Source of the DNA: Escherichia phage 241
Sequence record: OR924452
Length of the DNA: 64,000 bases
Reading direction: 5' to 3' (one strand)
In this document: piece after piece, positions 1 to 64,000 of the stretch
How the letters are laid out: every line of letters starts with the position of its first letter
How positions within the stretch are numbered: the first letter of the stretch is position 1
Notes under the pieces: generated by a model
What the model saw: the letters and a program-made list of their open reading frames with translations, nothing else
What the model was told of the DNA's origin: nothing
Databases searched by the model: none
Translations under genes and position numbers: made by a program

Positions 1-285
1 TGTCTTGCGACTGCCGATGCCGACTTATTAAGTGCTAAGGGGGATATCTATATCCCCGATAACCAATACAGGAACAAACAAGTTTGTGACGGTATACAGA
101 AGATGATAGACAGCGGAGTCAAAGTCGTTCTGTTTCCACCGGAAATACCGTGGAAGGATATCAATGATATGGTTCGCCCCGACAAGGGAAATATCCCGAT
201 ACGTGATCTGCTTCAGATCATAGCCAAGAACGTATATCAGGGACTGTCGGCGTCCTTACGATTTTCTGACTTGAGGAAGATATGA
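1..285 (+). CDS. 3' end of a gene starting upstream of the window; C-terminal tail (VVLFPPEIPWKDINDM) loosely resembles the end of a TOPRIM-type primase
   Basis: Frame 1 is open from nt 1 to the stop at 283-285; motif resemblance only. Confidence 0.3.
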   Translation, partial: CLATADADLLSAKGDIYIPDNQYRNKQVCDGIQKMIDSGVKVVLFPPEIPWKDINDMVRPDKGNIPIRDLLQIIAKNVYQGLSASLRFSDLRKI

Positions 286-491
286 TGGATTTAAAAGAAC
301 TGAATAGTATGGACGATGAAGAGATTCTTCGCGGGTATATGCAAGCCCGTGAAGGATATGTCCTATCTGGTTTAGAATCTAAGAGTTTCATCCATGGTTG
401 GAGGAACGGAATGGTGGACTTCGGCGGTTGTCCTATCACTGAAGAACAAATGAATTTGGCTCGCCAGTATTTGAAAAAGAAGCCGACCTAA
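282..491 (+). CDS. hypothetical protein (69 aa)
   Basis: ORF with ATGA overlap to upstream gene; followed by a terminator hairpin. Confidence 0.45.
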   Translation: MMDLKELNSMDDEEILRGYMQAREGYVLSGLESKSFIHGWRNGMVDFGGCPITEEQMNLARQYLKKKPT

Positions 492-519
492 AACTTTTTA
501 ACTCAAAAACCTCCTCTCT

Positions 520-545
520 AGGCCTCATTCTACGAGGCCTTTTAA
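520..545 (+). terminator. rho-independent terminator
   Basis: Hairpin AGGCCTC-attctac-GAGGCCT followed by TTTT. Confidence 0.55.
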
Positions 546-690
546 AATACTTCAAAAATAATTTAAAAATTTATTGAAAAAGACTTTACTCTTCAATAAT
601 CATGCACTATTATAGTTCACATAGGGCGGTACACAACACCCCGCCGAATGAAAAGTGAAACGACCCAACTACATTATGAGGAATTACATC

Positions 691-1179
691 ATGGCTACTA
701 CCAAAACTCTGATCACCAACGGCACCATCTCTTTTGAACTGAACACCGAAGTTGCAAAAGTTGAAATGTTCCGCATCGCTCAGGCAGCTGGCTTCACTGG
801 TGGCAAAACTTCCTTCATGAATCTGCTGAACGGCAAAGTGAAAGCGACCAACGGCTTCACCCTGGTAGAGCAGGTTGTCGTAGACAAAGCCGTGGTTGCC
901 AAAACTGCTGACAAGGTTGGCATGCTGAAAGACCTGGGCCATGACATCCACGTTGTCGAAGCGAACACCGAAACTTACGGCACCATCGTAGTCGGAAAAG
1001 GGCGCATTCAGCTGAACCCGCTGAACAACGGAACCTTCTCCGTGATGGTATTCCCGAAAAAGGGTTATGACAACAGTGATATCGTGAAAGCCGCTGGCGG
1101 TGAAGCGAAATCCCAGTATGTCAAAATGGGTAAACTGAGCGCCGACGCAGTAGAAACTCTGGTGAGCAAACTGGCATAA
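691..1179 (+). CDS. abundant hypothetical protein (162 aa), strongly codon-optimised
   Basis: GAGGAA Shine-Dalgarno 8 nt before ATG at 691; codon usage dominated by CTG/GGC/ACC/AAC/CGC unlike neighbouring genes; terminator directly downstream. Confidence 0.6.
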   Translation: MATTKTLITNGTISFELNTEVAKVEMFRIAQAAGFTGGKTSFMNLLNGKVKATNGFTLVEQVVVDKAVVAKTADKVGMLKDLGHDIHVVEANTETYGTIVVGKGRIQLNPLNNGTFSVMVFPKKGYDNSDIVKAAGGEAKSQYVKMGKLSADAVETLVSKLA

Positions 1180-1184
1180 GACCC

Positions 1185-1212
1185 AAGGGGAGGCAACTCC
1201 CCTCCTTATTCA
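1185..1212 (+). terminator. rho-independent terminator
   Basis: Hairpin AAGGGGAGG-caac-TCCCCTCC then TTATT. Confidence 0.5.
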
Positions 1213-1233
1213 GATTTTTGGTAGGAGATTATC

Positions 1234-1422
1234 ATGGGACGTCCGATTATCCACGCTTCAGAAGGTGCTATCTGGGTTATGACCCGCATTCCTAACGTTC
1301 ATTTCCCTCAGTTTCAAGAAGAAATCGAGCAAGCAACGCTAACGATCCTGGAAAAATACGGGTACGACACTGAAGTCCGTGAATCCTTCAACGAAATTAT
1401 GCCTGTGGTGGTTGCGCGATGA
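1234..1422 (+). CDS. hypothetical protein (62 aa)
   Basis: ORF preceded by GGTAGGAGA RBS. Confidence 0.45.
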   Translation: MGRPIIHASEGAIWVMTRIPNVHFPQFQEEIEQATLTILEKYGYDTEVRESFNEIMPVVVAR

Positions 1423-1724
1423 AACTGTCCCTCGAACAAATCGGCGAAGCAACATGCCAACTCCTGAAGGAAAAGACAGGCAAGCAGTGGAAGCATCAGT
1501 TGTTCAAAGATCACCCTGATGGCGTAGGGGCGATCATGATTGATAGCGAAGAGTCAACAGCCGTCCTCTTCTACTGGCAAGATACTGGCCGCTGGTCGGC
1601 TCAGACTTATGGTGGGAATAAGCAATCTAACTTCGTGCCTTCACCAGTGGAGGCATATGAAAGTCTGAAGAGAGGCATTCAAATGCAGATCGTTAGTCTG
1701 AACACTCTTTTGTCAACTATCTAA
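1419..1724 (+). CDS. hypothetical protein (101 aa)
   Basis: ORF with ATGA overlap to upstream gene. Confidence 0.45.
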   Translation: MKLSLEQIGEATCQLLKEKTGKQWKHQLFKDHPDGVGAIMIDSEESTAVLFYWQDTGRWSAQTYGGNKQSNFVPSPVEAYESLKRGIQMQIVSLNTLLSTI

Positions 1725-1794
1725 CATAACAGTTCCTCAAGTCAGTTCACTTTCACTTTAAATACCTCTGCAATCACTGCGGAGGTATTTTCTT

Positions 1795-2589
1795 ATGGCC
1801 ATTCTAAAACTTGGCAACCGAGGTTCTGAAGTCAAATCACTTCAGCAAAGCCTCAATAAAATCGGGTTCTCTCTTGTAGCTGATGGCATATTTGGCAAAG
1901 CGACTGAGAATGCCGTCAAATCCGTTCAGGCAGGTGCCGGACTGGTGATTGATGGTATTGCAGGTCCAAAAACCTTCTATGCTATCCGTAATGCCGGAGA
2001 CGCTCATCAGGAACATCTTACCGAAGCCGACTTAGTTGACGCAGCGCGTGAACTTGGTATCGAACTGGCCAGCATGAAAGCTGTTAACCAGGTCGAATCT
2101 CGGGGAACGGGTTTCACCAAAACAGGTAAGATCAAAACTCTGTTCGAGCGCCACATCATGTATAAGAAAGTGGCGGCTAAATTCGGACAAGCAAGAGCCA
2201 ATGCTCTGTACCAACTCTACCCAACATTGGTTAACCCCAATTCTGGTGGCTATATCGGCGGAGACGCGGAGTTGGAACGCCTTCAGGGTGCAATCGCCCT
2301 TGATGAGGACTGCGCGTACGAGAGTGCGTCCTACGGCTTATTCCAGATCATGGGGTTCAATTGCCAGATATGTGGTTATCCGAACGCCAAAGAAATGTTC
2401 ACAGATTTTCTGACTGGTGAACGTGCACATCTTCTGGCATTTGTGAAATTCATCAAAGCTGACGCCAATATGTGGAAAGCATTGAAGAACAAAAATTGGG
2501 CCGAGTTCGCCCGTCGGTACAATGGTCCAGCATATGCCAAGAACCAGTATGACACCAAACTAGCGGCGGCATACAAGAGTTTCTGTTAA
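1795..2589 (+). CDS. endolysin: N-terminal peptidoglycan-binding domain plus C-terminal N-acetylmuramidase-type domain
   Basis: N-terminus GSEVKSLQQSLNKIGF...DGIFGKATENAV...DGIAGPKT is a PG_binding_1-type repeat; C-terminus contains YGLFQIMGFN typical of the phage muramidase family; GGAGG RBS. Confidence 0.8.
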   Translation: MAILKLGNRGSEVKSLQQSLNKIGFSLVADGIFGKATENAVKSVQAGAGLVIDGIAGPKTFYAIRNAGDAHQEHLTEADLVDAARELGIELASMKAVNQVESRGTGFTKTGKIKTLFERHIMYKKVAAKFGQARANALYQLYPTLVNPNSGGYIGGDAELERLQGAIALDEDCAYESASYGLFQIMGFNCQICGYPNAKEMFTDFLTGERAHLLAFVKFIKADANMWKALKNKNWAEFARRYNGPAYAKNQYDTKLAAAYKSFC

Positions 2590-2590
2590 C

Positions 2591-2617
2591 AAAAGGCCGG
2601 AAACGGCCTTTTTCTTT
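2591..2617 (+). terminator. rho-independent terminator
   Basis: AAAAGGCCGG-aaa-CGGCCTTTTTC. Confidence 0.6.
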
Positions 2618-2694
2618 ATCTAACATACAGGTATGCTGGGCGCGTCGCTTAATTAAAGGTGTCGACAACCCCTGTAGATATAGGAAGGTTCAAC

Positions 2695-3534
2695 ATGCAA
2701 TCTGCGTCTAAAGTTGTATCCATGAAGCCAGCGAAGACAAAATCTGCTCGTAAGAAAGACACCATCCAGAAGGAAGAAGACTGGATGAAGTTTTCCAAAG
2801 GCGATTTCAAAATTGCTCCGTTCAATGGCCTCTCAGAAAATCAGAACCTCGCATATCAATCCGCACTCAATGAACATCTCACCATCGCTATCGGTCCGGC
2901 AGGTACAGGCAAATCCTATTGTGGTGCGTCCGCTGCTGCCAAGCATCTGATTGACAAAACCATCAACAAGATTATCATCACGCGTTCTCCTTTACCGACT
3001 GGAACCACAGCGGGGTTCCGGCCTGGTGACACATATGAAAAGCTGATGCCTTATTTGATGCCGCTCATACAGACATTCAAAAAGGTTCTCAAAACAGATA
3101 CGGGTTCCGACGGTTTCTTCAACTATCTGTGGGAGAAACGCATCATAGAAATTCAAGACCTTGAAACTGTGAAGGGGATGACTTTCGATGATTGTTTCCT
3201 GATTATCGAAGAGGCGCAGGAATGCGATATGGAGCAACTGAAAAACTTATTGACTCGTGCTTCAGATTCTTCGTACATCTTCGTAAATGGAGATATCAAA
3301 CAGTCTAACAAGCGACTGCGTGATAGTGCGTTACAGACGTATGTGGATTCCTTTAAAGACTTCAACAACAAGCTGGAAACAGGTTCTTTGCAAATTGACG
3401 GTGTAGAAATCGGAGATGAATATCCTGAGTGGGTTCAGCCATTCAGCATCATCGAATTCGATAAGTCTGATCGTAATGGTCGCGGTAACTTCACCCGCCT
3501 GATGTTAGAAATTAACGACCTGTACAACATTTAA
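2695..3534 (+). CDS. phoH: PhoH-like ATPase
   Basis: Walker A AIGPAGTGKSY and overall PhoH-like architecture; start moved to ATG at 2695 with AGGAAGG RBS (the track start at 2659 is GTG). Confidence 0.8.
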   Translation: MQSASKVVSMKPAKTKSARKKDTIQKEEDWMKFSKGDFKIAPFNGLSENQNLAYQSALNEHLTIAIGPAGTGKSYCGASAAAKHLIDKTINKIIITRSPLPTGTTAGFRPGDTYEKLMPYLMPLIQTFKKVLKTDTGSDGFFNYLWEKRIIEIQDLETVKGMTFDDCFLIIEEAQECDMEQLKNLLTRASDSSYIFVNGDIKQSNKRLRDSALQTYVDSFKDFNNKLETGSLQIDGVEIGDEYPEWVQPFSIIEFDKSDRNGRGNFTRLMLEINDLYNI

Positions 3535-3618
3535 ATACCACACGAACTTCCCCGTCGCCTTCAATCCATGGAGGCGACGTATAATAACAGCCTGCATTAA
3601 CACAAACCGAGGATCGCT

Positions 3619-5901
3619 ATGATTAACATCATAAAGCGGGACGGATCTTCTGTCCCCTTTGACATTGAAAAACTCCACACTGTTCTTGAACGTGCCTGTG
3701 AAGGATTAGAAGGAGTTTCGGTGTCTGAGGTGGAAGCAGCATCGAAGATTCAGTTCACAGACAATATGAAAACCGAACGCATTCAGGATATTATCATCCA
3801 AGCGGCGGCTACATTGATTTCTGTAGAAAAACCCAACTACCAATATGTTGCTGCCCGCCTGAAATCGTATGACCTGCGCAAAGTCGTCTATGGGCGATAC
3901 AAGCCACCTCACTTGCTTGATATATTCGCTAAAAACATCAAGCAGGGCGTTTATGATCGTGAATTCCTCGAACTCTATACGAAAGAAGAATTTGAAGAAC
4001 TGAACACGGTCATCAATCACAAACGCGACAAGAATTTTACTTGGGCGGCTATGGGCCAGCTCACGCAAAAATATCTTTTGCGCGATCGCTCAGCAGACAG
4101 CAAAGTATATTACGAAACGCCTCAAGTCATGTATATGGCGATCGCGATGGCTCTGTTCTCTGCATGGGGCAAAGAAACTCGCCTGACGATGGTGAAGAAA
4201 TTTTATGAATACGCCAGCACAGGTAAATTCAGTCTTCCAACGCCCATCATGTCCGGCGTTCGTACCCCAACCCGCCAATTCAGTTCTTGTGTTCTTATCA
4301 AAACTGGTGACACTTTGGACTCAATCAATGCTACAGCCAAAAGTATTGTTGATTATGTATCCAAACGCGCTGGGATCGGATTTGATGTCGGAGCAATTCG
4401 CGGCATCGGTAGCCCTATCCGAAAAGGCGAAATGGTGCACACAGGCCTGGTTCCTTTCATCAAATATCTGACTGGGGCATTAAAGTCTTGCTCTCAAGGC
4501 GGTATTCGTGGCGGATCAGCAACTTGCTATATCCCTATCTGGCATTATCAATTTGATGATGTTGTGGTCCTGAAGAATAACCGTGGTCTTGAAGAGAACC
4601 GTGAACGCCGTATCGACTACGGTATTCAGATCAACCGTGTCATGTTCGAACGTCTGGTGAACAAACAACCCCTGTATTTGTTCGATCCGAAAGACAACCG
4701 CGATATGTACGAAGCGTTTTTCGCAGATGTCGATAAGTTCCGTACCCTGTACGACAACATGGTCAAAGCTGCTGATGCTGGTTTGGTTCGTGCCAAGAAG
4801 ATGAATGCGGAAGAAGTATTCCAGATGTTGTTGGATCAGCGTTCAGATACAGGCCGCATCTACATCGCGTTTGTCGACCACATGAACCAGTACAGCCCAT
4901 TCAATCTAGACACAATCTATAGTTCTAATCTGTGTCTGGAGATTGCGCTTCCTACTCGTGAATTCCAACAGTACGACGATGAAGAAGGTCGGATCGCTCT
5001 GTGTACTTTGGCCTCTTTTAACCTGACGGCGTTTGAAGACCCGACAGAAATGGAAGACGTTGCATATGTCTTGGTTTCGGCTTTGGATATGCTGCTGGAA
5101 TACCAAGATTATCCAGCACGTCAAGCCCGTCTGGCTGTGGAAGAATATCGTCCTCTGGGTATCGGTGTCGTCAACGTTGCACATTTCTTCGCCAAGAACT
5201 TCACGGGGTATGGATCTCCTGTTGGGTTAGAACTCCTGGACAAGTGGATGGCGCACCTGCATTTCTATCTGGTAAAGGCTTCGAATCGTCTGGCCATGAA
5301 GTTTGGGGCATGTAAGAAGGAAACCATTCATCGTTCTGGTAAGATAACAGCCGACCTTCAACCGTTGCCGCTGGATATCCTCCCCAATGGTAAAAAGCCG
5401 GAAGGTATGGCATACGGCCTTGACTGGGACGGTTTGAAAGACTCTCTGCGTTACCATGGTATCCGCAATGCTACTCTCTTGGCGATAGCACCAACTGAAA
5501 GCTCCTCTCAGGTGCTGAACGCCACGAATGGTATAGAGCCACCCAAAGGCCTCATCAGTATCAAAGGCAGCAAGGATGGCGTTTACAAGCAGATCGTTCC
5601 GGACGTTGAAACCCTTGGTCCTCTATATGACCTGAAATGGAATCTGTCTTGTATCGACTATTTGAAAACAGCGGCGGTCGCCCAGCGTTGGGTAGACCAA
5701 TCCATCAGCGTTAATACACATTATGATCCAGAGAAATTCCCAGACGGGAAGATCCCGCGCTCTCTCATGATGCAGGATATTCTGTCTTTCTACATGTGGG
5801 GTGGTAAAACTCTGTATTACAACACCAACAAAGACTCTAAGGAAGATGAAGAGTTGAAACAAATTGAAGATCCGAATCACTGTGACACCTGTGTTGTCTG
5901 A
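3619..5901 (+). CDS. nrdA: ribonucleoside-diphosphate reductase large subunit (class Ia, N-terminal ATP-cone)
   Basis: 760 aa; N-terminal INIIKRDGSSVPFDIEKL ATP-cone; global resemblance to T4/E. coli NrdA including the YQYVAAR region. Confidence 0.9.
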   Translation: MINIIKRDGSSVPFDIEKLHTVLERACEGLEGVSVSEVEAASKIQFTDNMKTERIQDIIIQAAATLISVEKPNYQYVAARLKSYDLRKVVYGRYKPPHLLDIFAKNIKQGVYDREFLELYTKEEFEELNTVINHKRDKNFTWAAMGQLTQKYLLRDRSADSKVYYETPQVMYMAIAMALFSAWGKETRLTMVKKFYEYASTGKFSLPTPIMSGVRTPTRQFSSCVLIKTGDTLDSINATAKSIVDYVSKRAGIGFDVGAIRGIGSPIRKGEMVHTGLVPFIKYLTGALKSCSQGGIRGGSATCYIPIWHYQFDDVVVLKNNRGLEENRERRIDYGIQINRVMFERLVNKQPLYLFDPKDNRDMYEAFFADVDKFRTLYDNMVKAADAGLVRAKKMNAEEVFQMLLDQRSDTGRIYIAFVDHMNQYSPFNLDTIYSSNLCLEIALPTREFQQYDDEEGRIALCTLASFNLTAFEDPTEMEDVAYVLVSALDMLLEYQDYPARQARLAVEEYRPLGIGVVNVAHFFAKNFTGYGSPVGLELLDKWMAHLHFYLVKASNRLAMKFGACKKETIHRSGKITADLQPLPLDILPNGKKPEGMAYGLDWDGLKDSLRYHGIRNATLLAIAPTESSSQVLNATNGIEPPKGLISIKGSKDGVYKQIVPDVETLGPLYDLKWNLSCIDYLKTAAVAQRWVDQSISVNTHYDPEKFPDGKIPRSLMMQDILSFYMWGGKTLYYNTNKDSKEDEELKQIEDPNHCDTCVV

Positions 5902-5932
5902 TTAGGTCTATACCACACAATCGTTTAATATC

Positions 5933-5957
5933 AGGGGTGATTCGTCACCCCTTATTC
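5933..5957 (+). terminator. hairpin between nrdA and nrdB (possible attenuator)
   Basis: GGGGTGA-ttcg-TCACCCC followed by TTATTC; weak U-tract. Confidence 0.35.
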
Positions 5958-5971
5958 ATCAGGAAAGAAAC

Positions 5972-7075
5972 ATGAACGAACAAAAGCAATTCTCAGTATT
6001 CGATCCATCTTCAAATAATGCAGGACTGCCATTCTTTGGCGACCCTGTAAGTATCCAGCGTTATGACAAAGTGGCTTGGCCTTTTGTTCAAAAATGGTAT
6101 GAAAAAGGCCTCAGCCAATTCTGGCGTCCGGAAGAAGTGGATGTCACCAAAGACAAAGCGGACTTTGCCACTCTATCCGCTGCGGAACAACACATCTACT
6201 TCAGCAACCTGAAACGCCAAACCATGCTGGACTCTATTCAGGGCGCTGCTCCGTTCGAAGCGTTTGGCCCGTGGGCATCAACACCAGAAGCGCAATTTGC
6301 TATTCTGGAATGGACGCGCCAAGAAGCCATCCACTCACTATCTTACACGCATATCCTTCGTAACACAGTGAATGATCCTGGTATCGTTTTTGACCATGTT
6401 CTGGACGTTCAGGAGATCGTCGATTGCGCCGGACAGATCAGCGTATACTACGACGACATGGTGCGTTACAGCGGGATGCGTATGGCTGGACGCGCGTTCA
6501 CCCGTGAAGACATCATGAACGCCAAGCGTGCATTCTGGCGTGCTCTGTTTGCTGCTAACTCCCTCGAAGGCGTCCGTTTCTATGTTTCATTTGCGTGTTC
6601 TTGGGCATTCATGCAATTCCTCAACAAAATGGAAGGCAATGCCAAGATTATTCGCCAGATCGCTCGTGACGAGCAAGATCACCTCATTCTGACACAGACT
6701 TTCCTGAATCGTCTTCCGTTGTTAGACCCTGATTTTGGTATCATCCGTGAAGAACTGCGTGGCGAAATGACTCAGATGTATGTGGATGTGGTCAACCAAG
6801 AGAAAGAGTGGGCGAACTATCTGTTCAAAGACGGATCCATGCTGGGTCTGAACGCAAATATCTTACACCAAATGGTTGATTGGCTAGCAACACATCGTAT
6901 GGGCGCGATTGGCCACCCGTACCCTGGGCAAGCCCGTAAAGACAATCCGGTTCCATGGATAAATGAGTGGCTAGATAATAAAACAATGCAATACGCATTA
7001 CAGGAAGCGGAAGCCCCTGATTATCTGACTGGTGTCCTTACTGGATCAGTCTCCGACGGTCTGAAATTTGTTTAA
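5972..7075 (+). CDS. nrdB: ribonucleoside-diphosphate reductase small subunit
   Basis: 367 aa; FWRPEEV motif and di-iron ligand pattern typical of NrdB. Confidence 0.9.
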   Translation: MNEQKQFSVFDPSSNNAGLPFFGDPVSIQRYDKVAWPFVQKWYEKGLSQFWRPEEVDVTKDKADFATLSAAEQHIYFSNLKRQTMLDSIQGAAPFEAFGPWASTPEAQFAILEWTRQEAIHSLSYTHILRNTVNDPGIVFDHVLDVQEIVDCAGQISVYYDDMVRYSGMRMAGRAFTREDIMNAKRAFWRALFAANSLEGVRFYVSFACSWAFMQFLNKMEGNAKIIRQIARDEQDHLILTQTFLNRLPLLDPDFGIIREELRGEMTQMYVDVVNQEKEWANYLFKDGSMLGLNANILHQMVDWLATHRMGAIGHPYPGQARKDNPVPWINEWLDNKTMQYALQEAEAPDYLTGVLTGSVSDGLKFV

Positions 7076-7084
7076 AGGTGAGAA

Positions 7085-7309
7085 ATGATTACGATCTATT
7101 CCAAACAAGGTTGTGCGCAGTGTTTACAAGCCGAAAACATCTGCCGCATTCGCGGTATTGAACACAAGATTCTGAAACTTGATAAAGATTACAAGCTGGA
7201 AGAATTACAGAAAATCACTGGTAAACAGCGCATGTCTATGCCCGTGATTGTCCTGGCTGATCAAACCGTGACCGATGTTACTGGACTCGCCGCAAGTTTA
7301 AAACGTTGA
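7085..7309 (+). CDS. glutaredoxin-like redoxin (NrdH/NrdC-type electron donor for RNR)
   Basis: 74 aa, CAQC active-site motif near the N-terminus, immediately downstream of nrdAB. Confidence 0.7.
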   Translation: MITIYSKQGCAQCLQAENICRIRGIEHKILKLDKDYKLEELQKITGKQRMSMPVIVLADQTVTDVTGLAASLKR

Positions 7310-7315
7310 TATTTC

Positions 7316-7345
7316 AAAGCCCCTGATCTAGGGGCTTTACTTTTG
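7316..7345 (+). terminator. rho-independent terminator
   Basis: AAAGCCCCTGATCTAGGGGCTTT followed by a T-rich tract. Confidence 0.6.
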
Positions 7346-7415
7346 AAACCTTCCCGCCTATACTTCCCAGTAATTCATTGGCAAACGCCACAAATTGAAC
7401 AGCAGGTACTATATC

Positions 7416-7649
7416 ATGACCAATTCTGAAATATATCATGCTTCTATGCATTATCATGACCTACGCGCCCGTCCAGGACACGCCAAACAAAAAGCATTCT
7501 GGGTGGCAGAACTCAGATTACGCCGTGCCGTCGTTAACCACCAAATAATCATGAATCGGAAAAACGACAAATCACCGTTGTTGGCAGATTCTTATCTTGA
7601 ACTCCGCACGGCCTATGAACAAGCCAAACAGCACGTAATAGGAGCATAA
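7416..7649 (+). CDS. hypothetical protein (77 aa)
   Basis: ORF; track start at 7395 is TTG, first ATG is 7416; no strong RBS. Confidence 0.4.
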   Translation: MTNSEIYHASMHYHDLRARPGHAKQKAFWVAELRLRRAVVNHQIIMNRKNDKSPLLADSYLELRTAYEQAKQHVIGA

Positions 7650-7650
7650 T

Positions 7651-8112
7651 ATGTCCAACAAATTACTCACCAACCCCCGCCACAACTTTGGTTATATCCA
7701 ATTACCAGAAGTGATAGACACGTTGTTTGCTGAAGACAAGGAAGAAGTTTGTTGGGCACCAGCGACCCTTATTGAACGCGAAATTTTCAAATCTGAAGTA
7801 GACGTGATGTTCCGCATCGGTTCATCCGGAGACCTTCATTATTTGGGGAAAGTGACCGAGTTAAAGACCTGCCATGCTCAAAGATTTTTGCGCATTGACA
7901 CCACTCAATGTGAAGACATTTCATTCAGCATTCTGCGTGAATATGTTCAGGTCAACCGTCCTGTGTATCAACACCGTCCTTATTTGACGTCGATGCATAT
8001 AGACAATTATATTTCCGACATTCATTTACGTGCATCAACTATCCATGAAGAAGATTCTGGTATCGCGGTTGATACAGTACTCAATATGATCGTCATTACT
8101 TTGGTGCCGTGA
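7651..8112 (+). CDS. hypothetical protein (153 aa)
   Basis: ORF with GGAG RBS. Confidence 0.5.
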   Translation: MSNKLLTNPRHNFGYIQLPEVIDTLFAEDKEEVCWAPATLIEREIFKSEVDVMFRIGSSGDLHYLGKVTELKTCHAQRFLRIDTTQCEDISFSILREYVQVNRPVYQHRPYLTSMHIDNYISDIHLRASTIHEEDSGIAVDTVLNMIVITLVP

Positions 8113-8113
8113 T

Positions 8114-8452
8114 ATGTACAAATTCCCGATATTAGAAACAGTGTACTCTGTTCACAAAAAGGAAGGTCCATTATTTGAAAATTTGGATATTCTGTTAAAG
8201 GAAAATGTCCGTATCCCTCTGGTTCTAAAGGGAAAGCAAATAGGATATAGCCATGACTGCCAAATAATGCGTTCTGAAGGCACCGACGTCTTACGCATCC
8301 GTCTAACATTTGTGTTGACAGGTAATCTGGACGGTATGGTGGTTAATCTGAAACCAACCACCATAGTCCACAGAACGGGTGGGAAAATATTATATCGTTT
8401 ATTAACTCATTTTGAGTTGGTGACAAAATGCTCTGCCACGGACGTTCTTTAA
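8114..8452 (+). CDS. hypothetical protein (112 aa)
   Basis: ORF immediately after the upstream stop. Confidence 0.45.
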   Translation: MYKFPILETVYSVHKKEGPLFENLDILLKENVRIPLVLKGKQIGYSHDCQIMRSEGTDVLRIRLTFVLTGNLDGMVVNLKPTTIVHRTGGKILYRLLTHFELVTKCSATDVL

Positions 8453-8833
8453 TCAATTTGTCCGTTTCAACCATATGGTGTCTGTTATCGGCTCTGGGTT
8501 GTTGACCACATAAAACGTTATGGTTACACCCAGAGAATGATAATCTTCAGACAATGACACATCAACTGATTGTATCTCCGCTCTCGGTTCAAATAAAGCA
8601 ATCGCGTCTTCAACTTTGTTTTTAACATCAACCTGAATTGTGGGATTCGTATTTTCCCCCAGCATGGTATACAGCCCAGCCCCGATACTTGGGTATGTCG
8701 GCCAATCCCCAACTGTTGTCATCACGATATTTCGTACGGATTGCAACACGGCATAGACACCTGTTTTCTTTGTGACATCTTTGGTGACCGGATGCATGCC
8801 AAACTTCAGGTCAATGTCCTTGTACTCTTTCAT
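8453..8833 (-). CDS. 25: baseplate wedge protein, gp25/GPW family
   Basis: About 127 aa; pattern DIDL...IVMTTVGDWPTYPSIGAGLYTMLGEN parallels T4 gp25 (..IITTRKGSRPFDPEFGCDLSDQLFEN..); AAAGGGG RBS before ATG at 8833. Confidence 0.7.
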   Translation of the reverse strand: MKEYKDIDLKFGMHPVTKDVTKKTGVYAVLQSVRNIVMTTVGDWPTYPSIGAGLYTMLGENTNPTIQVDVKNKVEDAIALFEPRAEIQSVDVSLSEDYHSLGVTITFYVVNNPEPITDTIWLKRTN

Positions 8834-8897
8834 GTTAAACCCCTTTGGATATTGCCTCTCCGGCACGAGAGGGCATTATCTACCCTCGCCAGTGTAA

Positions 8898-10523
8898 TCA
8901 TGCGTCTTTACCACCAAAGTTGCCGCCATTATCCTCCAGTTCCGGTTTTATATCAATTGGACCAGGACCAGAAGTAGATACCGGAGTTGCCCCAGCGCGT
9001 GATGCAGCACGACCAGCACCTTCAGCATATTTGATGTTGCCTTCAATAGTCTGCGCCACCGACAACTTATCACAAACTATTTCACTAGCCAGTATTTTAG
9101 GCACTTTTAAAGTATTGGAAACTTCCAACATCTCACAGATGATACGCATCACGTTTTGCGCCTGAATTTCGGCCAGCTGTGAAAATTTCATCAACGCCGT
9201 GCCAGCAACCACATTGGAGTAGTTCGATGAATGTAGATGATAGACCTCACCTGTCTTGCGCTGAACTTCAGTCCCACCAATGGTCAGGTTGTGATCACGA
9301 CCAACATAGTAACGTTTGTCAAACATCGTCAGATCATAATGATCTTTGACTGATTTATTGACCACGTCCCCGTCAGGAAGCATCTGCTTATAAGACCCCG
9401 AGGAGTGCATCCAATGGAGACGTTCCCCGCCTGGTGTGTCATCAACCTCCATGATATGCCCTGACCGAGATGCCATGACATTGTTGTAAGGATAACGAGA
9501 CCCGCCAGCAGAAGGAACCGACACCTCTCCTGTGTTATCAATATCTTGAACACGCCCAGAAGGAGGCGGAGTTTCCTGAACTTTTGGTGTACGATCAGGG
9601 ATTGGCTCAGACCATTTACCATTTTGTTGTGTAGGAGCCGCCGATGCTGTCGTAGCAGGACCAGGCCAACGATAACCCAACACAGATGAGCGGCTGAAGC
9701 GACTCACCTTCACAGAATCTGATTGGTTGCCTCCAATACACCAAACATAATTGGCATCGAATTTCTGTACAAACGCAACGTGTCCAAATGTTGGGTTGTT
9801 GCCACGACGGAATACAACAACTGCGCCGTAACGGGGTTCTGACAAAGGGGAACCCCATTGCAAATATGAACGAGCCAAAGCCGAGCGCGTTGAAGTGTAT
9901 CCTGCTTGGATCAACACCCATCCCACAAATGAAGCGCACCAGCTGACTTCATCTTCCGAAGCGCCCAAAGATGTTGTCTTGTGATATTCCAAAATCCTTG
10001 GGTTATTATTGAATTTGCCAGAATATTCTTTGACACCTAATTCACCACGAGCCACTGTCATCCATTTCTCGGGATCATAACCGTCCACAGGCGGTTGAGG
10101 TTCTGGTTGTGGGTCGTCTTCAATCTTGACAGGAACATTTTCAACGGCGTTATATTTCTGTCTTTCTATAGATTGAACAACCTGGCCCAGCGCCAACGGG
10201 TTTGTGTCTGAACCATCCGTTGGTGTCGCCGCTGGCCAAACCCAGGCGATACGAATATTTTGGTATGCTTCATCCAAAGCAAATCCCATAACATCCGACC
10301 CGACTGTAATACCCGTTGGAGACCAGCCTAAACCTGCCGAGGAGGCGTTGGATGCTGGCATGAGCATTTTACCCCAAGGCAATAATTCGGTAGGTAAGAG
10401 AGTGGTATCTTCCGTGTGTACGCCATAGATGCGCACAGCGACGCGCCCGTTCTGGTCGGGATCATTCACGTCTTCAACGCGCCCGTAAAACCAACGCAAG
10501 TTGTCTAACATATTGAAACCCAT
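8898..10523 (-). CDS. 5: baseplate hub / tail-associated cell-wall hydrolase, gp5-like, with a CHAP/NlpC-P60-type domain in place of the T4 lysozyme domain
   Basis: N-terminus RWFYGRVEDVNDPDQNGRVAVRIYGVHTED resembles the gp5 N-terminal OB domain; central region has a Cys...His pattern (SWCASFVGW ... GHVAFV) typical of CHAP amidase/peptidase domains. Confidence 0.6.
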   Translation of the reverse strand: MGFNMLDNLRWFYGRVEDVNDPDQNGRVAVRIYGVHTEDTTLLPTELLPWGKMLMPASNASSAGLGWSPTGITVGSDVMGFALDEAYQNIRIAWVWPAATPTDGSDTNPLALGQVVQSIERQKYNAVENVPVKIEDDPQPEPQPPVDGYDPEKWMTVARGELGVKEYSGKFNNNPRILEYHKTTSLGASEDEVSWCASFVGWVLIQAGYTSTRSALARSYLQWGSPLSEPRYGAVVVFRRGNNPTFGHVAFVQKFDANYVWCIGGNQSDSVKVSRFSRSSVLGYRWPGPATTASAAPTQQNGKWSEPIPDRTPKVQETPPPSGRVQDIDNTGEVSVPSAGGSRYPYNNVMASRSGHIMEVDDTPGGERLHWMHSSGSYKQMLPDGDVVNKSVKDHYDLTMFDKRYYVGRDHNLTIGGTEVQRKTGEVYHLHSSNYSNVVAGTALMKFSQLAEIQAQNVMRIICEMLEVSNTLKVPKILASEIVCDKLSVAQTIEGNIKYAEGAGRAASRAGATPVSTSGPGPIDIKPELEDNGGNFGGKDA

Positions 10524-11030
10524 TAGTCAATTAGAATCATGGGTTATTTATGGCGGGGATTTGAAATCTGTCGAATAGTAATATTATAGGAAGCTCTGCT
10601 TCCGTTCAACTTTATTCTTTTCGTTTCTACTCGCTGAAGCTCGTAACACCGCCTTGACAGGCAGTCCCATTCCAATGCCATGGAGGCATAAAGGCGAGGA
10701 AAATACTGTACACCTCAGAACATGCGTAGAAAAGGATTATTTTTGCTTCAAAACAAATTCAAACCCCAATTTACACAACACTTACTTCAGCAACAACGGT
10801 GTTATAGCAATTTAAGGTTAAACGTTCCTGTCTTAACCTATAAAACAGGTAAGCAAAGAAAACCCCACATTACGTGGGGTTGGAAGATTTCTTGGACAAA
10901 CGTATCTTTAGTGTCTCTGTTAGCAAATCAAGATGCCAAGGCATCGACTCGCTTATTTCAAATATGCTATAGCCATGTGCCTTTAATTCGTCACACATCA
11001 CAAAGTAGGAGAGTAAATCAATTTCAAAAA

Positions 11031-11834
11031 TTAAATGAAAATTTCAGTGACACTGTTAAATTTGACTTCATGTTCTTTCCCACACGAAGGACATTTAATT
11101 TTCGTCGCGTAACGGATACGAGGAATCTTTTTAAAGAAATCGTCGGATATATCTTGAACAATCTCAGATTCAATATTTTCCCCCACCCATTTAACAAATT
11201 CATCTTTGACACGTTGACGTTCTTTAGCAACATCAGGTGCTATGCCAGGCTCTGCCGGATTCTCTACTTTCCAAACCTGACCATCATCGTCATACAAACA
11301 ATCAATAAATGTCGCGATCATTTGCTCCACAGATGATGCTTCGTTGAGCACTGAGGCGTCCGAGAAGGACGGTTGACGCATCTTGATGTGATAGCCACCA
11401 GGGAGGTCAAATGTTTCCCTGAAGCCTTCTGGGGACACGCATTTCACTTGGTTGAGGGGGATCGGTAAAACAAGTTCTTGACCACATTCTTTAAGGCCAG
11501 AAACTGGTTCTTCACCTTCATTTGTGTCGGATGGAACTTTGTTGTTACATTTGTATCGTATCTTCATGACCTCGCCGATAGATATACAGCGCATCTTTAA
11601 AAATACTTCTTCAGTAACACCGATTGGCAGTTTACTAAAGGGAACCCCAGCGTCAACACAACTATCAAACAGTTGCTCCAGCGTCGCTACACGTTCACTC
11701 ATAGGAGTGTTCGGATCAGCAACCTGAAGTAACATGGTCTGTTGCCCTGCTGTGAAAGCGCGGTATTTAATCACCGTCGGCCAGAAATCACTTTTGTGTG
11801 TTCTCTCAGTTTTGGGCAATGATGGTAAATTCAT
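11031..11834 (-). CDS. late structural protein, probably baseplate-associated; C-terminal CPSCGKEH zinc-ribbon-like motif
   Basis: GGAGA RBS before ATG at 11834; T4-type late promoter TATAAATA about 29 nt upstream; adjacent to gp5. Confidence 0.5.
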   Translation of the reverse strand: MNLPSLPKTERTHKSDFWPTVIKYRAFTAGQQTMLLQVADPNTPMSERVATLEQLFDSCVDAGVPFSKLPIGVTEEVFLKMRCISIGEVMKIRYKCNNKVPSDTNEGEEPVSGLKECGQELVLPIPLNQVKCVSPEGFRETFDLPGGYHIKMRQPSFSDASVLNEASSVEQMIATFIDCLYDDDGQVWKVENPAEPGIAPDVAKERQRVKDEFVKWVGENIESEIVQDISDDFFKKIPRIRYATKIKCPSCGKEHEVKFNSVTEIFI

Positions 11835-11862
11835 AATGTATCTCCACGGTATATTGTAACCA

Positions 11863-11870
11863 TATTTATA
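11863..11870 (-). promoter_or_regulatory. T4-type late promoter (TATAAATA)
   Basis: Exact TATAAATA on the minus strand about 29 nt upstream of the ATG at 11834. Confidence 0.5.
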
Positions 11871-11883
11871 ATGAGGACCGAAA

Positions 11884-12408
11884 ATGCACGCGTTCTGTTT
11901 CAGTAAAGTTGGAGAACAACTTACCATTAATTATCCGGATACAAATACGGATTTCTTTGTATTGCTAACGGATTTCGCAAATAAATTGGGGATCAAGAAT
12001 ATCGCCATGACTGTGGACGATATGAAATTTGGTCGTCTGGGTGTAAAAGATTTATTGAATTACGGATTCAACGTAATCATTGTCGATCAGACATACAGCC
12101 CAATTGACGAGGAAGATGTTATTCCAGTTTGGGTTCAACGAGACATAAACACTCTGGATAAGCATTATCCCGATTGTGTCATCATTGGCGAATTAATACC
12201 ATATTTTCATAAACGTCGTCGGCTTGAATCAATTAAAAGTTATTTTCAAGATAGCGATGACGGATATAAAATGGATGTCCTTACGAGCGGTTGGGTTGTG
12301 AAGAATACCACAGGCAATGCCGACCGAATTACTTCCCGTCTTTATGAATATGTTAAAGAACGGGATTATGAACTGGAGAACAATAATGCCAAACGTAGAA
12401 CGCGCTGA
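11884..12408 (+). CDS. hypothetical protein (174 aa)
   Basis: ORF diverging from the late gene; GAGGA RBS. Confidence 0.45.
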   Translation: MHAFCFSKVGEQLTINYPDTNTDFFVLLTDFANKLGIKNIAMTVDDMKFGRLGVKDLLNYGFNVIIVDQTYSPIDEEDVIPVWVQRDINTLDKHYPDCVIIGELIPYFHKRRRLESIKSYFQDSDDGYKMDVLTSGWVVKNTTGNADRITSRLYEYVKERDYELENNNAKRRTR

Positions 12409-12871
12409 TATTCAGCAGGTACAAGACGTCATCCTTCAACGCCTCCGCGCCGTGATCACAAATGAAAAGGGAGAAATTGCGCCAGGGTTTGAAGGCGCAT
12501 TCGACAGTTTCGTTGCCGATGACCAGGGGAACCCCGTTGTACAAACGATCGCTGGCATGATTATGCTGAATAGCGAATTTATGGCCGATGGTAAAATCCA
12601 TTATTCTCCCAATCTCAGTGTTGACGGAGAATCTTTGGCTTCCGAAGTGGTTGATTTAACGGTTGCCGTTGGTGAGTTGGGTTATGTTTTGATGGTTTGC
12701 ACCGCGCATTATGTGGACGCCAACGGCCATGTGTCATATGGTGATGAAGCGCGGGGAATCAAACGTCATGTGGATACTGCGGCAGTTCTGCAACAGATCC
12801 GCCAGATGCAAGACAATATGGATTCCAAACCCCGCCTGATTTTGCCAGATAGTAAAATCGTGACAAGATAA
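12386..12871 (+). CDS. hypothetical protein (161 aa)
   Basis: GGAGA RBS before internal ATG at 12386 (track ORF starts at 12317). Confidence 0.45.
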   Translation: MPNVERADIQQVQDVILQRLRAVITNEKGEIAPGFEGAFDSFVADDQGNPVVQTIAGMIMLNSEFMADGKIHYSPNLSVDGESLASEVVDLTVAVGELGYVLMVCTAHYVDANGHVSYGDEARGIKRHVDTAAVLQQIRQMQDNMDSKPRLILPDSKIVTR

Positions 12872-12908
12872 TCCGGTCTAAATACCCATAACACAATGAA
12901 ACTTCGTT

Positions 12909-13520
12909 ATGGGTATTTTTATGAAATTTTGCGGAATCGACTATTCTTATGGCTGTCCTGCCATGTGCTTCTGGGATGATAAAGATCCTTTGGATTTTGA
13001 CCATCTTCATTTCTATGCGCATCATACTGTAGAAAAACATTGTCGTCAGGTACGGCATAACATCCTCATTTTACGCCAGCCGAAATATGAATCCCCAGAA
13101 GAACGCTTCTACAATATCTCCAAATGGGCCGAAGCTGTTCTTCTAACCGAGAAGCCTGATTTCATCACCCTTGAGGGGTACGCAATGGGCAACTCGAAGA
13201 ATTCCAATAACATATGCCAGACTGCTGAAAATACATCTTTATTGAAGCAAGCAATGCGCCGGAATAATATGGAATTCCAGATCGTTACTCCTTCTTTCGT
13301 TAAAAAGCATTTCTGTGGTAAAGGAAACGCCGATAAATTGGTAATGATCGATCATTTCGAGAAGCTGTTCAACGTTAAGATGCGTGGTATAATGGACATG
13401 TTGGACGTGAAGGATCCAAAGCCTATCGATGATCTTGTAGACTCATTCGCAAACATGGTGTCTGGACCTTACTTCATAGAAAATTATCCCGATTTCAATA
13501 GAGGTGTAAGAAATGATTAA
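12909..13520 (+). CDS. possible RuvC-like Holliday-junction resolvase
   Basis: N-terminal MKFCGIDYSYG resembles the RuvC GID motif, with a later acidic TLEGYA and C-terminal IDDLVDSFA; weak; two in-frame ATGs (12909, 12921). Confidence 0.35.
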   Translation: MGIFMKFCGIDYSYGCPAMCFWDDKDPLDFDHLHFYAHHTVEKHCRQVRHNILILRQPKYESPEERFYNISKWAEAVLLTEKPDFITLEGYAMGNSKNSNNICQTAENTSLLKQAMRRNNMEFQIVTPSFVKKHFCGKGNADKLVMIDHFEKLFNVKMRGIMDMLDVKDPKPIDDLVDSFANMVSGPYFIENYPDFNRGVRND

Positions 13521-13809
13521 TTACTGGCTGTTGGCAGATATACTGCTTTTCGCCTTGCTGTTGATAACGGCATTTATTTGGGTTAAGGGATTTCTGACAT
13601 TCCTACACTCGTTGAGCGCCATGATATCTTTCTATGCTGTGTCCCCCCATAGTGACGTCAATGTACGAGCGGCAAATCAATCTGACATGTTGGCTGAATA
13701 CGTCATGATGCGTGATAAAGCAACCAGGATCGTCCTGTTTTCTACACTGGCGGGGGCGGTTATTATATTCATACAACACGTCTTGGAGGCAACTCATGCC
13801 GTTTTATGA
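13513..13809 (+). CDS. small membrane protein (98 aa, hydrophobic)
   Basis: ORF with GAGGTG RBS; predicted TM helices. Confidence 0.4.
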   Translation: MINYWLLADILLFALLLITAFIWVKGFLTFLHSLSAMISFYAVSPHSDVNVRAANQSDMLAEYVMMRDKATRIVLFSTLAGAVIIFIQHVLEATHAVL

Positions 13810-14041
13810 TTATGCCTGTACAGGTTGTGGTAATTCTTTCAGTACCAGAAGGTCTTGTGCTGAACGCCATACGCCTGAATTAGATCCATGCGCTGAATGT
13901 GGCGGTGAAATCAAAATGGTCATTGGAGCACCAAAGATCGTATCTGGTGTCCGTGGCCCACAATCCGCACCTGATGGCTTCAAAGACGTATTGCGTCATA
14001 TTAAGAAGCAGTCTGGGAAGGGGAATACAATCGATGTCTGA
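13796..14041 (+). CDS. zinc-ribbon protein (FmdB-like CxxC...CxxC)
   Basis: MPFYDYACTGCG...CAECGG; GGAGG RBS before ATG at 13796. Confidence 0.5.
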   Translation: MPFYDYACTGCGNSFSTRRSCAERHTPELDPCAECGGEIKMVIGAPKIVSGVRGPQSAPDGFKDVLRHIKKQSGKGNTIDV

Positions 14042-14276
14042 CCAACAAATAGCACAAGTCCTTACACCTGATTCATTCTCAGAATTGGTGTTGATGCGAG
14101 CGAGCCAACGCAAGGAGTCTATTCTTGAAACGATGGCCAGTGTTTGTGAAGAGTACGACATCGAAGAGGCGAAAGTTAAGAAACTGATTACACCACCTCT
14201 CCTGTCAAGGCTAACAGCTGAATGTTCTGATGCTCGGTTGTTGAAGGGTGAATTGAAATCTAAAAAACTCATTTAA
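14034..14276 (+). CDS. hypothetical protein (80 aa)
   Basis: GAAGGGG RBS, ATG at 14034, overlaps upstream stop. Confidence 0.45.
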   Translation: MSDQQIAQVLTPDSFSELVLMRASQRKESILETMASVCEEYDIEEAKVKKLITPPLLSRLTAECSDARLLKGELKSKKLI

Positions 14277-14285
14277 GGTTGTAAC

Positions 14286-14525
14286 ATGAGCAAAGAGCAA
14301 ATTTATAAATTGTTGAAGGCGCAAGAGTATCTGCCAGGTTCTATTCGCTGGCGTCATGGTAGCCTCAACGAACATGCTGATGATATGGATCGCGTTCGTT
14401 TCACAACGCCGGAAGGTAAATCCTATGTCATCGAGTACCATACATTCTTGGAAGGTCATAAAACCTTCTCGGATGTGTACGATATTATTGAGATAGACCC
14501 AGCAAAACAAATGATTGCGGGTTAA
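14286..14525 (+). CDS. hypothetical protein (79 aa)
   Basis: ORF. Confidence 0.45.
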   Translation: MSKEQIYKLLKAQEYLPGSIRWRHGSLNEHADDMDRVRFTTPEGKSYVIEYHTFLEGHKTFSDVYDIIEIDPAKQMIAG

Positions 14526-14549
14526 CTCAATAGCAAAAGGCAGTATAAT
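14526..14549 (+). promoter_or_regulatory. putative promoter upstream of gp32 (TCAATAG box, 10 nt spacer, TATAAT)
   Basis: CTCAATAG-caaaaggcag-TATAAT, about 70 nt upstream of the gp32 ATG. Confidence 0.35.
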
Positions 14550-14621
14550 TACATCGTCGGAATAATAGACAAATACATTTACAGAATAGCCCGAAGGGGC
14601 GGATTATAGAGGAATAATAAA

Positions 14622-15659
14622 ATGGGTAATTTATTTGATCGTCTTAAACAATCTCGTGGCCAACAAGCCGAAGCCATGCAACAGCGTCTCGCTCAGCAAG
14701 GTCAGCGTGTTGGTGGCGGTCGTGACCCGCGCATCTGGAAGTGGACTTGGAATGAAAAAGGCACTTCCGAAAACATTATTCGTTTCCTGCCTATCCCTTT
14801 AGTGGACATGAAGGCTCAAGAAGAAGGCACCATCCCTGAAGATGCTGTGTTAACTCCATGCGCCATGATCATGAAACACGCTTTCCAGGGTGCTGGCGGC
14901 TGGTATATCGAAAACTCACCTCAGACTTTCGGTAACGATGATCCGGTTCGTGACCATGATCGTCCTCTGTGGGCACAACAGAAAGAAACGAACGATGAAA
15001 AACTGAAGACGGTCCTGAAAAAACGTCTGCCGGACACCAAATACTACGCCAACATTCTAGTGATCAAAGATGGCAATAATCCGGAAAATAACGGCAAGGT
15101 CTTCTTGCTGGAATTCGGTAATGCCGTCAAGAAAATCCTGGATTCGGCTCAGAATCCTAAGTTCTCAACCGACCCGAAATTCGACCCGTTCGATATGTGG
15201 GAAGGTGCGAATCTGATTCTTAACCTGTTCGGCGAAGAGAAAGAGTTCGGAAACTGGAAAGGCCTGGTTGCCAACTTCACCAACGTGAAGTGGGATAGTC
15301 CGGCACCGCTGGGAACCGACGAATACATTGAAGAGATCTGGGAAAAAGAGCACAGCTTGTTTGAGTTCTTTAATCCGGCCAACTTCAAATCGTACGAAGA
15401 TCTGGAAAAACGTTTGCGCAAAGTTCTGGCCATCCCTGATAATCAGCCTCTGGTTGAAGGCGGTGCTTCTACTATGGCACATGCGCCTACCCAGTCTCAG
15501 GAACCCCAGCGCCCTACAGCGCAGGAAAGTCTGAACCAACAACAATCTCAGCCTTCTAATGCACAGCAATCTGTTCCAGCCAATAATGGTGGTGCGGGTG
15601 CCGATGCGAAACAGACGGCTTCCATTGATGAGTTCGAGCAGTTCCTGAAGCAAGACTAA
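14622..15659 (+). CDS. 32: single-stranded DNA-binding protein, gp32 family
   Basis: Shares IRFLP, WYIE, ANILV.KD...PEN.GKVF and WEGAN blocks with T4 gp32; acidic C-terminal tail; codon-optimised. Confidence 0.85.
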   Translation: MGNLFDRLKQSRGQQAEAMQQRLAQQGQRVGGGRDPRIWKWTWNEKGTSENIIRFLPIPLVDMKAQEEGTIPEDAVLTPCAMIMKHAFQGAGGWYIENSPQTFGNDDPVRDHDRPLWAQQKETNDEKLKTVLKKRLPDTKYYANILVIKDGNNPENNGKVFLLEFGNAVKKILDSAQNPKFSTDPKFDPFDMWEGANLILNLFGEEKEFGNWKGLVANFTNVKWDSPAPLGTDEYIEEIWEKEHSLFEFFNPANFKSYEDLEKRLRKVLAIPDNQPLVEGGASTMAHAPTQSQEPQRPTAQESLNQQQSQPSNAQQSVPANNGGAGADAKQTASIDEFEQFLKQD

Positions 15660-15667
15660 TTTCACTA

Positions 15668-15687
15668 AAGCCCCTTCGGGGGCTTTT
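15668..15687. terminator. bidirectional rho-independent terminator between convergent genes
   Basis: AAAGCCCCTTCGGGGGCTTTTT. Confidence 0.65.
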
Positions 15688-16631
15688 TAGTTTTTAACGA
15701 CGTCTTGTAACAAACCGAGTAAACTACTCTTCTCAGACGCCGTCAGGTTATCATTGCCTAATATATCCCTCTGGATGCCGATAGAGATCCTTTCGAAGTC
15801 TGCCAGGCTGATACCCGCCAAATTATTTACAAGCTGATCGAGTTGCTTGTAGGCCAGTAGGGCTTCACCTGTAAAGTTCCCTTCCTTAATCTTTTTATAC
15901 AGCTGTCCGGCTTTTGACGCTGCGGTTTCCCAATCTCCGGAAGCAAGAGCATCAGCAATGCCCAAAGGAAGAAAGTCGCTGGCGAGGCTGCGCGTTTCAT
16001 ATTCAGTCTCCGATAATACTTTATTGTAAGAGAACGATATATTGTACTGGTTAAATTGGTCGGCGGCACTTTTGTCGAGGTCGATGGAACTGAAGTTAAT
16101 AGGATGAGCCTCCGTCACATAAACACGGTGCACCACCTGGTCTTCTGTATCCATTTGCTCTATACAAATATCAGTCACGAAATCTTCGTAATAACCCATC
16201 TTGGTCGTATATGGGTCGAATATCAAATTCTTCCATTTATCCATGACCGACTTTTCATAATAGTCGTTGGCAAGGAGAAACGATAACTCCAGATCAACGT
16301 TTGTTTTGTTGTTCGGCATCTTAATGTGGTTGCCGTTATTTGTCATTGGCGTTGTATCAATCCCAGTACCAGGCAAAGAAGCAACCATACACATCATTTG
16401 TAAGGAACGAGACGTCTGGTTTGTCCCTCCAAAGAAAGCGTTTACAATACGGGCGCTTTGTTTGAACAGATCCCCAAATGATGAAGATGAAGGATATGCG
16501 TTGCCGTCATTGGATAGAGTCGCATTAGAATCGAAAATACCAGGCGGCAACGGGATTGTAACACGAAATCTGTTCTTGCGGGAAATCCCCCGCTGAAGCA
16601 GTTGCGTTAGAAAATTGCGATAGTCTTCCAC
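15687..16631 (-). CDS. late structural protein, possibly baseplate or tail-tube associated
   Basis: Long ORF; start set at in-frame GTG 16631 (GGAG 10 nt upstream) because the track start at 16826 would overlap the divergent gene and its RBS; TATAAATA late promoter upstream. Confidence 0.4.
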   Translation of the reverse strand: MEDYRNFLTQLLQRGISRKNRFRVTIPLPPGIFDSNATLSNDGNAYPSSSSFGDLFKQSARIVNAFFGGTNQTSRSLQMMCMVASLPGTGIDTTPMTNNGNHIKMPNNKTNVDLELSFLLANDYYEKSVMDKWKNLIFDPYTTKMGYYEDFVTDICIEQMDTEDQVVHRVYVTEAHPINFSSIDLDKSAADQFNQYNISFSYNKVLSETEYETRSLASDFLPLGIADALASGDWETAASKAGQLYKKIKEGNFTGEALLAYKQLDQLVNNLAGISLADFERISIGIQRDILGNDNLTASEKSSLLGLLQDVVKN

Positions 16632-16665
16632 GATGAGGACTCCATTTAAATAATATATCTGCTGA

Positions 16666-16673
16666 TATTTATA
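16666..16673 (-). promoter_or_regulatory. T4-type late promoter (TATAAATA)
   Basis: Exact TATAAATA on the minus strand about 35 nt upstream of the proposed start at 16631. Confidence 0.5.
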
Positions 16674-16685
16674 AGGAGTTGACAA

Positions 16686-17390
16686 ATGGCCAAGAACGCT
16701 ATGGGTGAAGAAGACCCGTTGTTGCTTCCTGCCGAGATGGACGCCCCAGAATTGGTCAAGCGTTACATCCGCAAATATCGTCAACATTTTGGACCAGAAG
16801 CGAAACGTAATATCCGTCGGTCTCACGTGTGGTTTATGGAACGCGTATCGAAAGATGCCAATTTATCCCCCAACCACATGATGAAGGCGTTTGCTGAAAA
16901 TAAACGTCCTGTTCAGGGTGTGCGCTATATTGTTGGTCGCATGTACTATTTCAAATATGATGCGCTGACCAAAGATGAACTCCCGTATTGGGATATGTAT
17001 CCTCTTGTATTCTTCTTCAATTTTGTGAAGGGTGACGGGGTAAAATTTGGGGAACGTGGTGTGACCTATCTTTATGGTCTCAACCTTCATTATTTGCCAC
17101 CAAAGCTCAGATTATTAGTGTTTGAAGATCTTATCAAGTTGAGGAACGAAAGAGCGTATCGTTCTAAAACTCGTTTGAGACTTACTTGGGATGCCCTGAA
17201 ACGGTTCGCCAATCACCCTCTATACAACCATTGTGTGAAACTGTACCGCGCTGATCAATTTCGTTCACAGCTTTATGAGATTGAGCCTCAATACTGGGAA
17301 GTTGTTTTGTTTATGCGCACTGCTCGATTCCAGAAACAGAGCCAGATGTCTGTTTGGAAAGACGCTCGTCGTAAACACAAAAATGGTTAG
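16686..17390 (+). CDS. hypothetical protein (234 aa), basic C-terminus
   Basis: AAGGAG RBS 7 nt before ATG; terminator downstream. Confidence 0.5.
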   Translation: MAKNAMGEEDPLLLPAEMDAPELVKRYIRKYRQHFGPEAKRNIRRSHVWFMERVSKDANLSPNHMMKAFAENKRPVQGVRYIVGRMYYFKYDALTKDELPYWDMYPLVFFFNFVKGDGVKFGERGVTYLYGLNLHYLPPKLRLLVFEDLIKLRNERAYRSKTRLRLTWDALKRFANHPLYNHCVKLYRADQFRSQLYEIEPQYWEVVLFMRTARFQKQSQMSVWKDARRKHKNG

Positions 17391-17396
17391 TTCTAA

Positions 17397-17430
17397 AAGC
17401 CGTTCTATGGGATAATTCGCGAACGGCTTT
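17397..17430 (+). terminator. rho-independent terminator
   Basis: AAAGCCGTTC...GAACGGCTTT hairpin with T-rich tail. Confidence 0.5.
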
Positions 17431-17452
17431 CTATAAACATGAGGTTCCATAT

Positions 17453-18184
17453 ATGTCATATCTACACAGAATTTTTGGTATTGAATTCAGTTCCAACAGC
17501 GTTCGTTATGACCGCACTCACAAAGACTCCGGCGGCAAGACTGGTTACGAACTTGGATCTCGTTTGGGGTATACTGAAGAGCGCCGCCTGAGCGAAAATT
17601 CTCTTCTCACAGCTATGGGTATTGAATTTGAATCCGAGGCTGCTTTAGATCTGGGGGATGAGGTTCGTTTTGGTAAGCCTGAAGTCTTAGAATTTGTTGA
17701 AGACTTCGTGACAGGTTATACCCATGCCGCTAACAATCGTCGCGCCGCCAATGATGCTGTTGGTAAATTTCATTTTGCTGTGAAATACCTTGCCGACAAG
17801 CGTATTCAAATGGAAGCCGAATTCAGTGAAGAAAACTTGAAAGCAGTTTTCGGAGAGACTGGCGATTTCCTGTTGACAGAAGAATCCGGCACTTCTTCCG
17901 CTCGTCATTTCTTTAGTCAACCGTTTATCGTGAAGGGATGTAAAATTCTGATTGATGAAGAACATGTTTTTGGTATTCATCCGGATGTTGTATACGATGA
18001 AGAGACGTGTCTGATCATTTCCAGATTGTTTAACAGCCTGGCGTACACTTCATATTCATTGATCGAACGCTGTATGGAAGAAGAGCATCGCCAAGTTGTT
18101 GTCAACAAAATTCGCTTACATGTTGAGCAGAATTTTAATGGATTCCATTGCGCGTCTGGTGAGATTCCAAACTTCTACATGTAA
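17453..18184 (+). CDS. hypothetical protein (243 aa)
   Basis: ORF with GAGG RBS. Confidence 0.45.
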   Translation: MSYLHRIFGIEFSSNSVRYDRTHKDSGGKTGYELGSRLGYTEERRLSENSLLTAMGIEFESEAALDLGDEVRFGKPEVLEFVEDFVTGYTHAANNRRAANDAVGKFHFAVKYLADKRIQMEAEFSEENLKAVFGETGDFLLTEESGTSSARHFFSQPFIVKGCKILIDEEHVFGIHPDVVYDEETCLIISRLFNSLAYTSYSLIERCMEEEHRQVVVNKIRLHVEQNFNGFHCASGEIPNFYM

Positions 18185-18201
18185 AGATATCAGGGGGCTG
18201 T

Positions 18202-18489
18202 ATGAAGAAATATGTTCGTCTGAACACTGTACTTGAATCAGTTATAGAATATTTCATAATGCAGCACCTCAGAGCAGAAAATGAACACGTGAGCGACGCT
18301 CTGACTTATGATCACCGGATAGTGGTTCATTCCGTCGAAATAGTGGATGACGAATTGTTGATTGCCAATGTTGAGCATGCTCTCTGGGATGAAGTGTTAG
18401 ATCAGTACGTTCAACCGAAGTTCACACAGATCGAGTTATCTGCCATGTGGCCACCTGAAACAGTTTTCAATATTGATATACAAAGTTAA
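18202..18489 (+). CDS. hypothetical protein (95 aa)
   Basis: ORF with GGGGG RBS. Confidence 0.45.
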   Translation: MKKYVRLNTVLESVIEYFIMQHLRAENEHVSDALTYDHRIVVHSVEIVDDELLIANVEHALWDEVLDQYVQPKFTQIELSAMWPPETVFNIDIQS

Positions 18490-18662
18490 TATTCACGTCA
18501 GTCCGCGCTATTCCAGCGTTCCGTTGTCTAACACAGAAGTGTTAACCAACTTTTCAATAAAAAGTGGTTTACATCTTCTAAAAAGGCAGTATATTAATGT
18601 TCCAGACGCACAGTTGAACATTAAACTGCCAAAGAAGGTTACTACACAAAAGGGTTTTTATT

Positions 18663-19622
18663 ATGTCCTATATTCTTCATATCGAGTCCGGCCTGAAATT
18701 TGAAATTGATGGTAAAACCGCTGCTGATCTTCAAGCAGAAATCAAAGGTGCAGACCTTATCATCGGCAACGTCACGTTACGCCGTATGATGGAAGGCGTC
18801 CTCCAGTCAGCCAACGGCTTTGAACTCATTGAAGGTCTGAGCCAGGAAGAGAAAGAAGAGACTCTCGAAGCTCTTGACCGCGCTGAAGCCGAAAAAGTTA
18901 AACCGACCGAAGATGCGGGGGTTAAACAGGGCGACGGTGAATCAAATCCGGTGATTGACGCCGAAGAAACGGTTGGGCAACCTGTCGGTGATCAAAATTC
19001 CCAGACCGTCGAAGACGGTTCTCTTGAAGTCAACAAAGACGGCTCCATTTCCCTGGTAGTTGAAGGCGAAGAAGTTCTTGACGAAGAAGCGCAAGTCCGT
19101 GCTGAAGAAGTTCGCCGTCGTATGCTGGGCACAACCGTTGCTGAAGCAATCGCCGACGTTGAAAATCCGAAGGATGATCAGGCTTTAGCGAACGCGAAGG
19201 CGGTTCTGGCCAAGAAATCTTCTGAAATGCGTCCTGCGTCTTCTACTGAAGAACGCAAGCGTCGTCATAACAAACGTGAAGAAATGGTTGAAGCCGCTCG
19301 TGCTTCTAACTATGGTCCAATCCTGGCGGCGGTTGAAGCAGGGGTTACTCCTGAAGTATATTTGAGTTATGTGAACCCTGATATGCGCTGGTTCCAGTTC
19401 CCTGTCACTGAATTGGCAGACGAAGCCAATCCGCATGCCCGCACTAACACCTATGTTGATCTGGCACCTATCGTTTCCGGCGGCTGGGGTTTCAGTCTGT
19501 ATGTGAATGGTAAGTCATTCACCAAGCGTCAGAAAATCAAAGAAACTGACGCTGAATCTCTGGTAAAGGCTATCAACGAATGGCTACCTCAGGCGTTGGC
19601 CGAAGCGAAAGCTGCTGCGTAA
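18663..19622 (+). CDS. acidic hypothetical protein (319 aa), codon-optimised
   Basis: ORF; E/D-rich middle region; high-expression codon usage. Confidence 0.5.
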   Translation: MSYILHIESGLKFEIDGKTAADLQAEIKGADLIIGNVTLRRMMEGVLQSANGFELIEGLSQEEKEETLEALDRAEAEKVKPTEDAGVKQGDGESNPVIDAEETVGQPVGDQNSQTVEDGSLEVNKDGSISLVVEGEEVLDEEAQVRAEEVRRRMLGTTVAEAIADVENPKDDQALANAKAVLAKKSSEMRPASSTEERKRRHNKREEMVEAARASNYGPILAAVEAGVTPEVYLSYVNPDMRWFQFPVTELADEANPHARTNTYVDLAPIVSGGWGFSLYVNGKSFTKRQKIKETDAESLVKAINEWLPQALAEAKAAA

Positions 19623-19694
19623 TTTAACTCAGAAGCATTCAATAGATGAAGGGGCTGCTATAATAGCAGCTCCTTTTGTTTATTGGAGCACACC

Positions 19695-20357
19695 ATGTCG
19701 TATTCGCTCAAAGGGTTGTTGAAGCGCCCCGTACATCTGTTTGTAAAACCACCTGCTGTCGAAGGGGAATATCCGGCACGAGGAGAGTTGTATTACGTTA
19801 AAGGCTCCAACGGTAGCGGCAAGTCCACTGTCCCTTCCTATCTGGCGGAGAATGATCCTCAGGCGTATGTCGTGACCTACAATGGCAAGATCATGCTCAC
19901 AGTTTGCCCTTCCTATAACATTATCTGTATTGGTAAATATGACAAGTCTAAGTCTAAAGGTGTTGATTCCCTGAAAGATACCGAGCAGATGTTGTTCGCC
20001 TTGTCCATTGCTGATCAGCCGGAATATCTGAAATATGACGTGTTGTTTGAAGGAATCATCCCTTCAACTTTGCTCAGCTCATGGATTCCCCGCCTGACGC
20101 GCCCACCGCGCGAATTAGTCGTGCTCTTCATGGACACCCCGCTTGAAACCTGTGTTTCCCGTGTGAAATCACGCAACGGCGGCGCAGACTTCAATGAAAG
20201 CCTGGTTGTCGAAAAGTGGGAGAGAGTTCATGACCACCGCCAACGGCATAAAGGCTTGTTCCCTACCGTTCCCGCAGGTATGATGAAGTCCAATGGCCTG
20301 ACTATAGAGCAGGCTGTTTTTGCGTTTCTCAATCGCGATTTTGGGAGTATTGATTGA
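19695..20357 (+). CDS. P-loop kinase-fold protein (candidate nucleotide or DNA-base kinase)
   Basis: Walker A GSNGSGKST; about 220 aa; TTGGAG RBS; directly upstream of the pyrimidine hydroxymethylase. Confidence 0.55.
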   Translation: MSYSLKGLLKRPVHLFVKPPAVEGEYPARGELYYVKGSNGSGKSTVPSYLAENDPQAYVVTYNGKIMLTVCPSYNIICIGKYDKSKSKGVDSLKDTEQMLFALSIADQPEYLKYDVLFEGIIPSTLLSSWIPRLTRPPRELVVLFMDTPLETCVSRVKSRNGGADFNESLVVEKWERVHDHRQRHKGLFPTVPAGMMKSNGLTIEQAVFAFLNRDFGSID

Positions 20358-21397
20358 TGGAAATTTTTGCTTTAAACAATAATGATATGCTGAAGAAGGC
20401 TGTGTTGGCCATCCGTGAACACGGCATTGAGTCAGATCCTGGCAACGCAGAGATTAACACGGACGGCACTCGTTTCATTGATGGTGTAACAATTACAGTA
20501 TCAGATCCACGTGATCGTTGGCTTTCCGTTGAAGGCCGTAACTCGTCGGCAATTGCTGCCATCGGTGAGACATTCTGGGTGTTGTCCGGACGTAATGATA
20601 TCCGTTTCCTTTCGAAAGTCTTACCCCGCGCCGCCAACTTCTCTGATGACGGTGTAACCTGGCGAGGCGCGTATGGCCCACGTCTGTACAATAATGGCCA
20701 GTTGGATAGTGTCATCAGCCGTCTGCGTAATAATCCCAACACCCGTCAGGCGTATCTCACCATCTATGATCCGGCGCTGGACTCAGATGAAGGTTTGGCC
20801 GCCCATAGTGAAACTGGAGAAGCCAAGACCAAGGACATGATCTGTAATCTTGCTCTATTGTTCAGTATAACAGAAGGGCGATTGAATATCACTGTCATTA
20901 ACCGCAGCCAAGATGTCTTGTGGGGTATGAGTTCAATCAATTTCATTGAATTCTCTATCCTGCAAGAAGTTCTGGCGAAAGTGCTGAATGTCGAAGTTGG
21001 GTATTACAAACTGTTTTCTAACAATCTTCATTATTACAACAATGAAGTTAGTCGGAAACAACTCGGGGGTATCACTAAGAAGACCAAAACTTCTTCTGGG
21101 ATGTATAATTCTTTGCTGGAATTCTCTTCAGAAAAAGTGAAGTCGCAAAAAGATATTTGTAATCTATTCCTCGGCGTGTTACATCACTGTGACATCGGCA
21201 GTGATTTTGGTAAAATCAGAGAACATCTGAAAGGATATCAAGCAGACACGGGATTGATGATGGATATGTCATATTGCCTGTGGTGTCGACTCAATGATAC
21301 CAAAATTGACAAACGCCGTATCGCTGATGACGGTCTTCGTACTGCATTACTGCATTCCTCTGTTGATCAGAAATTTATGTGGGGGTATGGCGAATGA
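20354..21397 (+). CDS. deoxypyrimidine-nucleotide hydroxymethylase (thymidylate-synthase superfamily, gp42-like) with C-terminal extension
   Basis: RQAYLTIYDP and DMICNLALLFSI...VINRSQDVLWG parallel T4 gp42 RRGIMIYTRP and DFMCTNTVQYLI...VNMRSNDVVFG, including the catalytic Cys; 347 aa vs 246 aa in T4. Confidence 0.7.
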   Translation: MMEIFALNNNDMLKKAVLAIREHGIESDPGNAEINTDGTRFIDGVTITVSDPRDRWLSVEGRNSSAIAAIGETFWVLSGRNDIRFLSKVLPRAANFSDDGVTWRGAYGPRLYNNGQLDSVISRLRNNPNTRQAYLTIYDPALDSDEGLAAHSETGEAKTKDMICNLALLFSITEGRLNITVINRSQDVLWGMSSINFIEFSILQEVLAKVLNVEVGYYKLFSNNLHYYNNEVSRKQLGGITKKTKTSSGMYNSLLEFSSEKVKSQKDICNLFLGVLHHCDIGSDFGKIREHLKGYQADTGLMMDMSYCLWCRLNDTKIDKRRIADDGLRTALLHSSVDQKFMWGYGE

Positions 21398-21963
21398 TGT
21401 ACCAGAACCTTGAATTCTTCACGGGGCGCAAGCGCTCCGGCAAGGACTTCTGTTTGGAGTCCCTGATCAGTTTTCATCATATTCAGGGTGATAAGGATAT
21501 TCGTCGTCTGTCTTTCTCAGATGAACTGCGACGTGTCGCCAATTTCATCTATCCATGGCTACCAGCGGAGGTGGAGGATGCTGTGAAGGACGTTCCATTC
21601 GTACACCCTGATAACCCCAAGGGCTTAACCCCACGGCAGATCTGGCTTCATCTGGGCAGCGATACGGGCTTGCGTTATGTACAACCAGACCTGTTCCTGT
21701 CATTCTTTAAACGATATCAACTTCCTTTGGTGGAGCAGAACCCACACGTTCATTATATCGTGAGTGATTTGCGTACCCCTCAGGAATATGAATGGGCGCT
21801 GAGCACTAAATGTCCCATCACCCGCATTTCAAAGGCGGATCGCGGTGGTATCATAGAGGATGACATTGAGGCTTTCATTGATAAGATGGAAGTTGATTAT
21901 GAATTTGTCAATCCGTTTGAAGGTTGGCAACCGTTCGTCAAATTTTATAGGGATCGGAAATGA
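21394..21963 (+). CDS. 1: deoxynucleoside monophosphate kinase (T4 gp1-like)
   Basis: P-loop FFTGRKRSGKDF matches T4 gp1 LSGVKRSGKDT; ATGA overlap with the hydroxymethylase. Confidence 0.7.
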   Translation: MMYQNLEFFTGRKRSGKDFCLESLISFHHIQGDKDIRRLSFSDELRRVANFIYPWLPAEVEDAVKDVPFVHPDNPKGLTPRQIWLHLGSDTGLRYVQPDLFLSFFKRYQLPLVEQNPHVHYIVSDLRTPQEYEWALSTKCPITRISKADRGGIIEDDIEAFIDKMEVDYEFVNPFEGWQPFVKFYRDRK

Positions 21964-22517
21964 TCACAGCAGAGCATATTAAAAGTCTGCTCGAACTTCA
22001 AAAGGCCACCAACGTGGCCTATTTTGGGGAAGAGTGGAAGAATGTATGGAGTCAGAACGCCGTCGTCAACTCCATATATCGTGAGTGGGCAGAGTTTCTT
22101 GACGAAACGACCGCCGACTGGAAGGTCTATGGTAACGATATCGGCTTCGACCGCACGAAGGCGGTCTATGAACTGGTGGACGTGGTTCACTTCATGCTGT
22201 GTTTCATCCTCGTCGATCGCACCAAAGGAGAGATCGAGGAAGAATTAGAGGAAATGTCTAAGGATAGTTATGCCATGTCTATCGTTAACGGCATAGTTGC
22301 CCACGGCGGGGTGACCTACCGCTTTGGACAGTTCATGGGCGATCCTTGCGTTCGTTCCCTGATGTATTTCCTGAGCGCGTCTTGCTCTTACGTGGGGCTG
22401 GGCGCCGAAACTTACATGCTGGCACACAAACGCAAAAATGATCGCAATCGGCTGCGTGCTGCTGGCGGTGCGAACTACGATAAGTCCGCAGAAACCCCTC
22501 TGACCCTGGAGTTCTAA
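21960..22517 (+). CDS. 56: dimeric dUTPase/dCTPase-family NTP pyrophosphatase (T4 gp56-like)
   Basis: ELVDVVHFMLCFIL aligns with T4 gp56 ELVDIFHFVLNMFV; N-terminal EW...W...E motifs; substrate cannot be assigned from sequence. Confidence 0.6.
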   Translation: MITAEHIKSLLELQKATNVAYFGEEWKNVWSQNAVVNSIYREWAEFLDETTADWKVYGNDIGFDRTKAVYELVDVVHFMLCFILVDRTKGEIEEELEEMSKDSYAMSIVNGIVAHGGVTYRFGQFMGDPCVRSLMYFLSASCSYVGLGAETYMLAHKRKNDRNRLRAAGGANYDKSAETPLTLEF

Positions 22518-23047
22518 TGTTTACAGTTGTCGTATCATATTATGCGGAACATGCCCCGCGCATGGCAGAGAACTTCGCTGAGTTTATTAAACCAGGCGGT
22601 CATGTCGTTATTGCGACCAATTTCAAGAAAGAGCCAGATGGTGCGGCTACTGTAACACAACATATTACAACCAAAGAGCCGGAAACACTTTTTAAACGCA
22701 TTGAAGATTTTGCTTTTGGCGGGGAAGAAATTCCAGAGTCATTACAGCATATCTATTTTGAAGATGCGATATATTATGTTCATGCTATACCAAAAGATGT
22801 TACAACCGAACAACTAATGTATGTTTTGAATATTGCGTTAAATTTGTCATGTGTCAACAGGGCACAGCATAATCGTTTGCGCAATATGTATTTAACAGAA
22901 CGCGGGGGTTCCGGAATCAGTGATGAAAAACTCCCGTCGGTAATGGCAATTCAAGAAGCAATTAACATATTGTCCAAGAAAGTCTTGGGCACCGATTTAT
23001 TAATCACGATCAACAAGCAAGAGGAAACGAAATGGCCGATTCATTGA
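22517..23047 (+). CDS. hypothetical protein (176 aa)
   Basis: ORF between the gp56-like gene and uvsX. Confidence 0.45.
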   Translation: MFTVVVSYYAEHAPRMAENFAEFIKPGGHVVIATNFKKEPDGAATVTQHITTKEPETLFKRIEDFAFGGEEIPESLQHIYFEDAIYYVHAIPKDVTTEQLMYVLNIALNLSCVNRAQHNRLRNMYLTERGGSGISDEKLPSVMAIQEAINILSKKVLGTDLLITINKQEETKWPIH

Positions 23048-24117
23048 TGGCTCGCATGCTCAAGACAGCAAAGAAATTGGATCCGAATGCCGAAGTGCTG
23101 TCTAAAACCGATGCGCTGAAGCCTGATATTATTTGTAGCACGGGTATTCCTATCCTGAATTTGGCCTGGTCTGGTCGTATTGATGGTGGGCTGATATCTG
23201 GTATTAAGCAGTTGGTGGGTGATTCTCGTACATTCAAAACCATGTTTGGTCTGGTAGATGTCAAGGCTTACATGGACAAGTTTCCCGACGCAATTTGTAT
23301 CTTCGCGGATTCGGAAGGCGGCGCGAATGAAAACTATTGGACGTCCATGGGTATCGACATGGATCGTGTTTTATATCTGCCGATCGAAAACGTTGAAAAG
23401 ACGAAGATCAAGCTGACTCAACTTCTGAATGATGCCCAAAAAGGCGATAAAATCATCGTCTTTATTGACTCAATCAGCCAGTTGCCGTCTACCAAAGAAG
23501 TGGATGACGCCATCGCGGGTAAAGATACACAAGATATGACCCGCGCTCGTGCTCTCAATAGTTTTTGGCGTGTCATCACTCCGTTGGTCACTGAAAAGAA
23601 ATTCGTTTTGGTGTGGATCAACTCTTATTATGATGAAATCGGGAACCAGTATGCCGAACCAAATATCAAAGGCGGTAAGCAAGGTTTCCTATCATCTAAC
23701 CAATTGTGGTTCATCACCCGTTCTCAAGTTAAGGAAGACAAAGATCTTCTGGGTTGGCAATTCACTGTTAACATCATGAAAGGCCGCTTTGTTCGTGAAA
23801 AAGCCAAGTTCCCTGTGACGGTATTGTATGAAGGCGGTATTGACCGTTGGTCTGGCATGTTGGAAATTGCACGCATGCTGGGATATGTTGATCTGGTGAG
23901 CGGTTCCTGGTATCAGCGTACAGCCAAAGGCGGGTTTGATCCAGAGAAAGAGAAGAAATATCGCAAGTCAGAGCTGGGGGATGACTTCTGGTATCCACTG
24001 CTGGAAAACCCAGATTTTGTTGACGATGTAAACAATATGTTCGGTATCTCTCAGAGTTCGGTTATGCCTGCAGATATGCTGGAGCGTCTCGATCATGTCA
24101 TCAAAACAACCGAGTAA
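23032..24117 (+). CDS. uvsX: RecA-like recombinase UvsX
   Basis: Extensive colinearity with T4 UvsX (PILNLAWSGRIDGG, VFIDSISQL, DMTRA, GYQFTVNIMKGRFVREK). Confidence 0.9.
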   Translation: MADSLMARMLKTAKKLDPNAEVLSKTDALKPDIICSTGIPILNLAWSGRIDGGLISGIKQLVGDSRTFKTMFGLVDVKAYMDKFPDAICIFADSEGGANENYWTSMGIDMDRVLYLPIENVEKTKIKLTQLLNDAQKGDKIIVFIDSISQLPSTKEVDDAIAGKDTQDMTRARALNSFWRVITPLVTEKKFVLVWINSYYDEIGNQYAEPNIKGGKQGFLSSNQLWFITRSQVKEDKDLLGWQFTVNIMKGRFVREKAKFPVTVLYEGGIDRWSGMLEIARMLGYVDLVSGSWYQRTAKGGFDPEKEKKYRKSELGDDFWYPLLENPDFVDDVNNMFGISQSSVMPADMLERLDHVIKTTE

Positions 24118-24424
24118 TATTGCAGGGGGAGGAGACTCCCCCGTTAATTACAAAATCATCGACCCTGGTTCTGATCAGTTAGCTATTATCGAAATAACGG
24201 AAGGCAAGTTCCGCGGTGTTCAATTTCGTGTAGGAAAAGTGGGTGTCCATGTAGACAATGGAGAACCTCGGTTATCCTTTACGACGGATATATTGAAGAA
24301 GCCATGGCGTTTGTTATTTGTTAATTTGAAAGAAAATGACTTGTTCACTGTGGTGTCTGGGGATATCTTAGTTGATCTGATACAGCAAAATGCTCAGGAT
24401 TACAACAAAATTTTGGTGGGGTAG
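24095..24424 (+). CDS. hypothetical protein (109 aa), in the position T4 gene 40 occupies between uvsX and 41
   Basis: ORF; positional analogy only. Confidence 0.4.
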   Translation: MSSKQPSNIAGGGDSPVNYKIIDPGSDQLAIIEITEGKFRGVQFRVGKVGVHVDNGEPRLSFTTDILKKPWRLLFVNLKENDLFTVVSGDILVDLIQQNAQDYNKILVG

Positions 24425-24430
24425 TTGCCA

Positions 24431-25855
24431 ATGTTACTCGAATCTGTCGTGCTTTCCCAATTAATCTACAATGAAGAATATCAAAGAAAGATCCAGCCGT
24501 ATTTGAAAGCCGATTATTTCGATAACGAAGGCGAGAAGATTATATTTGGTCTTATAGACCATTACACTTGCGAATATAATGCTCGTCCTTCGGTTGAAGC
24601 GCTGTCTATTATGCTGGAAAAGACTTCGCTCAACGAACACGTATTTGATCAGGCCATTTCTGCTCTTGAAAATATTAATGACAATACTTTTCATCAGGAC
24701 TGGTTAGTAAAAGAAACAGAAAGTTGGGCGCGCCAGAAAGCTGTTCATAACGCAATTAGACAAGCCGTTAACATATACGGCGATGAGAAACGCAAAGATG
24801 AGATGAACAACATCCCTACTTTGCTGCAAGAAGCCCTGGCGATTCAGTTTGATTCATATCTCGGTCACATCTATTGGGAAATGGCTGAGCAACAATACGA
24901 CCACATGAACTCTAATGAAGCGAAGATCCCTTTCGCCGTAGAGATATTCAACAAAGCAACTCGTGGTGGTGTTGGCAAGAAGACATTGAACATCGTTACA
25001 GGCGCAATCAACGCAGGTAAGACAACAACTCTGATTGATTTGGCTGCTGGTTATGCCGAGCAGGGGTTGAATGTGTTCGTATTCACCCTCGAAGTGGCCG
25101 AGAACGTCTGGCGCCACCGCCTTGATGCCCGTATGATGCGCAGGGACTTCGAGTCCTTAGAGAAGCTCTCACGGCACGAGTATATTGCCACCATACAAAA
25201 ACTGAGAACCCGTCAAGACGGTTCCATGAAGGGTGATATTGTTATCAAGGAATATCCTTCGGGCGCGGGGCATACAGGTTTGTATCGTCGCGATATTCTT
25301 GATTATGCGACTGCAACAGGAATTACGCCTGATGTTATCATCATTGACTACCTGGGGGAATCTGCGTCTTCTCGCCTTCCCGCTCACTTGATGCAAAACA
25401 CCAACGTGTATTATACATCCGTGGCGCGGGAATTCCGTGCTCTTGGGTTTGAGTTTGATTGCCCTGTTTGGACAGGCATGCAGTTTAACCGTGAAAAGCA
25501 ATCAGCAACTGATGGTGATATCAGTGACTTGGCAGACGCTATCGGTATCCCGAAGGTCGCTGACTTTATCATGGCATTTTATGCCCCAGACGAACTGGCG
25601 GCTGTTAAGAAAGCCAGAGCATCAATCTTGAAAAATCGTTATGCCAACAAGCAGAAACTCAAATCTTTCTTGTTCGGTATGGACCAAGATAAACAGATAT
25701 TGTTCGACTTGGACTGGAATGAAGTCAAACGAGACCTGACTGATGAAGAAGCCCGTTATGTTGAAAACGTGCATATCAAGCATGACTTGAATAAAACGGG
25801 GGACTCAAATGATGTTAAAAAAGCCGAGACCGTCAATAGTTGGAATTTCGGTTAA
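24431..25855 (+). CDS. 41: replicative DNA helicase (DnaB-like, gp41)
   Basis: Walker A GAINAGKTT and DnaB-like helicase blocks; ATG at 24431 (track start 24425 is TTG). Confidence 0.85.
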   Translation: MLLESVVLSQLIYNEEYQRKIQPYLKADYFDNEGEKIIFGLIDHYTCEYNARPSVEALSIMLEKTSLNEHVFDQAISALENINDNTFHQDWLVKETESWARQKAVHNAIRQAVNIYGDEKRKDEMNNIPTLLQEALAIQFDSYLGHIYWEMAEQQYDHMNSNEAKIPFAVEIFNKATRGGVGKKTLNIVTGAINAGKTTTLIDLAAGYAEQGLNVFVFTLEVAENVWRHRLDARMMRRDFESLEKLSRHEYIATIQKLRTRQDGSMKGDIVIKEYPSGAGHTGLYRRDILDYATATGITPDVIIIDYLGESASSRLPAHLMQNTNVYYTSVAREFRALGFEFDCPVWTGMQFNREKQSATDGDISDLADAIGIPKVADFIMAFYAPDELAAVKKARASILKNRYANKQKLKSFLFGMDQDKQILFDLDWNEVKRDLTDEEARYVENVHIKHDLNKTGDSNDVKKAETVNSWNFG

Positions 25856-25918
25856 CTTCAATAATGGTGGTCATAGGGTATAATCTCTATGATCTGAATA
25901 TTAACCCAGGAGCACATC

Positions 25919-26251
25919 ATGTCGGATGTTGCATTTATAGCTGACCTGATTCAGGCGGCACAACAGGTGTGCCAGTCTGGACAAACCAGTCTCAGTCTGT
26001 CTACAGAGCAGACATTGGAATTTTACAAGAATCGACGGCATTGGGGTAAGGCTGTTAAGATACATTGCGAACCAGGAGAATTGGTTCAGCTCGATCTTCC
26101 ATCTTTCCCGTTGCCAGTGCAGACCAATACTCAGGAATATTATAAAGTTGAAGGTGTCGACATTATTCCTAAGTTTGGTTTCCACAGTATCGTTTATTTC
26201 TTCCTGCGCCGTTTGGGGACCAGTATTGGCCCACTCGGTTCTCGTCATTAA
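25919..26251 (+). CDS. hypothetical protein (110 aa)
   Basis: ORF with CAGGAG RBS. Confidence 0.45.
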   Translation: MSDVAFIADLIQAAQQVCQSGQTSLSLSTEQTLEFYKNRRHWGKAVKIHCEPGELVQLDLPSFPLPVQTNTQEYYKVEGVDIIPKFGFHSIVYFFLRRLGTSIGPLGSRH

Positions 26252-26263
26252 TGAGGATATGTT

Positions 26264-26575
26264 ATGTCAGTTGAACAAATCGGGTTTTACCAACTTCCTT
26301 CTGATCCCAAGCTGCGTCAAAAGATGATGCAGACATTGGAAAATTGCCGCGCCGCCCAGATCCGTATCAAGTCTGAACAGACATTTGTTACCGAAGCTCT
26401 GGCCGAATTGGCAAAAGAAACAGGCATCAAAGCCGTTGATCTGCGCAAAGTCGTTACTGACCGCGCTGGCGGAACATACACCAAGACCATCGAGACCAGC
26501 GCCAAATACCAAGATCTCTATGAGTCTCTGTATCCTAATGCAGCGCCTGATCGCGCAGCCGATCCTCAGCCATAA
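26264..26575 (+). CDS. hypothetical protein (103 aa)
   Basis: ORF with GAGGA RBS. Confidence 0.45.
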   Translation: MSVEQIGFYQLPSDPKLRQKMMQTLENCRAAQIRIKSEQTFVTEALAELAKETGIKAVDLRKVVTDRAGGTYTKTIETSAKYQDLYESLYPNAAPDRAADPQP

Positions 26576-26586
26576 ATCCCCCAGAA

Positions 26587-26612
26587 AGCCCAACAAATTG
26601 TTGGGCTTTTTA
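26587..26612 (+). terminator. rho-independent terminator
   Basis: AGCCCAACAAATTGTTGGGCT followed by TTTTTATTT. Confidence 0.55.
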
Positions 26613-26693
26613 TTTGAAACCTTTACTTCAATAAAACATACGGCTATCATTTAACCTACTTTGAAAAGTTTCACTATATCATGAGAGGCAAAT

Positions 26694-27887
26694 ATGAAAG
26701 CCAAGACCTTCAGTATTCCTATCGACAACATTGGTCGTGTCAAGGAACGTCTGGCCAAACTTGAAAGAACGGCCAAGCGCCTGAATCTCGAGTTCCCTCT
26801 TGTCGAATACAGCGAATCATACAAAACCCAGCATCGCGATTCTATCACTGGTGAAAAATTCTATCGGTGGTGGCAGGATTGTACACTCACTGGTGAAGGC
26901 ATCGACCGCCCTGTTTCCTACGGCGGGTGGAGCATTATTGGACAATTCAATCACCAATATCCAAAAGTCATCTTGAATAAATTAGCAGATGACATCCACC
27001 CTAATTTCATTCAAAGATTCGAAGCCGAAAACGTGTCTTGGTGTGAGCATTGTAATAAATCTGTGCGTCGTCATAACACATATGTTGTTCGTAACGAACA
27101 ATCCGGCGCTCAAATGTTGGTCGGCAGTAGCTGTATGCACCATTACGTTCCTCATCAGAAATCGCTTGATGCCGTGATGTCTTATTATATGTCGATACAT
27201 GAAATGTTCTCACCTGATGAAGATGACCCTGAAGGCATCTATCGAGTGAACGAACCTGATTACGTTGACACTGAAGGTTATTTGCGGAATTGCTTTCAGG
27301 TTCTGCTATCTGGTATGAGTATGAAGAGCGATGATTTTGGTCGAGTTCTTGGTCATATTTCTAGCGGGACTCGTCCGGAGAAAGGTTCTGACATTGAGAT
27401 ATTCTATAACAAGGCAGTTAAAGCCCGTGAAGATGCTCAATCAGAGATGTACCATATGATGCTTTTCATCGCCGCGTTGTCTGAGAACAATGATTTCAAC
27501 GTTCGTCTGAAACGTATGTGTGAACCTGGATATCACCTCGTTAAGGACTCCACGACAGTTCGTTGGGGAGCAGCAAAGTATTATGATTATATCCACACCC
27601 CCCGCCAAATGCGTTCTGTATCAAATTGGGTGGGGGAAGTCGGTGAAATGTTAGAAGTGCAAGTCAAATTCGAAGCAAGGATTTTCCTGTATTCATCTGA
27701 TTATGGTGACACGTATCTGTATACTTTCAAAACCAAAGAAGGCAATACCATTACATGGAAGACTTCTTATATGGAAACCGAATTCCTGGAAGGTGATATG
27801 ATCATTCGTGGTCGCGTCAAAGAATTGACCGAATTCAAAGATGTTAAACAAACTCAGGTAACAAGGGCAAAACTGAGGAAATTATGA
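26694..27887 (+). CDS. hypothetical protein (397 aa) with internal Cys/His cluster
   Basis: ORF; WCEHCNKSVRRH...SSCMHHY suggests metal binding. Confidence 0.5.
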   Translation: MKAKTFSIPIDNIGRVKERLAKLERTAKRLNLEFPLVEYSESYKTQHRDSITGEKFYRWWQDCTLTGEGIDRPVSYGGWSIIGQFNHQYPKVILNKLADDIHPNFIQRFEAENVSWCEHCNKSVRRHNTYVVRNEQSGAQMLVGSSCMHHYVPHQKSLDAVMSYYMSIHEMFSPDEDDPEGIYRVNEPDYVDTEGYLRNCFQVLLSGMSMKSDDFGRVLGHISSGTRPEKGSDIEIFYNKAVKAREDAQSEMYHMMLFIAALSENNDFNVRLKRMCEPGYHLVKDSTTVRWGAAKYYDYIHTPRQMRSVSNWVGEVGEMLEVQVKFEARIFLYSSDYGDTYLYTFKTKEGNTITWKTSYMETEFLEGDMIIRGRVKELTEFKDVKQTQVTRAKLRKL

Positions 27888-28000
27888 TTCTTTTACAATT
27901 TGTTTTGAAAGCATTTGCATTCGGTCTTATCGCATGCGGAGTGATCACAGCTATGCTGTTAATCATAGCCCTGATCATCCCCTTTAAGAGGAAGAAATGA
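27884..28000 (+). CDS. small hydrophobic peptide (38 aa), below the ORF-track length cutoff
   Basis: ATGA overlap with upstream stop, GAGGAAA RBS, single TM-like segment, ends one nt before the next ATG. Confidence 0.35.
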   Translation: MILLQFVLKAFAFGLIACGVITAMLLIIALIIPFKRKK

Positions 28001-28201
28001 ATGAAGCGCGAAATTAAGGATGTGTATGATCCTGGATCTTGTTGCCCAGGACACGACAAATATCCTTCAGAAAAATATAAAAATCGTCGTTCTGTAGCTA
28101 AACGTTCCGAGGGGATAAAGAAAGAACATCGTCACGCTCGCCGTGTTAAGCGCCTTGCGTTGAAAATCGATATATTCTATTCACCTCAGGAGGATTTTTA
28201 A
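28001..28201 (+). CDS. small basic protein (66 aa)
   Basis: ORF with GAGGAAGAAA RBS. Confidence 0.35.
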   Translation: MKREIKDVYDPGSCCPGHDKYPSEKYKNRRSVAKRSEGIKKEHRHARRVKRLALKIDIFYSPQEDF

Positions 28202-28413
28202 TGGAATGTTCATGCGGAGGGCAAGGCACAAGTGCATACTTGCCATTTAACACCGTCAAGGAAGCCGAAGACGCCGGATATGCCGTTGACAAGGCTCCCT
28301 GTGTAATTGCCATTAAGGATTGTCCGTGCTGTAAGAGGCACTCTCAGGACTTGCATTACTCACCTGACGCTCGTTCAGACAAAGTTAACCTTCTTTCACT
28401 GATGAGGAAGTAA
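28201..28413 (+). CDS. small Cys-rich protein (70 aa)
   Basis: CSCGG...CPCCKRH motifs. Confidence 0.4.
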   Translation: MECSCGGQGTSAYLPFNTVKEAEDAGYAVDKAPCVIAIKDCPCCKRHSQDLHYSPDARSDKVNLLSLMRK

Positions 28414-28414
28414 A

Positions 28415-28762
28415 ATGCGCAAGTATTTGAATTGGCTATTGGGTAAGCCCCTGAGCCACGAGGTTCGTTGTTTGATAGACGCAATCGACTCGGATGAAGT
28501 GAAATGGAACGGGGTGCAGTTTATCGGGATCGATGTGATCGTTTATAACGGCGTCAGAGTGGCTGCTTATACGGTCAACAGCTGTTCAGGATACACCGTT
28601 GATATTGGGTTCTGCTCTAACTGTTTACCCCACCATGAGGCCAAAGCTGTGTACAAAGCTCTCGTGCGCCACAACAAGAGACGCCGCAAGCGGGTTGAGG
28701 CTCAGGTTGAGGTACACAACCGCGAGGAAGTTCACAAGGCTCTTGGCTTCCATAACAAATAA
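28415..28762 (+). CDS. hypothetical protein (115 aa)
   Basis: ORF. Confidence 0.4.
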   Translation: MRKYLNWLLGKPLSHEVRCLIDAIDSDEVKWNGVQFIGIDVIVYNGVRVAAYTVNSCSGYTVDIGFCSNCLPHHEAKAVYKALVRHNKRRRKRVEAQVEVHNREEVHKALGFHNK

Positions 28763-28817
28763 TTCAATAACTGTTTCACCCATATAATACATGGGAATTT
28801 ACAGAAGGAACACAACT

Positions 28818-29159
28818 ATGACCACACTCGTAGAAACATTATTCCCAGGATGCACCCTTGGGCGCGGCGGTAGCGAAGCCAACGGGCTGGCAATTGACGC
28901 CGAACCACAGAACTGCGTTGTTATCGACAAATTCCATGACAATCACTATCCTCTGAGCCATCGCCGTGATCATTATCTGGTTTCTGTGGGTGAAACATTG
29001 GTCTCTCTTCGTATTTGTGAAGCAATGCCTGGTTATGGTTATGACGCATTTGCATATATCCATAGCGTTTCCAATGGGGAAATGGGGAAAGAAACCCTGA
29101 CTGAACAATTCAAAGGATGGAAAGAATCTTTTACGTCCGTCAAACCGCCGAAGAAATAA
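28818..29159 (+). CDS. hypothetical protein (113 aa)
   Basis: AGAAGGAAC RBS before internal ATG at 28818. Confidence 0.45.
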   Translation: MTTLVETLFPGCTLGRGGSEANGLAIDAEPQNCVVIDKFHDNHYPLSHRRDHYLVSVGETLVSLRICEAMPGYGYDAFAYIHSVSNGEMGKETLTEQFKGWKESFTSVKPPKK

Positions 29160-29174
29160 TTGAGGATTATATTA

Positions 29175-29783
29175 ATGTCACTGAAAAATTTACTGAAACG
29201 CATCTTCACTACCGTTGAAGCGAACGTCACTGCAGGTTTAGATAAACTGACTGATACTGAAAAGCGTCTGAATTTGGCTGCACGGAAACTATCTGATCAC
29301 ATCCGACGTTTAGAAGAAACTCGTGTAACTAATGTCCGTCAAGGCGTTAAGATGAAGAAAACAGCTGATGAAAATCTAGCAGAAGCCATTAAGCGGGAAA
29401 CAATTTTGAAAGACGCTATTGCCCGTGGTGTAACGCCTACTCGTGCCGATGCGTTAATCATTCTTCATCGCCGTCGTATGGGCGAAGCCTTATTGGACAA
29501 AGTCAAAGAGATTGAATCTGGTAGCGTAAAATTAAATTCGGCAATTGTTCAACTGGGCGACAAATTGGATGTGGTTAAGTCTAATCTAGAATTAGTTCGC
29601 ATTCAGAAAGAATCCAATGATCTCGGATTAACTCTACCAGAAGATATCGATTATGCTGCTGATATGGTCAGCATTGACGTTGATTCTATTCTGCGTGAAG
29701 CCGAAATTGCCGACTCCAATTATTCATCCAATAATCCGTCAACGATTGAAGCGGACAACTATCTGGCAAGTTTATCAAAATAA
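29175..29783 (+). CDS. coiled-coil protein (PspA/IM30-like?)
   Basis: TGAGGA RBS before ATG at 29175; heptad-rich sequence. Confidence 0.4.
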   Translation: MSLKNLLKRIFTTVEANVTAGLDKLTDTEKRLNLAARKLSDHIRRLEETRVTNVRQGVKMKKTADENLAEAIKRETILKDAIARGVTPTRADALIILHRRRMGEALLDKVKEIESGSVKLNSAIVQLGDKLDVVKSNLELVRIQKESNDLGLTLPEDIDYAADMVSIDVDSILREAEIADSNYSSNNPSTIEADNYLASLSK

Positions 29784-29819
29784 TTTGGGAGGGGCTTTGC
29801 CCCTTCATTCGGGGGATTT

Positions 29820-30407
29820 ATGGTAATTATCGACTCAACAGATATTTTGATTGCGGGTTTTAGTATTATTGGTGTCTTCACCCTCGTGCGTAGTATCAAA
29901 AAATCAATTCGAAAAAGGGTTGTTGATGTTGTTGCCCCAGATTTACAATTAGAAGATACCAAAGAAAATTCTAAAGATATAAAACAAATTCTGGCCAGCC
30001 GTGTATCCAAACGATTGTCACAGAAAATAGAAGATTTCAGTTTGGAGCAAAAAGACCTTAATACTACTCCTGAAGAATATTTCCAATATTTCATGGAAGG
30101 TTTGGGTTGGCCATCCATAGAATATTGTATCTTAAGAACGGATTATTTCTATGTGACCATAGTATGTAAAAGTGATCAACAGGTTGCCGAGCCTAATCAA
30201 AGGGTATGGTTTTATAATTATTCAGATTTAGATAATCACTTTTTAGTGTCTCTTCATAGATTGTTTAAGGAGTATATGGACAACGGAAGCACACAAACCC
30301 CCACTGTGGAAACAGTAGAATCTATTGTGGAACGTGCCCGCGCCCGTAATGAATCGAAATCGGATTACCTTTCGAAGTATGGATTTATTTGGAAGGAAGA
30401 CATATGA
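29820..30407 (+). CDS. membrane-anchored hypothetical protein (195 aa)
   Basis: GGGGGA RBS; N-terminal TM helix. Confidence 0.45.
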   Translation: MVIIDSTDILIAGFSIIGVFTLVRSIKKSIRKRVVDVVAPDLQLEDTKENSKDIKQILASRVSKRLSQKIEDFSLEQKDLNTTPEEYFQYFMEGLGWPSIEYCILRTDYFYVTIVCKSDQQVAEPNQRVWFYNYSDLDNHFLVSLHRLFKEYMDNGSTQTPTVETVESIVERARARNESKSDYLSKYGFIWKEDI

Positions 30408-30580
30408 AAGACATCTTATTTTATATTTGGTCTACAATATCTACAATATTAATCCTTGGGATCTTGATTATTCTTTTTCAACCATTTTGGGCCGAATGGA
30501 TCAATAATAGAAGAATGCGCAAATATGGGGTAGATGTTTTACAGATTGTTGACAAGGCCAGAGAAAGACACGGAAAATAA
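30404..30580 (+). CDS. small membrane protein (58 aa)
   Basis: GGAAGGAAG RBS; overlapping start/stop; hydrophobic. Confidence 0.4.
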   Translation: MKDILFYIWSTISTILILGILIILFQPFWAEWINNRRMRKYGVDVLQIVDKARERHGK

Positions 30581-30582
30581 AT

Positions 30583-30607
30583 CTATTGAAGTCTCTGGGG
30601 TTATAAT
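30583..30607 (+). promoter_or_regulatory. putative promoter (CTATTGAAG box, 10 nt spacer, TATAAT) upstream of DNA ligase
   Basis: CTATTGAAG-tctctggggt-TATAAT, 27 nt before the ligase ATG. Confidence 0.45.
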
Positions 30608-30633
30608 AACAGGACGAATAACCCTGGAGACAC

Positions 30634-32061
30634 ATGATGCTTCCTCTCTTAGAAATAATCCAAAATCTTCGTGATACCAAAGGCACTAATGCTAAGAAAG
30701 CCGTGTTGACCGAAGCGTTCAGAACCAATCCGGAACTTGTTGATTTCCTTCAATACGTTTATGATCCAATGCGTTCTTATTATCGCACCCAATTCAATCT
30801 GAATGCATTCCCTCGCATGCTTTCGCGCGGCGTTGTCGGTAGCTGGGATCAGGTTTATGACGTTCTTGATATGATGTCAGAACGTCGTATTGGCGGGATG
30901 AAGGCCGACCAAGAACTGGCAAAAGCGGCAACAAATATTCATCCTGATTACCACACCCTCATTCAGATCATTCTCGACCGAGACATTAAAGCGGGGATTG
31001 CGGAGAAAGGTATCAACGCAGCATTCAACGCAGCCGGAGGCACAGGTCGCCTGATTAACATCCTCCCATATCATCGTTATGACAACATGACGATTGATTT
31101 GTTGAAGACGATGGACTTCAAGCGCGGCGTATTCAGTCAGCTGAAGTCTGACGGGATGTTCGCCAACATCATTTGTCGCTATGGAAAAGATCCAGAGATT
31201 CGTTCTCGCTCTGGTTCTTTGATTGCGGGTGGTTCCGTTGATAACCTATCATTGGTTTTCAAAGATATCATCTATGACGCTGGGATTGGGGAAAGCGTTT
31301 TTCATGGTGAACTCCTTGTTATCGATCTGAAGACGAATACAGTCCTTCCCAGAGCTATCGGTAACGGTAAACTTAACAGCGTCATCCAGACTGGTGAACC
31401 TCTGGAAGATCGTTATCGAGTGATTTATCGTGTATGGGATGTTGTTCCATACGACAAATGGTTCAACGCAGAGCGGGTTGACACCCCGTATGAACGACGC
31501 TTCGATATCATCCAGCAGTTGTTCGATGAAGACGACGGGTTGGTTCAGGTTCAAGAGACCCGTGTCGTTCATTCGTTTGAAGAGGCGGTTGATCATTTCA
31601 AGGACGCACTGGCCCGTGGTGAAGAAGGAACGATCTGCAAAGCGGCTGATATGCCATGGGAAGACGGCACGTCCTCTGAAGGTCTGAAGCTGAAGATGGA
31701 AGTGGAATGCGACCTTGAAATTGTGGGATTTAACGAAGGGGATAAGAAAGGCAAACATGCCAGGACTTTTGGCTCTCTGTTATGTAAGACTTCCGACGGC
31801 CTATTAGTTGTTGGTGTCTCTGGGATCTCAGATGAGCTGAGACTCCGGATGTGGGAAAACCAGGGCGACTACATTGGCATGATAGCTGCGGTGCTCTCTA
31901 ATGGCGTACAGGATAAAACAGATGACGCCATGAAGTCCTTGTTCCTCCCGCGACTTGTCGAAGTGCGCACAGACAAGAAAGTTGCCAACACGCTGGCTGA
32001 AGTCTATGCTATCCAGAAAGCGTACATTGAAAACATTCTGGTGTTGTTAGAGGCAGCATAA
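30634..32061 (+). CDS. 30: ATP-dependent DNA ligase
   Basis: Adenylation motif LKSDGMF (KxDG); size and architecture as T4 gp30. Confidence 0.85.
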   Translation: MMLPLLEIIQNLRDTKGTNAKKAVLTEAFRTNPELVDFLQYVYDPMRSYYRTQFNLNAFPRMLSRGVVGSWDQVYDVLDMMSERRIGGMKADQELAKAATNIHPDYHTLIQIILDRDIKAGIAEKGINAAFNAAGGTGRLINILPYHRYDNMTIDLLKTMDFKRGVFSQLKSDGMFANIICRYGKDPEIRSRSGSLIAGGSVDNLSLVFKDIIYDAGIGESVFHGELLVIDLKTNTVLPRAIGNGKLNSVIQTGEPLEDRYRVIYRVWDVVPYDKWFNAERVDTPYERRFDIIQQLFDEDDGLVQVQETRVVHSFEEAVDHFKDALARGEEGTICKAADMPWEDGTSSEGLKLKMEVECDLEIVGFNEGDKKGKHARTFGSLLCKTSDGLLVVGVSGISDELRLRMWENQGDYIGMIAAVLSNGVQDKTDDAMKSLFLPRLVEVRTDKKVANTLAEVYAIQKAYIENILVLLEAA

Positions 32062-32074
32062 TCTCGATTGAATT

Positions 32075-32096
32075 AAGGGGGTGTAACCCCCTTTCA
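32075..32096 (+). terminator. rho-independent terminator
   Basis: AAGGGGGTGTAACCCCCTTT. Confidence 0.6.
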
Positions 32097-32117
32097 ATAA
32101 ATCTATGGCAGTATAAT
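32094..32117 (+). promoter_or_regulatory. putative promoter (TCAATAAA box, 10 nt spacer, TATAAT)
   Basis: TCAATAAA-tctatggcag-TATAAT, 29 nt upstream of ATG 32146. Confidence 0.35.
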
Positions 32118-32145
32118 TCCAACAAATCATCACAACGGTATTGTT

Positions 32146-32409
32146 ATGAAACTTGTTGACAAACAACCAAGAAAGAATAATGACTCATTACATCTCTTAA
32201 CCATTATGCGGGAGTTGGGAGTTTCTGAATTGCAAATGATGAAGTTGATGAATTGTTCTGACGTTGTCTATAATTGGACAAACGGTTATCGTCTTATCCC
32301 AAAATCATTCCGTCGTTTTATTTTGGCATTGGTGTTTATTCATCGCCAAGGAAAAACAGAAGAGTTTCAACGTTTCGTTAAATCAGAGGAGAGATCACGT
32401 GGTTGGTAA
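32146..32409 (+). CDS. hypothetical small protein (87 aa), possibly DNA-binding
   Basis: ORF. Confidence 0.45.
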   Translation: MKLVDKQPRKNNDSLHLLTIMRELGVSELQMMKLMNCSDVVYNWTNGYRLIPKSFRRFILALVFIHRQGKTEEFQRFVKSEERSRGW

Positions 32410-32563
32410 AAATCCGCCGTCATATGTCAAAATCGGGATCGCTTTCCGGAACGCCATGCTTTTCATTAAAGAGAAAGGCTTGATGTCGGAGTTCAATCAG
32501 TTCTGTTCTGAACGCCACAGATTACAGAAACAGAAAAGCAGGGAGAAACGCCATGATAACTGA
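32399..32563 (+). CDS. possible small basic protein (54 aa) starting at GTG
   Basis: GAGGAGAG RBS 6 nt before GTG 32399; stop overlaps the gp59 start; tentative. Confidence 0.25.
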   Translation: MVGKNPPSYVKIGIAFRNAMLFIKEKGLMSEFNQFCSERHRLQKQKSREKRHDN

Positions 32564-33215
32564 GTGGGAGAAAATGCAATATGAACGTGCATTTAACGTT
32601 TATTGCATATATATGGCGATCAAGTTGCATTTCACCACCAAAGATTTTGATTATGGTCTATATGGGCCGATGAACAATTACAAGTTTGAAACATTCTATT
32701 CTAAACAGGGCGTGGCCAAACAATTTGCTAAACTTGCTCGTCGGTTTGAATCTTCCCAGGGTGAAGTGGTGGAAAATTATATCATCGCCAACTTTGTTAA
32801 ATCACCAAAAACATGGGTGACAACATTACTCACCCGTCAGGCTCAAGAAAATTATAATGAATATCGCCGCCTGTACGATAACTTTTCATATAATTTTCTT
32901 GACCATTTTGAACGTTATATGATTCCGGAAATAAAAGAAAGAGGTGTGAACTTTATCCAGTACATCAAAGGAAATGGGAATGGTCACCCACCGTTGCTGA
33001 CAGACATTATCATCAAACGTTATCCGATTTGGTTTTTGGTTGGATTGAATAAAGTGGTGGGATTTATTCATTTATATGATACAATACTCAAGGAAGATAT
33101 TTATTGGAATTCTGAGTCGTTCTTATTGAAAAAGACTAATTCTGTGGTTCCGGATGAAAATACAGAATACACGAAAGGAAAACTCCGTGAGCTAATCCTT
33201 GCCCACGGAATTTGA
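32553..33215 (+). CDS. 59: helicase-loading protein, gp59-like
   Basis: 220 aa; N-terminal AFNVYCIYMAIKLHF and ENYIIANFVKSPKTWV resemble T4 gp59 (SVYKLYLMIKQHM, ALIFISNLVANQDAWIG). Confidence 0.5.
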   Translation: MITEWEKMQYERAFNVYCIYMAIKLHFTTKDFDYGLYGPMNNYKFETFYSKQGVAKQFAKLARRFESSQGEVVENYIIANFVKSPKTWVTTLLTRQAQENYNEYRRLYDNFSYNFLDHFERYMIPEIKERGVNFIQYIKGNGNGHPPLLTDIIIKRYPIWFLVGLNKVVGFIHLYDTILKEDIYWNSESFLLKKTNSVVPDENTEYTKGKLRELILAHGI

Positions 33216-35156
33216 TTACCAATCCCAAAGAATACGACCTGCGTCAGTACGGTTGGACGGCTCCAGTTGTGAACTGTTGAAGTTGTTTGTCGTACTGACT
33301 TTCTTCGAGTTATCAACATTTTGTTGTACAGGCATTACCACACTGGCTGGTGGGTTGGCGTAGGAAGATTTAACTTCTTCAATGTTGTTAGCCGCTCTCC
33401 CCTGAACCGGATATGCCCCACCCAGAGTACCTCCCCCGATCCCAGCATATGCATCTTTCAATTGAGAAGTGCGATCTGTTACGTTCACAGCATCCGAAGA
33501 AACCCCAGAAGGCATTGGAGTCAGCGTGCTGATATCTGCATTAGGTTGTGCTGGCGATTGACTGTTCGGTGGTACAGAGGCATTCTCAGGAGCCTTATCG
33601 TCTTGGCTTATCAGCATAGACTGTCTTGCTTCCGCCATCTTATTCCTGGCCGCTTCACCACCCAACGCATCGGGGATAATGCTGACAAACTTATCCACGA
33701 TATCAAACATCGCATTGGTGATAGCATTCAACATGTTGAAGAAAGGTTTCTTCACGTTTTCTGCAAATCCTTTCTTCATGTCTTCAACGACTTTGTTTGC
33801 AGCCGCCATGCCGTCATCTATCAGGCCAGTTATTCCACCCGTTACCCAATCAACCAATTTTATCAATTGGCCTTGCAAGTTATCTGCAAGTTTACCAGGT
33901 ATTTCGGTCAGTGATGTACTCTTCCCAATACCCGCAAACAAATCGTTGGTGACCCAATCAACAATCGAGTTCAACCAACGCACGGGCGCTTCGGTCATTT
34001 TCAGCACTTGTTCACGGAACGCCTTTCCAAACCCAGCATTGTTCCATCCGAATATTTCAGCAACCCAATCAGCGAGATCCCCGAAACTACCGACCAGCTC
34101 TGTTATCCCTGCCTGAACCCGATCAACGATCGATACTTGCGCTTTACCAAGGATTTCTTTAGCATTAAAGAACCCTTTACCGAATTCAAATACAGATGTT
34201 ATTAATGCCAGAGGTCCAACTCGAAGCATCTTGGTTGCTGCTTTCAGGGGCGCAAGCAACCCGCCGATCCCAGCACCAAACCCCATGAATAATTTAATGA
34301 AGCCACCAACAAGTTTTAATGGGGACATCAGGAGTTTTAACGCGCCCAGTCCAAGGAGTGCCCCCAGCGCCGCGCCTAACCCAGAAGATTGACCATCTTG
34401 TTTAGGCTCAGACGGAGGGATAGAACCAGCCTCTGGATTGTTCTTGTTTTCTTTACCTTCTTCACCACGACGGAATTTCTCTTCTTCTCTATATTTTTGA
34501 TCACTTTCATAGATACGTGTCAGAGTATCATTAAGATCTTCGTTCATGTATCCCAATTTGTCATCAATGCTGTCGAGGCGGGTAACAGTTTCGTTACTGG
34601 CATCTTTATTGAAATCCAGCGTGTCCTTATGCGTTTGAAGCATTATGTCAGTCAGGTTTACGATCTCCCCTCCGACCAACGCCAGCTTATCCTTTAATCC
34701 ATCAAGGCGTTCAAGACTATCTTCGTTGGCCGCGCCCAATTGATCTGATATCATGTCAAGATATTCAACTGACATGTCGTCAACCGGACCATTCGCTGCT
34801 TCACCAAATTTTTCGATCTTGGTGGCGATACGCATCAGTTCTTCATTGCCGTCCTTTGTTAGACTGACGGTGTCTTTCATCCAAGTGCTGTAATCCCTTG
34901 TGAAAATGGGACTGACACGGACGAACCCACCAACAATATCATTCACCGATGGGAATTTAATTGGCGGTACTTTCTGCTCCTGATTAGACGCCTGTCGTGT
35001 CTTCAGAGATTGCAGTTGTTTGTTGACATCGGCGAGCTGTTTATTCGTCTCGGATTGGGCGCGCAATTGCTTGCGCTCCATCATTTCTTTTTTGATTTTA
35101 TCCAAAACCTTGACGATGTCTTGCTGCCCTGGTGTCGGTTGATTGTTATCTGCCAT
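33216..35156 (-). CDS. tail/baseplate protein with coiled-coil N-terminus and Gly-rich hydrophobic core (tape-measure or hub-like)
   Basis: 646 aa; LGAALGALLGLGALKLL...GFGAGIGGLLAPL segment; in a structural block. Confidence 0.4.
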   Translation of the reverse strand: MADNNQPTPGQQDIVKVLDKIKKEMMERKQLRAQSETNKQLADVNKQLQSLKTRQASNQEQKVPPIKFPSVNDIVGGFVRVSPIFTRDYSTWMKDTVSLTKDGNEELMRIATKIEKFGEAANGPVDDMSVEYLDMISDQLGAANEDSLERLDGLKDKLALVGGEIVNLTDIMLQTHKDTLDFNKDASNETVTRLDSIDDKLGYMNEDLNDTLTRIYESDQKYREEEKFRRGEEGKENKNNPEAGSIPPSEPKQDGQSSGLGAALGALLGLGALKLLMSPLKLVGGFIKLFMGFGAGIGGLLAPLKAATKMLRVGPLALITSVFEFGKGFFNAKEILGKAQVSIVDRVQAGITELVGSFGDLADWVAEIFGWNNAGFGKAFREQVLKMTEAPVRWLNSIVDWVTNDLFAGIGKSTSLTEIPGKLADNLQGQLIKLVDWVTGGITGLIDDGMAAANKVVEDMKKGFAENVKKPFFNMLNAITNAMFDIVDKFVSIIPDALGGEAARNKMAEARQSMLISQDDKAPENASVPPNSQSPAQPNADISTLTPMPSGVSSDAVNVTDRTSQLKDAYAGIGGGTLGGAYPVQGRAANNIEEVKSSYANPPASVVMPVQQNVDNSKKVSTTNNFNSSQLEPSNRTDAGRILWDW

Positions 35157-35166
35157 TTGTCACCTC

Positions 35167-36555
35167 TCAGACCTTCTGGGCTTGTCCTTTCTCTATTGGC
35201 GTCGGGGTTGGTGTAGAAGCCACAGTTTGACCAGTCTGAGGTGGTAAGACCTTCTGGATCATACTATCTTTGGCAATCTCAGCGACGCATTGATAATCAT
35301 TTGTCAGGCGTGAAATCTTGTGGCGTATCTTTGTGACGATATAATGGCCTGTTGATAACTTACTTAACTCGGCAATGTTTTCATTAGATTTCGGGCGGTT
35401 CGACAAATCTTCAATATAATAAACCTGCCCAACATTTAGACGGTTATCCCCCACGACCAGCAAACGCATAACCGTTGATGCGAGGCTGAATTCTATAACG
35501 CGTCGTGCGTAATCTATTTGTTCGGCACCATCCGGTTGCGCTTCAATGTACCTAACGTTCTCGCGGTCGAATTGATCAGAGAACAAAGGGAACGGATCAA
35601 GGTGAGCAGTGCTGTCAAACCATTCTGAATAAATGCGTTGGGTCGCTGTCGTGGATTTTGTACTAAAGTCATACACGCGCTCGTTCACTGCCAAGATATC
35701 CCGATAATTCGCCATGTACTGATCACGCGCCAGTTTCTTTTCAGCCTTGATGATCGTCCGCATAAAACGTTCGGAGTTGAAGTTGTTGTCTTGCATCAAC
35801 GGGGCATCTTGAGGATCACGGAAGAATTTCTTTTCCGCGCTTGCCTCTTGTTTCTCTTCAGCAGTCATGGACTGATTGCCCTGGTTGAACAATGTCGTCA
35901 TGCTCTTGAAGTGATAGCCTGTGAAGTCTTCATAGAAAACAAATGGCATAAACAATTCGTCGTATGCGCGGCTGGCCATATAATCGATGGAACGGAGTAC
36001 AGGCCAAAGAGGAGTTGCGAATCGTTCTTGCACACCATACGACGGATCTATGTCTTCAAATTTGGTTCGAGAATTTAACTGCTCAAAAATCTTGGCCGCC
36101 ATTTCTGAATAAGAACCGCTCAGACCGATAGACTTACGCAGCATGCTGTCACGGTACGCATCTGTTGTCACCAAGTGCAGCCAAAATGCTTTTTTAGATG
36201 ATGAATTGGATTCATCCGCAACTCTGCCCACCCGACTCACGCGCAATGAGAGAGTAGTGTAATCAGAAGCCGCTGGTGATTTGAATGACACCACTACTTC
36301 TTCACCGCCAAGTATCGGCATTGTGTCCAATATATCCCAACCTTCTTTTATCAAGATATTGGCTGTCAGTGAAGGAGAAGCATTACCTTCCAAACCAAGA
36401 TCTTGGTAGACGTTGAATTCTTGAAATAAAGAAGACAGGTCATATGGTCTTGGCGTACCACCTTCTGGAGTATGTGGTAGGATCGCCATATACTTCAAAT
36501 CAAATGTGGTGGACGGTGTTAAAATACCGTCTTGAGATTCTTTATTTTCGATCAT
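35167..36555 (-). CDS. baseplate/tail structural protein (462 aa)
   Basis: Large ORF co-directional with neighbouring structural genes. Confidence 0.35.
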   Translation of the reverse strand: MIENKESQDGILTPSTTFDLKYMAILPHTPEGGTPRPYDLSSLFQEFNVYQDLGLEGNASPSLTANILIKEGWDILDTMPILGGEEVVVSFKSPAASDYTTLSLRVSRVGRVADESNSSSKKAFWLHLVTTDAYRDSMLRKSIGLSGSYSEMAAKIFEQLNSRTKFEDIDPSYGVQERFATPLWPVLRSIDYMASRAYDELFMPFVFYEDFTGYHFKSMTTLFNQGNQSMTAEEKQEASAEKKFFRDPQDAPLMQDNNFNSERFMRTIIKAEKKLARDQYMANYRDILAVNERVYDFSTKSTTATQRIYSEWFDSTAHLDPFPLFSDQFDRENVRYIEAQPDGAEQIDYARRVIEFSLASTVMRLLVVGDNRLNVGQVYYIEDLSNRPKSNENIAELSKLSTGHYIVTKIRHKISRLTNDYQCVAEIAKDSMIQKVLPPQTGQTVASTPTPTPIEKGQAQKV

Positions 36556-37109
36556 TTGGTCAGCTCCTGTTCCAGCTGATTAACAAAGGAAGAAACATAA
36601 TCTGGATCGAGCACTTGGATGTTACGTTTGGCTTCGTTTTTGTTTATTGCATCATCGTGATATGTAATGCCAGTCAGCCCGTAATTCGCGATGATTGTCG
36701 CGTCGTCCATAGCGCCAAGGCCATATGCCAAACGGATAGCGCGGGGATCTGTTTCATTCCCAAATTCGTCAACGTAGTATTTTACGTCCCACATCCCATC
36801 GAGACCATAACGAGCAGTTAGCTCTTCAATGATTCTGCGTTCTGGTTTTGGCCAGTCTTCTGTGATATCCATGATACCATTGATAAGACATGGTATCCAG
36901 AACAACTCGAAGGAACCATAGACCCGTTCCGCAAAAGACCTTGGGGTTTCCCCATCGAAAACAGTATAAGGCAGGAGAAGCCCTTCTATGTCCCGAATTT
37001 TCTTAACAACCATAACCCGTCGTGTCAAGTTTTGCAACAGGACTTGGTCATTTTCTTTGACACCAATTAGTTGATGCCATACGAGTGGAAATTTCTCAAA
37101 ATATTTCAT
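36552..37109 (-). CDS. baseplate/tail structural protein (185 aa)
   Basis: ORF with ATGA overlap to the downstream gene. Confidence 0.35.
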   Translation of the reverse strand: MKYFEKFPLVWHQLIGVKENDQVLLQNLTRRVMVVKKIRDIEGLLLPYTVFDGETPRSFAERVYGSFELFWIPCLINGIMDITEDWPKPERRIIEELTARYGLDGMWDVKYYVDEFGNETDPRAIRLAYGLGAMDDATIIANYGLTGITYHDDAINKNEAKRNIQVLDPDYVSSFVNQLEQELTK

Positions 37110-37121
37110 GGCATCTTCCCC

Positions 37122-38090
37122 TTAGAAGCTGTCGCCTTCGGTATCAAAGCGGCCTTTGTGCAACGGTTCCAGTTCAATAAATGTCATGTCAATCTGGGTT
37201 GACACGATGCTATCATCTTTGTGGACAGCATATGAAGAATCCGGCGTCTCGTTGACAAACATGTTTGACAAAACACAAGTCGATATTCGATGTAACCATT
37301 TATTGCGTTCCCCCTGCACCATGAACGTGATGTCAAATGTGGAAGGGTGTAGGTAGAATGCACTGGAATTCTTGTTGTATTTGTATTCGGGGTACATATG
37401 CATCTTGAACAGACGAATGATTTCCCTCACCATTTTCGCCTCTTTTTGAGATCGAGGAGTGAATTTAAAGGTGAATGGAATTTCGCGATTGCGCACCCCT
37501 TGGAATATCATTTCTACATATGGGTTTGTCATTGTGCCCGTGAACAACTCTAATGTATCGTGAGCATTAATTGTTGGTAAGAATGGAATTGCTTCCGAAG
37601 CAGATTGAATCGCCTTTGTGGCAGCAAATCGCCCCATTTCTTTTCCCACGTTTAATGCATCGCCAAGTTTGAATTGGCTCATATCTTGGGCAGCGCGGGA
37701 TAAGAATTGGGCACCCATACCAGCTAATCCTAGCTCAGAGCCGTTCCAACCAACGCCATAGTTGGTTGTAATAGATTCAGGCATGCATAACACTATGGAC
37801 TCGTTAGAGCGGACATGACGCGCCCAAGCATATTTGCTGATAGAACCTGATTTAGAACCATAAACCACAGGAGTTTTTCCCAGTGGGTTTTGAATAGGGT
37901 TCTCAACGGTTTGAGTCGTTGTGTCGCCGTATGACGATCCTGATATGCGGTTAATATTGAATAAAACATAATGACCGAGGGTTTTACCCCCCGTTATATC
38001 CAACGGATAGACCAATTGCTTCTGAGACTTGGCCAAGCCTTTTGTGTTCAGAACTTTGATCTTATCGATGGTCGACTTGAAATTCGCCAT
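37122..38090 (-). CDS. baseplate tail-tube junction protein (gp48/gp54-like)
   Basis: 322 aa; AAGGG RBS; PYVEMIFQGV...PFTFKFTPRS reminiscent of T4 tube-initiator proteins (from memory, not aligned). Confidence 0.4.
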   Translation of the reverse strand: MANFKSTIDKIKVLNTKGLAKSQKQLVYPLDITGGKTLGHYVLFNINRISGSSYGDTTTQTVENPIQNPLGKTPVVYGSKSGSISKYAWARHVRSNESIVLCMPESITTNYGVGWNGSELGLAGMGAQFLSRAAQDMSQFKLGDALNVGKEMGRFAATKAIQSASEAIPFLPTINAHDTLELFTGTMTNPYVEMIFQGVRNREIPFTFKFTPRSQKEAKMVREIIRLFKMHMYPEYKYNKNSSAFYLHPSTFDITFMVQGERNKWLHRISTCVLSNMFVNETPDSSYAVHKDDSIVSTQIDMTFIELEPLHKGRFDTEGDSF

Positions 38091-38142
38091 GGTCTGAAGC
38101 CCTTAATTAGAATAGAGTAATGACACTATTTAGGACTAGAAT

Positions 38143-38763
38143 ATGGCTATGTATTTGCAGGGGAAGTATGTTCCCGTAAATCCCAAGAAATATAAAGGCG
38201 ATGTGAACAAAATAGTTTTTCGTTCATCACTAGAACTTGTCGCCTTCAAATTCTGTGATATGAATCCTGCTATTGTTTATTGGTCATCCGAAGAAACCGT
38301 AATCCCATATATCTCTCCAGTTGATGGTCGCGCCCACCGCTATTTTATGGATTTGAAAGTATGGACTCGTCGACAAGACTCTGAAGAGTTACAGATAACC
38401 CTTATTGAAATAAAACCCAAAGACCAAATTAAAGAACCCCGAAAAACAAAAACAATGAAGGAATCAACGTTCAATAATTCGATGCGTACATGGCTGGTGA
38501 ACCAAGCGAAGTGGACCGCCACCAAAGAGCATTGTGCTAAAGTTGGTTGGAAATTCATTATTTGGACGGAAGAGCATTTGGTACCAGGAGAAGATCCTGA
38601 AGTTAAAAAACAATTTGCGCTACGTTCTAAGAAAAAGCGCGAGGTCGAAATGGAAGATCGACGCCGCGCTCAAAGAATTAATGCGTTGAAAGAGCAGATG
38701 AAAAAGGAAACTTCCAACAAACAAACGACAAACCCTGAAGATGACGGTTTGTTGTTACCCTGA
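38143..38763 (+). CDS. PD-(D/E)xK nuclease-fold protein, possibly head-completion (gp4-like)
   Basis: D...E.K arrangement (MDLKVW...ITLIEIKPK); basic C-terminal tail. Confidence 0.35.
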   Translation: MAMYLQGKYVPVNPKKYKGDVNKIVFRSSLELVAFKFCDMNPAIVYWSSEETVIPYISPVDGRAHRYFMDLKVWTRRQDSEELQITLIEIKPKDQIKEPRKTKTMKESTFNNSMRTWLVNQAKWTATKEHCAKVGWKFIIWTEEHLVPGEDPEVKKQFALRSKKKREVEMEDRRRAQRINALKEQMKKETSNKQTTNPEDDGLLLP

Positions 38764-38973
38764 TTTCCTTGGATGTCCAGGGGCAAAACAAGTTTGTTTG
38801 TCCCTGCATATCACCCATCCTTCCGAACGGGCTTGTCTAGCACAATCAGCCCAAGTTTCACCAGCATAAGACTTCATACCGCATCTTGGGTGGTGCTCTT
38901 GCCAAGCCCAATCACAAGATTTGCATTCCACGCATTCACAATACAAATCTAATGTGTATCCTGCGGTAATCAT
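38755..38973 (-). CDS. small Cys-rich protein (72 aa)
   Basis: CECVECKSCDW...C...C pattern. Confidence 0.4.
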   Translation of the reverse strand: MITAGYTLDLYCECVECKSCDWAWQEHHPRCGMKSYAGETWADCARQARSEGWVICRDKQTCFAPGHPRKSG

Positions 38974-39381
38974 TTAATCCACCAGGCGTTCGTAAATTTT
39001 TTGACGGAACTCATTCCCTTTTGCACAACCTGTGGCCAGCAAACGAGTACCGCCTGTCCCGATGACACTGATCGTTGAAAATCTTAAAATACGGCCTGTG
39101 ATGGACTGATCCACTTTGATGGTCTCAACTTTACCCAGGCGAAGTTCATCAGCATCACGGTGGATAAACCCTCGTTTTACGATAACCCGTTTGTTGGTGA
39201 CTGCGAATTCTGTGGTCATCACATTCAAGATAGTTGGGATCAGGAATAACAAACTGAAACCAAATGTTGGAATAATCGTTAAAGCGACGAGAACATAAAT
39301 CCAGAATCCACTCCACCAAGTCGGACGAGTGAATGCAACCACATATTCATTTTCGCTCAGCATACGGTCGACGTAACGCAT
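38974..39381 (-). CDS. membrane protein with bacterial PH-like (YdbS/YdbT-type) domain
   Basis: Two N-terminal TM helices then a segment resembling the bPH_2 family. Confidence 0.35.
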   Translation of the reverse strand: MRYVDRMLSENEYVVAFTRPTWWSGFWIYVLVALTIIPTFGFSLLFLIPTILNVMTTEFAVTNKRVIVKRGFIHRDADELRLGKVETIKVDQSITGRILRFSTISVIGTGGTRLLATGCAKGNEFRQKIYERLVD

Positions 39382-39382
39382 T

Positions 39383-39904
39383 TTAATTCCTTACTTTGTC
39401 AGGATTAGATAAGATTTGTTCGTATCCGACTTCTCCTTGATAGTCGAAAACATGCTGAAGAATCGCCATATCGTCTACCATCCGATAAACTTCAATTCCA
39501 GCGTTCATCAATTTTTTGATTCCATCCATAATACGATATGGCTCACGATAATATACTTTATCGATTTTACCGCTATCTATTATCTTTTGAGTGCAATTAG
39601 GGCAAGGACTATGTGTCACAAACATAACCAACCCTGTGAAATCATCTACATTTTCGGGGATACGCATTAGAGCATTTTCCTCCGCATGAACGACACACGG
39701 GTTTGTAACAATTTGCCCGTGTTGTTCCATCTCACAAACATTCGGCATGCCAGGAGGCGTTCCGTTCCATCCTATAGCCACAGGCTGATCAGTTTCAGGG
39801 TTTACAATAACACAACCGACTTGCAGACGCCGAGCATAACTGGTTACACCATATGCTGCAGCTGATCGCATATGAGCAAACATCATACGTGGTTTGATAG
39901 CCAT
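39383..39904 (-). CDS. cd: dCMP deaminase
   Basis: Zinc-binding motifs HAEENAL and PCPNC. Confidence 0.85.
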   Translation of the reverse strand: MAIKPRMMFAHMRSAAAYGVTSYARRLQVGCVIVNPETDQPVAIGWNGTPPGMPNVCEMEQHGQIVTNPCVVHAEENALMRIPENVDDFTGLVMFVTHSPCPNCTQKIIDSGKIDKVYYREPYRIMDGIKKLMNAGIEVYRMVDDMAILQHVFDYQGEVGYEQILSNPDKVRN

Positions 39905-40308
39905 TATTCACCTCTCAGAAGACGAGCGAAGCGTTCAACAATGCGATTGCGCGGCTTCTCGGGAACGATGTCTTCTACCGTAATGGTCAGTGTGTAGTTT
40001 GTAGAAAAATCGCAATCGGACTTTGTGATGATTTTCCGTTCACCAGGCAGCGGATACATCGTTAAAGCCCTATCGACGGAATCTAGAGAAGAACCGACCA
40101 AGTCCACCACCCTTTGGTGCCCGAACGATAATGGACCCACGACATCCTTTTCAAAAATTTCAATCACGTCGGTGACTAACACACCCAATGCAAGTCTTAG
40201 TCCAAGGTTCTGATTTTTATCCCCTAGTGTGTACACAAACTGCCGACGCCACAACTCTTTCCGGTCTTCAGAACGGACGAGAGAATAATTCAAATGGTAT
40301 TGTTTCAT
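39904..40308 (-). CDS. hypothetical protein (134 aa)
   Basis: ORF. Confidence 0.45.
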   Translation of the reverse strand: MKQYHLNYSLVRSEDRKELWRRQFVYTLGDKNQNLGLRLALGVLVTDVIEIFEKDVVGPLSFGHQRVVDLVGSSLDSVDRALTMYPLPGERKIITKSDCDFSTNYTLTITVEDIVPEKPRNRIVERFARLLRGE

Positions 40309-40622
40309 TTCACCAACACCTTTTCCAGGAAGAAGATCATGTCATCCTGGTCGGCACGGCCAAAGATCTGACCGAGGGACACCATGGAATGAACCTCTTT
40401 GACAATCAGGTCTTTGCCTGTTGCACCGCTGTTGTCCAATTCGAGAATTGTAGACATGCGCTCAACCATATGAGGTGGATGATTGATATAACGTTGAAGA
40501 TACTTTTCACGCAACGCAATTTTTTCGATAAGATCTGACATTTCTGCATTCTCTTCTGAATACAGACGTTCTTTAGATTTCAGTTCTTCGAGGCGTTCGT
40601 ACATTTCTTTTAATGAAATCAT
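40305..40622 (-). CDS. hypothetical protein (105 aa)
   Basis: GGGAGAG RBS before ATG at 40622 (track start 40637 is TTG). Confidence 0.45.
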   Translation of the reverse strand: MISLKEMYERLEELKSKERLYSEENAEMSDLIEKIALREKYLQRYINHPPHMVERMSTILELDNSGATGKDLIVKEVHSMVSLGQIFGRADQDDMIFFLEKVLVK

Positions 40623-40650
40623 GTTTGTCTCTCCCAATAAATTAAGGGGA

Positions 40651-40675
40651 AGTATACCTTCCCCTTCTTCAATAA
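40651..40675 (-). promoter_or_regulatory. putative promoter (TTATTGAAG box, 10 nt spacer, TATACT) embedded in a terminator hairpin
   Basis: Minus strand TTATTGAAG-aaggggaagg-TATACT, 28 nt upstream of ATG 40622; hairpin GGGGAAGG-tatac-CTTCCCC. Confidence 0.45.
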
Positions 40676-40684
40676 AATAAATTA

Positions 40685-41035
40685 TTATTCAGTACAAGCT
40701 CGACCAAGTTCAGTCAGGCGGTAGAATGTTACTTCTGATTTCGGCCAATGCTTATACTCTTCAGAGTCATCATGAACCATAGTGAACGCAGGTTCGATCA
40801 GACCTTTAGATAATAATGATTGCCCTGAACGTGTATCCCACGGATCACCTTTTACAGAACGAAACCCACCAGCAATCGGAGGGGCATGGAATGTCCATAC
40901 TGTCTTGCCCTTTTCATTCGTCCAAGACTTCGGATTGAAATACCAATGACAAAGGCGTCGATCATCATGGGTTTCAAAATTCAGCATTCCCAGAAGGACA
41001 CAGAGTTGATGTCCTGTGATTCTTGGCTTTTTCAT
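40685..41035 (-). CDS. hypothetical protein (116 aa)
   Basis: ORF. Confidence 0.45.
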   Translation of the reverse strand: MKKPRITGHQLCVLLGMLNFETHDDRRLCHWYFNPKSWTNEKGKTVWTFHAPPIAGGFRSVKGDPWDTRSGQSLLSKGLIEPAFTMVHDDSEEYKHWPKSEVTFYRLTELGRACTE

Positions 41036-41364
41036 AAGATCCCCAAGTCAGTAAGGTAACGATAAGACAGGACTACAGATAGAAATCCAATTAACATCCA
41101 AGACGACAGGATAGGCTTGCAATTTAGCGTAGTCTTTCCATTGGGTATGTTGGGACTTCCAGTAATAACAACCGAATCCGTTTTAGCTCTCAACGTCATG
41201 ACAGAACCCATGAGAATGATTGGGCGCACATAATGTCCGTCGCGATTGCGCTTTACAATACATGGTGAAGAAAATCGCAGGAACGGATCACCGCTTTTAT
41301 AACCGAACAACTCGACCTTTTCTATTTCTTCGGGAACCTTTTGTCCAGGAAAGAATATTCTCAT
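41032..41364 (-). CDS. hypothetical protein (110 aa)
   Basis: ORF. Confidence 0.4.
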
Positions 41365-41921
41365 AATATGATTCCTAAATTTGTGTATAACAATTCAGCT
41401 AGAGTAACAGGTCGTTTGAATTGTTCCCAGCTGCAGTTCAGATATTCACGTTCTTCGCGGATCTTTTCGTGAAGATGTCCATGGATATTATACGCCCAAC
41501 GATCTAATTGATACGGAACGTGTGTAGTCAGAATCCGACCGACAGAAGTATCCCGCTCATACATGGCACCAAAGGATGTAATCCAGCCCTCCAGATACAA
41601 CCGCATTAACATTTTGAAACTGTCGTGGTTGCCCTGTGCCACCCTGATGATAAAGTTCGGACGCCATTCATCGGGAACGGGGCGGCGCTTGAACTCATCA
41701 ATGTTCCGCTTGGCTCCTTCGCGCATCAGGCGTATGAACCCCTCAGCGCCGATAAAGCAGATGTCCCCCGCCAGTTCAAGGACATCCCGAGATTTCAGCC
41801 CTTGGAATATGCTGTCTATAACCGCAGCATCATGGGATTCTTGAGTATCGAATCCACGAGGTTTAAAGACTTTTTTATGCCCGAGGTGAGTGTCACCAAG
41901 GTACTTGACAATTCCTGCCAT
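41361..41921 (-). CDS. calcineurin-like metallophosphoesterase
   Basis: GDTHLGH ... GNHD ... HGHLHE motifs. Confidence 0.6.
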
Positions 41922-42388
41922 CAGATTCTTTCCTTCTCGGAGATACGGTCATGTGCGTTCTTTAACATTGCGTCCGACCAGTTAGACCAATCGAATACAT
42001 TAATAGAACTCACACCGTTATACAAATCCAATATAGTGGGAGAGAGCTGAATATTTAGAGCGCAAGGATCATCACTTTCAACGACCTTCAACCAAAATAA
42101 TTTTTTGTCTAGTAATTCGCGGGAGATACGTCTATACTTGGTAGCAGCTTCTTCACACCACCTTTCTAAGATCATCATCAATTCCCTTTCGATCCCAAAC
42201 CGAAACTCTGGTGTATTGGGTAAGCCGTGATAAGCAGACTTGAATCGATATTCCGTGACTTCATTTAATCGTGATATTAAGGGAACGACGAAACACGTTT
42301 GGAACTCATATTTCCAAGCTCTTTCGAGAACACTAATAATCTCATCACGTTCACATTGACTTAATTTCATTATGGCCTCCTCATCCAT
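41921..42388 (-). CDS. hypothetical protein (155 aa)
   Basis: ORF. Confidence 0.45.
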
Positions 42389-42711
42389 TCTAATATTGGG
42401 ATGCTTACAAACCCTTTATGCCAGCGGTGAGGTTTATGGCCTCTGTTGTGCTCCAACAAACAAGTATCTGGAGGAACACTGAAATGGATACCATCGATAT
42501 CGTAATAATTCCCGTCGATAAGAGTGTACACATGCCCTTCAATCTGGCTGTAATGAATCTCCGCTTGCGGATAAACGTGTTTGAGAACCAGGGCGACTTG
42601 ATAGCACTTCCCGTTCTTTCCCACATACTCAACATCCACCTGTTGTGGGAAAATGTCCTTGATCAGATTTATCAATATGGTGATATCATTCACCACGACA
42701 GATGGTTTCAT
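42370..42711 (-). CDS. hypothetical protein (113 aa)
   Basis: ORF. Confidence 0.45.
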   Translation of the reverse strand: MKPSVVVNDITILINLIKDIFPQQVDVEYVGKNGKCYQVALVLKHVYPQAEIHYSQIEGHVYTLIDGNYYDIDGIHFSVPPDTCLLEHNRGHKPHRWHKGFVSIPILEWMRRP

Positions 42712-42724
42712 CTTCTCATCTCAC

Positions 42725-43387
42725 CTATGATAACTCATAGCGATGGCGGGTACATGCAGGGCAATTACAGTCTTTTCTCAAAATTGGCATTTCACACCAC
42801 GTCATCAAACCATGTATTGGAGACATGTGGTGATAAAACCATGATTTTTTGAGACTAATCAAAGGATATAAAATTTCAATTGGCCTTTCCCCGTCTCTTG
42901 TCATCATATTGTATCCTTCGATGACCTTATTGAAAGCTGGGATCCAGTGGATCGCGTCGTCCCCGTTGACATATGCCAATATGTATGTGGGAGGCAAACT
43001 CCGGCCTTTAAATTGTGTGTTTAATAACCATATCGGGGCTTGTGCTAAACACGCACGAAACCCGCCGTCCGGCACGTGAATGCTACTAATCGGTTCTTGG
43101 TGATGAGTCCAACGATGCATAAGAAGCGGAGCATTCTTGTTGATCCAATTATAAATTTTATTTCGCGCCCAATTCTCACGTTTGGATTTGAAATTATTAT
43201 TTTCAAGATGGCAATACACAGTATGAACCGAATAACCTTTCGATAATAACCAAACCAACATGTATGTGCTATCCACGCCGCCTGACCAAAACAATGTCAC
43301 TTCTTGATTATTTTCCGGCAAAGGTGCATCCCCTTGAAGGACACGGTACACAAATTCACAATCAGATACAGAGACAACGATTTCCAT
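42725..43387 (-). CDS. PP-loop ATP pyrophosphatase, QueC-like
   Basis: SGGVDST PP-loop near the N-terminus; C-terminal Cys cluster WCEMPILRKDCNCPACTRHR resembling the QueC zinc site; about 220 aa. Confidence 0.5.
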   Translation of the reverse strand: MEIVVSVSDCEFVYRVLQGDAPLPENNQEVTLFWSGGVDSTYMLVWLLSKGYSVHTVYCHLENNNFKSKRENWARNKIYNWINKNAPLLMHRWTHHQEPISSIHVPDGGFRACLAQAPIWLLNTQFKGRSLPPTYILAYVNGDDAIHWIPAFNKVIEGYNMMTRDGERPIEILYPLISLKKSWFYHHMSPIHGLMTWCEMPILRKDCNCPACTRHRYELS

Positions 43388-43710
43388 TAAATTATTCCCC
43401 TCAAAGAGTCATTGATTCTACGCAATTCGTTTTCCACCTTTATCTTCATATTTTTGTCGTCGTTCACGAAAATCATTTTATCTAAATCTTCGCCATTAAT
43501 CTTTGTATAAAAATAAATGTCATGCTCAAAGAAAATCGTTTTTCCAACAGAACGCATGGCAAAGAATGTCGCAATAGTTCTCGATAATGGCTTGAACTTA
43601 ATAGCATTAAAACGCAAAGCCTGATATAGGGGTTTTAATGTTCCCAGTCTGATACAGTGCTGAATGATTTCTTGTTCTTTCATCCCATTGTCCGAGTGAC
43701 GGGGTTTCAT
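43387..43710 (-). CDS. hypothetical protein (107 aa)
   Basis: ORF. Confidence 0.4.
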   Translation of the reverse strand: MKPRHSDNGMKEQEIIQHCIRLGTLKPLYQALRFNAIKFKPLSRTIATFFAMRSVGKTIFFEHDIYFYTKINGEDLDKMIFVNDDKNMKIKVENELRRINDSLRGII

Positions 43711-43781
43711 CGGAAACCCCCTATGTTTGTTGGTTAAACAATGATACTTTAGTCAAGATATAGAAAAGCCCCTTTCGGGGC

Positions 43782-44072
43782 TTATTCTTCATCAGATTTG
43801 AAAAGGTTCCATCGGCCTATTCCATACCATTCTCCAATATTGTTGGAGTAGCGGGTTGTCCTAACTCCACCGATTTCGTACCCCCATTTGAAGAAACTCC
43901 ATCTTTCCTTTAGGGTGGGTGGTTTATTTCCGGTTGCCAAGGAGCAAGCTGTAAGCCAACGTGCGATACTAATGGCTTGAAAAATTGGATGAATAAACGA
44001 ATAATACACAACACTCAGAGTTATAATGACGAAGACGCATGTTGTAATCACCCCGACAATTTCAAAGAACAT
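43782..44072 (-). CDS. small membrane protein (96 aa)
   Basis: GGGGG RBS; hydrophobic helices. Confidence 0.4.
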   Translation of the reverse strand: MFFEIVGVITTCVFVIITLSVVYYSFIHPIFQAISIARWLTACSLATGNKPPTLKERWSFFKWGYEIGGVRTTRYSNNIGEWYGIGRWNLFKSDEE

Positions 44073-44146
44073 TTATAACCCCCAATATTGAACACACACT
44101 ATGATGAACGTTGTGATCGTGAATACCCAGGAGAAGATAGAAAGTT

Positions 44147-44779
44147 TCATTCTTCTACCTTTAGCCCCATCAGGTCTTCCATGGTCTTCTGAATACGAAG
44201 CCAATCAAGAGCAGCGTCATAACGAGGATCATGATAGACCATGCCTTCCAGTTCCCAAGCCTTGATACCAGCATAACGATCCTGTTGCCCAACGCCTTTC
44301 AGCCAGCTCACGATGTCGAAGGTGTGATGGTAATCCCAAGGCTCGTTGGAGTCCTGCTTACATGTCACCTCAATGATATGTTGGGCCTTGCGGAGATCAA
44401 ACAAGTTTCGGTCACACCAGTCAACCGAGCGCGGGTCTATCCCAAGACGATGACAACCCTTGCGGATTTCATCGGCCAGCTGGAAGATAGAGGTGTCCTG
44501 ATCGGTCGGGTACAGGCTGACAGCGCGAGCAGCATCACACGGGTTTCGCTTACCCGTACCCAACCACCATTCAACAGTCCCCTGATCCTTGACGCGGCCA
44601 AGTTTAGTCTGCTCTTTGACATCCAACTTTATGAACGTCGTTCGCTCTTCAACGAGTTGCTGAAGAGTGTAGCGTTTGGTCAGGTCGGCGATAGTATGCG
44701 CCCAGGATAACATAATAGCATCGTCCCAGCGCCCCAGAGTCTCGCTATCGGCGACAGCCAAGAAATTAGATTTATACAT
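44147..44779 (-). CDS. dexA: DEDD-type 3'-5' exonuclease, DexA-like
   Basis: AVADSETLG, TVEWWLG and YHDPRYDA parallel T4 DexA FDFETMG, TIEWWKN and AHDSIHDCA. Confidence 0.65.
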   Translation of the reverse strand: MYKSNFLAVADSETLGRWDDAIMLSWAHTIADLTKRYTLQQLVEERTTFIKLDVKEQTKLGRVKDQGTVEWWLGTGKRNPCDAARAVSLYPTDQDTSIFQLADEIRKGCHRLGIDPRSVDWCDRNLFDLRKAQHIIEVTCKQDSNEPWDYHHTFDIVSWLKGVGQQDRYAGIKAWELEGMVYHDPRYDAALDWLRIQKTMEDLMGLKVEE

Positions 44780-45116
44780 CGGTTTCCCCCGCTTTCTCTA
44801 AAAGAAGTTTCAAAGGATATGTCCCACAAGCGGTGGCATATTCAACTCTGAAATATGAATTATCGTTCATGGCGAAATTGCGATGAGGAAAATATTCACC
44901 ATCATCAAAACCACCCATCCCTCCACCGACGCGATATTGTTTCAATTCTACTTCGCCACCGTAACGCAGTTGGGCGTAGAGACCGATAGGAGCGCGAACA
45001 TAATGCTCCAGCCACACCCAATTACCGTCATGTAGACGAGTGGGCAAAAATGCAAACCGTACCTTGGGATGAAGAACGGCTTTAGCCAACATTTCTTCCG
45101 TCACTTCAGATTTCAT
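44772..45116 (-). CDS. hypothetical protein (114 aa)
   Basis: ORF. Confidence 0.4.
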   Translation of the reverse strand: MKSEVTEEMLAKAVLHPKVRFAFLPTRLHDGNWVWLEHYVRAPIGLYAQLRYGGEVELKQYRVGGGMGGFDDGEYFPHRNFAMNDNSYFRVEYATACGTYPLKLLLEKAGETDV

Positions 45117-45718
45117 CCGATGCTTTCCTCTTCGATGACGTCTTCTTCATTAGGAACAACAGAGATCCCAAAGTCGATCATTTGAGAGAGTTCTTGTAAA
45201 TCCTTTTCGAATCCATCCCCTTCCCGAATATAGAATACTGGGACCACGCGGCGGCGAGTATCTTCAAAGATGGTTTCGGCGATTTTGTTAATCTGGCCTA
45301 CCACATGTGTGAGATTCAAGCCACCAATACCACAACCGATGGCGGGCAAACCGACATAGACAGTTTCATCAGCTTTGGCTTCAACGATATCATGAATTTG
45401 TTCAAACATGATCTGGACTGAGCTAATGATAGATGGCATGCGAGCATTGGGACCTGGGTAAAATTGAGTATACAAATTGAATCCCCAGACACCAGTGTCA
45501 TGATCAAACGCATAGGACATGTTCCCCAAGCGCTGTTCCGGACCACGTTCATCTAATTGGTCGGCGCGGTAAATCTCTGGGAAATTCAATCGAACGTGAT
45601 TGGCGATACCCGCGCCCATTACAGACCAACAATTTGCGCCGTGAGCAAAGGCATTGATAAGATTGAAACTCGTGGCGGCTTTTAATAAATCGCCATTTGT
45701 GATAATATAAGTGGTCAT
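45113..45718 (-). CDS. macro-domain protein (ADP-ribose binding/processing)
   Basis: ITNGDLL...INAFAHGANCWSVMGAGIANH typical of macro domains; start set at ATG 45718 (ATGA coupling). Confidence 0.6.
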   Translation of the reverse strand: MTTYIITNGDLLKAATSFNLINAFAHGANCWSVMGAGIANHVRLNFPEIYRADQLDERGPEQRLGNMSYAFDHDTGVWGFNLYTQFYPGPNARMPSIISSVQIMFEQIHDIVEAKADETVYVGLPAIGCGIGGLNLTHVVGQINKIAETIFEDTRRRVVPVFYIREGDGFEKDLQELSQMIDFGISVVPNEEDVIEEESIG

Positions 45719-45951
45719 GCGTAACGTCTCCATTGTATAATTTCGTTGTCGACACAACTGACCTGAATGATACACATATTCTGGCGATGGTCGGTGAGTG
45801 TAATAATAAAACTGTCTGGTTGTGACATGACACGATTAACAGATATCCCGCGCGACATCAAACGAAAGCAAATTTCTTGATACAAACGTTGCATATATCC
45901 TGAAACAGAAGCCGATTCATATGCGCGTTCAAATTCGTATAATTCGTTCAT
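45715..45951 (-). CDS. hypothetical protein (78 aa)
   Basis: ORF. Confidence 0.4.
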   Translation of the reverse strand: MNELYEFERAYESASVSGYMQRLYQEICFRLMSRGISVNRVMSQPDSFIITLTDHRQNMCIIQVSCVDNEIIQWRRYA

Positions 45952-46172
45952 TTATTCAGACCATTAATAGCATTTTCAGAGATGTATTCGACGAATTGAT
46001 TGTCAGCCGCCATTTTTAAAAGTTCAAACAATTCAGTTCCAACTGTACTCCCAAACATTCCTTCCAATACTCCTTGGACATCTTCATCTATTTCTTCGAT
46101 GATGAGTCCATAAGATTTCAGGCGTCGCGAAATAGCACGGAACTGGGCAATATCTCCAATTTCATTTGCCAT
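45948..46172 (-). CDS. hypothetical protein (74 aa)
   Basis: ORF downstream of a promoter-in-hairpin element. Confidence 0.4.
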   Translation of the reverse strand: MANEIGDIAQFRAISRRLKSYGLIIEEIDEDVQGVLEGMFGSTVGTELFELLKMAADNQFVEYISENAINGLNK

Positions 46173-46202
46173 GGTATTATCTCAATATGGGGTTAGGCGG
46201 CA

Positions 46203-46227
46203 ATTATACCGCCATTTTCTTCAATAG
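46203..46227 (-). promoter_or_regulatory. putative promoter (CTATTGAAG box, 10 nt spacer, TATAAT) with the -10 in a hairpin loop
   Basis: Minus strand CTATTGAAG-aaaatggcgg-TATAAT; hairpin GGCGG-tataattg-CCGCC; about 30 nt upstream of ATG 46172. Confidence 0.45.
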
Positions 46228-46634
46228 AGGTCTTCGGAAAAGAGTTCACGGAAAGGAGTGTTCTTCAAACGAACTTGATTGGTTTGTCCAGCTTCACGGG
46301 CTACAATAGCCGCCTCTTCCCTAGACATCCATTGCCCATAGTTATCGATAAACCCTTGTTCACGCGTGCGGGTGTTTTCGATAACACCTGCTTCCTTCAA
46401 TCGTTTCAGTTGCGCATTCATTAATTTGTCGTGGTGACGGGCGCTTACAACGATGACATCACCATATCTGTTGGCAGCGGCCACTACGCGGCGGTCAAAT
46501 TTAGTTGGGTCTGGTATATCCCGAGCATATAGGGCGATATGGGTGTCGTCAACATCCCCTTTGACTTCAGAATATAACTGGCCACCATTAGGAGATCCAG
46601 TGGGTAAAGAACGAAAATAACCGAGTAATTTCAT
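46221..46634 (-). CDS. hypothetical protein (137 aa)
   Basis: ORF. Confidence 0.45.
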   Translation of the reverse strand: MKLLGYFRSLPTGSPNGGQLYSEVKGDVDDTHIALYARDIPDPTKFDRRVVAAANRYGDVIVVSARHHDKLMNAQLKRLKEAGVIENTRTREQGFIDNYGQWMSREEAAIVAREAGQTNQVRLKNTPFRELFSEDLY

Positions 46635-46689
46635 AATCTAGTCTATCCATATTTCAGGTTCGGGGATATCAACCATCTCCATTGACATA

Positions 46690-47001
46690 TTACGCCTCCA
46701 CTTCTTCATCAGGAAAATAAGGGCGTAAATCCCCAATTAATTTAGGGAAGAGGGCAAACCCGAACAGATTAAAAGAACGCATGGTCCCAACCATACCAAC
46801 ATCATCCAATTCGGTAACGTCAGAAAGGGCACACAACGGTATCCACACGTCTTCTTGTCCTTCGTAATTTACGAAGGCAACTTCCTCTTTGATGAATCGA
46901 GGACAAAGAATATCAAACAGCCAATAGGCGTATGCCAGTAATGAGAGACTGCGGAAATATACAAACATGGTGAACCCCTCACAGGTTTGGAGGGAATTCA
47001 C
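46690..47001 (-). CDS. hypothetical protein (103 aa)
   Basis: ORF. Confidence 0.4.
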   Translation of the reverse strand: MNSLQTCEGFTMFVYFRSLSLLAYAYWLFDILCPRFIKEEVAFVNYEGQEDVWIPLCALSDVTELDDVGMVGTMRSFNLFGFALFPKLIGDLRPYFPDEEVEA

Positions 47002-47010
47002 CCTCCAGAT

Positions 47011-48342
47011 TTATAGGCTTAATGCCTTTTCAAGATCATCTAAATCATCATTGTAGAGATCAATGTCTTGTTTGTTATTTAATTCTTCTCTTTGTTCTTC
47101 CAGATTCTTTATCTGATTCAACAATCGTTCACGTGCGTCTAACGTGATTGATGATAAAGACATCTTGAATAATTCATCAAGATCACCATCAAAATCTGGA
47201 TAATCCGTTTGAAACAACGCTTTCAGTTCTGTAATGCTGCGACGCATATCCGTAACCACGGCCCAACTGATGAATAATGCACGGTTGTTCAGGCGATGAA
47301 TTTTATCAGTCATCTCCTTTAACAGGTATTGACGACGGTCTTCATAACGGATCAAACGATAGTTGAAGAAGGAAAGCAGCATCTCCTTCCACCCAGAATA
47401 ACGTCGGATGACACCATCTTCATCCCATGCCGTCCAGACGGGTTTGTTCGCAGAGTACAGTTTGAACATCTGCTCGATTTGTGCATCATCCAGCTTAGAC
47501 AATTCACCACGTTTGAACACGACAGTAATGTCCCAGCCGTCTTCGGTCGTGTCATTGGCGTATTCAGTGAGCAAACCCGCCTTATACAACGGCAACAGAA
47601 CTTTGGTCTCATACGATTTAGCGAACCAACCAATTGGGACCTCGGTGATGTGAAGGGTTGTAGCATTGATGCGTTTGAAGATGCCGCGACTGTATGCTCT
47701 TCCTTCCTCAGTATAGCCTGTCTCTCCTTTATATCCATTCCAGTACGGTTTTAAGTCCGTAGGGTCTTCGCCACGGAGAAGTGCTCTCAGAGCGCCGAGG
47801 ACTGATTTAACGCAATGGCATGGGGTGTCCGTTGAGTACCCAGATCCGATACCATTAATTCCGTTCACCAAGAACATGGGAATAACAGGCAAAAAGAACT
47901 TTGGTTCCAATTGTTCTTCACCCAAGTAGTTGTAATCCAAAATCCCCTCATCTTCCTTACGGAATATTTTACGGATAACATCGGATACAGAAACAGAGAT
48001 GTAACGAGCAGACGATGCGTCACGTCCCATGATAGAACCAAATTGACCATCACGGTCAAAGTATGGAATATTGTTCGTACCAGGAAACGCCTGAGCCATG
48101 TTCACAATCGTATTGCCCATGTTCTCACCACCGGACTTGTAGTTGGTACGAGCGGCGGCGAACATACCCAGGCGATCAACAATCTCTTCCTTGCCATATT
48201 CCAATGCAGTGAAAAGAATTTTGCGCTGACTTGGTTTCAAACTGTCAATCAACTGAGGTATTTGACGGATGCTGTTGAACACAGAAAATGCCTTGTGATC
48301 ATTATTGACATAATCCGTGACATTGATACTTTGAGCGACCAT
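47011..48342 (-). CDS. 52: DNA topoisomerase II medium subunit (gp52, GyrA-like)
   Basis: PSQRKILF and NNIPYFDRDGQFGS...ARYIS parallel T4 gp52 PVQRFVIA and NNFPLLDGQGNFGS...SRYIF; start set at 48342 so it does not overlap gp39. Confidence 0.8.
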   Translation of the reverse strand: MVAQSINVTDYVNNDHKAFSVFNSIRQIPQLIDSLKPSQRKILFTALEYGKEEIVDRLGMFAAARTNYKSGGENMGNTIVNMAQAFPGTNNIPYFDRDGQFGSIMGRDASSARYISVSVSDVIRKIFRKEDEGILDYNYLGEEQLEPKFFLPVIPMFLVNGINGIGSGYSTDTPCHCVKSVLGALRALLRGEDPTDLKPYWNGYKGETGYTEEGRAYSRGIFKRINATTLHITEVPIGWFAKSYETKVLLPLYKAGLLTEYANDTTEDGWDITVVFKRGELSKLDDAQIEQMFKLYSANKPVWTAWDEDGVIRRYSGWKEMLLSFFNYRLIRYEDRRQYLLKEMTDKIHRLNNRALFISWAVVTDMRRSITELKALFQTDYPDFDGDLDELFKMSLSSITLDARERLLNQIKNLEEQREELNNKQDIDLYNDDLDDLEKALSL

Positions 48343-48343
48343 C

Positions 48344-50254
48344 TTATTCTCCCTCTGTTTCAAACAAACAAACATCACTAAACCAGGTTTTGCGGTAATC
48401 GGCGGTCTCATCACCGAAGCCGTTCTTCAGTGATTCTTTGTAGTTGTCATCCAACGTGACCGTCGTAGTATACGCATCCAGATTGTTTAGAATACGTTTG
48501 AAGTCTTCAGTGCTGTTACCACCAAGACCTTTCAGATATTTCTTCTTCGTAATCTTCTTGGCGTCAGGGGTTTTTAAAAATTCTTCATATTCCGTATTGC
48601 TCATAAACTCATACATCGTTTTACCACACCAAATACGCATGTATGGTGTGCGCAGGAGTTTCAGCCTACCCTGACGGACGTACTCCGGCCAATATGTGCA
48701 ATACAGAGTAATCAACAAACCACGGATGTGAATGCCATCATCGTCCGCATCGGTGGCTACAACAGTCTGTGGGTAGCGGGTGATATCAATCGGCTGACCT
48801 GGGACTGCGCCTCCATGAATCGTGCAAAGATTCTTGAACTCCTCATTATTCATTACCTTTGATCGCGGATTGTTTAAACAATTGATGAATTTACCACGCA
48901 AAGGGAATAATCCGATCTTTTTAGTATCACGGGCGTTCAGGATAGGATTGGACGCGCTGTCACCTTCAGTCAATAACAGAGAGCACCCACTGCGATCACC
49001 ACGGGCGGTCGCCGGATAATACTTCTCTATCTCACGATAATCCCGTTTGCTAATATCCTTCTTGGCCTTTTCAAATTCAGCATCATCTTGGTCGTTACGC
49101 AAGGCGGCCAATTCTTTGCTCAGGCCAGCTGTGACAAACTCCAGAGCCTTCCGGATTAGTTTATCGCTGGGCTTATAGGTCGTACCAAACTGGCTAACAG
49201 GAGTCGTCATACGCTCCTTGGTTTGGCTATCAAAACGAGGGTTGTTGATATCAGCCGAGATGAAAAGCATCATATGGTTTTTAATCATAGAAGGCTTCAG
49301 ATCAGTCTTAAACTTTTTCACCAATTGTGGGCGAATCGCATTCACGATCTGGTCAGCAACGTAATCCACATGAGGACCACCGATATGGGTGGCAATGCTG
49401 TTCACATATGATGCATGAATAAACGTCCCTTGTGAAGGAGCAACAGCAACAGACCACTCCTCTGTTTCATCAACAGAAGAACCTTGGCAAAAGTAATCCA
49501 CAAAATGGCCAAATCGGTCGATACGGATTTGTTTCCCGTTCAGAATGACTTTCAGGCGCGGGTTACAAGCAGCCACTTCAAATGCTCGGCGATAGATCAT
49601 CAACAAGTTATTTTGATCAAGACCTTTGACACCCAGACGCGCATAATCAGGTATCCATGCGATAGACGTCCCAGGGGCATTCAAATTACTGATCACCGGA
49701 TTAGAACGTTTGCTCAAATTGTCTTCAAATGTTTGAGTGTAAGACTTCTTCCCGTCATTTGTCGTGACACGGAACCATTTTGAAAATACGTTGACCAGTG
49801 AAGCCCCTTCACCGTTCTGCCCACCTGATTTTTTGTTATTGTATTCTTCATCGTCGTCGTTGAAGTTGCTACCCGCATAGAGGGAGCCAAATAACATCTC
49901 AGGGAGCCATTCCTTTGTCTCCCCGTGTTTAACAACCGGAATACCCCCATTGTCAGCCACGATGATCTGACCATTCATAGGAGAAACGGTAATGGTGATT
50001 TCTGTGAGGCTTTTACCTTCTGGCGTTTTGCTATGATCTACAGAGTTGGTGATAATTTCATCAAACTGTTTAATCAATGCAGGAGAATATTCAAAATTAT
50101 CCTTGAATATAACTTGATCTTTTATTGGATCATATATCCAAGTCGTTCCAACGGCTGAACGGATACTGCCCAGATGACGCTCTGGGCGAAGAAGGATATG
50201 CTCTATGTGAGTGAGCTTTTTGTATTTTCGTTCAATATCAATCATATTAGACAT
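48344..50254 (-). CDS. 39: DNA topoisomerase II large subunit (gp39, GyrB-like ATPase plus Toprim; appears to include the gp60-equivalent region)
   Basis: 636 aa; GHKL ATPase and Toprim pattern; longer than T4 gp39. Confidence 0.85.
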   Translation of the reverse strand: MSNMIDIERKYKKLTHIEHILLRPERHLGSIRSAVGTTWIYDPIKDQVIFKDNFEYSPALIKQFDEIITNSVDHSKTPEGKSLTEITITVSPMNGQIIVADNGGIPVVKHGETKEWLPEMLFGSLYAGSNFNDDDEEYNNKKSGGQNGEGASLVNVFSKWFRVTTNDGKKSYTQTFEDNLSKRSNPVISNLNAPGTSIAWIPDYARLGVKGLDQNNLLMIYRRAFEVAACNPRLKVILNGKQIRIDRFGHFVDYFCQGSSVDETEEWSVAVAPSQGTFIHASYVNSIATHIGGPHVDYVADQIVNAIRPQLVKKFKTDLKPSMIKNHMMLFISADINNPRFDSQTKERMTTPVSQFGTTYKPSDKLIRKALEFVTAGLSKELAALRNDQDDAEFEKAKKDISKRDYREIEKYYPATARGDRSGCSLLLTEGDSASNPILNARDTKKIGLFPLRGKFINCLNNPRSKVMNNEEFKNLCTIHGGAVPGQPIDITRYPQTVVATDADDDGIHIRGLLITLYCTYWPEYVRQGRLKLLRTPYMRIWCGKTMYEFMSNTEYEEFLKTPDAKKITKKKYLKGLGGNSTEDFKRILNNLDAYTTTVTLDDNYKESLKNGFGDETADYRKTWFSDVCLFETEGE

Positions 50255-50301
50255 CGGCCTATCCCGTCAATGGTAAACACAAGATTATGTATGGGGTCGG
50301 C

Positions 50302-50880
50302 TTATAGACCAAATTTACCGCGCCATTTCTGTACTTTGTGTTCAATGGCATGCTCAACTTTGACTATGGTGCTTTTTAGGTTATGGTTGTGATCACAAGC
50401 CAGTTTGGCAGTGTGTCGGATGACACCATTTACCAAATCGGCCAGATTATCATCTGTTCTTTGTGGTTGGTTGAGTAATCTGGTAATGCGACCTTTGTAG
50501 TGGTTGATCATCGCTAGTTGCTCGTCCAAACTATCAACCCCACCACAGAACCAATAATCTTCTAATGTGTGTTGTGTGAGGTCACTTGTACCGTTGGCCC
50601 GAGACAGAGAGAACACGATCGAATCAAATATCTCGTCTTTGTTCATAGAGCCATATTGTTGAATATGCTGATATTCACAAACATACAACAAGTCCAGTGC
50701 TGAAATAATAACGTCTGCCACTTCACCATTCAGAGGTTCTGAAGCAGAAATTTCATATAACACGTCAGACAATTCGCAAGTTTCTTCAACAAGTTTACAG
50801 AACACAAATACAGATGGGCGATTCGGTTCTTTCTGGCTGAGTTCATAAGATGTTTCTAAGATGCGACGAATAAATTTCAT
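50302..50880 (-). CDS. MazG-like nucleotide pyrophosphohydrolase (tentative)
   Basis: LVEETCELSDV...GEVADVIISALDLL fits the MazG EExxE...E/D pattern. Confidence 0.4.
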   Translation of the reverse strand: MKFIRRILETSYELSQKEPNRPSVFVFCKLVEETCELSDVLYEISASEPLNGEVADVIISALDLLYVCEYQHIQQYGSMNKDEIFDSIVFSLSRANGTSDLTQHTLEDYWFCGGVDSLDEQLAMINHYKGRITRLLNQPQRTDDNLADLVNGVIRHTAKLACDHNHNLKSTIVKVEHAIEHKVQKWRGKFGL

Positions 50881-51377
50881 TTCAAATATCCTTCTAAGCG
50901 AAAGCGGTTGATATGTTGTATGATAAAGTCCATAGAGTTTTGAAAACTATATTTCCCCTGATGCTCATATGCATGAATAAGGGGAAGTCGGCTGTGAGCC
51001 AATTGGAATCGCAGTCTTGGTGGCATAGACAACAACTTGGCTGATGTCGCCGCGATAATACGAGAACGCAATATGGGGGAATCTGAATCAACGAGAGGGA
51101 TTTGCGTTTTACCCAAATCCAATCCATACATCTTGGCTTCATAACCACTCAGATGCCGAAGAGCATCATCGCGATATTTTATCCAGTACCAATAACCCTC
51201 GATAGAATCGAAGTGTCCGTCCAGGGTTTCAATCGGATGATGGGTAAAATGCGATAGGAATTTTCCCAGATCAGTCCGGCTTTGGCTGTATATGTTATAA
51301 TGATTGACACCCTCAGTTATAGGCGTCATCGCTTTCTTTGAAACATTCAGTAATATAAGCATGATATAGAGTCTCAA
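50877..51377 (-). CDS. hypothetical protein (possible NADAR-like domain)
   Basis: FTHHPIETLDGHFDSIEGYWYWIKY weakly resembles the NADAR signature; speculative. Confidence 0.35.
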   Translation of the reverse strand: MRLYIMLILLNVSKKAMTPITEGVNHYNIYSQSRTDLGKFLSHFTHHPIETLDGHFDSIEGYWYWIKYRDDALRHLSGYEAKMYGLDLGKTQIPLVDSDSPILRSRIIAATSAKLLSMPPRLRFQLAHSRLPLIHAYEHQGKYSFQNSMDFIIQHINRFRLEGYLK

Positions 51378-51402
51378 ATCAAAATTGCTGTGTGTAATCA
51401 GG

Positions 51403-51594
51403 TCAAATCTTTTTATATGCTTTCAGGGTACAGATAATAGAGACGCCGCCAAATAGAACGAGCAATATGAATCGTTCCATCCTAAAATCAGGAAGGGAAA
51501 GCAGTCCCACAAGGCTGTCTAAAGCAATCATGAACGTTACTCCAGTCAGCATGCCCAACTTAAAGGAGTTGGAACCTCTTTTGCAACGTAGCAT
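51403..51594 (-). CDS. small membrane protein (63 aa)
   Basis: ORF, hydrophobic. Confidence 0.35.
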   Translation of the reverse strand: MLRCKRGSNSFKLGMLTGVTFMIALDSLVGLLSLPDFRMERFILLVLFGGVSIICTLKAYKKI

Positions 51595-51641
51595 AAATCA
51601 CCTCCGATTCAAATGGGGAGTTTCCTCCCCATACAAATTAT

Positions 51642-52145
51642 CTAGCCCAGAAACACTACTAAAGTCAAATTTGTAAAGCAGCTGCGATTATCTTTTAACA
51701 TTTGATGGGCAGCGGAAAGGCGCTTAGCATCATGCAGAGTATCTGAAAACACGATGATATTGGCCTTGTCGATTTTGGTTCCCATAAAATTGGCCATGGT
51801 CGACGTTTTCTCTTTTCGATCAAATTTTTCATACTGCTCCCCTGTGGTTACATTTTTCGATTGAGTGAAAAACGTATCACGTTCACGAGCAGTGTGAAAT
51901 ACACCGAATACGTCGATTTCATTTTCAATTTGGAATTTTTCAGAAAGGAGTTTCTTTAACGCCGCAGTGTGACCAGTCTGGCGAAGCATTCGATAGTAGA
52001 GCATGCTCCCACTGTCTGCGGGATCAAGGTCGTGACGAATCCGGCGATCTTTTTGAATTTCATACGCATCTAGAACCAATTGTTGGATCATTTCAATATG
52101 CGCATTAAGAGATACTTCTACTTTTCGTTTAACTAGAGATTTCAT
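51642..52145 (-). CDS. hypothetical protein (167 aa)
   Basis: ORF. Confidence 0.45.
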   Translation of the reverse strand: MKSLVKRKVEVSLNAHIEMIQQLVLDAYEIQKDRRIRHDLDPADSGSMLYYRMLRQTGHTAALKKLLSEKFQIENEIDVFGVFHTARERDTFFTQSKNVTTGEQYEKFDRKEKTSTMANFMGTKIDKANIIVFSDTLHDAKRLSAAHQMLKDNRSCFTNLTLVVFLG

Positions 52146-52233
52146 TGTTGGAGCCTCGAATTTACGTTCCGCTCATGGGGAACATAAAAATTATACCCTT
52201 AGACACAACAATGAAAAAGAGGCCGAAGCCTCT

Positions 52234-52455
52234 TTAATCGTCATATTTGCCTGTCCTGAAATTCCATTTCCTGGCCTTGGATAGGTCAAGATCTTTGAAT
52301 ATATTACCGAAGATCTTTTTAAACCCTGACTCTTCTTCAAGATCTTTCGGTCTCTTGACAGGTTCTTGAACCATACCGCCTTCGGGTTTCCCCACATCAG
52401 CGGTAGTGGTGGCCGGAGCCGAAGAGTCTTCTAGGTAATCCTGGAAGCTCTTCAT
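52234..52455 (-). CDS. hypothetical protein (73 aa)
   Basis: ORF. Confidence 0.35.
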   Translation of the reverse strand: MKSFQDYLEDSSAPATTTADVGKPEGGMVQEPVKRPKDLEEESGFKKIFGNIFKDLDLSKARKWNFRTGKYDD

Positions 52456-52458
52456 AGA

Positions 52459-53268
52459 TTACACCACAGCCAGTTCACAACGGGCGGAAGTTACAGAATG
52501 GCCGTCCGCGTCTTCTACAACACACCAGTACTCACCCTCAGAAGCAGCGGTGACAGCGTGGTTGACCAGAGACGCAGTCGCTGCTGTTGGGTTAACACCA
52601 GCATCAATCACCACACCTTCGCCGCCAGGGGTGTCAGAGTAATACCACACATAAGAGTACGGCGCGGTGCCGCCAGCAGCAACGATAGTGAATGTCGCAT
52701 CAGCGCCGTCGGCCACGTCCTGAGAAGCAGCCAGATCGGTTGTCAACGACAACAACCCTGCGACGGTAATGACGGTGGAATCGGTGTGATTTCCTTCTAC
52801 AGTAACACCATAAACTGTAACAGAACCAGACTGAAGCAGTTTGAATTTACCACCGCCGATATGAATCGCCTTCGTCAGGTCGCCAGAATACCAGTTAACC
52901 CCTTGATATGTTGCGTTCGCAGGGGCAACAGTGGCCAGCAATTCAACGATTTGGCCTATTTCCCCGCTGGCAGTAGCCGGAGTAATGGCCAGACCCGTGG
53001 TCAGAACAGCAGTCGGATCATGGATTTCATAAGAAACCTGGAAACCTACTGGCTTGGTCGGATCAACTTTGGTGACACCGTCCGCTTGCAGATTGCTTTT
53101 GGTCAGCAATGCATCAAGACCTTTACATTCGGTCAAGATTTCATCAGGATCTTGATTTAGGCTGGTTTTTTGCCAACCCTTTGCAACACCCGTCACGACA
53201 TGATTGCGTTCGGTTTCCGGTTTGTTGCGGACAACTTCCGGCGCGACTAATACTGTGATTGTTGGCAT
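52459..53268 (-). CDS. Ig-like domain protein, possibly capsid decoration (Hoc-like)
   Basis: Repeated beta-sandwich modules; C-terminal EGEYWCVVEDADGHSVTSARCELAV is a classic Ig-like signature. Confidence 0.5.
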   Translation of the reverse strand: MPTITVLVAPEVVRNKPETERNHVVTGVAKGWQKTSLNQDPDEILTECKGLDALLTKSNLQADGVTKVDPTKPVGFQVSYEIHDPTAVLTTGLAITPATASGEIGQIVELLATVAPANATYQGVNWYSGDLTKAIHIGGGKFKLLQSGSVTVYGVTVEGNHTDSTVITVAGLLSLTTDLAASQDVADGADATFTIVAAGGTAPYSYVWYYSDTPGGEGVVIDAGVNPTAATASLVNHAVTAASEGEYWCVVEDADGHSVTSARCELAVV

Positions 53269-53639
53269 GGTTTCCTCCACTCATCCAAATCGTTGTTCAG
53301 AGCCATCATCAGCTCGTTATCTGGTTCGTATGAACCGGAACATAAATCATCTCTCCAAACTCCTAACGTCAACAGCGCTGCCTTTAGACGAGGATGTTGG
53401 TTCTTATCCGTTTTCAACACCAGCATTCGACACACAGCTTCAGTTTCGAAAGTATTGAAAAGAATAATCAATTGATTGATAAGCACACGAGGACTTTTCC
53501 CTGGCACAAATCTCTTCAATGATTGATTAATTAGCGAAATTCGCTGAATGTCTACCATCAAATCATCCCGTGAGACACCAGCAGTGATATAGTGTCTCAG
53601 GGCATATTCCATCAAATTGCTTTCGTCAACGATAGCCAT
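53247..53639 (-). CDS. hypothetical protein (130 aa)
   Basis: ORF. Confidence 0.4.
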   Translation of the reverse strand: MAIVDESNLMEYALRHYITAGVSRDDLMVDIQRISLINQSLKRFVPGKSPRVLINQLIILFNTFETEAVCRMLVLKTDKNQHPRLKAALLTLGVWRDDLCSGSYEPDNELMMALNNDLDEWRKPCQQSQY

Positions 53640-53671
53640 ATTGAATTATAATCAGCAGTTATACACTGGGA

Positions 53672-54085
53672 TTATTTAATCTGGAGTTTTTCAGTCAATT
53701 GAGCAATAATTTCATTCCGGTCGGTAGAAACAATTCCCAAAGGTTCGGCCAATGTTTTAAGATCATTGATGTCAAGCAAGAGAAGGACTTCAACCGTAAT
53801 ATCGGTGGATACCACAGTGCCTGGTTTCATAGGCTTACCGAACTTGTCTAGCCCATATCGACGTAAAGTACCCGCCAGCCCCGTAAGTTCCGCGAGAAGC
53901 TCCTTCGTGCCGTCTTTGTATTCACAGACCCAACCGTAGTCACCAGCATAAACGACGCCACCGTCGCCCCCCTGAGGGATGTTATCCACCACACGCTGGA
54001 GATAACTTGGGAGTTTGTTTTCTTCCTGGGCGGTGATTTCCTGGGAAGTTTGGGTATTTTCAATTTTCTTTGGTGTCTTCGCCAT
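53672..54085 (-). CDS. hypothetical protein (137 aa)
   Basis: AGGAGA RBS before internal ATG at 54085. Confidence 0.4.
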   Translation of the reverse strand: MAKTPKKIENTQTSQEITAQEENKLPSYLQRVVDNIPQGGDGGVVYAGDYGWVCEYKDGTKELLAELTGLAGTLRRYGLDKFGKPMKPGTVVSTDITVEVLLLLDINDLKTLAEPLGIVSTDRNEIIAQLTEKLQIK

Positions 54086-54359
54086 GATCAGTTCTCCTAT
54101 AGACTGTAATGTATTTACCACAGCAATTGCAGCAATAAACGTGCATGGAATATCCGTCGTCATTGAAATCACACCCACCACAACGACAGAACAATTTCAC
54201 AAACTGGTCACCACTGACTTCTCTTGGAGGAAAATTCTTAAACGAGTATTCTCTGAGTTCACCCTCAAATTGGAATGAATCAACAAGGAACTTTGTTTTT
54301 CGGCGCAGTGATCCAAATGCCTGTTGCTCATACACGAAGTAAACATCTCTGGTTTCCAT
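54060..54359 (-). CDS. small Cys-rich protein (99 aa)
   Basis: CRCGGCDF...CCNCCGKY. Confidence 0.4.
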   Translation of the reverse strand: METRDVYFVYEQQAFGSLRRKTKFLVDSFQFEGELREYSFKNFPPREVSGDQFVKLFCRCGGCDFNDDGYSMHVYCCNCCGKYITVYRRTDHGEDTKEN

Positions 54360-54412
54360 ATCAACCTCAAAGAAAAGGAGGCCGAAGCCCCCTCTTTTAT
54401 GTCAGTTCGCGG

Positions 54413-55996
54413 TTACTTGTACAGACCGTCAACGTCAATAGATTTATGTTGGCGGTTGTATTCCGTGGTGTAGTCATCCAACACGAGGTATTCACAGCAG
54501 CGGATTTTACTAGAACCGTAATCATCAGTGATAGACACGATGTCTTTCGGGTTCAGCTTACAACGCACAACCCGCTGGCCCAGGCTACCGAAACATTGTT
54601 TCAGATACGCCAGAGAACAAACGTGAAGACCATAGGAGCACAGGTCTTTGTTGTTATCGTTCACGAATGAGCGAGCCATCCGGACGATAGTGCCAGGTGC
54701 GTTGCTGACTTTACCTGTGCGCTTATCCATATAATTTCCGCGAACGGATTTGTATAGAATAATGTCGCCGTCTTCATGAATCTCAATGTCTGAGTATGCC
54801 ATGAATTCATAGATCCGACCAGACTGAACCAGCGCGGCGCTCGGGTTTTGGAACATCTTGTCAAGGAAACGGCCCAAGCGTTCCAAGTTCGGATAATCGC
54901 CTTTTAATGCCAAAGCCAAAATGCGTTTGGCAACGGAAGTTCCGGTGATATCATAGCCACCCCAGCGAACACGGTTGTCTGAAAGATCAACCATGCCTGT
55001 AGTGAATTGTTTGATGGCTTCACGCGGTTTCATCAGAGTGTAAGCTGTTTTGACGTCACGATTTTTAATCGCTTCAACAATACGGTCATACGCCTGGTGG
55101 CTCGTTGTGATCGTTTCCGGTTTACCATCGACCACAATCACGATACTTTCCGGCAAAATCATGATCTGGTGTTCGTTCAGGAACACAGACAGTTCTTTTT
55201 CATTAAATGAATTCTGAGTTTGCTTGTCGCCTGTTTCTTCAACAACTGCAACCGTCTTGACCACGAATAATACGGATGACAATGCCAGACGAAGTGTACG
55301 GCCTAAAATTGCATCAAAGTAACCCACGCGCCGACGGGCATCAAGGGAACCGCGCATCGGATATGTTTCACCGTCATGCTGTACGCTGATTTTCACACCA
55401 TCATTGACTTTAACCACGCCATCAACCAATGCAGTAGCCAGTTCTGCTAACGGCGAAATATTTTCTTCATTGAAGCGGCTTGACCGAGTTTCTAACGGTT
55501 TCAGTTCTTCGCTTCTGAAAAGTTTGGCCTGAATAGCAGCAGAGCTATCATAACGCATACAGATAAACACTGTTTGGTTTTCCAGGAAACGGCCAACATA
55601 CCATTCTTCGCCTTCAGAATCGACAGACACCGAACCTTCCAGAACTTCATAGGTGTCGGGGATTTTGCCTTCTTCAGTCAATTCTTTAATTGGCGAAATC
55701 ACGACCACGTTATTAGATTCTTTGATGATACGAACCATCAGGGCGCGGGCAATTGTTTTGGCACTGACACCATAAACTGATGCCAGAGAAGAATTGCTTT
55801 CACCTTTGCTGCTCTTGGTTTGTATTTCTTGAATCTGTTCGGTGGTCAGAGACTTAATCGAAGCCGGATCCACTCCCAGTTCTTTATCCGACACGCGTTG
55901 TATCATTGAGCGCGGTACGCCCAATTCACTGGCTATTGAACTTTGACTTCTGTTCTCATTCAACAGCTTGAGAATACGTTTTTCTATAGCATTCAT
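54413..55996 (-). CDS. rIIB: rIIB-like protein with extended N-terminal region
   Basis: C-terminus CSYGLHVCSLAYLKQCFGSLGQRVVRCKLNPKDIVSI parallels T4 rIIB CSRGLHVCSKSYIRHFGSSTDRVVKVKVHPRDVVSI; N-terminal HTH-like segment; 527 aa vs 312 in T4. Confidence 0.8.
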   Translation of the reverse strand: MNAIEKRILKLLNENRSQSSIASELGVPRSMIQRVSDKELGVDPASIKSLTTEQIQEIQTKSSKGESNSSLASVYGVSAKTIARALMVRIIKESNNVVVISPIKELTEEGKIPDTYEVLEGSVSVDSEGEEWYVGRFLENQTVFICMRYDSSAAIQAKLFRSEELKPLETRSSRFNEENISPLAELATALVDGVVKVNDGVKISVQHDGETYPMRGSLDARRRVGYFDAILGRTLRLALSSVLFVVKTVAVVEETGDKQTQNSFNEKELSVFLNEHQIMILPESIVIVVDGKPETITTSHQAYDRIVEAIKNRDVKTAYTLMKPREAIKQFTTGMVDLSDNRVRWGGYDITGTSVAKRILALALKGDYPNLERLGRFLDKMFQNPSAALVQSGRIYEFMAYSDIEIHEDGDIILYKSVRGNYMDKRTGKVSNAPGTIVRMARSFVNDNNKDLCSYGLHVCSLAYLKQCFGSLGQRVVRCKLNPKDIVSITDDYGSSKIRCCEYLVLDDYTTEYNRQHKSIDVDGLYK

Positions 55997-56028
55997 CTTG
56001 TAGTTCTCACTGTGGGGTAATGGGGCTA

Positions 56029-58770
56029 TTATGCCCCGAGAATACGTTTTGAAATAGCCTTCACAAATCTAGTGGCATCTTCAATCGCATTATGCGCCGT
56101 TGGCTGATATTTTGACATCATGAATTTCACCAAACGATGACATTCAACTCGGTATCGGTTTTTGGCCTTTTGCTTTTGAGATATAGTGCTAGTGACCTTT
56201 ATCTCATCAAATCCTTCAGCAGTTAATTTTTCATTCAATAAATCAACAACTTGAGTTAACTGGTTACAGGCGCGGAAAAATCTCGTAGTTGAGAAAGGCA
56301 TTTCTATACGATAATGTAATTCCTCAACAGCCTTGCGGAAATAACCATACCCCGATCCAGACGGGTTTCGTTTGGCCAGCATACGAACAACCTTCCATTC
56401 TTCTTCAGTGATTTGTTGTTTCGCATAACCGATGATTGCTTTTGCCCTGTGTTGATGATGAGCATAGCCATCCGTAACTTCTCCATGGGAATCAATCAAC
56501 AGCTTGGCACCATAATCAATGCGATGAGACATGATGTTTATGCCCTTGCGAAGTTTCAGGAGTTTCTTAGATTCAAGCGCCTGAAATTCATCTTTATAAT
56601 GCTCAAGCAACATATCAAACACTGCGTCAATGGGGATGAATACTTCTGGGAATTTCTTCATCATCGGAACAGATTTACGACGCGCAAGAACGATTGTTGG
56701 ATGCGCTCCCAGCAAATCAAACATGTTTTCGTTTCCATTCTCGCCGAACTTCGTTCTTTCCATCGCTTCACGCAAATGTCCAGCCGTGGATTGTCGTAAG
56801 GTATTACCATGAATTTTATGGATACCTTCTCGGCCAGATACTTCGATATATACGATCTTTTTGCCTGAATCAATAATATCTGAAACGGTTTTTCCATCTA
56901 ATTCATAAACGCTGTCGAAGTTAAATGAATTGTAATAGAAACTAAACATCCCAGGATCTTTTTCAACGGTCGGACGAACATATTCCATTTCGTGCATGAA
57001 ATAGACTTCATCCGGATTGAATAAATCGCCAAAAACCTCGATCAGTTTATCGGCAAAGACCAGGTAGTCCGGCGTTGTTTCTTGTACACCGATCCATGAT
57101 TCAAAATAAGACTTCAATTCCTCATGGTTGGTAAATGATTCTTTATGTGCCGCCAGCTGATTCCGATTACTGAAATAATTTTCATTTGGTTTGACGACGA
57201 TAACGACATTGAAGTTATTGCGTGCTGTTTGTATCTTCAGGTTTCGAGCACGATTCGAGTTATCAATAATAACAGCAATTTTTGATTTAGATTTCAACCA
57301 ATTTCCGACAGAGTTCACATAAATGCTGTCGTGTACTACACCGTCGTCGTGTACTTCAATTTCGTAAGGACTACCAATAGACCGGAAAGGTGCATCCACA
57401 GAGTAATCGCGCACGACGTCCGGCGCTCCGATATAACGGAACGTGCCTTTGTAGAAACGGTTATCTGCAGGAAATTCTCGCTCCACTAATTTACGGAAAC
57501 CACTACCGAACATATCGGTCAATTGAGCCTTCTTCATATAAAGCATAAGAGGACCCATAGATTCGGCCTGGCGAAGTTCATACATCTTCGCCTGCATAAT
57601 ATTGTCAGCCACATATTTGAACACTCGGTTCAGGCTTTCACGGGTGAACTCGTCATATGACAAGTCTTCACGCGATGGAGGAACATTCAATTCTCCAAGT
57701 TCAAAGAATGTATAAGAACTCGGGAATTTCTCCAGCACCGAACGTATTTCAGAATCCAATTGCTCAAGATCTATCGGATAAGAAACCCCGCCCATAACAG
57801 CATAGTGGGTATTATCAGAATCAGACTTCGGCTGAATATACGTGTTGCCCACACGGTTTTCAAAATTGATGTCCTGCCAGCGGAAAGAATAACTGGCATT
57901 TTCAACCTTCGGGCGCATTGATGGGCGCATAACTCGACCCAGACGGACCAGTTCTTGTTCAAATGCGGTAAATCGCTGATTCTTTACAGGCACTTTAACA
58001 GTCAGACCATTGAACTCATCAGTGTCTTCTGGTTTCGGATCACGGGTATCCAAATCCTTGGTGATCAGGTCCACAGTAGGAATCCTGTCCGCATTCAGAT
58101 ACATAAGAAAGCGATACAGTTTACCTTCATAACGACTTTCTACAGTAAATGAGTCCGACACTGCAAACGGGGATTTGGAACCCAGACCAAACGCGCCGAT
58201 CTGTCCGTCGTCGTCCTCTTTGGTGCTATGGAAGAGTGTGGTGTACAAACCAGGTCCACGGATGATCTCGCCATCCTCAGCGCGGAATACCAACACCCCA
58301 TTGTAATAACCAGGCGTCCCAATAACAGCAGTGCTGTCAGGGATTTCATCTTCCTTCACAACAATGTTGCCTTCGACAAGCACTTCATCTTCCCGCGCTG
58401 CGATAGGTTCCCCGATAATCATTTCTAACGGAAGGCCAATCCCATAATCCTTGATTTCCAACCATGGTTCCATAACATCAGGTAAATGGACCACAACGGG
58501 CGTCCCTTTGGGAGCAAGATGCTTGCTGTATCTTTGGGGCATAGGGGTAAGAGGGGCATAATGGGACGGCAACCAACGCTGTTGGCGATCACGCATATTA
58601 TGCGAGTCTATACCGTTACATAACGTCTCACGCAAAGATGCGGCCTCTTTATATTTGTAGAGACTTGAGAACAATGTTTCAAATAATTTATCCGTCATCT
58701 TGACATTAAATGTCTGTCCGACGATAGTGGAAGAAGAGCGCACGAAATGCTCGGACTTGCGCATTTTCAT
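56029..58770 (-). CDS. rIIA: rIIA-like protein (GHKL-type ATPase N-terminus)
   Basis: [29 protein letters not shown] and [26 protein letters not shown] parallel T4 rIIA [29 protein letters not shown] and [26 protein letters not shown]; 913 aa vs 725 in T4. Confidence 0.85.
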   Translation of the reverse strand: [913 protein letters not shown]

Positions 58771-58823
58771 AGTATAGAATTCCTATTCAGTTTCAAAGGG
58801 AAACACATTATTGGGTAATGGGT

Positions 58824-58848
58824 ATGATACTGGTGGGAGACTCAATAG
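58824..58848 (-). promoter_or_regulatory. putative promoter (CTATTGAG box, 11 nt spacer, TATCAT) upstream of rIIA
   Basis: Minus strand CTATTGAG-tctcccaccag-TATCAT immediately after a terminator hairpin. Confidence 0.4.
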
Positions 58849-58852
58849 AAAA

Positions 58853-58870
58853 AGCCTCCAAAAGGAGGCT
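58853..58870. terminator. rho-independent terminator
   Basis: AGCCTCCAAAAGGAGGCT hairpin flanked by A/T tracts. Confidence 0.55.
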
Positions 58871-58880
58871 TTAATCAGGT

Positions 58881-59234
58881 TTAATTCTGGATGACATTTA
58901 CAACAGCGGCGTTAAAGTTGAATATCGGATGTGTAGCGCCTGGTTCTAACGTTTCTTCCAGATAACCCGCGATATTCCGCACCACAGTTTTAGGCTCAGA
59001 ACGTGAAGGCTTCGTTGCGCCAAGTTCAATGATACTGGAAGTAACCTGTTCGACTTGGGTGTGAGTCACAACAAAATGGTAACGGCTACCAAATGCCGCA
59101 ACTTCAACTTCTGTAATTTCCAAATCACTCAATTCAGAGCTGTTCAACTGCTTCACATTCAATTGTGAACGAAGGTGTTCCACAATGTTGCTATAAACAT
59201 ATTGTGGTGTGATCAGCTGTTCAATAGAACTCAT
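58881..59234 (-). CDS. hypothetical protein (117 aa)
   Basis: ORF. Confidence 0.45.
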   Translation of the reverse strand: MSSIEQLITPQYVYSNIVEHLRSQLNVKQLNSSELSDLEITEVEVAAFGSRYHFVVTHTQVEQVTSSIIELGATKPSRSEPKTVVRNIAGYLEETLEPGATHPIFNFNAAVVNVIQN

Positions 59235-59521
59235 GACATATCCTCATTTCTTTGGGGGTTATTGTTACTTAACCGGACGACCTCTGCTCGAAGGAAAATG
59301 ATTTCATCGGCCATTATCTTTCCCTCTTCAAACATCACATGGCAACGTGATAATCTGGGTTCGCCTTCAGATAATGCGTGAAGACGATATTCAGGGATGA
59401 CATCATTTACGGCGTTTCTTTTTGTTCTTTCCATGCGTCTTGGCCTTTTTAGGACGGCTAACGGAAGGACGGGCATGCCCAGGCTCCCCAGGGGTACAAC
59501 CTTGGGCGTAACGTTGGTCAT
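59231..59521 (-). CDS. hypothetical ORF, uncertain (overlaps 59403..59609 in another frame)
   Basis: ATGA coupling at its 3' end, but the 5' part overlaps a better-supported gene; true start probably internal. Confidence 0.25.
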   Translation of the reverse strand: MTNVTPKVVPLGSLGMPVLPLAVLKRPRRMERTKRNAVNDVIPEYRLHALSEGEPRLSRCHVMFEEGKIMADEIIFLRAEVVRLSNNNPQRNEDMS

Positions 59522-59609
59522 CCCAGAGGCGTCCTTTGTGAGACATATCTTCAGCCATCGCGGACAAGGCGAGGGTTGCTACAGCTGCAGCAGATAATGG
59601 TTTAGACAT
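59403..59609 (-). CDS. small secreted/lipoprotein-like basic protein (68 aa)
   Basis: AAGGAG RBS 7 nt before ATG; N-terminal signal-like MSKPLSAAAVATLALSAMA; Lys/Arg-rich C-terminus. Confidence 0.4.
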   Translation of the reverse strand: MSKPLSAAAVATLALSAMAEDMSHKGRLWDDQRYAQGCTPGEPGHARPSVSRPKKAKTHGKNKKKRRK

Positions 59610-60048
59610 CTGTTTCTCCTTTTGCTGCATATGCCAGTGCTTTTACGATCATCACGGCCAGTCCGATTGGATCGTACATGTTATCGAATTCTTGTTCTAC
59701 AATCTGACGTATTTCATCAGAAGATTGTACTTCGGAGCAGTTCTTGCTCTGTCTACGTTGTTCTTGCTCAACGAGGTCTTTGAACAGAAGGTCTTTGAAA
59801 GAATACTCATCGAAGTTTTCCAGATACTGCTGGATACTTGGTTGTTTCGCATCCATCGTTCTACGCAGATTGCTGATAGTTGAACTCGCCTGTTCGCGGT
59901 GTTTGTTCATAACGGAAAAGTTCACGGGTTGTCCCCAAGCGTTCGTCACTGTGTTGGAACACACTTGTCCGAAGAGATCTTGGAAGGCGTCATCCAGATG
60001 AATCAGCGCGGCGGCCAGTTCATCATAAGTTGGTTTTTGAGCAGTCAT
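59602..60048 (-). CDS. hypothetical protein (148 aa)
   Basis: ORF. Confidence 0.45.
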   Translation of the reverse strand: MTAQKPTYDELAAALIHLDDAFQDLFGQVCSNTVTNAWGQPVNFSVMNKHREQASSTISNLRRTMDAKQPSIQQYLENFDEYSFKDLLFKDLVEQEQRRQSKNCSEVQSSDEIRQIVEQEFDNMYDPIGLAVMIVKALAYAAKGETDV

Positions 60049-60428
60049 TTTCGTTTATTCCTATTTTTAGATTTCTTGGCTTGACGTTTATGCTGGGCGG
60101 CTCCATACAAGCGCGGAGGCTTTTGATAACGCTGTGAGGCAATTATATCCCTGTAGTCGGCTTCGGCTTCACAGCAAGAAACATCCGTTCTTCGTAATTG
60201 TGCGACCGCTTGTGACACCAGCATTTTACGTTCGCTTTCTACCAGGTCATCACAAATTATCATGCGCTCGCCTGGTTCACAACGACGTTTGGGAATGTCG
60301 TCAACACTGATGCATTCCACCTCAACGCCTTTCAATTTTTCTTGAAGGATGATGGCCATAGTACGAGCGCCCACCCCTCCTCCAATAATTGCAATCTTTC
60401 TTGGCTTGTCAGACATAATACATTCCAT
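60045..60428 (-). CDS. hypothetical protein with Gly-rich dinucleotide-binding-like N-terminus
   Basis: KIAIIGGGVGA motif; basic C-terminal tail. Confidence 0.45.
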   Translation of the reverse strand: MECIMSDKPRKIAIIGGGVGARTMAIILQEKLKGVEVECISVDDIPKRRCEPGERMIICDDLVESERKMLVSQAVAQLRRTDVSCCEAEADYRDIIASQRYQKPPRLYGAAQHKRQAKKSKNRNKRK

Positions 60429-60434
60429 AAAAAA

Positions 60435-60468
60435 GAGGATAGAGCAATAATACCCTATCCCCCTTTAT
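60435..60468 (-). terminator. terminator hairpin with AATAAT loop; one of two near-identical intergenic elements
   Basis: GAGGATAG-agcaataatacc-CTATCC with flanking T-tract on the minus strand; followed by the shared TTTATTGAAGAACG. Confidence 0.5.
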
Positions 60469-60478
60469 TGAAGAACGA

Positions 60479-60904
60479 TTAGTCTTTGGATTCTACTTTA
60501 TCACCGCGCAGATCCTGGACGGGTTTGCCATCCGGCGACATGATGTATATGGTGTTAATTGTCTCAAACCAAGACAATTCATCAACTCCTTCAGTGTATG
60601 GAGTTACCGGAACTGAAGTTTTGATATGATCACCATCGTTATTTGGGGCACCATCAGACTTCAGCACTGGCTCCAGGAAGGCGAAACGGCCATTTGGATA
60701 AATCACCCCGCCTTTGAACATGCGAATCTTCTTACGAGGATTATTCGCCTCGCCAAGGCACACCACCAGATGATGGATCATCTCAGGACGGGTAAGCAAC
60801 GTGTCGTCACGGATGATCCCCTGTTTGATAGCAGAGATCACCACTTCATCCAACAAAGCCTGTTGCTGTTCCAGAGTCAAAGATTCAGTAAGTTTCACGC
60901 TCAT
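60479..60904 (-). CDS. hypothetical protein (141 aa)
   Basis: ORF. Confidence 0.45.
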   Translation of the reverse strand: MSVKLTESLTLEQQQALLDEVVISAIKQGIIRDDTLLTRPEMIHHLVVCLGEANNPRKKIRMFKGGVIYPNGRFAFLEPVLKSDGAPNNDGDHIKTSVPVTPYTEGVDELSWFETINTIYIMSPDGKPVQDLRGDKVESKD

Positions 60905-60907
60905 GGT

Positions 60908-61477
60908 CTAACCTTTGAAATTAATTGGGTTCTGAACCCCAGAGTCAAACGCGGCCTGGGTACGGGTATCGCTCACCACCTGACAGGTCTTGTCAAGATC
61001 GATGCGAGGGTATCCAAAGATGCCAGCAATGACAGATCCAGGGAACTGGCCGAGTTTGGTTTCATAGATAGCACACGCGTCCAATTTCTTTGTCTGGCTG
61101 ATACGGAATTCATCACGTCCTGAACTGATGACCACCTGAATTTCTTTGTACAGGCTTGAATCAAACTGGATGTTCTGTTCCTGGATCCATTGCATAACCG
61201 CCTTTGAACCATCAGCACCATAACGACCCTGGAAAGTATCTTTGATCACTTCTTTCAGACCGTCTTTGTACAGGCCAGGTATCTGAGCCGTCTCTTGTAC
61301 TTTGTTTGTATAGTTGCTCAGATGGTTTTCAGAATCTTTATTGAACTTTTTGACTTGCTGTTCAATACGATTGAAATCATTGAAATAACTGACGAAACTA
61401 CCAACACCGATTACAACAAAAGCCAGAATCGCCAAACCGATGATCCAACCAATTGAAATACCTTTACGCTGCGACAT
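60908..61477 (-). CDS. lemA: LemA-family membrane protein
   Basis: N-terminal TM helix followed by a region resembling LemA; C-terminal FPGSVIAGIFGYP motif. Confidence 0.5.
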   Translation of the reverse strand: MSQRKGISIGWIIGLAILAFVVIGVGSFVSYFNDFNRIEQQVKKFNKDSENHLSNYTNKVQETAQIPGLYKDGLKEVIKDTFQGRYGADGSKAVMQWIQEQNIQFDSSLYKEIQVVISSGRDEFRISQTKKLDACAIYETKLGQFPGSVIAGIFGYPRIDLDKTCQVVSDTRTQAAFDSGVQNPINFKG

Positions 61478-61492
61478 CTTTACTTCCTCTTG

Positions 61493-62602
61493 TTAAAACA
61501 AACGTTTGTAAGTGCGACCATTGTACTGCATATGGCCTAATATGAAAATTGCGGTAAACGGAACACAACCTAATAAAACGACGATAATCACTTCCCATGT
61601 CTTGAGGTCACGCCATTTCAGATACTCCATTTCCTTCATTTCAACGCGGTTATATCCTTTGCTGATATTGACTGCAACTTCTTGGAATACTGATATCCCC
61701 ATGGGTTTGCCAGTCAATGAAAGACCGTTTCGGGAATGAAGTTCCATGTTATTCATCCCATCAGCAAATGACGTGGATTTACCCCAATTGATTTTCATAT
61801 CCTTCGATATGTCAGTAACCACAATGACATCGTTCTTTTTACCACCAGACCATGCATATAGCAGCCCCTGAAAATATTCCACAGGCTGGCCAGAAGTCAC
61901 TACCCACACGATATTGACCTGACGTGATGCCCCCAATGTTTTCAAAGTGTTGTTCAGATAATCATTCCAATAATCAACGGGAATATCCATCCCTGACATA
62001 TTCAGAACACGAGTCACCCGATAATAATCATACACCCTTGGATATGACGGGATATGGTCTTTGAACTTCTCAGCGAATTGTTGGTCAGATTTGGAGAATA
62101 ATGAATCTCTGTTCCCTAGCACATAGTTCATATATGCATGTTCGCGCGCTGCAGGTTCTCCGATTTTAACTTGTGTCCAACGTGGAGGCTCTGCAGTACC
62201 CTGGCGATTAATACGGTCAATGCTCAGATCACCGACGGTTGTTAATACGTCCCAATCAACGTCATAAGAGTGCTCATAGCACGTGCTGCAATGACGCGTT
62301 TGTGTACAAGATCGGTTATTTCCTGAACCAGAGCAAGAAGTTGTGTAATAGCACATACATTCATAAGAATGACTACAGCTTACCTTGTTTCGTTGCTTGT
62401 CAGTAACGTATCCATTCAAAATTTCAACATCTCCCGAACTACCCAGGGAAAATGCAGCGTATGCTCCCGCCTGGATAAGACAGGATAATACAACCACTAT
62501 CGCAGTAGCAATTAGCGTTTCTTTTGGTTCATGGGTTTTGCGATGGTAAACCACGAACAATATGGCTAAAATAATAGGGACCACAAACAGAAGGTAAATC
62601 AT
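61493..62602 (-). CDS. membrane protein with Cys-rich extracytoplasmic region (possible LemA partner)
   Basis: N- and C-terminal TM segments; Cys cluster SCSHSYECMCYYTTSCSGSGNNRSCTQTRHCSTCYEH. Confidence 0.45.
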   Translation of the reverse strand: MIYLLFVVPIILAILFVVYHRKTHEPKETLIATAIVVVLSCLIQAGAYAAFSLGSSGDVEILNGYVTDKQRNKVSCSHSYECMCYYTTSCSGSGNNRSCTQTRHCSTCYEHSYDVDWDVLTTVGDLSIDRINRQGTAEPPRWTQVKIGEPAAREHAYMNYVLGNRDSLFSKSDQQFAEKFKDHIPSYPRVYDYYRVTRVLNMSGMDIPVDYWNDYLNNTLKTLGASRQVNIVWVVTSGQPVEYFQGLLYAWSGGKKNDVIVVTDISKDMKINWGKSTSFADGMNNMELHSRNGLSLTGKPMGISVFQEVAVNISKGYNRVEMKEMEYLKWRDLKTWEVIIVVLLGCVPFTAIFILGHMQYNGRTYKRLF

Positions 62603-62985
62603 AACACACCATCCACGAGTTGTTCCTTCGTCATACCAAGAAGTTGATTTTTATGACCTGATTCAGCTCCATTTTTCAACAACAGATCCCAACGTTCTTC
62701 ATGATACCGTGGAGTCATTGCATCGTCAAAAGAAACATGGTGGCGATGCATAATTGTTGCAACGGTATGAAGAACGATTGCTGTCGCTCTTTTTAAAGCA
62801 CGTGTATCAGTGATATGGTCTTCATATTCGATACCCATCAAATCGAGTTCTTTCCGAATATATGCAATAGACAAATCACCTTCAGAATGCAATTTAACAA
62901 TAGTCGCTTTCTTAGGATGTAACACGCCGTCTGTTTCTTTCATGAACAGATCGTACAAATATTGTTTGTATTCGGGGCGCATCAT
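62599..62985 (-). CDS. hypothetical protein (128 aa)
   Basis: ORF with ATGA coupling. Confidence 0.45.
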   Translation of the reverse strand: MMRPEYKQYLYDLFMKETDGVLHPKKATIVKLHSEGDLSIAYIRKELDLMGIEYEDHITDTRALKRATAIVLHTVATIMHRHHVSFDDAMTPRYHEERWDLLLKNGAESGHKNQLLGMTKEQLVDGVL

Positions 62986-63221
62986 CTCGTAATCCCTCCG
63001 GCACAGATAATATTCAGTTCACCGCGACGGAAACCGCCTTGCCCATCGTCCAACTTAGTCAGAAGTGTATGTGCATCTCGAACTTTCTGAGCGAACTCTT
63101 CCGACACCACCAGATGACCCATCAGAGGAGTCTTTTCTTGTTTTGGGGTGGATTCAAAATAGTCACCAAACGTCGCTTCCATATCCAGCACAGACATATC
63201 TTCAATTCGTTGCATTGCCAT
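62982..63221 (-). CDS. hypothetical protein (79 aa)
   Basis: AAGGAAA RBS. Confidence 0.4.
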   Translation of the reverse strand: MAMQRIEDMSVLDMEATFGDYFESTPKQEKTPLMGHLVVSEEFAQKVRDAHTLLTKLDDGQGGFRRGELNIICAGGITR

Positions 63222-63244
63222 GATGTATTTCCTTGTAAAAGAAA

Positions 63245-63274
63245 GGGGAACGGGCTAATAATAACCCATTCCCC
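63245..63274 (-). terminator. terminator hairpin with TAATAATAA loop; second copy of the repeated intergenic element
   Basis: GGGGAACGGG-ctaataataa-CCCATTCCCC, T-rich flank on the minus strand. Confidence 0.5.
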
Positions 63275-63302
63275 TTTATTGAAGAACGCAATCGCAGTCA
63301 GA

Positions 63303-63470
63303 TTACTTTTTCTTCAGCTCTTCCAGCTTGGCTTCAATTTGGTCCAGGATTTCTTTACCTTTCTGGACGATGGCTTCACCGTCTTGCGCGTGTTTACGAA
63401 AAACCAGAGCGCCAGCAATGAAACCAACAACCACGCCTGGGAGCGCATACACCAACAGATCTTGTAACAT
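63303..63470 (-). CDS. small membrane-anchored protein (55 aa), below the ORF-track cutoff
   Basis: GAGGA RBS; translation MLQDLLVYALPGVVVGFIAGALVFRKHAQDGEAIVQKGKEILDQIEAKLEELKKK. Confidence 0.3.
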   Translation of the reverse strand: MLQDLLVYALPGVVVGFIAGALVFRKHAQDGEAIVQKGKEILDQIEAKLEELKKK

Positions 63471-63508
63471 GATTTATATCCTCACTTTTATAAGCAAGGA
63501 TATTTATA

Positions 63509-64000
63509 TCATCGTTTCAACAAAGACATGAGGTTTACACTGGTCGACTTCGGATTGTCCTCTATCTTCCGGACGGGCATTTTCAGATTAGTGTAAACCT
63601 CAGATGGTTCCCAACGCGTACCCTGCTGCAGGTGCCATATATGTAGAGGAACACCCGTCTCAAAGAACACAGGCATCTTCCACTTCTGGACGCCAGGAAC
63701 GTGCCCTGCAGGAGCTTTTTCGCATAACAGGGTATCTGGTAGCCAGAGGGAACGGGCTTCCCATAATGCCTTACAGGAGTACTCAGGCCAGATGCGTTCC
63801 ATGTAGTCGATCTCATCCCAAGTACGCTCGGCATCCCACCCGATGTAACGAGTGTTTTTCAGACGGAAGAATTTCTTAAGCCAACAAGCGCCGGAAGTCT
63901 CAAAGTTCAAACGATTGATGAACGTGATGTGACCAAACTCGGCGACACAATCTTTGAATGCCTGTTCAAGATCAGCCTCAAGGATGTCGCATTCTTCATC
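63509..64000 (-). CDS. 3' portion of a gene whose start lies beyond the window end
   Basis: Minus-strand frame open from nt 64000 down to the stop at 63509; function unknown. Confidence 0.45.
   Translation of the reverse strand, partial: DEECDILEADLEQAFKDCVAEFGHITFINRLNFETSGACWLKKFFRLKNTRYIGWDAERTWDEIDYMERIWPEYSCKALWEARSLWLPDTLLCEKAPAGHVPGVQKWKMPVFFETGVPLHIWHLQQGTRWEPSEVYTNLKMPVRKIEDNPKSTSVNLMSLLKR

Follow-up and report, generated by a model that had tools for sequence, protein, structure and literature searches.

We found that a gene conserved throughout the Ackermannviridae, and named for queuosine biosynthesis, encodes a member of the QueC superfamily that almost certainly, to judge from its sequence, carries out a ligation other than the one leading to preQ0, because residues essential for preQ0 synthesis and the partner genes of that pathway are missing. 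The window, the whole stretch of 64,000 nucleotides that was analyzed, is from a Vi01-like Kuttervirus (Ackermannviridae). The gene lies at 42725..43387 on the (-) strand, starts with ATG and encodes a product of 220 amino acids, as determined from the list of open reading frames and the translation. It corresponds to Vi01_023 (YP_004327394), which RefSeq names "QueC-like queuosine biosynthesis", and it belongs to PHROG 1550; tblastn identities and dN/dS also went into its assignment as a coding sequence. By tblastn, the product was 100% identical to Sajous1 gp66, a protein with one published mass-spectrometric detection (PMC10892097). Relative to orthologues that are ~85% identical at the nucleotide level, dN/dS was 0.024-0.032 with dS ~1.2, and the gene is under purifying selection. 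This low ratio and the conserved core described below indicate that the protein is likely to be catalytically competent.

By profile, motif and fold comparison, the gene is real and its product is a member of the QueC superfamily and, more broadly, of the PP-loop (N-type) ATP pyrophosphatase / adenine nucleotide alpha hydrolase superfamily. PHROG 1550 matched residues 1-219 with an E value of 5.2e-78. The first-pass annotation had called the protein QueC-like and had proposed a profile search across PP-loop families. That search bore out the call: the family profile aligned over its full length with B. subtilis QueC (3bl5, E 1.5e-10), and hhalign gave the full-length match to QueC a probability of 96.4%. 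Next were Cap9 (5e-9) and QueC 2pg3 (2e-8), followed by argininosuccinate synthase at only 1.7e-3. Single-sequence searches of PDB, Pfam and NCBIfam reached the PP-loop only, and the full-length homology to QueC needed family profiles to be detected. With the single sequence, the Pfam QueC family (PF06508) scored 23.9 bits against a cutoff of 22, over residues 33-64 only; PF06508 was nevertheless the top Pfam family in all 42 of the relatives sampled. The AF2 model (pLDDT 84, pTM 0.85) placed a strand at residues 29-33 and then a helix at 38-49, which puts the SGGxDS loop at the end of strand 1 of a Rossmann-like fold, as in other PP-loop ATPases. The top fold matches were all PP-loop enzymes, and QueC and Cap9 were the best in both sequence profile and fold.

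We mapped the conserved residues with profile alignments at 20-25% identity and with conservation among 151 family sequences. The PP-loop, S35-G-G-V-D-S-T41 (43265..43285, (-) strand), is the pyrophosphate-binding motif of N-type ATP pyrophosphatases, and it was correctly recognized in the earlier annotation. It follows directly on W34, which is typical of the family, and aligns with SGGQDS of QueC and SGGMDS of Cap9. G37, D39 and S40 were invariant, and the PP-loop, E71, D143 and K181 were conserved at 99-100%. A second motif, Y174-P-L-x3-K180-K181 (42845..42868, (-) strand; family consensus FPLxKxKK), places K181 opposite the conserved Lys of QueC (K165 in E. coli) and the Lys of PF(x)4K in Cap9. 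Near the C terminus there is a predicted zinc ribbon, C198-E199-x7-C207-x-C209-x2-C212 (42752..42796, (-) strand), and the four cysteines expected of the QueC superfamily are present. All four fall opposite zinc cysteines in 3bl5, 2pg3 and Cap9 9nto, in agreement with the earlier description of a Cys cluster arranged like the QueC zinc site, with one qualification: the pattern here is C-x8-C-x-C-x2-C versus C-x8-C-x2-C-x2-C in QueC, the gap between the second and third Cys being one residue shorter. The canonical x2 spacing was found in 111 of the 151 sequences of the wider family, and CxC in Kuttervirus. Conservation at the ribbon was high (C198 100%, C207 97%, C209 and C212 99%), including at E199, which was Glu in 147 of 151 sequences (97%). 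Taken together, the query and its 151 relatives share the PHROG 1550 signature WSGGxDST / NN..K...E / Q / Y...DDA..[YFW] / FPL...K / CE...C..C..C.

The homology to canonical QueC (3bl5, 2pg3; PF06508 cluster 1) is full-length and collinear, and it includes the PP-loop, the zinc cysteines, the conserved Lys, the Glu of YxQxHxxE and the aromatic residue of YPDC. In contrast, the remainder of the QueC active site is substituted. In E. coli QueC, experiments have identified four residues on which preQ0 synthesis depends, among them Y35, R99 and Y189 (PMC13329287), and we infer from the description given there that Y189 is the Tyr after the first zinc Cys. These align with I/L61, Q116 and E199 of the phage protein, so that three of the four essential residues are replaced. 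At the position of YxQxHxxE, the family has Y58-x2-[IL]61-x-N63-N64-x2-K67-x3-E71 (43175..43216, (-) strand; conservation and 3bl5 alignments), which reads Y58-C-H-L-E-N-N-N-F-K-S-K-R-E71 here. Only the Glu is common to both, and Y35 falls opposite I/L61. N63, N64 and E71 were conserved at 91%, 94% and 99%, and the phage protein has a 3-residue NN insertion after strand 2 that QueC does not have. At the position of the VPxRN motif of QueC and Cap9, the phage protein reads L114-A-Q116-A-P; Q116 (43040..43042, (-) strand), a Gln in 93% of the family, takes the site of the Arg, although its placement differs by aligner, the Arg being opposite Q116 with HMMER and opposite a gap with hhalign. The YPDC region is represented by Y139-V-N-G-D143-D144-A-I-H-W148-I-P150 (42938..42973, (-) strand; conservation and hhalign), with the family consensus GYVMNDDAISY[LI]. 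D143 was conserved at 100% and Y139 at 97%, and position 148 was aromatic (Y, F or W) in 141 of 151 sequences. W148 aligns with the Tyr of YPDC, a position where QueC requires an aromatic residue, and the P-D-C that follows it in QueC is missing: the sequence is W148-I-P150, there is no Asp or Cys, and position 150 is variable. Finally, C198 is followed by E199, whereas QueC chains read TCYNG. The equivalog model for QueC, NCBIfam TIGR00364, scored 18.4 bits against its cutoff of 150.3.

The genes that would accompany preQ0 synthesis or its use in DNA were also missing. The first-pass annotation had recognized no QueD, QueE, FolE or DpdA/TGT homologue nearby, and this held genome-wide. None of these was annotated among the 208 Vi01 CDS, and phmmer searches with the DpdA, FolE, QueD, QueE and Gat-QueC proteins of phage 9g against six-frame open reading frames of Vi01 and the window gave nothing below E 0.3; the queries were single sequences, from which very remote homologues may escape. 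The genomic association with queD, queE, folE or dpdA that marks canonical QueC was thus not found. DpdA is encoded by every phage known to have deazaguanine in its DNA (PMC10516641). LC-MS of DNA from phages ViI, CBA120 and CBA6 has revealed dA, dG, dC and dT and, beyond these, 5-NeOmdU alone (PMC5889632). The earlier proposal, in which the protein would add to the preQ0 made by the host for 7-deazaguanine modification of DNA, is therefore not supported, with no DpdA or other transglycosylase detected, 5-NeOmdU the only extra nucleoside in the DNA, and Y35, R99 and Y189 all replaced. That proposal had named, as evidence against itself, the lack of a transglycosylase together with the lack of deazaguanine in virion DNA, and the genome search and the published LC-MS (PMC5889632) essentially provide this combination.

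On balance, we somewhat favor a function as an ATP-dependent adenylating amide ligase of the Cap9/QueC type, with a reaction other than CDG to preQ0. In such a reaction, the beta and gamma phosphates of ATP would be held by S35-G-G-x-D39-S40, and a substrate oxygen, most likely from the carboxylate of a planar substrate stacked on aromatic residue 148, would attack the alpha-phosphate. An acyl-adenylate would form as PPi leaves, and an amine or ammonia would displace AMP to generate an amide. Because the 'CE' at the first zinc Cys is that of Cap9, and the essential Tyr is that of QueC, E199 would favor a single amide-forming step as in Cap9 over the two-step nitrile synthesis of QueC; it is our conjecture that E199 serves as the general base. 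The substrate would not be handled in the way that QueC handles CDG. Binding of CDG or of another 7-deazapurine by the changed pocket is still conceivable. The protein would be expressed from an early or middle unit, located between dexA/topoisomerase II and dCMP deaminase. Because its own gene and those of its relatives adjoin genes for replication and nucleotide metabolism, we infer that the target is a nucleotide- or nucleobase-type metabolite or a replication-associated protein, more likely than tRNA. The earlier annotation had offered, as its second proposal, a QueC-like ligase recruited for a different nucleobase or for anti-defence chemistry. A QueC-like ligase with other chemistry fits all of the findings; nothing in them was specific to an anti-defence role.

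The gene appears to be part of a transcription unit on the (-) strand. The ORF immediately upstream, Vi01_022 (43387..43683, (-) strand; PHROG 9302, function unassigned), ends in a TAA that shares nucleotides with the start codon of the QueC-like gene (TAATG), and because of this overlap the two genes are probably translationally coupled. The PHROG 9302 match begins at residue 10 of the longest ORF, in agreement with the RefSeq start. A consensus scan detected a terminator-like hairpin just past Vi01_021 (43766..43783, (-) strand) and another past Vi01_028 (40644..40666, (-) strand), which are the likely upstream and downstream boundaries of the unit. The GenBank records of Mooltan, Matapan and Maynard have a terminator annotated within 41000-45000. 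Between these boundaries, the putative operon would run from 022 through the QueC-like gene to a YunG-like gene (42370-42711), 025 (41921-42388), a metallophosphoesterase gene (41361-41921), a DUF7618 gene (41032-41364) and 028 (40685-41035). The neighbors in the window are small ORFs without assigned function, which is consistent with the earlier description of an accessory gene block; the gene itself is found Ackermannviridae-wide and is core-like, which qualifies that description.

We surveyed the neighbors of 79 viral loci, representing 50 dereplicated groups, and there was no partner gene common to several lineages. Scans with Pfam and PHROGs around the Kuttervirus gene recovered only the YunG-like family, DUF7618, a phosphoesterase, a 'phosphatase' PHROG and DexA, none of which was informative. 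The order in Ackermannviridae is DexA, then the QueC-like gene, then dCMP deaminase. In 30 of the 50 groups the order was SNF2 helicase, QueC-like gene, PolB, and in another setting UvsX, an RNaseH-like exonuclease and DnaB adjoined the clade gene. At one further locus, two neighbors were of topoisomerase II size, a comparison of size only. Clade members were thus located within or beside genes for replication or nucleotide metabolism in four phage lineages. In the isolates Noxifer and Vibrio 207E48.1, which carry distant homologues, the neighbors were all hypothetical proteins. The placement among replication genes may reflect early or middle timing of expression instead of function.

Among known systems, Cap9 of type IV CBASS (9nto_B) is similar in having a minimal single-domain PP-loop core with a C-terminal zinc ribbon, and both proteins have the SGGxDS loop, the 'CE' at the first zinc Cys and a conserved Lys after the P-[FL] strand. 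Identity is only 16-18%, and the motifs Y/FxQ(x)5E, RN and H(x)4YxDC of Cap9 are replaced by hxNNxxKxxxE, Gln (93% of the family) and NDDAxx[YFW]. In Cap9, the side chains that contact the deazaguanine are Y115, D117 and R86, with R86 stacking on the nucleobase (bioRxiv 10.1101/2025.04.06.647259); of these, only the aromatic residue is retained in the phage protein, and R86 and D117 are not conserved. Neither of the features that define Cap9 was present: no genes for a CD-NTase or the TGT-like Cap10 occur in the window or the genome to form an operon, and the ancestral QueC active-site motifs are replaced. There is no CD-NTase, Cap10 or Cap11 context, and the phage protein is encoded by a lytic myovirus. 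QatC of QatABCD (9vlk) is likewise a QueC-family PP-loop enzyme diverted from preQ0, with a remodelled active site and the zinc motif kept. Unlike the phage protein of 220 aa, QatC has ~400 aa, is extended at both termini and carries motifs of its own. The 9vlk profile match was insignificant, with an E value of 0.45, and covered the Cys motif only, and the neighbors are unrelated, without qatA, qatB or qatD.

A doubtful extension of the amide ligase reading is that PHROG 1550 is the phage counterpart of Cap9/QatC, a one-step ligase that would join a carboxylated metabolite, possibly host CDG or another planar acid, to an amine of a protein, nucleotide or DNA in the replication program. If so, PHROG 1550 would be the first viral use of the QueC scaffold for conjugation instead of preQ0 synthesis, and conjugation could control replication factors or subvert deazaguanylation-based immunity.

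An alternative, which we consider rather unlikely, is a protein-directed ligase of the Cap9/QatC type, in which a carboxylated nucleobase (possibly CDG made by the host) would be adenylated and then attached to the amino group at the N terminus of a phage or host protein. Such a ligase could serve to regulate a factor of replication, or could act against Qat or type IV CBASS by pre-empting or poisoning them. With its ~190 aa, the minimal core is similar to Cap9, the first zinc Cys is part of a 'CE' as in Cap9 and unlike QueC, and a small ORF is positioned upstream in a probably coupled arrangement. In addition, in 22 of the 50 groups, all of one distant lineage, a 120-aa protein is encoded directly upstream, with the N-terminal sequence M-[GA]-x2-Y-x-W-x2-N-P and Gly or Ala at position 2 in 26 of 29 cases, which recalls the Gly2 acceptor of CdnD and QatB. 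However, this protein is limited to that lineage, where some members do not have it, and it is absent from Ackermannviridae; there is also no fusion with the helicase. The Kuttervirus upstream ORF starts MKEQ, not MG or MA, and Gly or Ala at position 2 is frequent in proteins at large. The residues with which Cap9 holds the deazaguanine, an Arg and an Asp, have no conserved counterpart, there is no Cap10/TGT-like, CD-NTase or QatA/B/D gene among the Vi01 CDS, and PADLOC gave only a generic QueC model, at 25 bits and for the PP-loop only.

It is less likely still that the protein is a nucleic-acid PP-loop enzyme of the TilS, ThiI, MnmA or TtuA type, which would adenylate a base carbonyl of tRNA or phage DNA so that an amine or sulfur takes its place. 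Weak Pfam matches to ThiI and tRNA_Me_trans, the location of the gene in a replication module, and the fact that the carriers are large phages, many with tRNA genes, would be compatible with such an activity. The architecture is not: there is no THUMP domain, TilS C-terminal domain or similar RNA- or DNA-binding domain. Among the 300-462 aa members of the family, there were no informative fusions, and the extensions beyond the ~190 aa core match no Pfam domain. The pI of ~7.7 is not strongly basic. The only conserved cysteines are the four of the ribbon, without a catalytic persulfide Cys or a [4Fe-4S] triad, so that the active-site Cys of sulfurtransferases that use Fe-S or persulfide (TtuA, NcsA, LarE, ThiI, MnmA) is missing. 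A role in the synthesis of 5-NeOmdU was considered and rejected, as this pathway has been reconstituted from gp67/gp243, gp247 and gp226 without the QueC-like protein, and the clade reaches far past the phages known to contain 5-NeOmdU.

A small-molecule amidotransferase unrelated to nucleobases, for example one that amidates NaAD or NaMN in the manner of NadE against NAD-depleting defences, or that acts in another cofactor step, is very unlikely. It would use the chemistry of the first step of QueC, from carboxylate to amide via an adenylate, and NAD reconstitution is a common phage counter-defence (PMC13464706). But NadE-type enzymes scored well below QueC and Cap9 in every comparison, NadE motifs are missing, NadE has no zinc ribbon, and there are no NAD-salvage partner genes nearby. 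The known pathways NARP1, NARP2 and NARP3 use different enzymes (PMC13464706), leaving an NAD+ rescue role of the NARP type unsupported. A literature search for characterized phage anti-defence proteins of the PP-loop class returned nothing relevant.

Least probable of all is a canonical QueC that converts host-supplied CDG to preQ0, to raise host preQ0 or queuosine for tRNA or to supply an unrecognized 7-deazaguanine pathway in DNA: the superfamily membership with an intact predicted zinc site and the RefSeq and PHROG name would agree with it, as would the two of five Vi01 tRNAs (Asn-GTT, Tyr-GTA) that are of queuosine-modified families, but the active-site substitutions, the missing genes, the normal dG of ViI DNA and the QueC already encoded by Salmonella and E. 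coli do not, and the tRNA link is not significant, two of five being expected by chance ~25% of the time (hypergeometric estimate).

Part of this picture was known. The orphan status and probable other function of the QueC-like protein were published by Hutinet et al. (2019), whose supplement lists Vi01 YP_004327394 as a QueC singleton and who concluded from sequence similarity networks that it probably belongs to another subfamily, the same negative conclusion on QueC function reached here. The PHROG 1550 'QueC singletons' of ECML-4 (YP_009101458), SFP10 (YP_004895194) and Vi01 are the same family as the query. Given that the gene was already annotated as QueC-like, the finding on its own is modest. 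What is new is the size of the clade, its signature, the Cap9-like features, the placement among genes for replication and nucleotide metabolism, and the analysis of selection. The literature searched contained no functional characterization of the PHROG 1550 clade, and a 2026 survey of PF06508 discussed no phage-singleton cluster among the clusters it analyzed. Work from 2025-2026 established that Cap9 and QatC join nucleobases to proteins as protein-nucleobase ligases, and with this precedent the phage clade could reveal further chemistry for the QueC scaffold. In about 200 Ackermannviridae genomes, a good many of which are of interest as candidates for therapy or biocontrol, the label 'queuosine biosynthesis' probably misleads, and it could wrongly imply that these phages have 7-deazaguanine in their DNA.

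The QueC-like protein represents a large and strongly constrained clade of the QueC superfamily with its own active-site signature. The clade spans 636 representative clusters at E<1e-10, almost exclusively from phage-type contigs. A pattern scan of genome contigs gave one partial family match among the matches listed, which speaks only weakly for an absence of the family from cells. Conservation of the gene throughout the Ackermannviridae extends to Nezavisimistyvirus, Miltonvirus and one Vibrio member, and the 'singletons' of Noxifer, RSF1 and Vibrio YC ranked above the canonical phage QueCs in BFVD.

The QueC-like ORF (42725..43387, minus strand) starts with ATG and encodes 220 amino acids. 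As the first-pass annotation had noted at this position, its translation contains a classical PP-loop (W34-S-G-G-V-D-S-T41) and a C-terminal cluster of four cysteines (C198, C207, C209 and C212). The TAA stop codon of the upstream ORF overlaps the ATG (TAATG), and a Shine-Dalgarno-like sequence, GAGGGG, lies upstream. Relative to orthologues of ~85% nucleotide identity, dS was ~1.2 and dN ~0.03 (dN/dS 0.024-0.032); the ORF is a genuine gene, and purifying selection on it is strong. A proteomic survey detected an identical protein, Sajous1 gp66, once (PMC10892097). Seven co-directional genes, including the QueC-like gene, lie between same-strand terminator-like hairpins at 43783-43766 and 40666-40644; because the hairpin scan finds consensus matches only, we regard this as a putative operon.

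The region around the QueC-like gene shares 99.9% identity with Salmonella phage PS5 and 99.3% with Vi01 (Kuttervirus, Ackermannviridae), and 195 phage records match it in all. By tblastn, the gene was found in 201 phage records, including divergent Ackermannviridae: Klebsiella phage 0507-KN2-1 and Serratia phage IME250 (~55% identity), Erwinia phage phiEa2809 (Nezavisimistyvirus, 37%), Serratia phage 2050H1 (Miltonvirus, 31%) and a Vibrio member of the family (24%). The jumbo phage Noxifer also has a homologue. The gene had been described as part of an accessory block; its immediate neighbours are indeed variable small ORFs, but the gene itself behaves as core within Ackermannviridae. RefSeq names it 'QueC-like queuosine biosynthesis' (Vi01_023, YP_004327394), and elsewhere it is labelled 'alpha hydrolase' or 'hypothetical protein'. 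It was thus already annotated and assigned to a PHROG, and a 2019 study had picked it out as an orphan QueC-like protein of probably different function. New here are the strong purifying selection, the residue-level departure from the canonical signature, the Cap9-like features, and the clade's size, own signature, detection almost exclusively on phage-type contigs and recurrent placement among replication or nucleotide-metabolism genes.

Searches with the single sequence recognised only the PP-loop. Pfam QueC scored 23.9 bits (cutoff 22) over residues 33-64, the NCBIfam QueC equivalog TIGR00364 scored 18.4 bits, below its cutoff of 150.3, and the generic PADLOC QueC model scored 25 bits; phmmer against the PDB gave no match below E 0.09. 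PHROG 1550 ('QueC-like queuosine biosynthesis') matched over the full length (E 5e-78). At a threshold of E<1e-3, an exhaustive homologue search reached 1421 representative clusters, of which 636 also passed E<1e-10; almost all are ~200-300 aa long and match end to end. We built one profile from 21 close homologues (A1) and another from 42 diverse relatives drawn from this search (A2). Profile A2 matched B. subtilis QueC (3bl5) over its full length at E 1.5e-10, the type IV CBASS ligase Cap9 (9nto) at 5e-9 and QueC 2pg3 at 2e-8; argininosuccinate synthase was the next-ranked family at 1.7e-3, and the QatABCD ligase QatC gave 0.45. Alignment of A2 to QueC by hhalign gave a probability of 96.4% (E 1e-9), and PF06508 was the most frequent Pfam match in all 42 members. 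In a viral structure library, phage 'singletons' from Noxifer, RSF1 and Vibrio YC outranked canonical phage QueC and Gat-QueC. Profile, hhalign, Pfam and structure-library ranks therefore make the protein a member of the QueC superfamily in a distinct clade, which bears out its initial description as QueC-like. Members of the clade came almost exclusively from phage-type contigs. A pattern scan of genome contigs gave one confirmed partial match among the matches listed, which is weak evidence that the clade is absent from cells.

The canonical QueC signature comprises SGGxDS, YxQxHxxE, VPxRN, YPDC, a conserved Lys and C(x)8CxxCxxC; Y35A, R99A, Y131A and Y189A abolish preQ0 and queuosine formation, and Y131F retains partial activity (Libby et al. 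2026, PMC13329287). We placed these positions using QueC alignments and an alignment of 151 family sequences. The PP-loop, the four zinc cysteines and an invariant D143 are conserved in the family, as is K181, aligned with a Lys that is conserved in both QueC and Cap9. At the position of Y35, the PHROG 1550 family has Ile or Leu (residue 61). The Q and H of YxQxHxxE are lost, the region having a family-specific N63-N64 insertion and K67, and the E is retained as E71 (99%). R99 corresponds to an invariant Q116 by HMMER and to a gap by hhalign. An aromatic residue is kept at Y131 (W148 here; Y, F or W in 141 of 151 sequences), the P-D-C of YPDC is absent, and position 150 is variable, with Pro in the QueC-like protein. 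Y189, next to the first zinc Cys, is replaced by E199 in 147 of 151; the resulting 'CE' is common to Cap9 and is not a QueC feature. In the Cap9-CdnD structure, Y115, D117 and R86 hold the deazaguanine (bioRxiv 10.1101/2025.04.06.647259); they fall in the YxDC and RN motifs, so the QueC-like protein keeps only one of these side chains. No Cys outside the zinc ribbon is conserved in the family alignments; this speaks against sulfurtransferase chemistry of the persulfide or Fe-S kind. At the residue level, the protein does not carry the canonical QueC catalytic signature, and the PHROG 1550 clade appears to be a QueC scaffold with a remodelled active site.

The reported lack of QueD, QueE, FolE and DpdA/TGT homologues extended to the whole Vi01 genome. 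None was present among its 208 annotated CDS, and phmmer (--max) with single-sequence queries from phage 9g (DpdA, FolE, QueD, QueE and Gat-QueC) found nothing below E 0.3 when run against the six-frame translations of Vi01 and the window (ORFs of 50 aa or longer). These negatives agree with Hutinet et al. 2019, who used PSI-BLAST and HHpred and whose supplement lists Vi01 YP_004327394, ECML-4, SFP10, CBA120, PhaxI and others in the QueC column only. Every phage known to have 7-deazaguanine DNA encodes a DpdA-family protein (Cui et al. 2023, PMC10516641). LC-MS of DNA from ViI, CBA120, CBA6 and 1.255.O detected dA, dG, dC, dT and one fifth nucleoside, 5-NeOmdU, in place of ~40% of thymidines (PMC5889632). 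Because no transglycosylase was found and the published LC-MS shows 5-NeOmdU as the only extra nucleoside, the proposal that the gene supplies preQ0 for 7-deazaguanine DNA is essentially refuted, although trace-level deazaguanine would be compatible with the published HPLC traces.

Fold, family and motif pattern are established for the QueC-like protein, and the sequence evidence supports a predicted active PP-loop enzyme of the QueC/Cap9 type. By analogy with those enzymes, a substrate oxygen would be adenylated with release of PPi. The attacking oxygen would most plausibly belong to the carboxylate of a planar molecule stacked on aromatic residue 148, and the acyl group would then pass to an amine or ammonia. 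We lean towards a one-step ligation that forms an amide, with a substrate different from that of the CDG-to-preQ0 reaction, because a Cap9-like Glu replaces the essential Tyr of QueC and the deazaguanine-reading Arg and Asp are lost. The first-pass suggestion of a QueC-like ligase with another chemistry is favored to that extent, but there is no positive evidence for a particular chemistry or an anti-defence role. A Cap9/QatC-like ligase acting on a protein N-terminus, possibly with host CDG (the QueC substrate), seems unlikely: Cap9 resemblance and, in one distant lineage, the M-[GA] N-terminus of a small protein encoded upstream fit it, but the nucleobase-binding residues are missing, and no Cap10, CD-NTase or Qat partner accompanies the gene. 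Published reconstitution of 5-NeOmdU synthesis used gp67/gp243, gp247 and gp226, without the QueC-like protein (PMC5889632), and nucleic-acid base modification is more doubtful still. An amidotransferase with a substrate other than a nucleobase (NadE-like, for example) is quite improbable, and true QueC activity has the slimmest chance. Work on the putative amide ligase would be inexpensive and tractable in a phage that can be cultured, and might show the QueC fold repurposed in yet another way.

An IMG/VR pattern scan gave 79 loci, in which ORFs were called and clustered; identity of the QueC-like protein dereplicated them to 50 groups. A SNF2-type helicase (PHROG 62) flanks the gene in 30 of the 50, and a family-B DNA polymerase (PHROG 262, ~1230 aa) also does so in 21 of those; a NUDIX gene lies downstream in this lineage. 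In a second lineage (L021, L032, L041 and L057), the QueC-like gene lies amid genes for a UvsX-like recombinase, an RNaseH-like exonuclease and a DnaB-like helicase. In locus L056, the next two ORFs have the length expected of topoisomerase II subunits. In Ackermannviridae, the gene is always between dexA, beyond which lies topoisomerase II, and dCMP deaminase, with one small gene before the deaminase in phiEa2809 and 2050H1. No neighbour was common to different lineages across these 50 groups. The recurrent placement among replication or nucleotide-metabolism genes is a suggestive functional hint, and could equally reflect shared early or middle expression timing.

Several features of these loci were also observed. 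In an uncultured lineage with the order SNF2 helicase, QueC-like gene, PolB, a ~120-aa protein with no PHROG match is encoded immediately upstream of, and overlapping, the QueC-like gene (L076:7434-7796 and equivalents in 28 other viral loci, e.g. L042, L046, L054 and L063). Its N-terminus is M-[GA]-x2-Y-x-W-x2-N-P-x2-D-x-L, and Gly/Ala at position 2 (26 of 29) recalls the Gly2 acceptor of Cap9/QatC substrates; it is missing from some lineage members and from Ackermannviridae. Two divergent QueC-like paralogues lie ~7 kb apart on one contig (L021:423-1220 and L021:8004-8759), and likewise in L032, within one replication module whose UvsX, exonuclease and DnaB genes they flank. The dCMP deaminase is ~311 aa in phiEa2809 (L089:6531-7472) and 2050H1 (L090:6042-6977) versus 173 aa in Vi01, which suggests a fused extra domain in these genera. 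Longer QueC-like homologues had no recognisable extra domain; many non-Ackermannviridae members (L031, L029, L053, L040; proteins P0036, P0098) have C-terminal tails of 100-250 aa that are charged, of low complexity and without a detectable domain. Kuttervirus proteins have a conserved N-terminal extension of ~27 aa (helix 9-17, pLDDT ~90) that is missing from most relatives.

No tRNA was found within the window. Vi01 has five (Met-CAT, Asn-GTT, Gln-TTG, Tyr-GTA and Ser-GCT) in a stretch without annotated features outside the window (L083:37231-38560, Vi01 137231-138560); two of the five belong to queuosine-modified families, an outcome with a chance probability of ~25%. Directly downstream of the QueC-like gene, 42370-42711 (-) matches Phage_YunG-like (PF24591, E 2e-44), and 41032-41364 (-) matches DUF7618 (PF24594, E 5e-55); these phage families were both defined recently and have no assigned function. 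In Taipeivirus-like relatives (L013), the YunG-like gene no longer adjoins the QueC-like gene. Two genes downstream, a 155-aa ORF at 41921-42388 (-), a Vi01_025 homologue (PHROG 17979), shows presence/absence polymorphism among Kuttervirus genomes otherwise ~99.5% identical. Of the 25 records that match best, ~15 lack it, and their matches span only 89% of 41000-45000, split into two pieces; in Sajous1, which lacks it, the YunG-like gene abuts the phosphoesterase gene. The longest ORF at 45113-45775 (-), 220 aa from GTG, overlaps small ORFs on both sides by 4 nt, with dexA one gene further downstream. It had no Pfam match, and its match to PHROG 335 ('phosphatase') starts at residue 14. The RefSeq counterpart, Vi01_018, is shorter (606 nt), so the true start is probably internal.

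Follow-up and report, generated by a model that had tools for sequence, protein, structure and literature searches.

The window analysed here, a 64,000-nucleotide stretch of Escherichia phage 241 (record OR924452), carries on its minus strand two adjacent genes that the sequence-only reading had set side by side as a possible NADAR-like protein and a MazG-type pyrophosphohydrolase. The upstream gene, ORF B (50877..51362), encodes a 161-aa protein of the NADAR superfamily, as indicated by the ORF list, homologue length, Foldseek and hhalign. The downstream gene, ORF A (50302..50880), encodes a 192-aa protein predicted from the ORF list, a PHROG match and a structural model to be an all-alpha NTP pyrophosphohydrolase. 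Their adjacency is confirmed, and is in fact an overlap: the stop codon of ORF B and the start codon of ORF A share the sequence ATGA at 50877..50880 of the minus strand, which suggests that the translation of both genes may be coupled. In addition, a Shine-Dalgarno-like site for ORF A, GAAGGA, can be read directly on the same strand within the 3' end of ORF B (50889..50894), where it precedes the start codon of ORF A by 8 nt.

The start of ORF B admits more than one choice. In the mechanical list of reading frames the gene spans 50877-51377, with a TTG start and 166 aa, and an ATG at 51329 is a further alternative to this TTG. The true start is, however, likely the ATG at 51362, since nearly all homologues have this length (160-162 aa) and the same start is annotated in phage SeF3a. 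The reality of both ORFs is supported by homologous clusters, 49 for ORF A (E down to 1e-125) and 29 for ORF B (E down to 1e-100), and by residues invariant across the respective alignments, which include the acidic motif residues of ORF A (E53 nearly so) and E55 and H130 of ORF B. Such a number of homologues, together with this invariance, goes far beyond chance.

From the perspective of transcription, the pair probably belongs to a unit that comprises a histone-like gene, a gene for a 63-aa membrane protein, ORF B, ORF A and the topoisomerase II genes, and that would start around 52235-52190. In this interval (52190..52235, minus strand) a terminator-like hairpin (52235-52216) is followed by a promoter-like site (TTTTCA-16-TATAAT, 52217-52190), both called from consensus matches alone; the annotation of phage Mooltan has a terminator at the corresponding position. 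Between this point and the topoisomerase II genes, the consensus scan detects no terminator on the minus strand whose stem and T-tract are convincing; its one other match on that strand (51213-51197) falls within ORF B and has a weak stem. Co-transcription of ORF B and ORF A forms part of the joint explanation developed below, which is held with moderate confidence.

Positions 49800-52200 share 99% DNA identity with the Salmonella phages SeF3a, GEC_vB_GOT and Vi01 and with Kuttervirus phages of E. coli O157, and match 263 phage records in total; on these sequence matches, the window is a Kuttervirus genome (Vi01-like, Ackermannviridae). Most of the matching records label both genes as hypothetical proteins, although 'viral tegument-like protein' and 'MazG-like pyrophosphatase' both appear as names of ORF A in some pipelines, and 'putative N-glycosidase' as the name of ORF B in a single record. 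The assignments discussed here are thus not wholly new, but the existing labels are inconsistent between records and the functions they give are putative. No functional study of either gene came up in literature searches that paired Kuttervirus or Ackermannviridae with MazG or DarTG.

ORF A carries the motifs 'LVEETCEL' (E32 E33 x x E36) and, further on, 'GEVADVII' (E53 x x D56), so that the MazG-type EExxE signature proposed for 50302..50880 is indeed there. The alignment of its 49 homologues has 47 invariant columns, which include E32, E33, E36, E48, D56, E83, D86 and E107, a C-terminal set (E176, K182, K185, W186 and R187) and a cluster formed by H127, G130, R131, R134, N137, Q138, P139 and R141. 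The acidic residues E32, E33, E36 and D56, together with the nearly invariant E53, make up a metal-type cluster which the model places on helices 23-41 and 50-76, and the EExxE and ExxD motifs align with those of MazZ (7ody) and of small MazG proteins.

Direct scans of ORF A against the Pfam, NCBIfam and PADLOC models give no match. In contrast, PHROG 1247, 'MazG-like pyrophosphatase', matches it with an E value of 7e-38. A profile search of PDB sequences is weak (MazZ at E 0.18), with the expected motifs aligned, and an exhaustive HMMER search of 1.84 billion representative proteins with the ORF A profile recovers only 33 relatives. About a dozen of these are full length; the remaining ones are proteins of ~100-120 aa, or C-terminal domains, which match only residues 5-95 and the last helix. 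Among the short relatives (~110 aa), P0186 passes the PF03819 threshold (25.7 versus 22 bits) and others fall just below the thresholds of MazG (PF03819) or PRA-PH (PF01503), and hhalign of the ORF A profile against P0186 yields a probability of 96.8%. The structural model (pLDDT 94) contains the all-alpha four-helix core and matches dimeric dUTPases, MazG, HisE, RS21-C6, iMazG and MazZ, each of which bears the name of an all-alpha pyrophosphohydrolase in the PDB match lists. MazG-likeness, which the sequence-only reading had considered weak, can therefore be maintained at the superfamily level.

The fact that the short relatives match the core alone indicates that ORF A consists of a MazG-like core (residues 5-95 together with 166-192, the C-terminal helix) and a conserved helical insert of ~70 residues (~96-165), which refines the original assignment and contains the invariant cluster from H127 to R141. 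In the model, this insert gives the protein a two-subdomain architecture like that of dimeric dUTPases, and it probably forms a lid over the substrate. We infer, as the most likely reading, that ORF A is a functional enzyme, namely a metal-dependent nucleotide pyrophosphohydrolase of the MazG/HisE/dimeric-dUTPase superfamily. The family is found in 279 phage records, comprising Ackermannviridae and three apparent outliers from Aeromonas phages, and in 19 IMG/VR loci, whose contigs all measure 152-162 kb. The one outlier listed, Aeromonas phage 31, matches only weakly and over part of the protein. As judged by these matches the ORF A family is limited to Ackermannviridae, in which case ORF A would define an insert-bearing MazG variant unique to this group.

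A separate gene of the window, at 21960-22517, encodes a protein of the Pfam dUTPase_2 family (PF08761) and adjoins a kinase-like gene as well as a homologue of thymidylate synthase, the latter probably acting as a dUMP hydroxymethylase. A paralogous relationship between ORF A and this dUTPase_2, or T4 gp56, was considered and rejected (hhalign 0.3-0.4%). The Pfam scan gives no match of ORF A to PF08761 either, and where the two dUTPase-type proteins carry 'ELVDVVHF' and 'ELVDIFHF', respectively, ORF A reads 'EVADVIIS'. By these sequence measures ORF A is not a recognisable dUTPase, the dUTPase of the window being the one at 21960-22517.

This bears on the idea that the pathway of thymidine hypermodification might have in ORF A a second enzyme acting on the nucleotide pool. 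As T4 gp56 and cyanophage MazZ would suggest by analogy, ORF A might act as a dTTPase, or as a pyrophosphatase related to dUTP/dUDP or 5-hmdUTP, which would exclude dTTP or supply dUMP. Such a role seems rather unlikely, since a recognisable dUTPase_2 already sits beside the hypermodification genes, ORF A lacks the 'ELVDxxHF' motif that this protein shares with T4 gp56, it does not appear among the genes listed for ViI hypermodification, and it lies 28 kb away from the hypermodification cluster. Still, if a specific role had to be guessed, the nucleotide pool for 5-hmdU-based DNA (PMC5889632) would be the most attractive guess, and the substrate of ORF A could bear on the nucleotide metabolism behind hypermodified thymidine.

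ORF B contains FTHHPIETLDGHFDSIEGYWYWIKY, the very motif on which its NADAR-like character had been proposed. Its AF2 model (pLDDT 94.4) has NADAR topology, with a hairpin (44-51), helices 54-63, 66-70, 73-86, 96-111 and 115-123, a second hairpin (131-140) and a C-terminal helix. In a Foldseek search against the PDB, the three top matches are all NADAR structures, namely E. coli YbiA (2b3w), the Phytophthora NADAR (8bau, with ADP-ribose) and the NADAR of Geobacter DarG1 (8bat), and all other matches have probabilities below 0.1. No Pfam or NCBIfam model (even at E 10) and no PADLOC model matches ORF B, and the PHROG that does (PHROG 652, E 2e-51) is labelled 'unknown function'. A profile search widens the family to 1,249 clusters, most of 140-155 aa, almost none of which carries a Pfam annotation and some of which are fused to DUF4326.

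Comparison at the level of family profiles provides what the direct scans do not. A profile built from 87 members of the ORF B family (A3) aligns with PDB 8bau at the FLSNF, S-x-E and AKxxGR motifs, a weak match (E 0.059), and hhalign of the same profile gives 85% for T4 gp30.3 and 87% for YbiA, against 0.1-0.3% for unrelated controls. When the 87 members are searched against Pfam, Phage_30_3 (PF08010) is the most-matched family, with four weak matches below threshold (best E 0.0036), a rank in which it is tied with one unrelated family and is the sole NADAR-related one; PF08719 does not appear among the 25 Pfam families most matched (E up to 1). The proposals made from the letters alone have thus gained, for both ORFs, family-profile matches and models with pLDDT of 94 whose MazG-superfamily and NADAR folds are the ones anticipated. 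Within the NADAR superfamily, ORF B is a divergent representative that most resembles the phage NADARs of the His type.

The key residues of ORF B are E55, K62, K77, G80, H130 and Y132, and the roles mapped onto them are taken from studies of other NADARs (PMC11543638, PMC11825919, PMC11125620). E55 varies neither among 30 nor among 87 sequences, and its counterpart in 8bau, T4 gp30.3 and YbiA is the catalytic Glu contacting the distal ribose (Phytophthora E43, E. coli C7 E88, T4 E36). The catalytic, phosphate-binding Lys found at +7 (Phytophthora K50, E. coli C7 K95, T4 K43) corresponds to K62, which is present in ORF B and most of its Ackermannviridae homologues; it is not conserved in the wider family, where this position is usually Ser or Gly and a Lys is often found at +9. 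K77 and G80, equivalent to Phytophthora K75 and G78, are invariant. The position of Phytophthora R79, which contacts the pyrophosphate, is occupied by L81; it is Leu or variable in the Kuttervirus clade and Arg in most of the family, and the D/W that follows AKxxGR in the wider family is also lost in this clade. Finally, the invariant H130 stands at the start of strand 131-134 of the model and takes the place of a charged or polar catalytic residue of the late strand that is Glu in YbiA, Asp in BC4488/DarG1 and His in proteins of the gp30.3 type. Its partner in the alignment is the Glu of YbiA 'LVEH', which has an Asp at +5 and a Trp at +8, as in Phytophthora E125/D130/W133; the His of T4 gp30.3 falls one column off H130 in the MAFFT alignment.

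Losses of this kind could be read as signs of a catalytically degraded NADAR fold that has kept ligand binding only, or has taken on some other role. In this respect, the R79 and D/W equivalents are gone from the clade, the DxxWG loop of YbiA and the Phytophthora NADAR is absent, and a natural deletion variant (P0029) lacks the N-terminal half of ORF B, so that ORF B can be dispensed with in some settings. Degradation is nevertheless very improbable, given that E55, the YWYW block, A76, K77, G80, H130 and Y132 are invariant over 87 diverse sequences, a pattern typical of an active site under selection, and that T4 gp30.3 is reported to be active although it also lacks the DxxWG loop (PMC11825919).

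Relatives of ORF B occur in 570 phage records, which include Ackermannviridae, jumbo phages and phages of Vibrio and Erwinia, as well as a Staphylococcus phage protein annotated DUF1768. Many metagenomic phage contigs also carry them, always as free-standing genes with no toxin neighbour, and every genomic context of the family that was examined is phage or viral. Since the Pfam models miss this family of more than 1,200 clusters, current counts of NADARs in phages are underestimates.

Within Ackermannviridae the two genes travel together: in 18 of 19 IMG/VR loci, ORF B directly precedes ORF A and the two meet in an identical ATGA junction, overlapping junctions are also found in two distant relatives (L123 and L124), and even distant relatives retain the gene order of the block between rIIB and topoisomerase II. 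Co-occurrence in related phages, which had been suggested as a check, holds inside this family and fails outside it: among 60 NADAR-like loci analysed by neighbour clustering, none has a gene like ORF A next to it, and no neighbour recurs. Both halves of this result bear on the possibility that the two proteins form one module, in which ORF B would free ADP-ribose from nucleic acid and ORF A would destroy it or a related pyrophosphate product. The ATGA-coupled pair is present in all Ackermannviridae-like genomes examined, down to ~48% identity, and in the more distant relatives, which speaks for a module, but the 60 outside loci speak against it, and synteny of the conserved rIIB-to-topoisomerase block is sufficient to account for the pair. 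Moreover, we know of no description of ADP-ribose hydrolysis within the MazG superfamily. A shared biochemical pathway is accordingly improbable, and the pairing is best explained by synteny of the lineage rather than by a general functional link.

A further protein relevant to ADP-ribose processing, which is context and lies outside the ORF A/ORF B pair, is encoded at 45113..45775 on the minus strand (220 aa, Tk.4/PHROG 335 family). The sequence-only reading had counted a macro domain among the activities of this phage, and the domain proves to be DarG-like: the best phmmer matches in the PDB are DarG macrodomains (5m3i, E 3.7e-5; 5m31, E 2e-3), and the PADLOC DarG model matches with E 2e-10, over the macro domain only. 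A regular-expression hunt for macro-domain motifs found none, and the domain was reached through PHROG 335, whose label is 'phosphatase' (T4 Tk.4 family), and then through the PDB and PADLOC. Relatives of this protein occur in 2,734 phage records. The phage protein reads 'YPGPN' where DarG has its 'FPTK' segment, and so does not conserve the Lys of that segment, presumably the catalytic K80.

As for the function of the pair, the explanation we favour, with somewhat better than even confidence, is that ORF B and ORF A are co-transcribed and probably coupled accessory enzymes of a DNA-metabolism region, ORF B being a His-type phage NADAR and ORF A an insert-bearing MazG-type pyrophosphohydrolase. 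A host toxin of DarT1 or a related type would place ADP-ribose on guanines of the phage DNA, and ORF B, as an ADP-ribosyl N-glycohydrolase, would strip it off, working as an orphan antitoxin like T4 AdfN that would be expressed along with replication and topology genes. ORF A would hydrolyse nucleoside tri- (or di-)phosphates in a metal-dependent manner. Experimental work on the NADARs of T4, Bas32 and Bas60 has shown that they remove ADP-ribose from guanine in DNA and counter DarTG1 (PMC11825919), and the same holds for the phage macrodomain AdfM with respect to DarTG2 (PMC13309987). By analogy with these proteins, we infer that the most likely role of ORF B is to de-ADP-ribosylate DNA as an orphan enzyme of the AdfN type, which probably shields the phage DNA from a bacterial ADP-ribosylating toxin.

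This analogy has limits, as one study found no rescue from DarT1 toxicity by T4 gp30.3 on its own (PMC11125620), which implies that in-vivo specificity is not predictable from the fold. Together with the altered ligand-contact residues of ORF B, this leaves room for RNA adducts or soluble ADP-ribose derivatives as its substrates. ORF B could thus be an active NADAR with targets other than DNA, such as soluble ADP-ribose immune signals or by-products, RNA ADP-ribosylated on guanine or cytosine, or intermediates of the riboflavin pathway, as for YbiA. Iyer et al. have proposed that phage NADAR and macro domains target mainly low-molecular-weight ADP-ribose derivatives (PMC9503650), NADARs also de-modify guanosine and cytidine adducts in RNA (PMC11833690, PMC12945103), and the loss of the R79 equivalent and of the D/W in the Kuttervirus clade suggests an altered ligand pocket. 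Against a non-DNA role, all phage NADARs tested to date act on guanine-ADP-ribosylated DNA (PMC11825919, PMC11125620), ORF B keeps K77, the equivalent of a Lys that is required for DarT1 rescue and not for catalysis (PMC11543638), and the gene is placed among DNA replication and topology genes. These arguments make a target other than DNA unlikely, and removal of ADP-ribose from phage DNA is kept as the preferred function.

A more elaborate scheme, and an improbable one, would be a two-step counter-defence in which ORF B strips ADP-ribose from hypermodified DNA and ORF A destroys the freed ADP-ribose or another nucleotide derived from defence; with the DarG-like macro domain, the phage would then cover toxins of both the DarT1 and DarT2 types. 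Regardless of such schemes, the NADAR assignment of ORF B predicts that Ackermannviridae resist DNA ADP-ribosylation of the DarTG1 type. Members of this family, namely Vi01, CBA120 and their relatives, find wide use in the biocontrol of Salmonella and E. coli O157 and in phage therapy against them. The annotation itself is sound and fairly ordinary: both proteins are additions to known superfamilies, ORF B within a subfamily that is invisible to Pfam, and neither assignment upsets present understanding.

Compared with known systems, ORF A shares the fold of its whole chain with the dimeric dUTPases (PF08761), represented by those of the staphylococcal phage phiDI (5myd) and Campylobacter (1w2y), but differs from them and from the dCTPase/dUTPase gp56 of T4 in the absence of 'ELVDxxHF', and its sequence similarity to the PF08761 protein of the window and to gp56 is undetectable. 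In relation to the small MazG-type enzymes (PF03819; MazZ of S-2L, iMazG and RS21-C6) and HisE, it is twice as long, and the insert 96-165, with its invariant H127, R131, R134, N137-Q138-P139 and R141, sets it apart; unlike the small MazG-type proteins, it has no direct Pfam match.

ORF B has the same fold as YbiA, the Phytophthora NADAR and the NADAR of Geobacter DarG1 (2b3w, 8bau and 8bat, respectively; Schuller et al. 2023, PMC11543638), and aligns with NADARs of the YbiA type at the S-x-E and AKxxG motifs and, near the N-terminus, at 'iNfYS...FSNF'. It departs from them in having His instead of Glu/Asp on the late strand, in lacking the DxxWG phosphate-binding loop and in having no PF08719 match and, in contrast to this group, it stands outside any toxin-antitoxin operon. 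The closest counterpart is gp30.3 of T4, that is, AdfN(T4), which belongs to the 'phage NADAR' group (PF08010, Phage_30_3; Johannesman et al. 2025, PMC11825919). An IMG/VR search with gp30.3 for a diverse profile recovers only near-identical T4-like copies. No member of the ORF B family is found in phage rV5 by six-frame hmmsearch (E up to 10); this phage was taken as a stand-in for the Vequintavirinae phage Bas60, whose AdfN has been tested, so that no direct link to a Bas60-type protein is obtained. ORF B and gp30.3 are about 20% identical and ORF B has no PF08010 match; it also differs from gp30.3 in an extra conserved block at the N-terminus ('DGxtHiNiYS'), in the YWYW block and in the Leu that, in its clade, replaces the Arg of AKxxGR. 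Common to both, on the other hand, are a free-standing phage protein of ~150-160 aa with the NADAR fold, an FLSNF-type motif and a C-terminal helix, the catalytic Glu with Lys at +7, a His where YbiA has Glu, the missing DxxWG loop, and an orphan status with no toxin gene adjacent.

Among the database relatives of ORF B, the NADAR-superfamily protein of the phage, P0029 is a natural chimera of 95 aa, carried on 4 contigs (the longest of 61 kb), in which the first ~26 residues come from the histone-like protein and what follows is the NADAR-like protein's C-terminal half. The two parts meet at an 'LD' common to both, and this structure therefore implies a microhomology deletion in some Ackermannviridae-like phages, one that took out the small membrane gene between the two together with ORF B's catalytic half. 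In three metagenomic relatives (P0100, P0115 and P0149), the NADAR-like domain is fused, at either of its ends, to DUF4326 (PF14216), a recurrent partner domain of unknown function that may hint at the pathway served by ORF B-like enzymes.

The 'histone family DNA-binding' gene itself (51642-52145, minus strand, 167 aa; PHROG 4164) has no match in Pfam. It is intact in the window but is annotated as two CDS in the related Salmonella phage SeF3a, a split that points to a frameshift or a sequencing error in the latter record. A 155-aa ORF (41921-42388, minus strand; PHROG 17979, unknown function), with no match in Pfam or PDB, is present here and in phage Mooltan and is missing from the corresponding place in SeF3a, otherwise 99% identical, and is thus a whole-gene indel.

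A QueC/ThiI-like PP-loop ATPase (42725-43387; weak Pfam matches) and a dCMP deaminase (39383-39904), both of which may be relevant to nucleotide or base modification, lie with several small unknown ORFs in one minus-strand block. Separately, a nucleotide-modification gene cluster lies on the plus strand at 20354-23047. Its first gene (20354-21397) encodes a homologue of thymidylate synthase that is probably a dUMP hydroxymethylase; a kinase-like gene follows at 21379-21963, then the genes for a dUTPase_2 protein (Pfam; 21960-22517) and for a protein with a phage ACT-like domain (22517-23047).

The 220-aa macro-domain protein (45113-45775, minus strand) belongs to the T4 Tk.4 / PHROG 335 'phosphatase' family, found in 2,734 phage records, and DarG macrodomains are its best hits in both PDB and PADLOC. 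DarG has an 'FPTK' segment, whose Lys we take to be the catalytic K80, whereas the phage protein reads 'YPGPN' and has this residue replaced.

Follow-up and report, generated by a model that had tools for sequence, protein, structure and literature searches.

In the rIIA/rIIB locus of Escherichia phage 241 we very probably have the rIIA-rIIB module that is standard in Vi01-like Kuttervirus phages, with Vi01 gp1 and gp2 as its orthologues. Both genes are already known and annotated, and the long form of the two proteins is shared across the phage family and is not unusual. The stretch of DNA analyzed here (the window, 64,000 nucleotides of record OR924452) is from a Kuttervirus (Ackermannviridae) genome, with 99.2-99.4% nucleotide identity to Vi01, Sa157lw and other Kutterviruses. 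As a discovery the locus carries little weight, since hundreds of genomes already carry annotated rIIA and rIIB genes, for which dedicated PHROG families exist. Its value is modest and descriptive, in that the extra residues of the two window proteins can now be placed.

The locus and its orthologues

The coordinates and sizes of the two open reading frames in the initial annotation agree exactly with the ORF listing. The genes, and a terminator-like site nearby, are as follows.

56029..58770, minus strand: rIIA gene, open reading frame of 913 aa, PHROG 3661 "RIIA lysis inhibitor"
54413..55996, minus strand: rIIB gene, open reading frame of 527 aa, PHROG 3803 "RIIB lysis inhibitor"
58851..58872, minus strand: terminator-like hairpin of nine pairs followed by a T-run, ending the gene upstream of rIIA

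The rIIB gene is directly downstream of rIIA on the same strand, with a gap of 32 nt between the rIIA stop and the rIIB start, and a scan of this intergenic stretch found no terminator-like site. Both proteins match their PHROG profiles from end to end (rIIA residues 1-913 to positions 1-917 of PHROG 3661, and rIIB residues 1-527 to positions 1-530 of PHROG 3803). The window rIIA is 99% identical to the annotated rIIA of Vi01 and Sa157lw, and the window rIIB is 100% identical to that of Salmonella phage PS5. Vi01 gp1 (RIIA) and gp2 (RIIB) and their Kuttervirus and Ackermannviridae orthologues share 97-100% protein identity, equal lengths, gene order and spacing with the window pair, from which they show no notable difference. 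At the DNA level, at least 80% of the locus is covered in 162 phage records; at the protein level, at least 80% of rIIB is covered in 278. The Ackermannviridae core genome includes both genes, under the names Vi01 gp1 and gp2 (PMC10892097), and Kuttervirus RIIA and RIIB have been treated earlier under PHROGs 3661/3803 (PMC9409062).

Domain architecture in comparison with T4

The initial annotation described the pair as homologous to the T4 proteins and longer, with T4 rIIB at 312 aa and T4 rIIA at 725 aa; these lengths are correct and the homology is confirmed by profile alignments of both proteins. Gene order and strand arrangement are the same in T4, although overall identity between the T4 and window proteins is only 23-35%. 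The size gap to T4 is fully accounted for by accessory pieces, all of which are conserved across the phage family. We divided rIIB into four parts.

55859..55996, minus strand: rIIB residues 1-46 (HTH1), extra helix-turn-helix copy
55736..55858, minus strand: rIIB residues 47-87 (HTH2), counterpart of the N-terminal HTH of T4 rIIB
55145..55735, minus strand: rIIB residues 88-284, middle region with a beta-hairpin and two beta-rich modules, mostly an insert relative to T4
54416..55144, minus strand: rIIB residues 285-527, conserved core, aligning to T4 rIIB 88-311

T4 rIIB has a core and one HTH that are homologous to those of the window protein. The window rIIB differs in having one HTH more (about 46 aa) and an insert of ~175 aa reaching from the hairpin after the HTH to the core. 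In the core, residues 285-513 align to T4 rIIB 88-311 with 35% identity (BLASTP, E 1e-42), and hhalign gives a probability of 100% with E 4e-53. The core signature, CSYGLHVC at residues 453-460, has its T4 counterpart at 252-259, so that CSxGLHVC is common to both. The more general pattern C[ST]xGLH[VF]C is kept in 20 of 22 proteins (window rIIB, T4 rIIB and 20 homologues), and the signature residues are invariant in the rIIB homologue alignment (A1). Family members share 84% identity in the C-terminal half of the core, and all rIIB homologues carry PF26926 in precomputed Pfam assignments.

The N-terminal helix-turn-helix region was initially regarded as an addition. HTH motifs are indeed present, but the region is not purely added, as a homologous HTH occupies residues 4-45 of T4 rIIB; hhalign aligns it to HTH2 (residues 47-90) with 96.5% probability, E 9e-10 and 41% identity. 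Pfam HTH_38 matches rIIB in two stretches (32.7 bits against a cutoff of 27), with residues 47-85 of HTH2 matched, and an HTH2 profile finds T4 rIIB 4-55 (hmmsearch, E 6.5e-6) as well as several other rIIB lineages. In rIIB the pairing of core and N-terminal HTH is ancestral, not new, and T4 is therefore a poor yardstick for the normal size of rII proteins. The preceding unit, HTH1, is matched at residues 7-39 by the Pfam families CENP-B_N (score 23.5 against a cutoff of 21.2), HTH_28 and HTH_23, has three helices in the AlphaFold2 (AF2) model, and has a mean identity of 64% within the family. Compared with HTH2 by hhalign it gives 95.6% probability and E 1e-8; HTH1 is a diverged duplicate of HTH2.

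The two beta-rich modules of the middle region lie at about residues 105-160 and 201-248 with one helix between them, the second being modeled by AF2 as five short strands, and pLDDT over the region is mostly 76-92. Identity within the family is 28-43% here. We found no relatives of the middle region in Pfam, in the PDB or among other sequences beyond the close family, and no detectable relation between the two modules when they were compared with each other. The one theme that recurs among the PDB fold matches of the rIIB model is that of tandem SH3-like barrels (Agenet, Tudor, KOW), with Foldseek probabilities up to 0.99 over 140-200 columns, but these matches are weak (E of at least 2e-3, TM-score at most 0.31, rmsd ~15 Å, and no reported query ranges), and Pfam and PDB profile searches found no sequence similarity between such barrels and the middle region.

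For rIIA, the parts that could be set against T4 are the following.

57529..58740, minus strand: rIIA residues 11-414, GHKL ATPase and next domain, alignable to T4 rIIA 10-323
58495..58578, minus strand: rIIA residues 65-92 (insert 1), loop from the N-box helix to the G1-box strand
58255..58410, minus strand: rIIA residues 121-172 (insert 2), small beta-hairpin subdomain at the ATP-lid site, after the G1 box and before the G2 box
56032..57528, minus strand: rIIA residues 415-913, variable C-terminal half, alpha/beta domains followed by a helical bundle

The GHKL ATPase and the domain following it are homologous in T4 and window rIIA (hhalign over residues 11-414 and T4 10-323, 100% probability, E 1e-48; BLASTP over 15-404 and T4 9-315, E 2e-24). 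PHROG 612, the T4-type rIIA family, also matches the window protein (E 1e-79), with the profile extending to residue 738. The N-box, G1 and G2 motifs of a GHKL (Bergerat-fold) ATPase are kept, and residues R47, E48, N52, D55, D108, G110, G192, G195, G197 and K199 are invariant among 46 rIIA homologues; there is in addition a weak NCBIfam match to a sacsin ATP-binding region at residues 178-210. The rIIA protein is thus a GHKL-type ATPase with intact ATP-binding motifs, for which ATP hydrolysis is predicted.

The AF2 model of rIIA (pLDDT 85, compared with 82 for rIIB) has a pTM of 0.57, and the packing of its domains is consequently uncertain. Foldseek matches it to Hsp90, TRAP1, HtpG, GyrB and MutL (best E 7e-10). 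For the Hsp90 family the matches are to full-length structures (E 7e-10 to 1e-8, 580-800 aligned columns), and for GyrB, ParE and MutL to the ATPase regions, although TM-scores for Hsp90, GyrB and MutL are low (0.15-0.26 on the query) and the C-terminal half of rIIA is unrelated to them. Across its N-terminal and middle domains the predicted fold resembles Hsp90 and GyrB; the C-terminal half that comes next varies by lineage. We rejected membership of rIIA in the Hsp90 chaperone family, the likeness being one of fold only: searches with the window protein gave no Pfam family with E of 1 or lower and no PDB entry by sequence. T4 rIIA itself has only a sub-threshold HATPase_c_3 match.

Relative to T4, two loops in the ATP-binding domain of window rIIA are longer, by ~19 and ~51 residues, and the C-terminal half is ~100 aa longer and cannot be aligned. 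Insert 1 (28 aa in the window, 9 aa in typical rIIAs, 34-39 aa in Vibrio-phage relatives) is missing in T4 by profile alignment, and in the AF2 model its pLDDT is low to medium and secondary structure is absent. Insert 2 (52 aa in the window, 44-46 aa in one group of Vibrio phages, 1 aa in typical rIIAs) corresponds to a gap in T4 rIIA in both the BLASTP and hhalign alignments; it is modeled as four strands with pLDDT 83-89, and its mean identity within the family is 64%. Neither BLASTP nor hhalign gives a significant alignment between the C-terminal half of T4 rIIA and window residues 415-913. This half is the least conserved part of rIIA, identity within the family dropping to 20-38%. AF2 models it confidently (pLDDT ~85-94), and its variability agrees with a published description of the rIIA C-terminal domain (PMC7824862). 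Part of the excess of rIIA over T4 is therefore the two GHKL-domain inserts, and most of the remainder is the longer, variable C-terminal half.

Length variation among rII proteins

The rIIB core matches 7234 representative clusters at E up to 1e-3. Across 150 representative clusters the shortest core-containing protein has 209 aa and the longest 659 aa, the median being 374 aa; 28 of the 150 are at least 500 aa long. Structural relatives of rIIB in the viral library range from 265 to 644 aa, and a 1049-aa RIIA-RIIB fusion from the T4-like phage RB43 is also among its structural relatives. The rIIA homologues range from 632 to 980 aa. Extra length is thus largely common to many phages: the long rII form is one of many common architectures, with T4 at the short end. 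The pair can be called enlarged in the sense that both proteins exceed those of T4, but this is not noteworthy, as the extra length is family-wide and long forms are common.

Fusions of the RB43 type (PHROG 609) contain the rIIA ATPase and the rIIB core in one protein, where the window has two genes, and the PHROG 609 profile skips the middle insert of window rIIB. The existence of such natural fusions supports joint action of rIIA and rIIB.

It is possible, if on balance doubtful, that the long rIIB with several HTH units and a long linker is ancestral, or at least widespread, and that the T4-type protein is a trimmed derivative. The median length would fit, as would the 53 of 150 representatives with at least 130 residues before the core. 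Several other lineages (P0169 and P0171-P0174) have ~60 residues with a weaker HTH-like match, then an HTH2-type unit and a long middle region. P0192 and P0264 have an HTH2-type unit (at about 135-192 and 150-184) behind more HTH-like sequence, an arrangement visible by eye and only weakly by profile. The middle regions of different long lineages, however, have no detectable similarity to one another, which fits independent insertions better.

Proposed function and competing interpretations

Knock-down of rII in T4, MM02, EdH4, SUSP1 and N4 sensitizes each phage to lambda RexAB, and rII modules of five genera with <40% identity all counter lambda RexAB (PMC11879866). In the literature searched we found no functional test of rII in any Ackermannviridae phage. 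By analogy only, with T4 and the four other genera, the window pair may have anti-Rex activity and protect the infected cell from prophage-encoded Rex-like abortive infection. The adjacent genes, the short gap, the lack of a terminator between them and the natural fusions suggest functional coupling, and we expect that rIIA and rIIB would be co-transcribed and their products act together. The activity would lie in the rIIA ATPase and in the conserved core at the C-terminal end of rIIB. The HTH units, for which DNA binding is predicted, would anchor rIIB on DNA, and the inserted modules would serve as accessories specific to the lineage. For work on the rII mechanism, HTH1, rIIB residues 103-277 and rIIA residues 121-172 are defined deletion targets.

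We think it unlikely that rIIB is mainly a DNA-binding regulator, a transcription factor whose tandem HTH would recognize a bipartite site and whose anti-exclusion effect would lie downstream of gene regulation. Iyer and Aravind did class T4 rIIB orthologues as specific transcription factors (PMC7824862), RexA itself binds DNA (PMC11077077), and the rIIB core is almost always accompanied by HTH units, which may be N-terminal, duplicated, triplicated or C-terminal. Nevertheless, 71 of the 150 rIIB-core representatives begin directly at the core with no N-terminal extension, and it is the core, not the HTH, that is most conserved. The classical T4 deletion r1589, in which the start of rIIB is lost and B function is kept, also counts against a regulator.

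The initial annotation suggested that extra domains could change the interaction with prophage-encoded exclusion. In its fuller form this is quite improbable: the rIIA inserts, together with the additional HTH and the beta modules in rIIB, would retarget the module so that it counters or evades another set of prophage or host exclusion systems than T4 rII does. The extra parts are folded and are conserved across a family diverging to about 40% identity, which argues that they are under selection; insert 2, at the ATP-lid position of the GHKL domain, could alter regulation; and defense systems can sense RIIB (10.1101/2023.05.28.542683), giving a selective reason for surface variation. Weakly against this, the <40% identical modules that all counter lambda RexAB differ in architecture (PMC11879866); in addition, N4-type rIIB shares only core residues 395-516 with the window protein, and conservation is highest in the core and the ATPase, not in the extras.

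More improbable still is a lineage adaptation by which the Ackermannviridae-specific parts give rII a different specificity, either tethering it to the phage's own DNA or countering or evading defense systems other than Rex of the lambda type. Vi01-like phages carry modified thymidine, the basis for the idea that hypermodified DNA is involved in tethering. The parts concerned would be the second HTH of rIIB, its two beta modules (possibly SH3/Tudor-like) and the 52-aa ATP-lid hairpin subdomain of rIIA.

That the extra length is an artefact of a mis-called start, which the initial annotation had allowed for, or of two genes fused through sequencing error is practically impossible: annotation differences do occur (rIIB in the related record of Salmonella phage 38 appears split into ORFs of 290 and 147 aa), but homologues with as little as 33-40% identity retain the N-termini of rIIA and rIIB from Met1 onward, ORF lengths are identical in hundreds of independent genomes, the PHROG 3661/3803 matches span the whole proteins, and the AF2 models of both full-length proteins are confident. 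The T4 rIIA alignment starts at window residue 11-15.

The rII locus and its neighbors

The initial annotation gave the positions and lengths of the two minus-strand rII genes correctly: they encode 913 aa and 527 aa, against 725 aa for rIIA and 312 aa for rIIB in the T4 reference. The two genes are separated by 32 nt, and a terminator scan of the locus showed no terminator-like sites between them.

Features of the rII locus
56029..58770, minus strand, rIIA open reading frame (913 aa)
54413..55996, minus strand, rIIB open reading frame (527 aa)
58872..58851, minus strand, strong terminator-like hairpin ending the gene upstream of rIIA

In a promoter scan, site counts equaled the shuffled expectation and the sole site adjoining rIIA overlaps the rIIA start codon, so we claim no promoter for rIIA.

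Many Kuttervirus (Ackermannviridae) genomes, among them those of Salmonella phage Vi01 and Escherichia phage Sa157lw, have 99.2-99.4% DNA identity to the 4.36-kb locus. Its DNA is matched by 236 phage records, with at least 80% of the locus covered in 162 of them. A protein that covers 80% or more of rIIB is encoded in 278 phage records, and rIIB is 100% identical to the rIIB of Salmonella phage PS5. Both genes are already named rIIA and rIIB in most matching phage records. The PHROG families phrog_3661 "RIIA" (917 positions) and phrog_3803 "RIIB" (530 positions) match the respective proteins end to end. Vi01 gp1 and gp2 have been described as rIIA and rIIB, in the family core genome (PMC10892097), and Kuttervirus proteins of these two PHROG families have been treated as having a likely anti-Rex function (PMC9409062). 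Given the prior annotation, the dedicated PHROG families and the published genome papers, the pair is an already known, annotated feature; it is an ordinary Kuttervirus rII module, with an architecture typical of the phage family. A mis-called start or a gene fusion is ruled out by the conserved N-termini and by identical open reading frames in hundreds of genomes, and the starts are thus sound.

Several nearby or related genes deserve mention. In Salmonella phage 38, a close relative (91-99% identity), rIIB appears as two open reading frames (BFVD A0A0N7C9T3, 290 aa, and A0A0N7C9T1, 147 aa); a frameshift or a sequencing error may be the cause, or the split may be real. Directly 3' of rIIB lies a Cys-rich 99-aa open reading frame (54060..54359, minus strand; CRCGGC...CCNCCGKY), "hypothetical" in Sa157lw, whose sequence is suggestive of a small protein of the zinc-ribbon-like type. 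The open reading frame that follows (53672..54181), in its long GTG-start form, overlaps it. A 273-aa open reading frame in the early-gene region (52459..53280, minus strand) is called "phage tail fiber protein" in Sa157lw and Vi01 (gp3) and resembles tandem Ig-like repeats; this is an odd place for a tail fiber gene.

Length variation in the rII families

Searching with the rIIB core (residues 285-527) in a full HMMER scan gave 7,234 representative clusters with E of 1e-3 or lower. Among the best 150 of these 7,234, the shortest protein has 209 aa, the longest 659 aa and the median is 374, and the number of residues ahead of the core varies widely.

Residues ahead of the core, best 150 of 7,234 representatives
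At least 250, the type to which the window rIIB belongs: 27 of 150
130-250: 26 of 150
70-130, T4-like: 21 of 150
None, core first, C-terminal extension often present: 71 of 150

Structural relatives of rIIB in BFVD, a viral structure-model library, span 265-644 aa, those of T4-like Aeromonas phages being 411-432 aa. The initial annotation had presented the pair as enlarged, with an extra helix-turn-helix (HTH)-like N-terminal region in rIIB, a reading that is only partly right. Both proteins are indeed longer than those of T4, but long multi-domain rII proteins are common, T4 rIIB has an N-terminal HTH of its own, and the architecture is family-typical. Nor does the supposition that the extra length is unusual hold, as 28 of the 150 best rIIB-core representatives have at least 500 aa and rIIA homologues can be as short as 632 aa or as long as 980 aa. 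T4 is at the short end of a highly variable rIIB family, and the long rII form is not unusual.

Other domain combinations occur as well. Escherichia phage RB43, a T4-like phage, has a natural single-chain RIIA-RIIB fusion of 1049 aa (BFVD Q56C47), paralleling the classical T4 r1589 fusion mutant. The RIIA-RIIB fusion profile phrog_609 (1055 positions) matches both the window rIIA and the window rIIB. Two rIIB-core homologues appear to have an acyl-carrier-protein domain, an unexpected rIIB partner: P0176 (504 aa) has a Pfam PP-binding match at residues 150-216 (E 1.2e-12), between its N-terminal region and the core, and P0185 (492 aa) has such a domain ahead of the core, judged by eye only.

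Domain architecture of rIIB and rIIA

Residues 285-513 of rIIB align to T4 rIIB 88-311 with 35% identity (BLASTP E 1e-42; profile alignment E 4e-53). The N-terminus has two HTH units, with Pfam HTH_38 (two stretches) and CENP-B_N both exceeding their cutoffs. Several Pfam HTH families also match T4 rIIB, at residues 7-50 and below threshold, and the T4-like representative P0180 (320 aa) has HTH matches above threshold. Profile comparison shows that the second unit (HTH2, residues 47-90) corresponds to residues 4-45 of T4 rIIB (41% identity, 96.5% probability, E 9e-10). On the same kind of evidence, the first unit (HTH1, residues 1-46) arose as a duplicate of HTH2 and has diverged from it (95.6% probability, E 1e-8). 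The remaining excess is an insert between the post-HTH hairpin and the core; by inspection of sequences and alignments, rIIB residues ~103-277 equate to T4 residues ~65-76. HTH1 (46 residues) and this insert (~165 net residues) thus account for the 215-residue difference from T4.

By hmmsearch, the HTH2-type unit recurs in many rIIB lineages.

Arrangements of the HTH2-type unit among rIIB-core homologues
Single, N-terminal: T4, P0180
Behind ~60 further residues holding a second, weaker HTH-like match: P0169, P0171-P0174 (Pfam confirms P0173)
After longer HTH-like N-termini: P0192, P0264 (judged by eye)
C-terminal, with the core N-terminal: P0044 (437-477), P0046 (396-436) (hmmsearch E ~1e-3)

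In P0044 and P0046 the domain order is permuted relative to T4 rIIB and the window rIIB. Because the unit recurs across lineages at varied positions, the HTH is an old, movable partner of the rIIB core.

With a mean pLDDT of 82 and a pTM of 0.73, the AlphaFold2 model of rIIB, built from 32 aligned sequences, is a confident one. From N- to C-terminus it has two three-helix units, a hairpin (88-102), a beta module (~123-160), a helix (177-192), a five-strand beta module (201-248) and a mixed alpha/beta core. Fold matches in the PDB are all weak (E 2e-3 or worse, low TM-scores) and are consistently to tandem Agenet, Tudor or KOW barrels; from the model, the insert may adopt an SH3-like fold. The beta modules lack similarity to each other (hhalign E 0.28), and we rejected an internal duplication. 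No relatives of the middle region (88-284) were found in Pfam, the PDB or other rIIB lineages, and a database profile search, word-indexed and of limited reach, returned just two same-family fragments. The region was also considered as a mobile domain and rejected, a local profile search of other rIIB lineages giving nothing below E 0.06. Sequence searches of solved structures with rIIA, rIIB and the middle-region profile gave nothing significant, and PADLOC and NCBIfam scans gave sub-threshold noise only. The sole stretch above the Kyte-Doolittle threshold (234-252, 1.86) was rejected as a transmembrane helix, being predicted beta strands in which the homologues are not hydrophobic.

Family mean identity to the window rIIB, by region
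HTH1: 64%
HTH2: 58%
Beta modules: 28-43%
Core, N-terminal part: 61%
Core, C-terminal part: 84%

From these identities, the extra parts of rIIB are maintained, though their evolution is faster than that of the core. A core signature, C[ST]xGLH[VF]C, is nearly universal (residues 453-460 of the window rIIB, 54617..54640; residues 252-259 in T4), and another conserved Cys usually follows ~40 residues downstream. The signature could serve in metal binding or in catalysis.

Residues 11-414 of rIIA align to T4 rIIA 10-323 (hhalign E 1e-48; BLASTP E 2e-24), and the GHKL motif residues (E48, N52, D55; D108, G110; G192, G195, G197, K199) are invariant across 46 diverse homologues. The best fold matches of its AlphaFold2 model (mean pLDDT 85, pTM 0.57) are full-length members of the Hsp90 family (HtpG, TRAP1; lowest E 7e-10, 580-800 columns), followed by the ATPase regions of GyrB, ParE and MutL. 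Membership of the Hsp90 family was set aside, the likeness being in fold only. Relative to T4 there are two inserts, both within the ATP-binding domain.

Inserts in rIIA
Insert 1, residues 65-92, loop following the N-box helix in protein order: 28 aa; 9 aa in typical rIIAs; 34-39 aa in Vibrio phages
Insert 2, residues 121-172, beta-hairpin subdomain that occupies the ATP-lid position and lies between boxes G1 and G2: 52 aa; 1 aa in typical rIIAs; 44-46 aa in Vibrio phages

One group of Vibrio phages has both inserts, and insert 2 is 64% conserved in the family. Most of the other excess falls within the C-terminal half (residues 415-913, versus 324-725 in T4), the least conserved part of rIIA, which gave no alignment to T4 rIIA by BLASTP or hhalign.

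Possible function of the pair

The alignments show the pair to be orthologous to T4 rII, and motif and profile matches show that rIIA has intact GHKL ATPase motifs and that rIIB has HTH units together with a conserved core. rIIA and rIIB are tightly adjacent here and naturally fused elsewhere. The two proteins probably act jointly against Rex-like abortive infection, and together, early in infection, they would prevent its onset from prophage-encoded systems. Knock-down of the rII modules of T4, MM02, EdH4, SUSP1 and N4, which have <40% identity, sensitizes each phage to lambda RexAB (PMC11879866). In the literature searched, no study of rII function in an Ackermannviridae phage was found. What the N4-type rIIB has in common with the window rIIB is limited to residues 395-516, the C-terminal part of the core, and this comparison suggests that the core is the active part. 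That the extra rII parts would alter the interaction with exclusion systems, as had been proposed, is a possibility that we consider improbable. The HTH units are predicted to bind DNA and probably do so; since RexA is a DNA-binding protein (PMC11077077), competition between rIIB and RexA on DNA is conceivable, if speculative. RIIB can, in addition, act as the trigger that other defense systems sense (10.1101/2023.05.28.542683).
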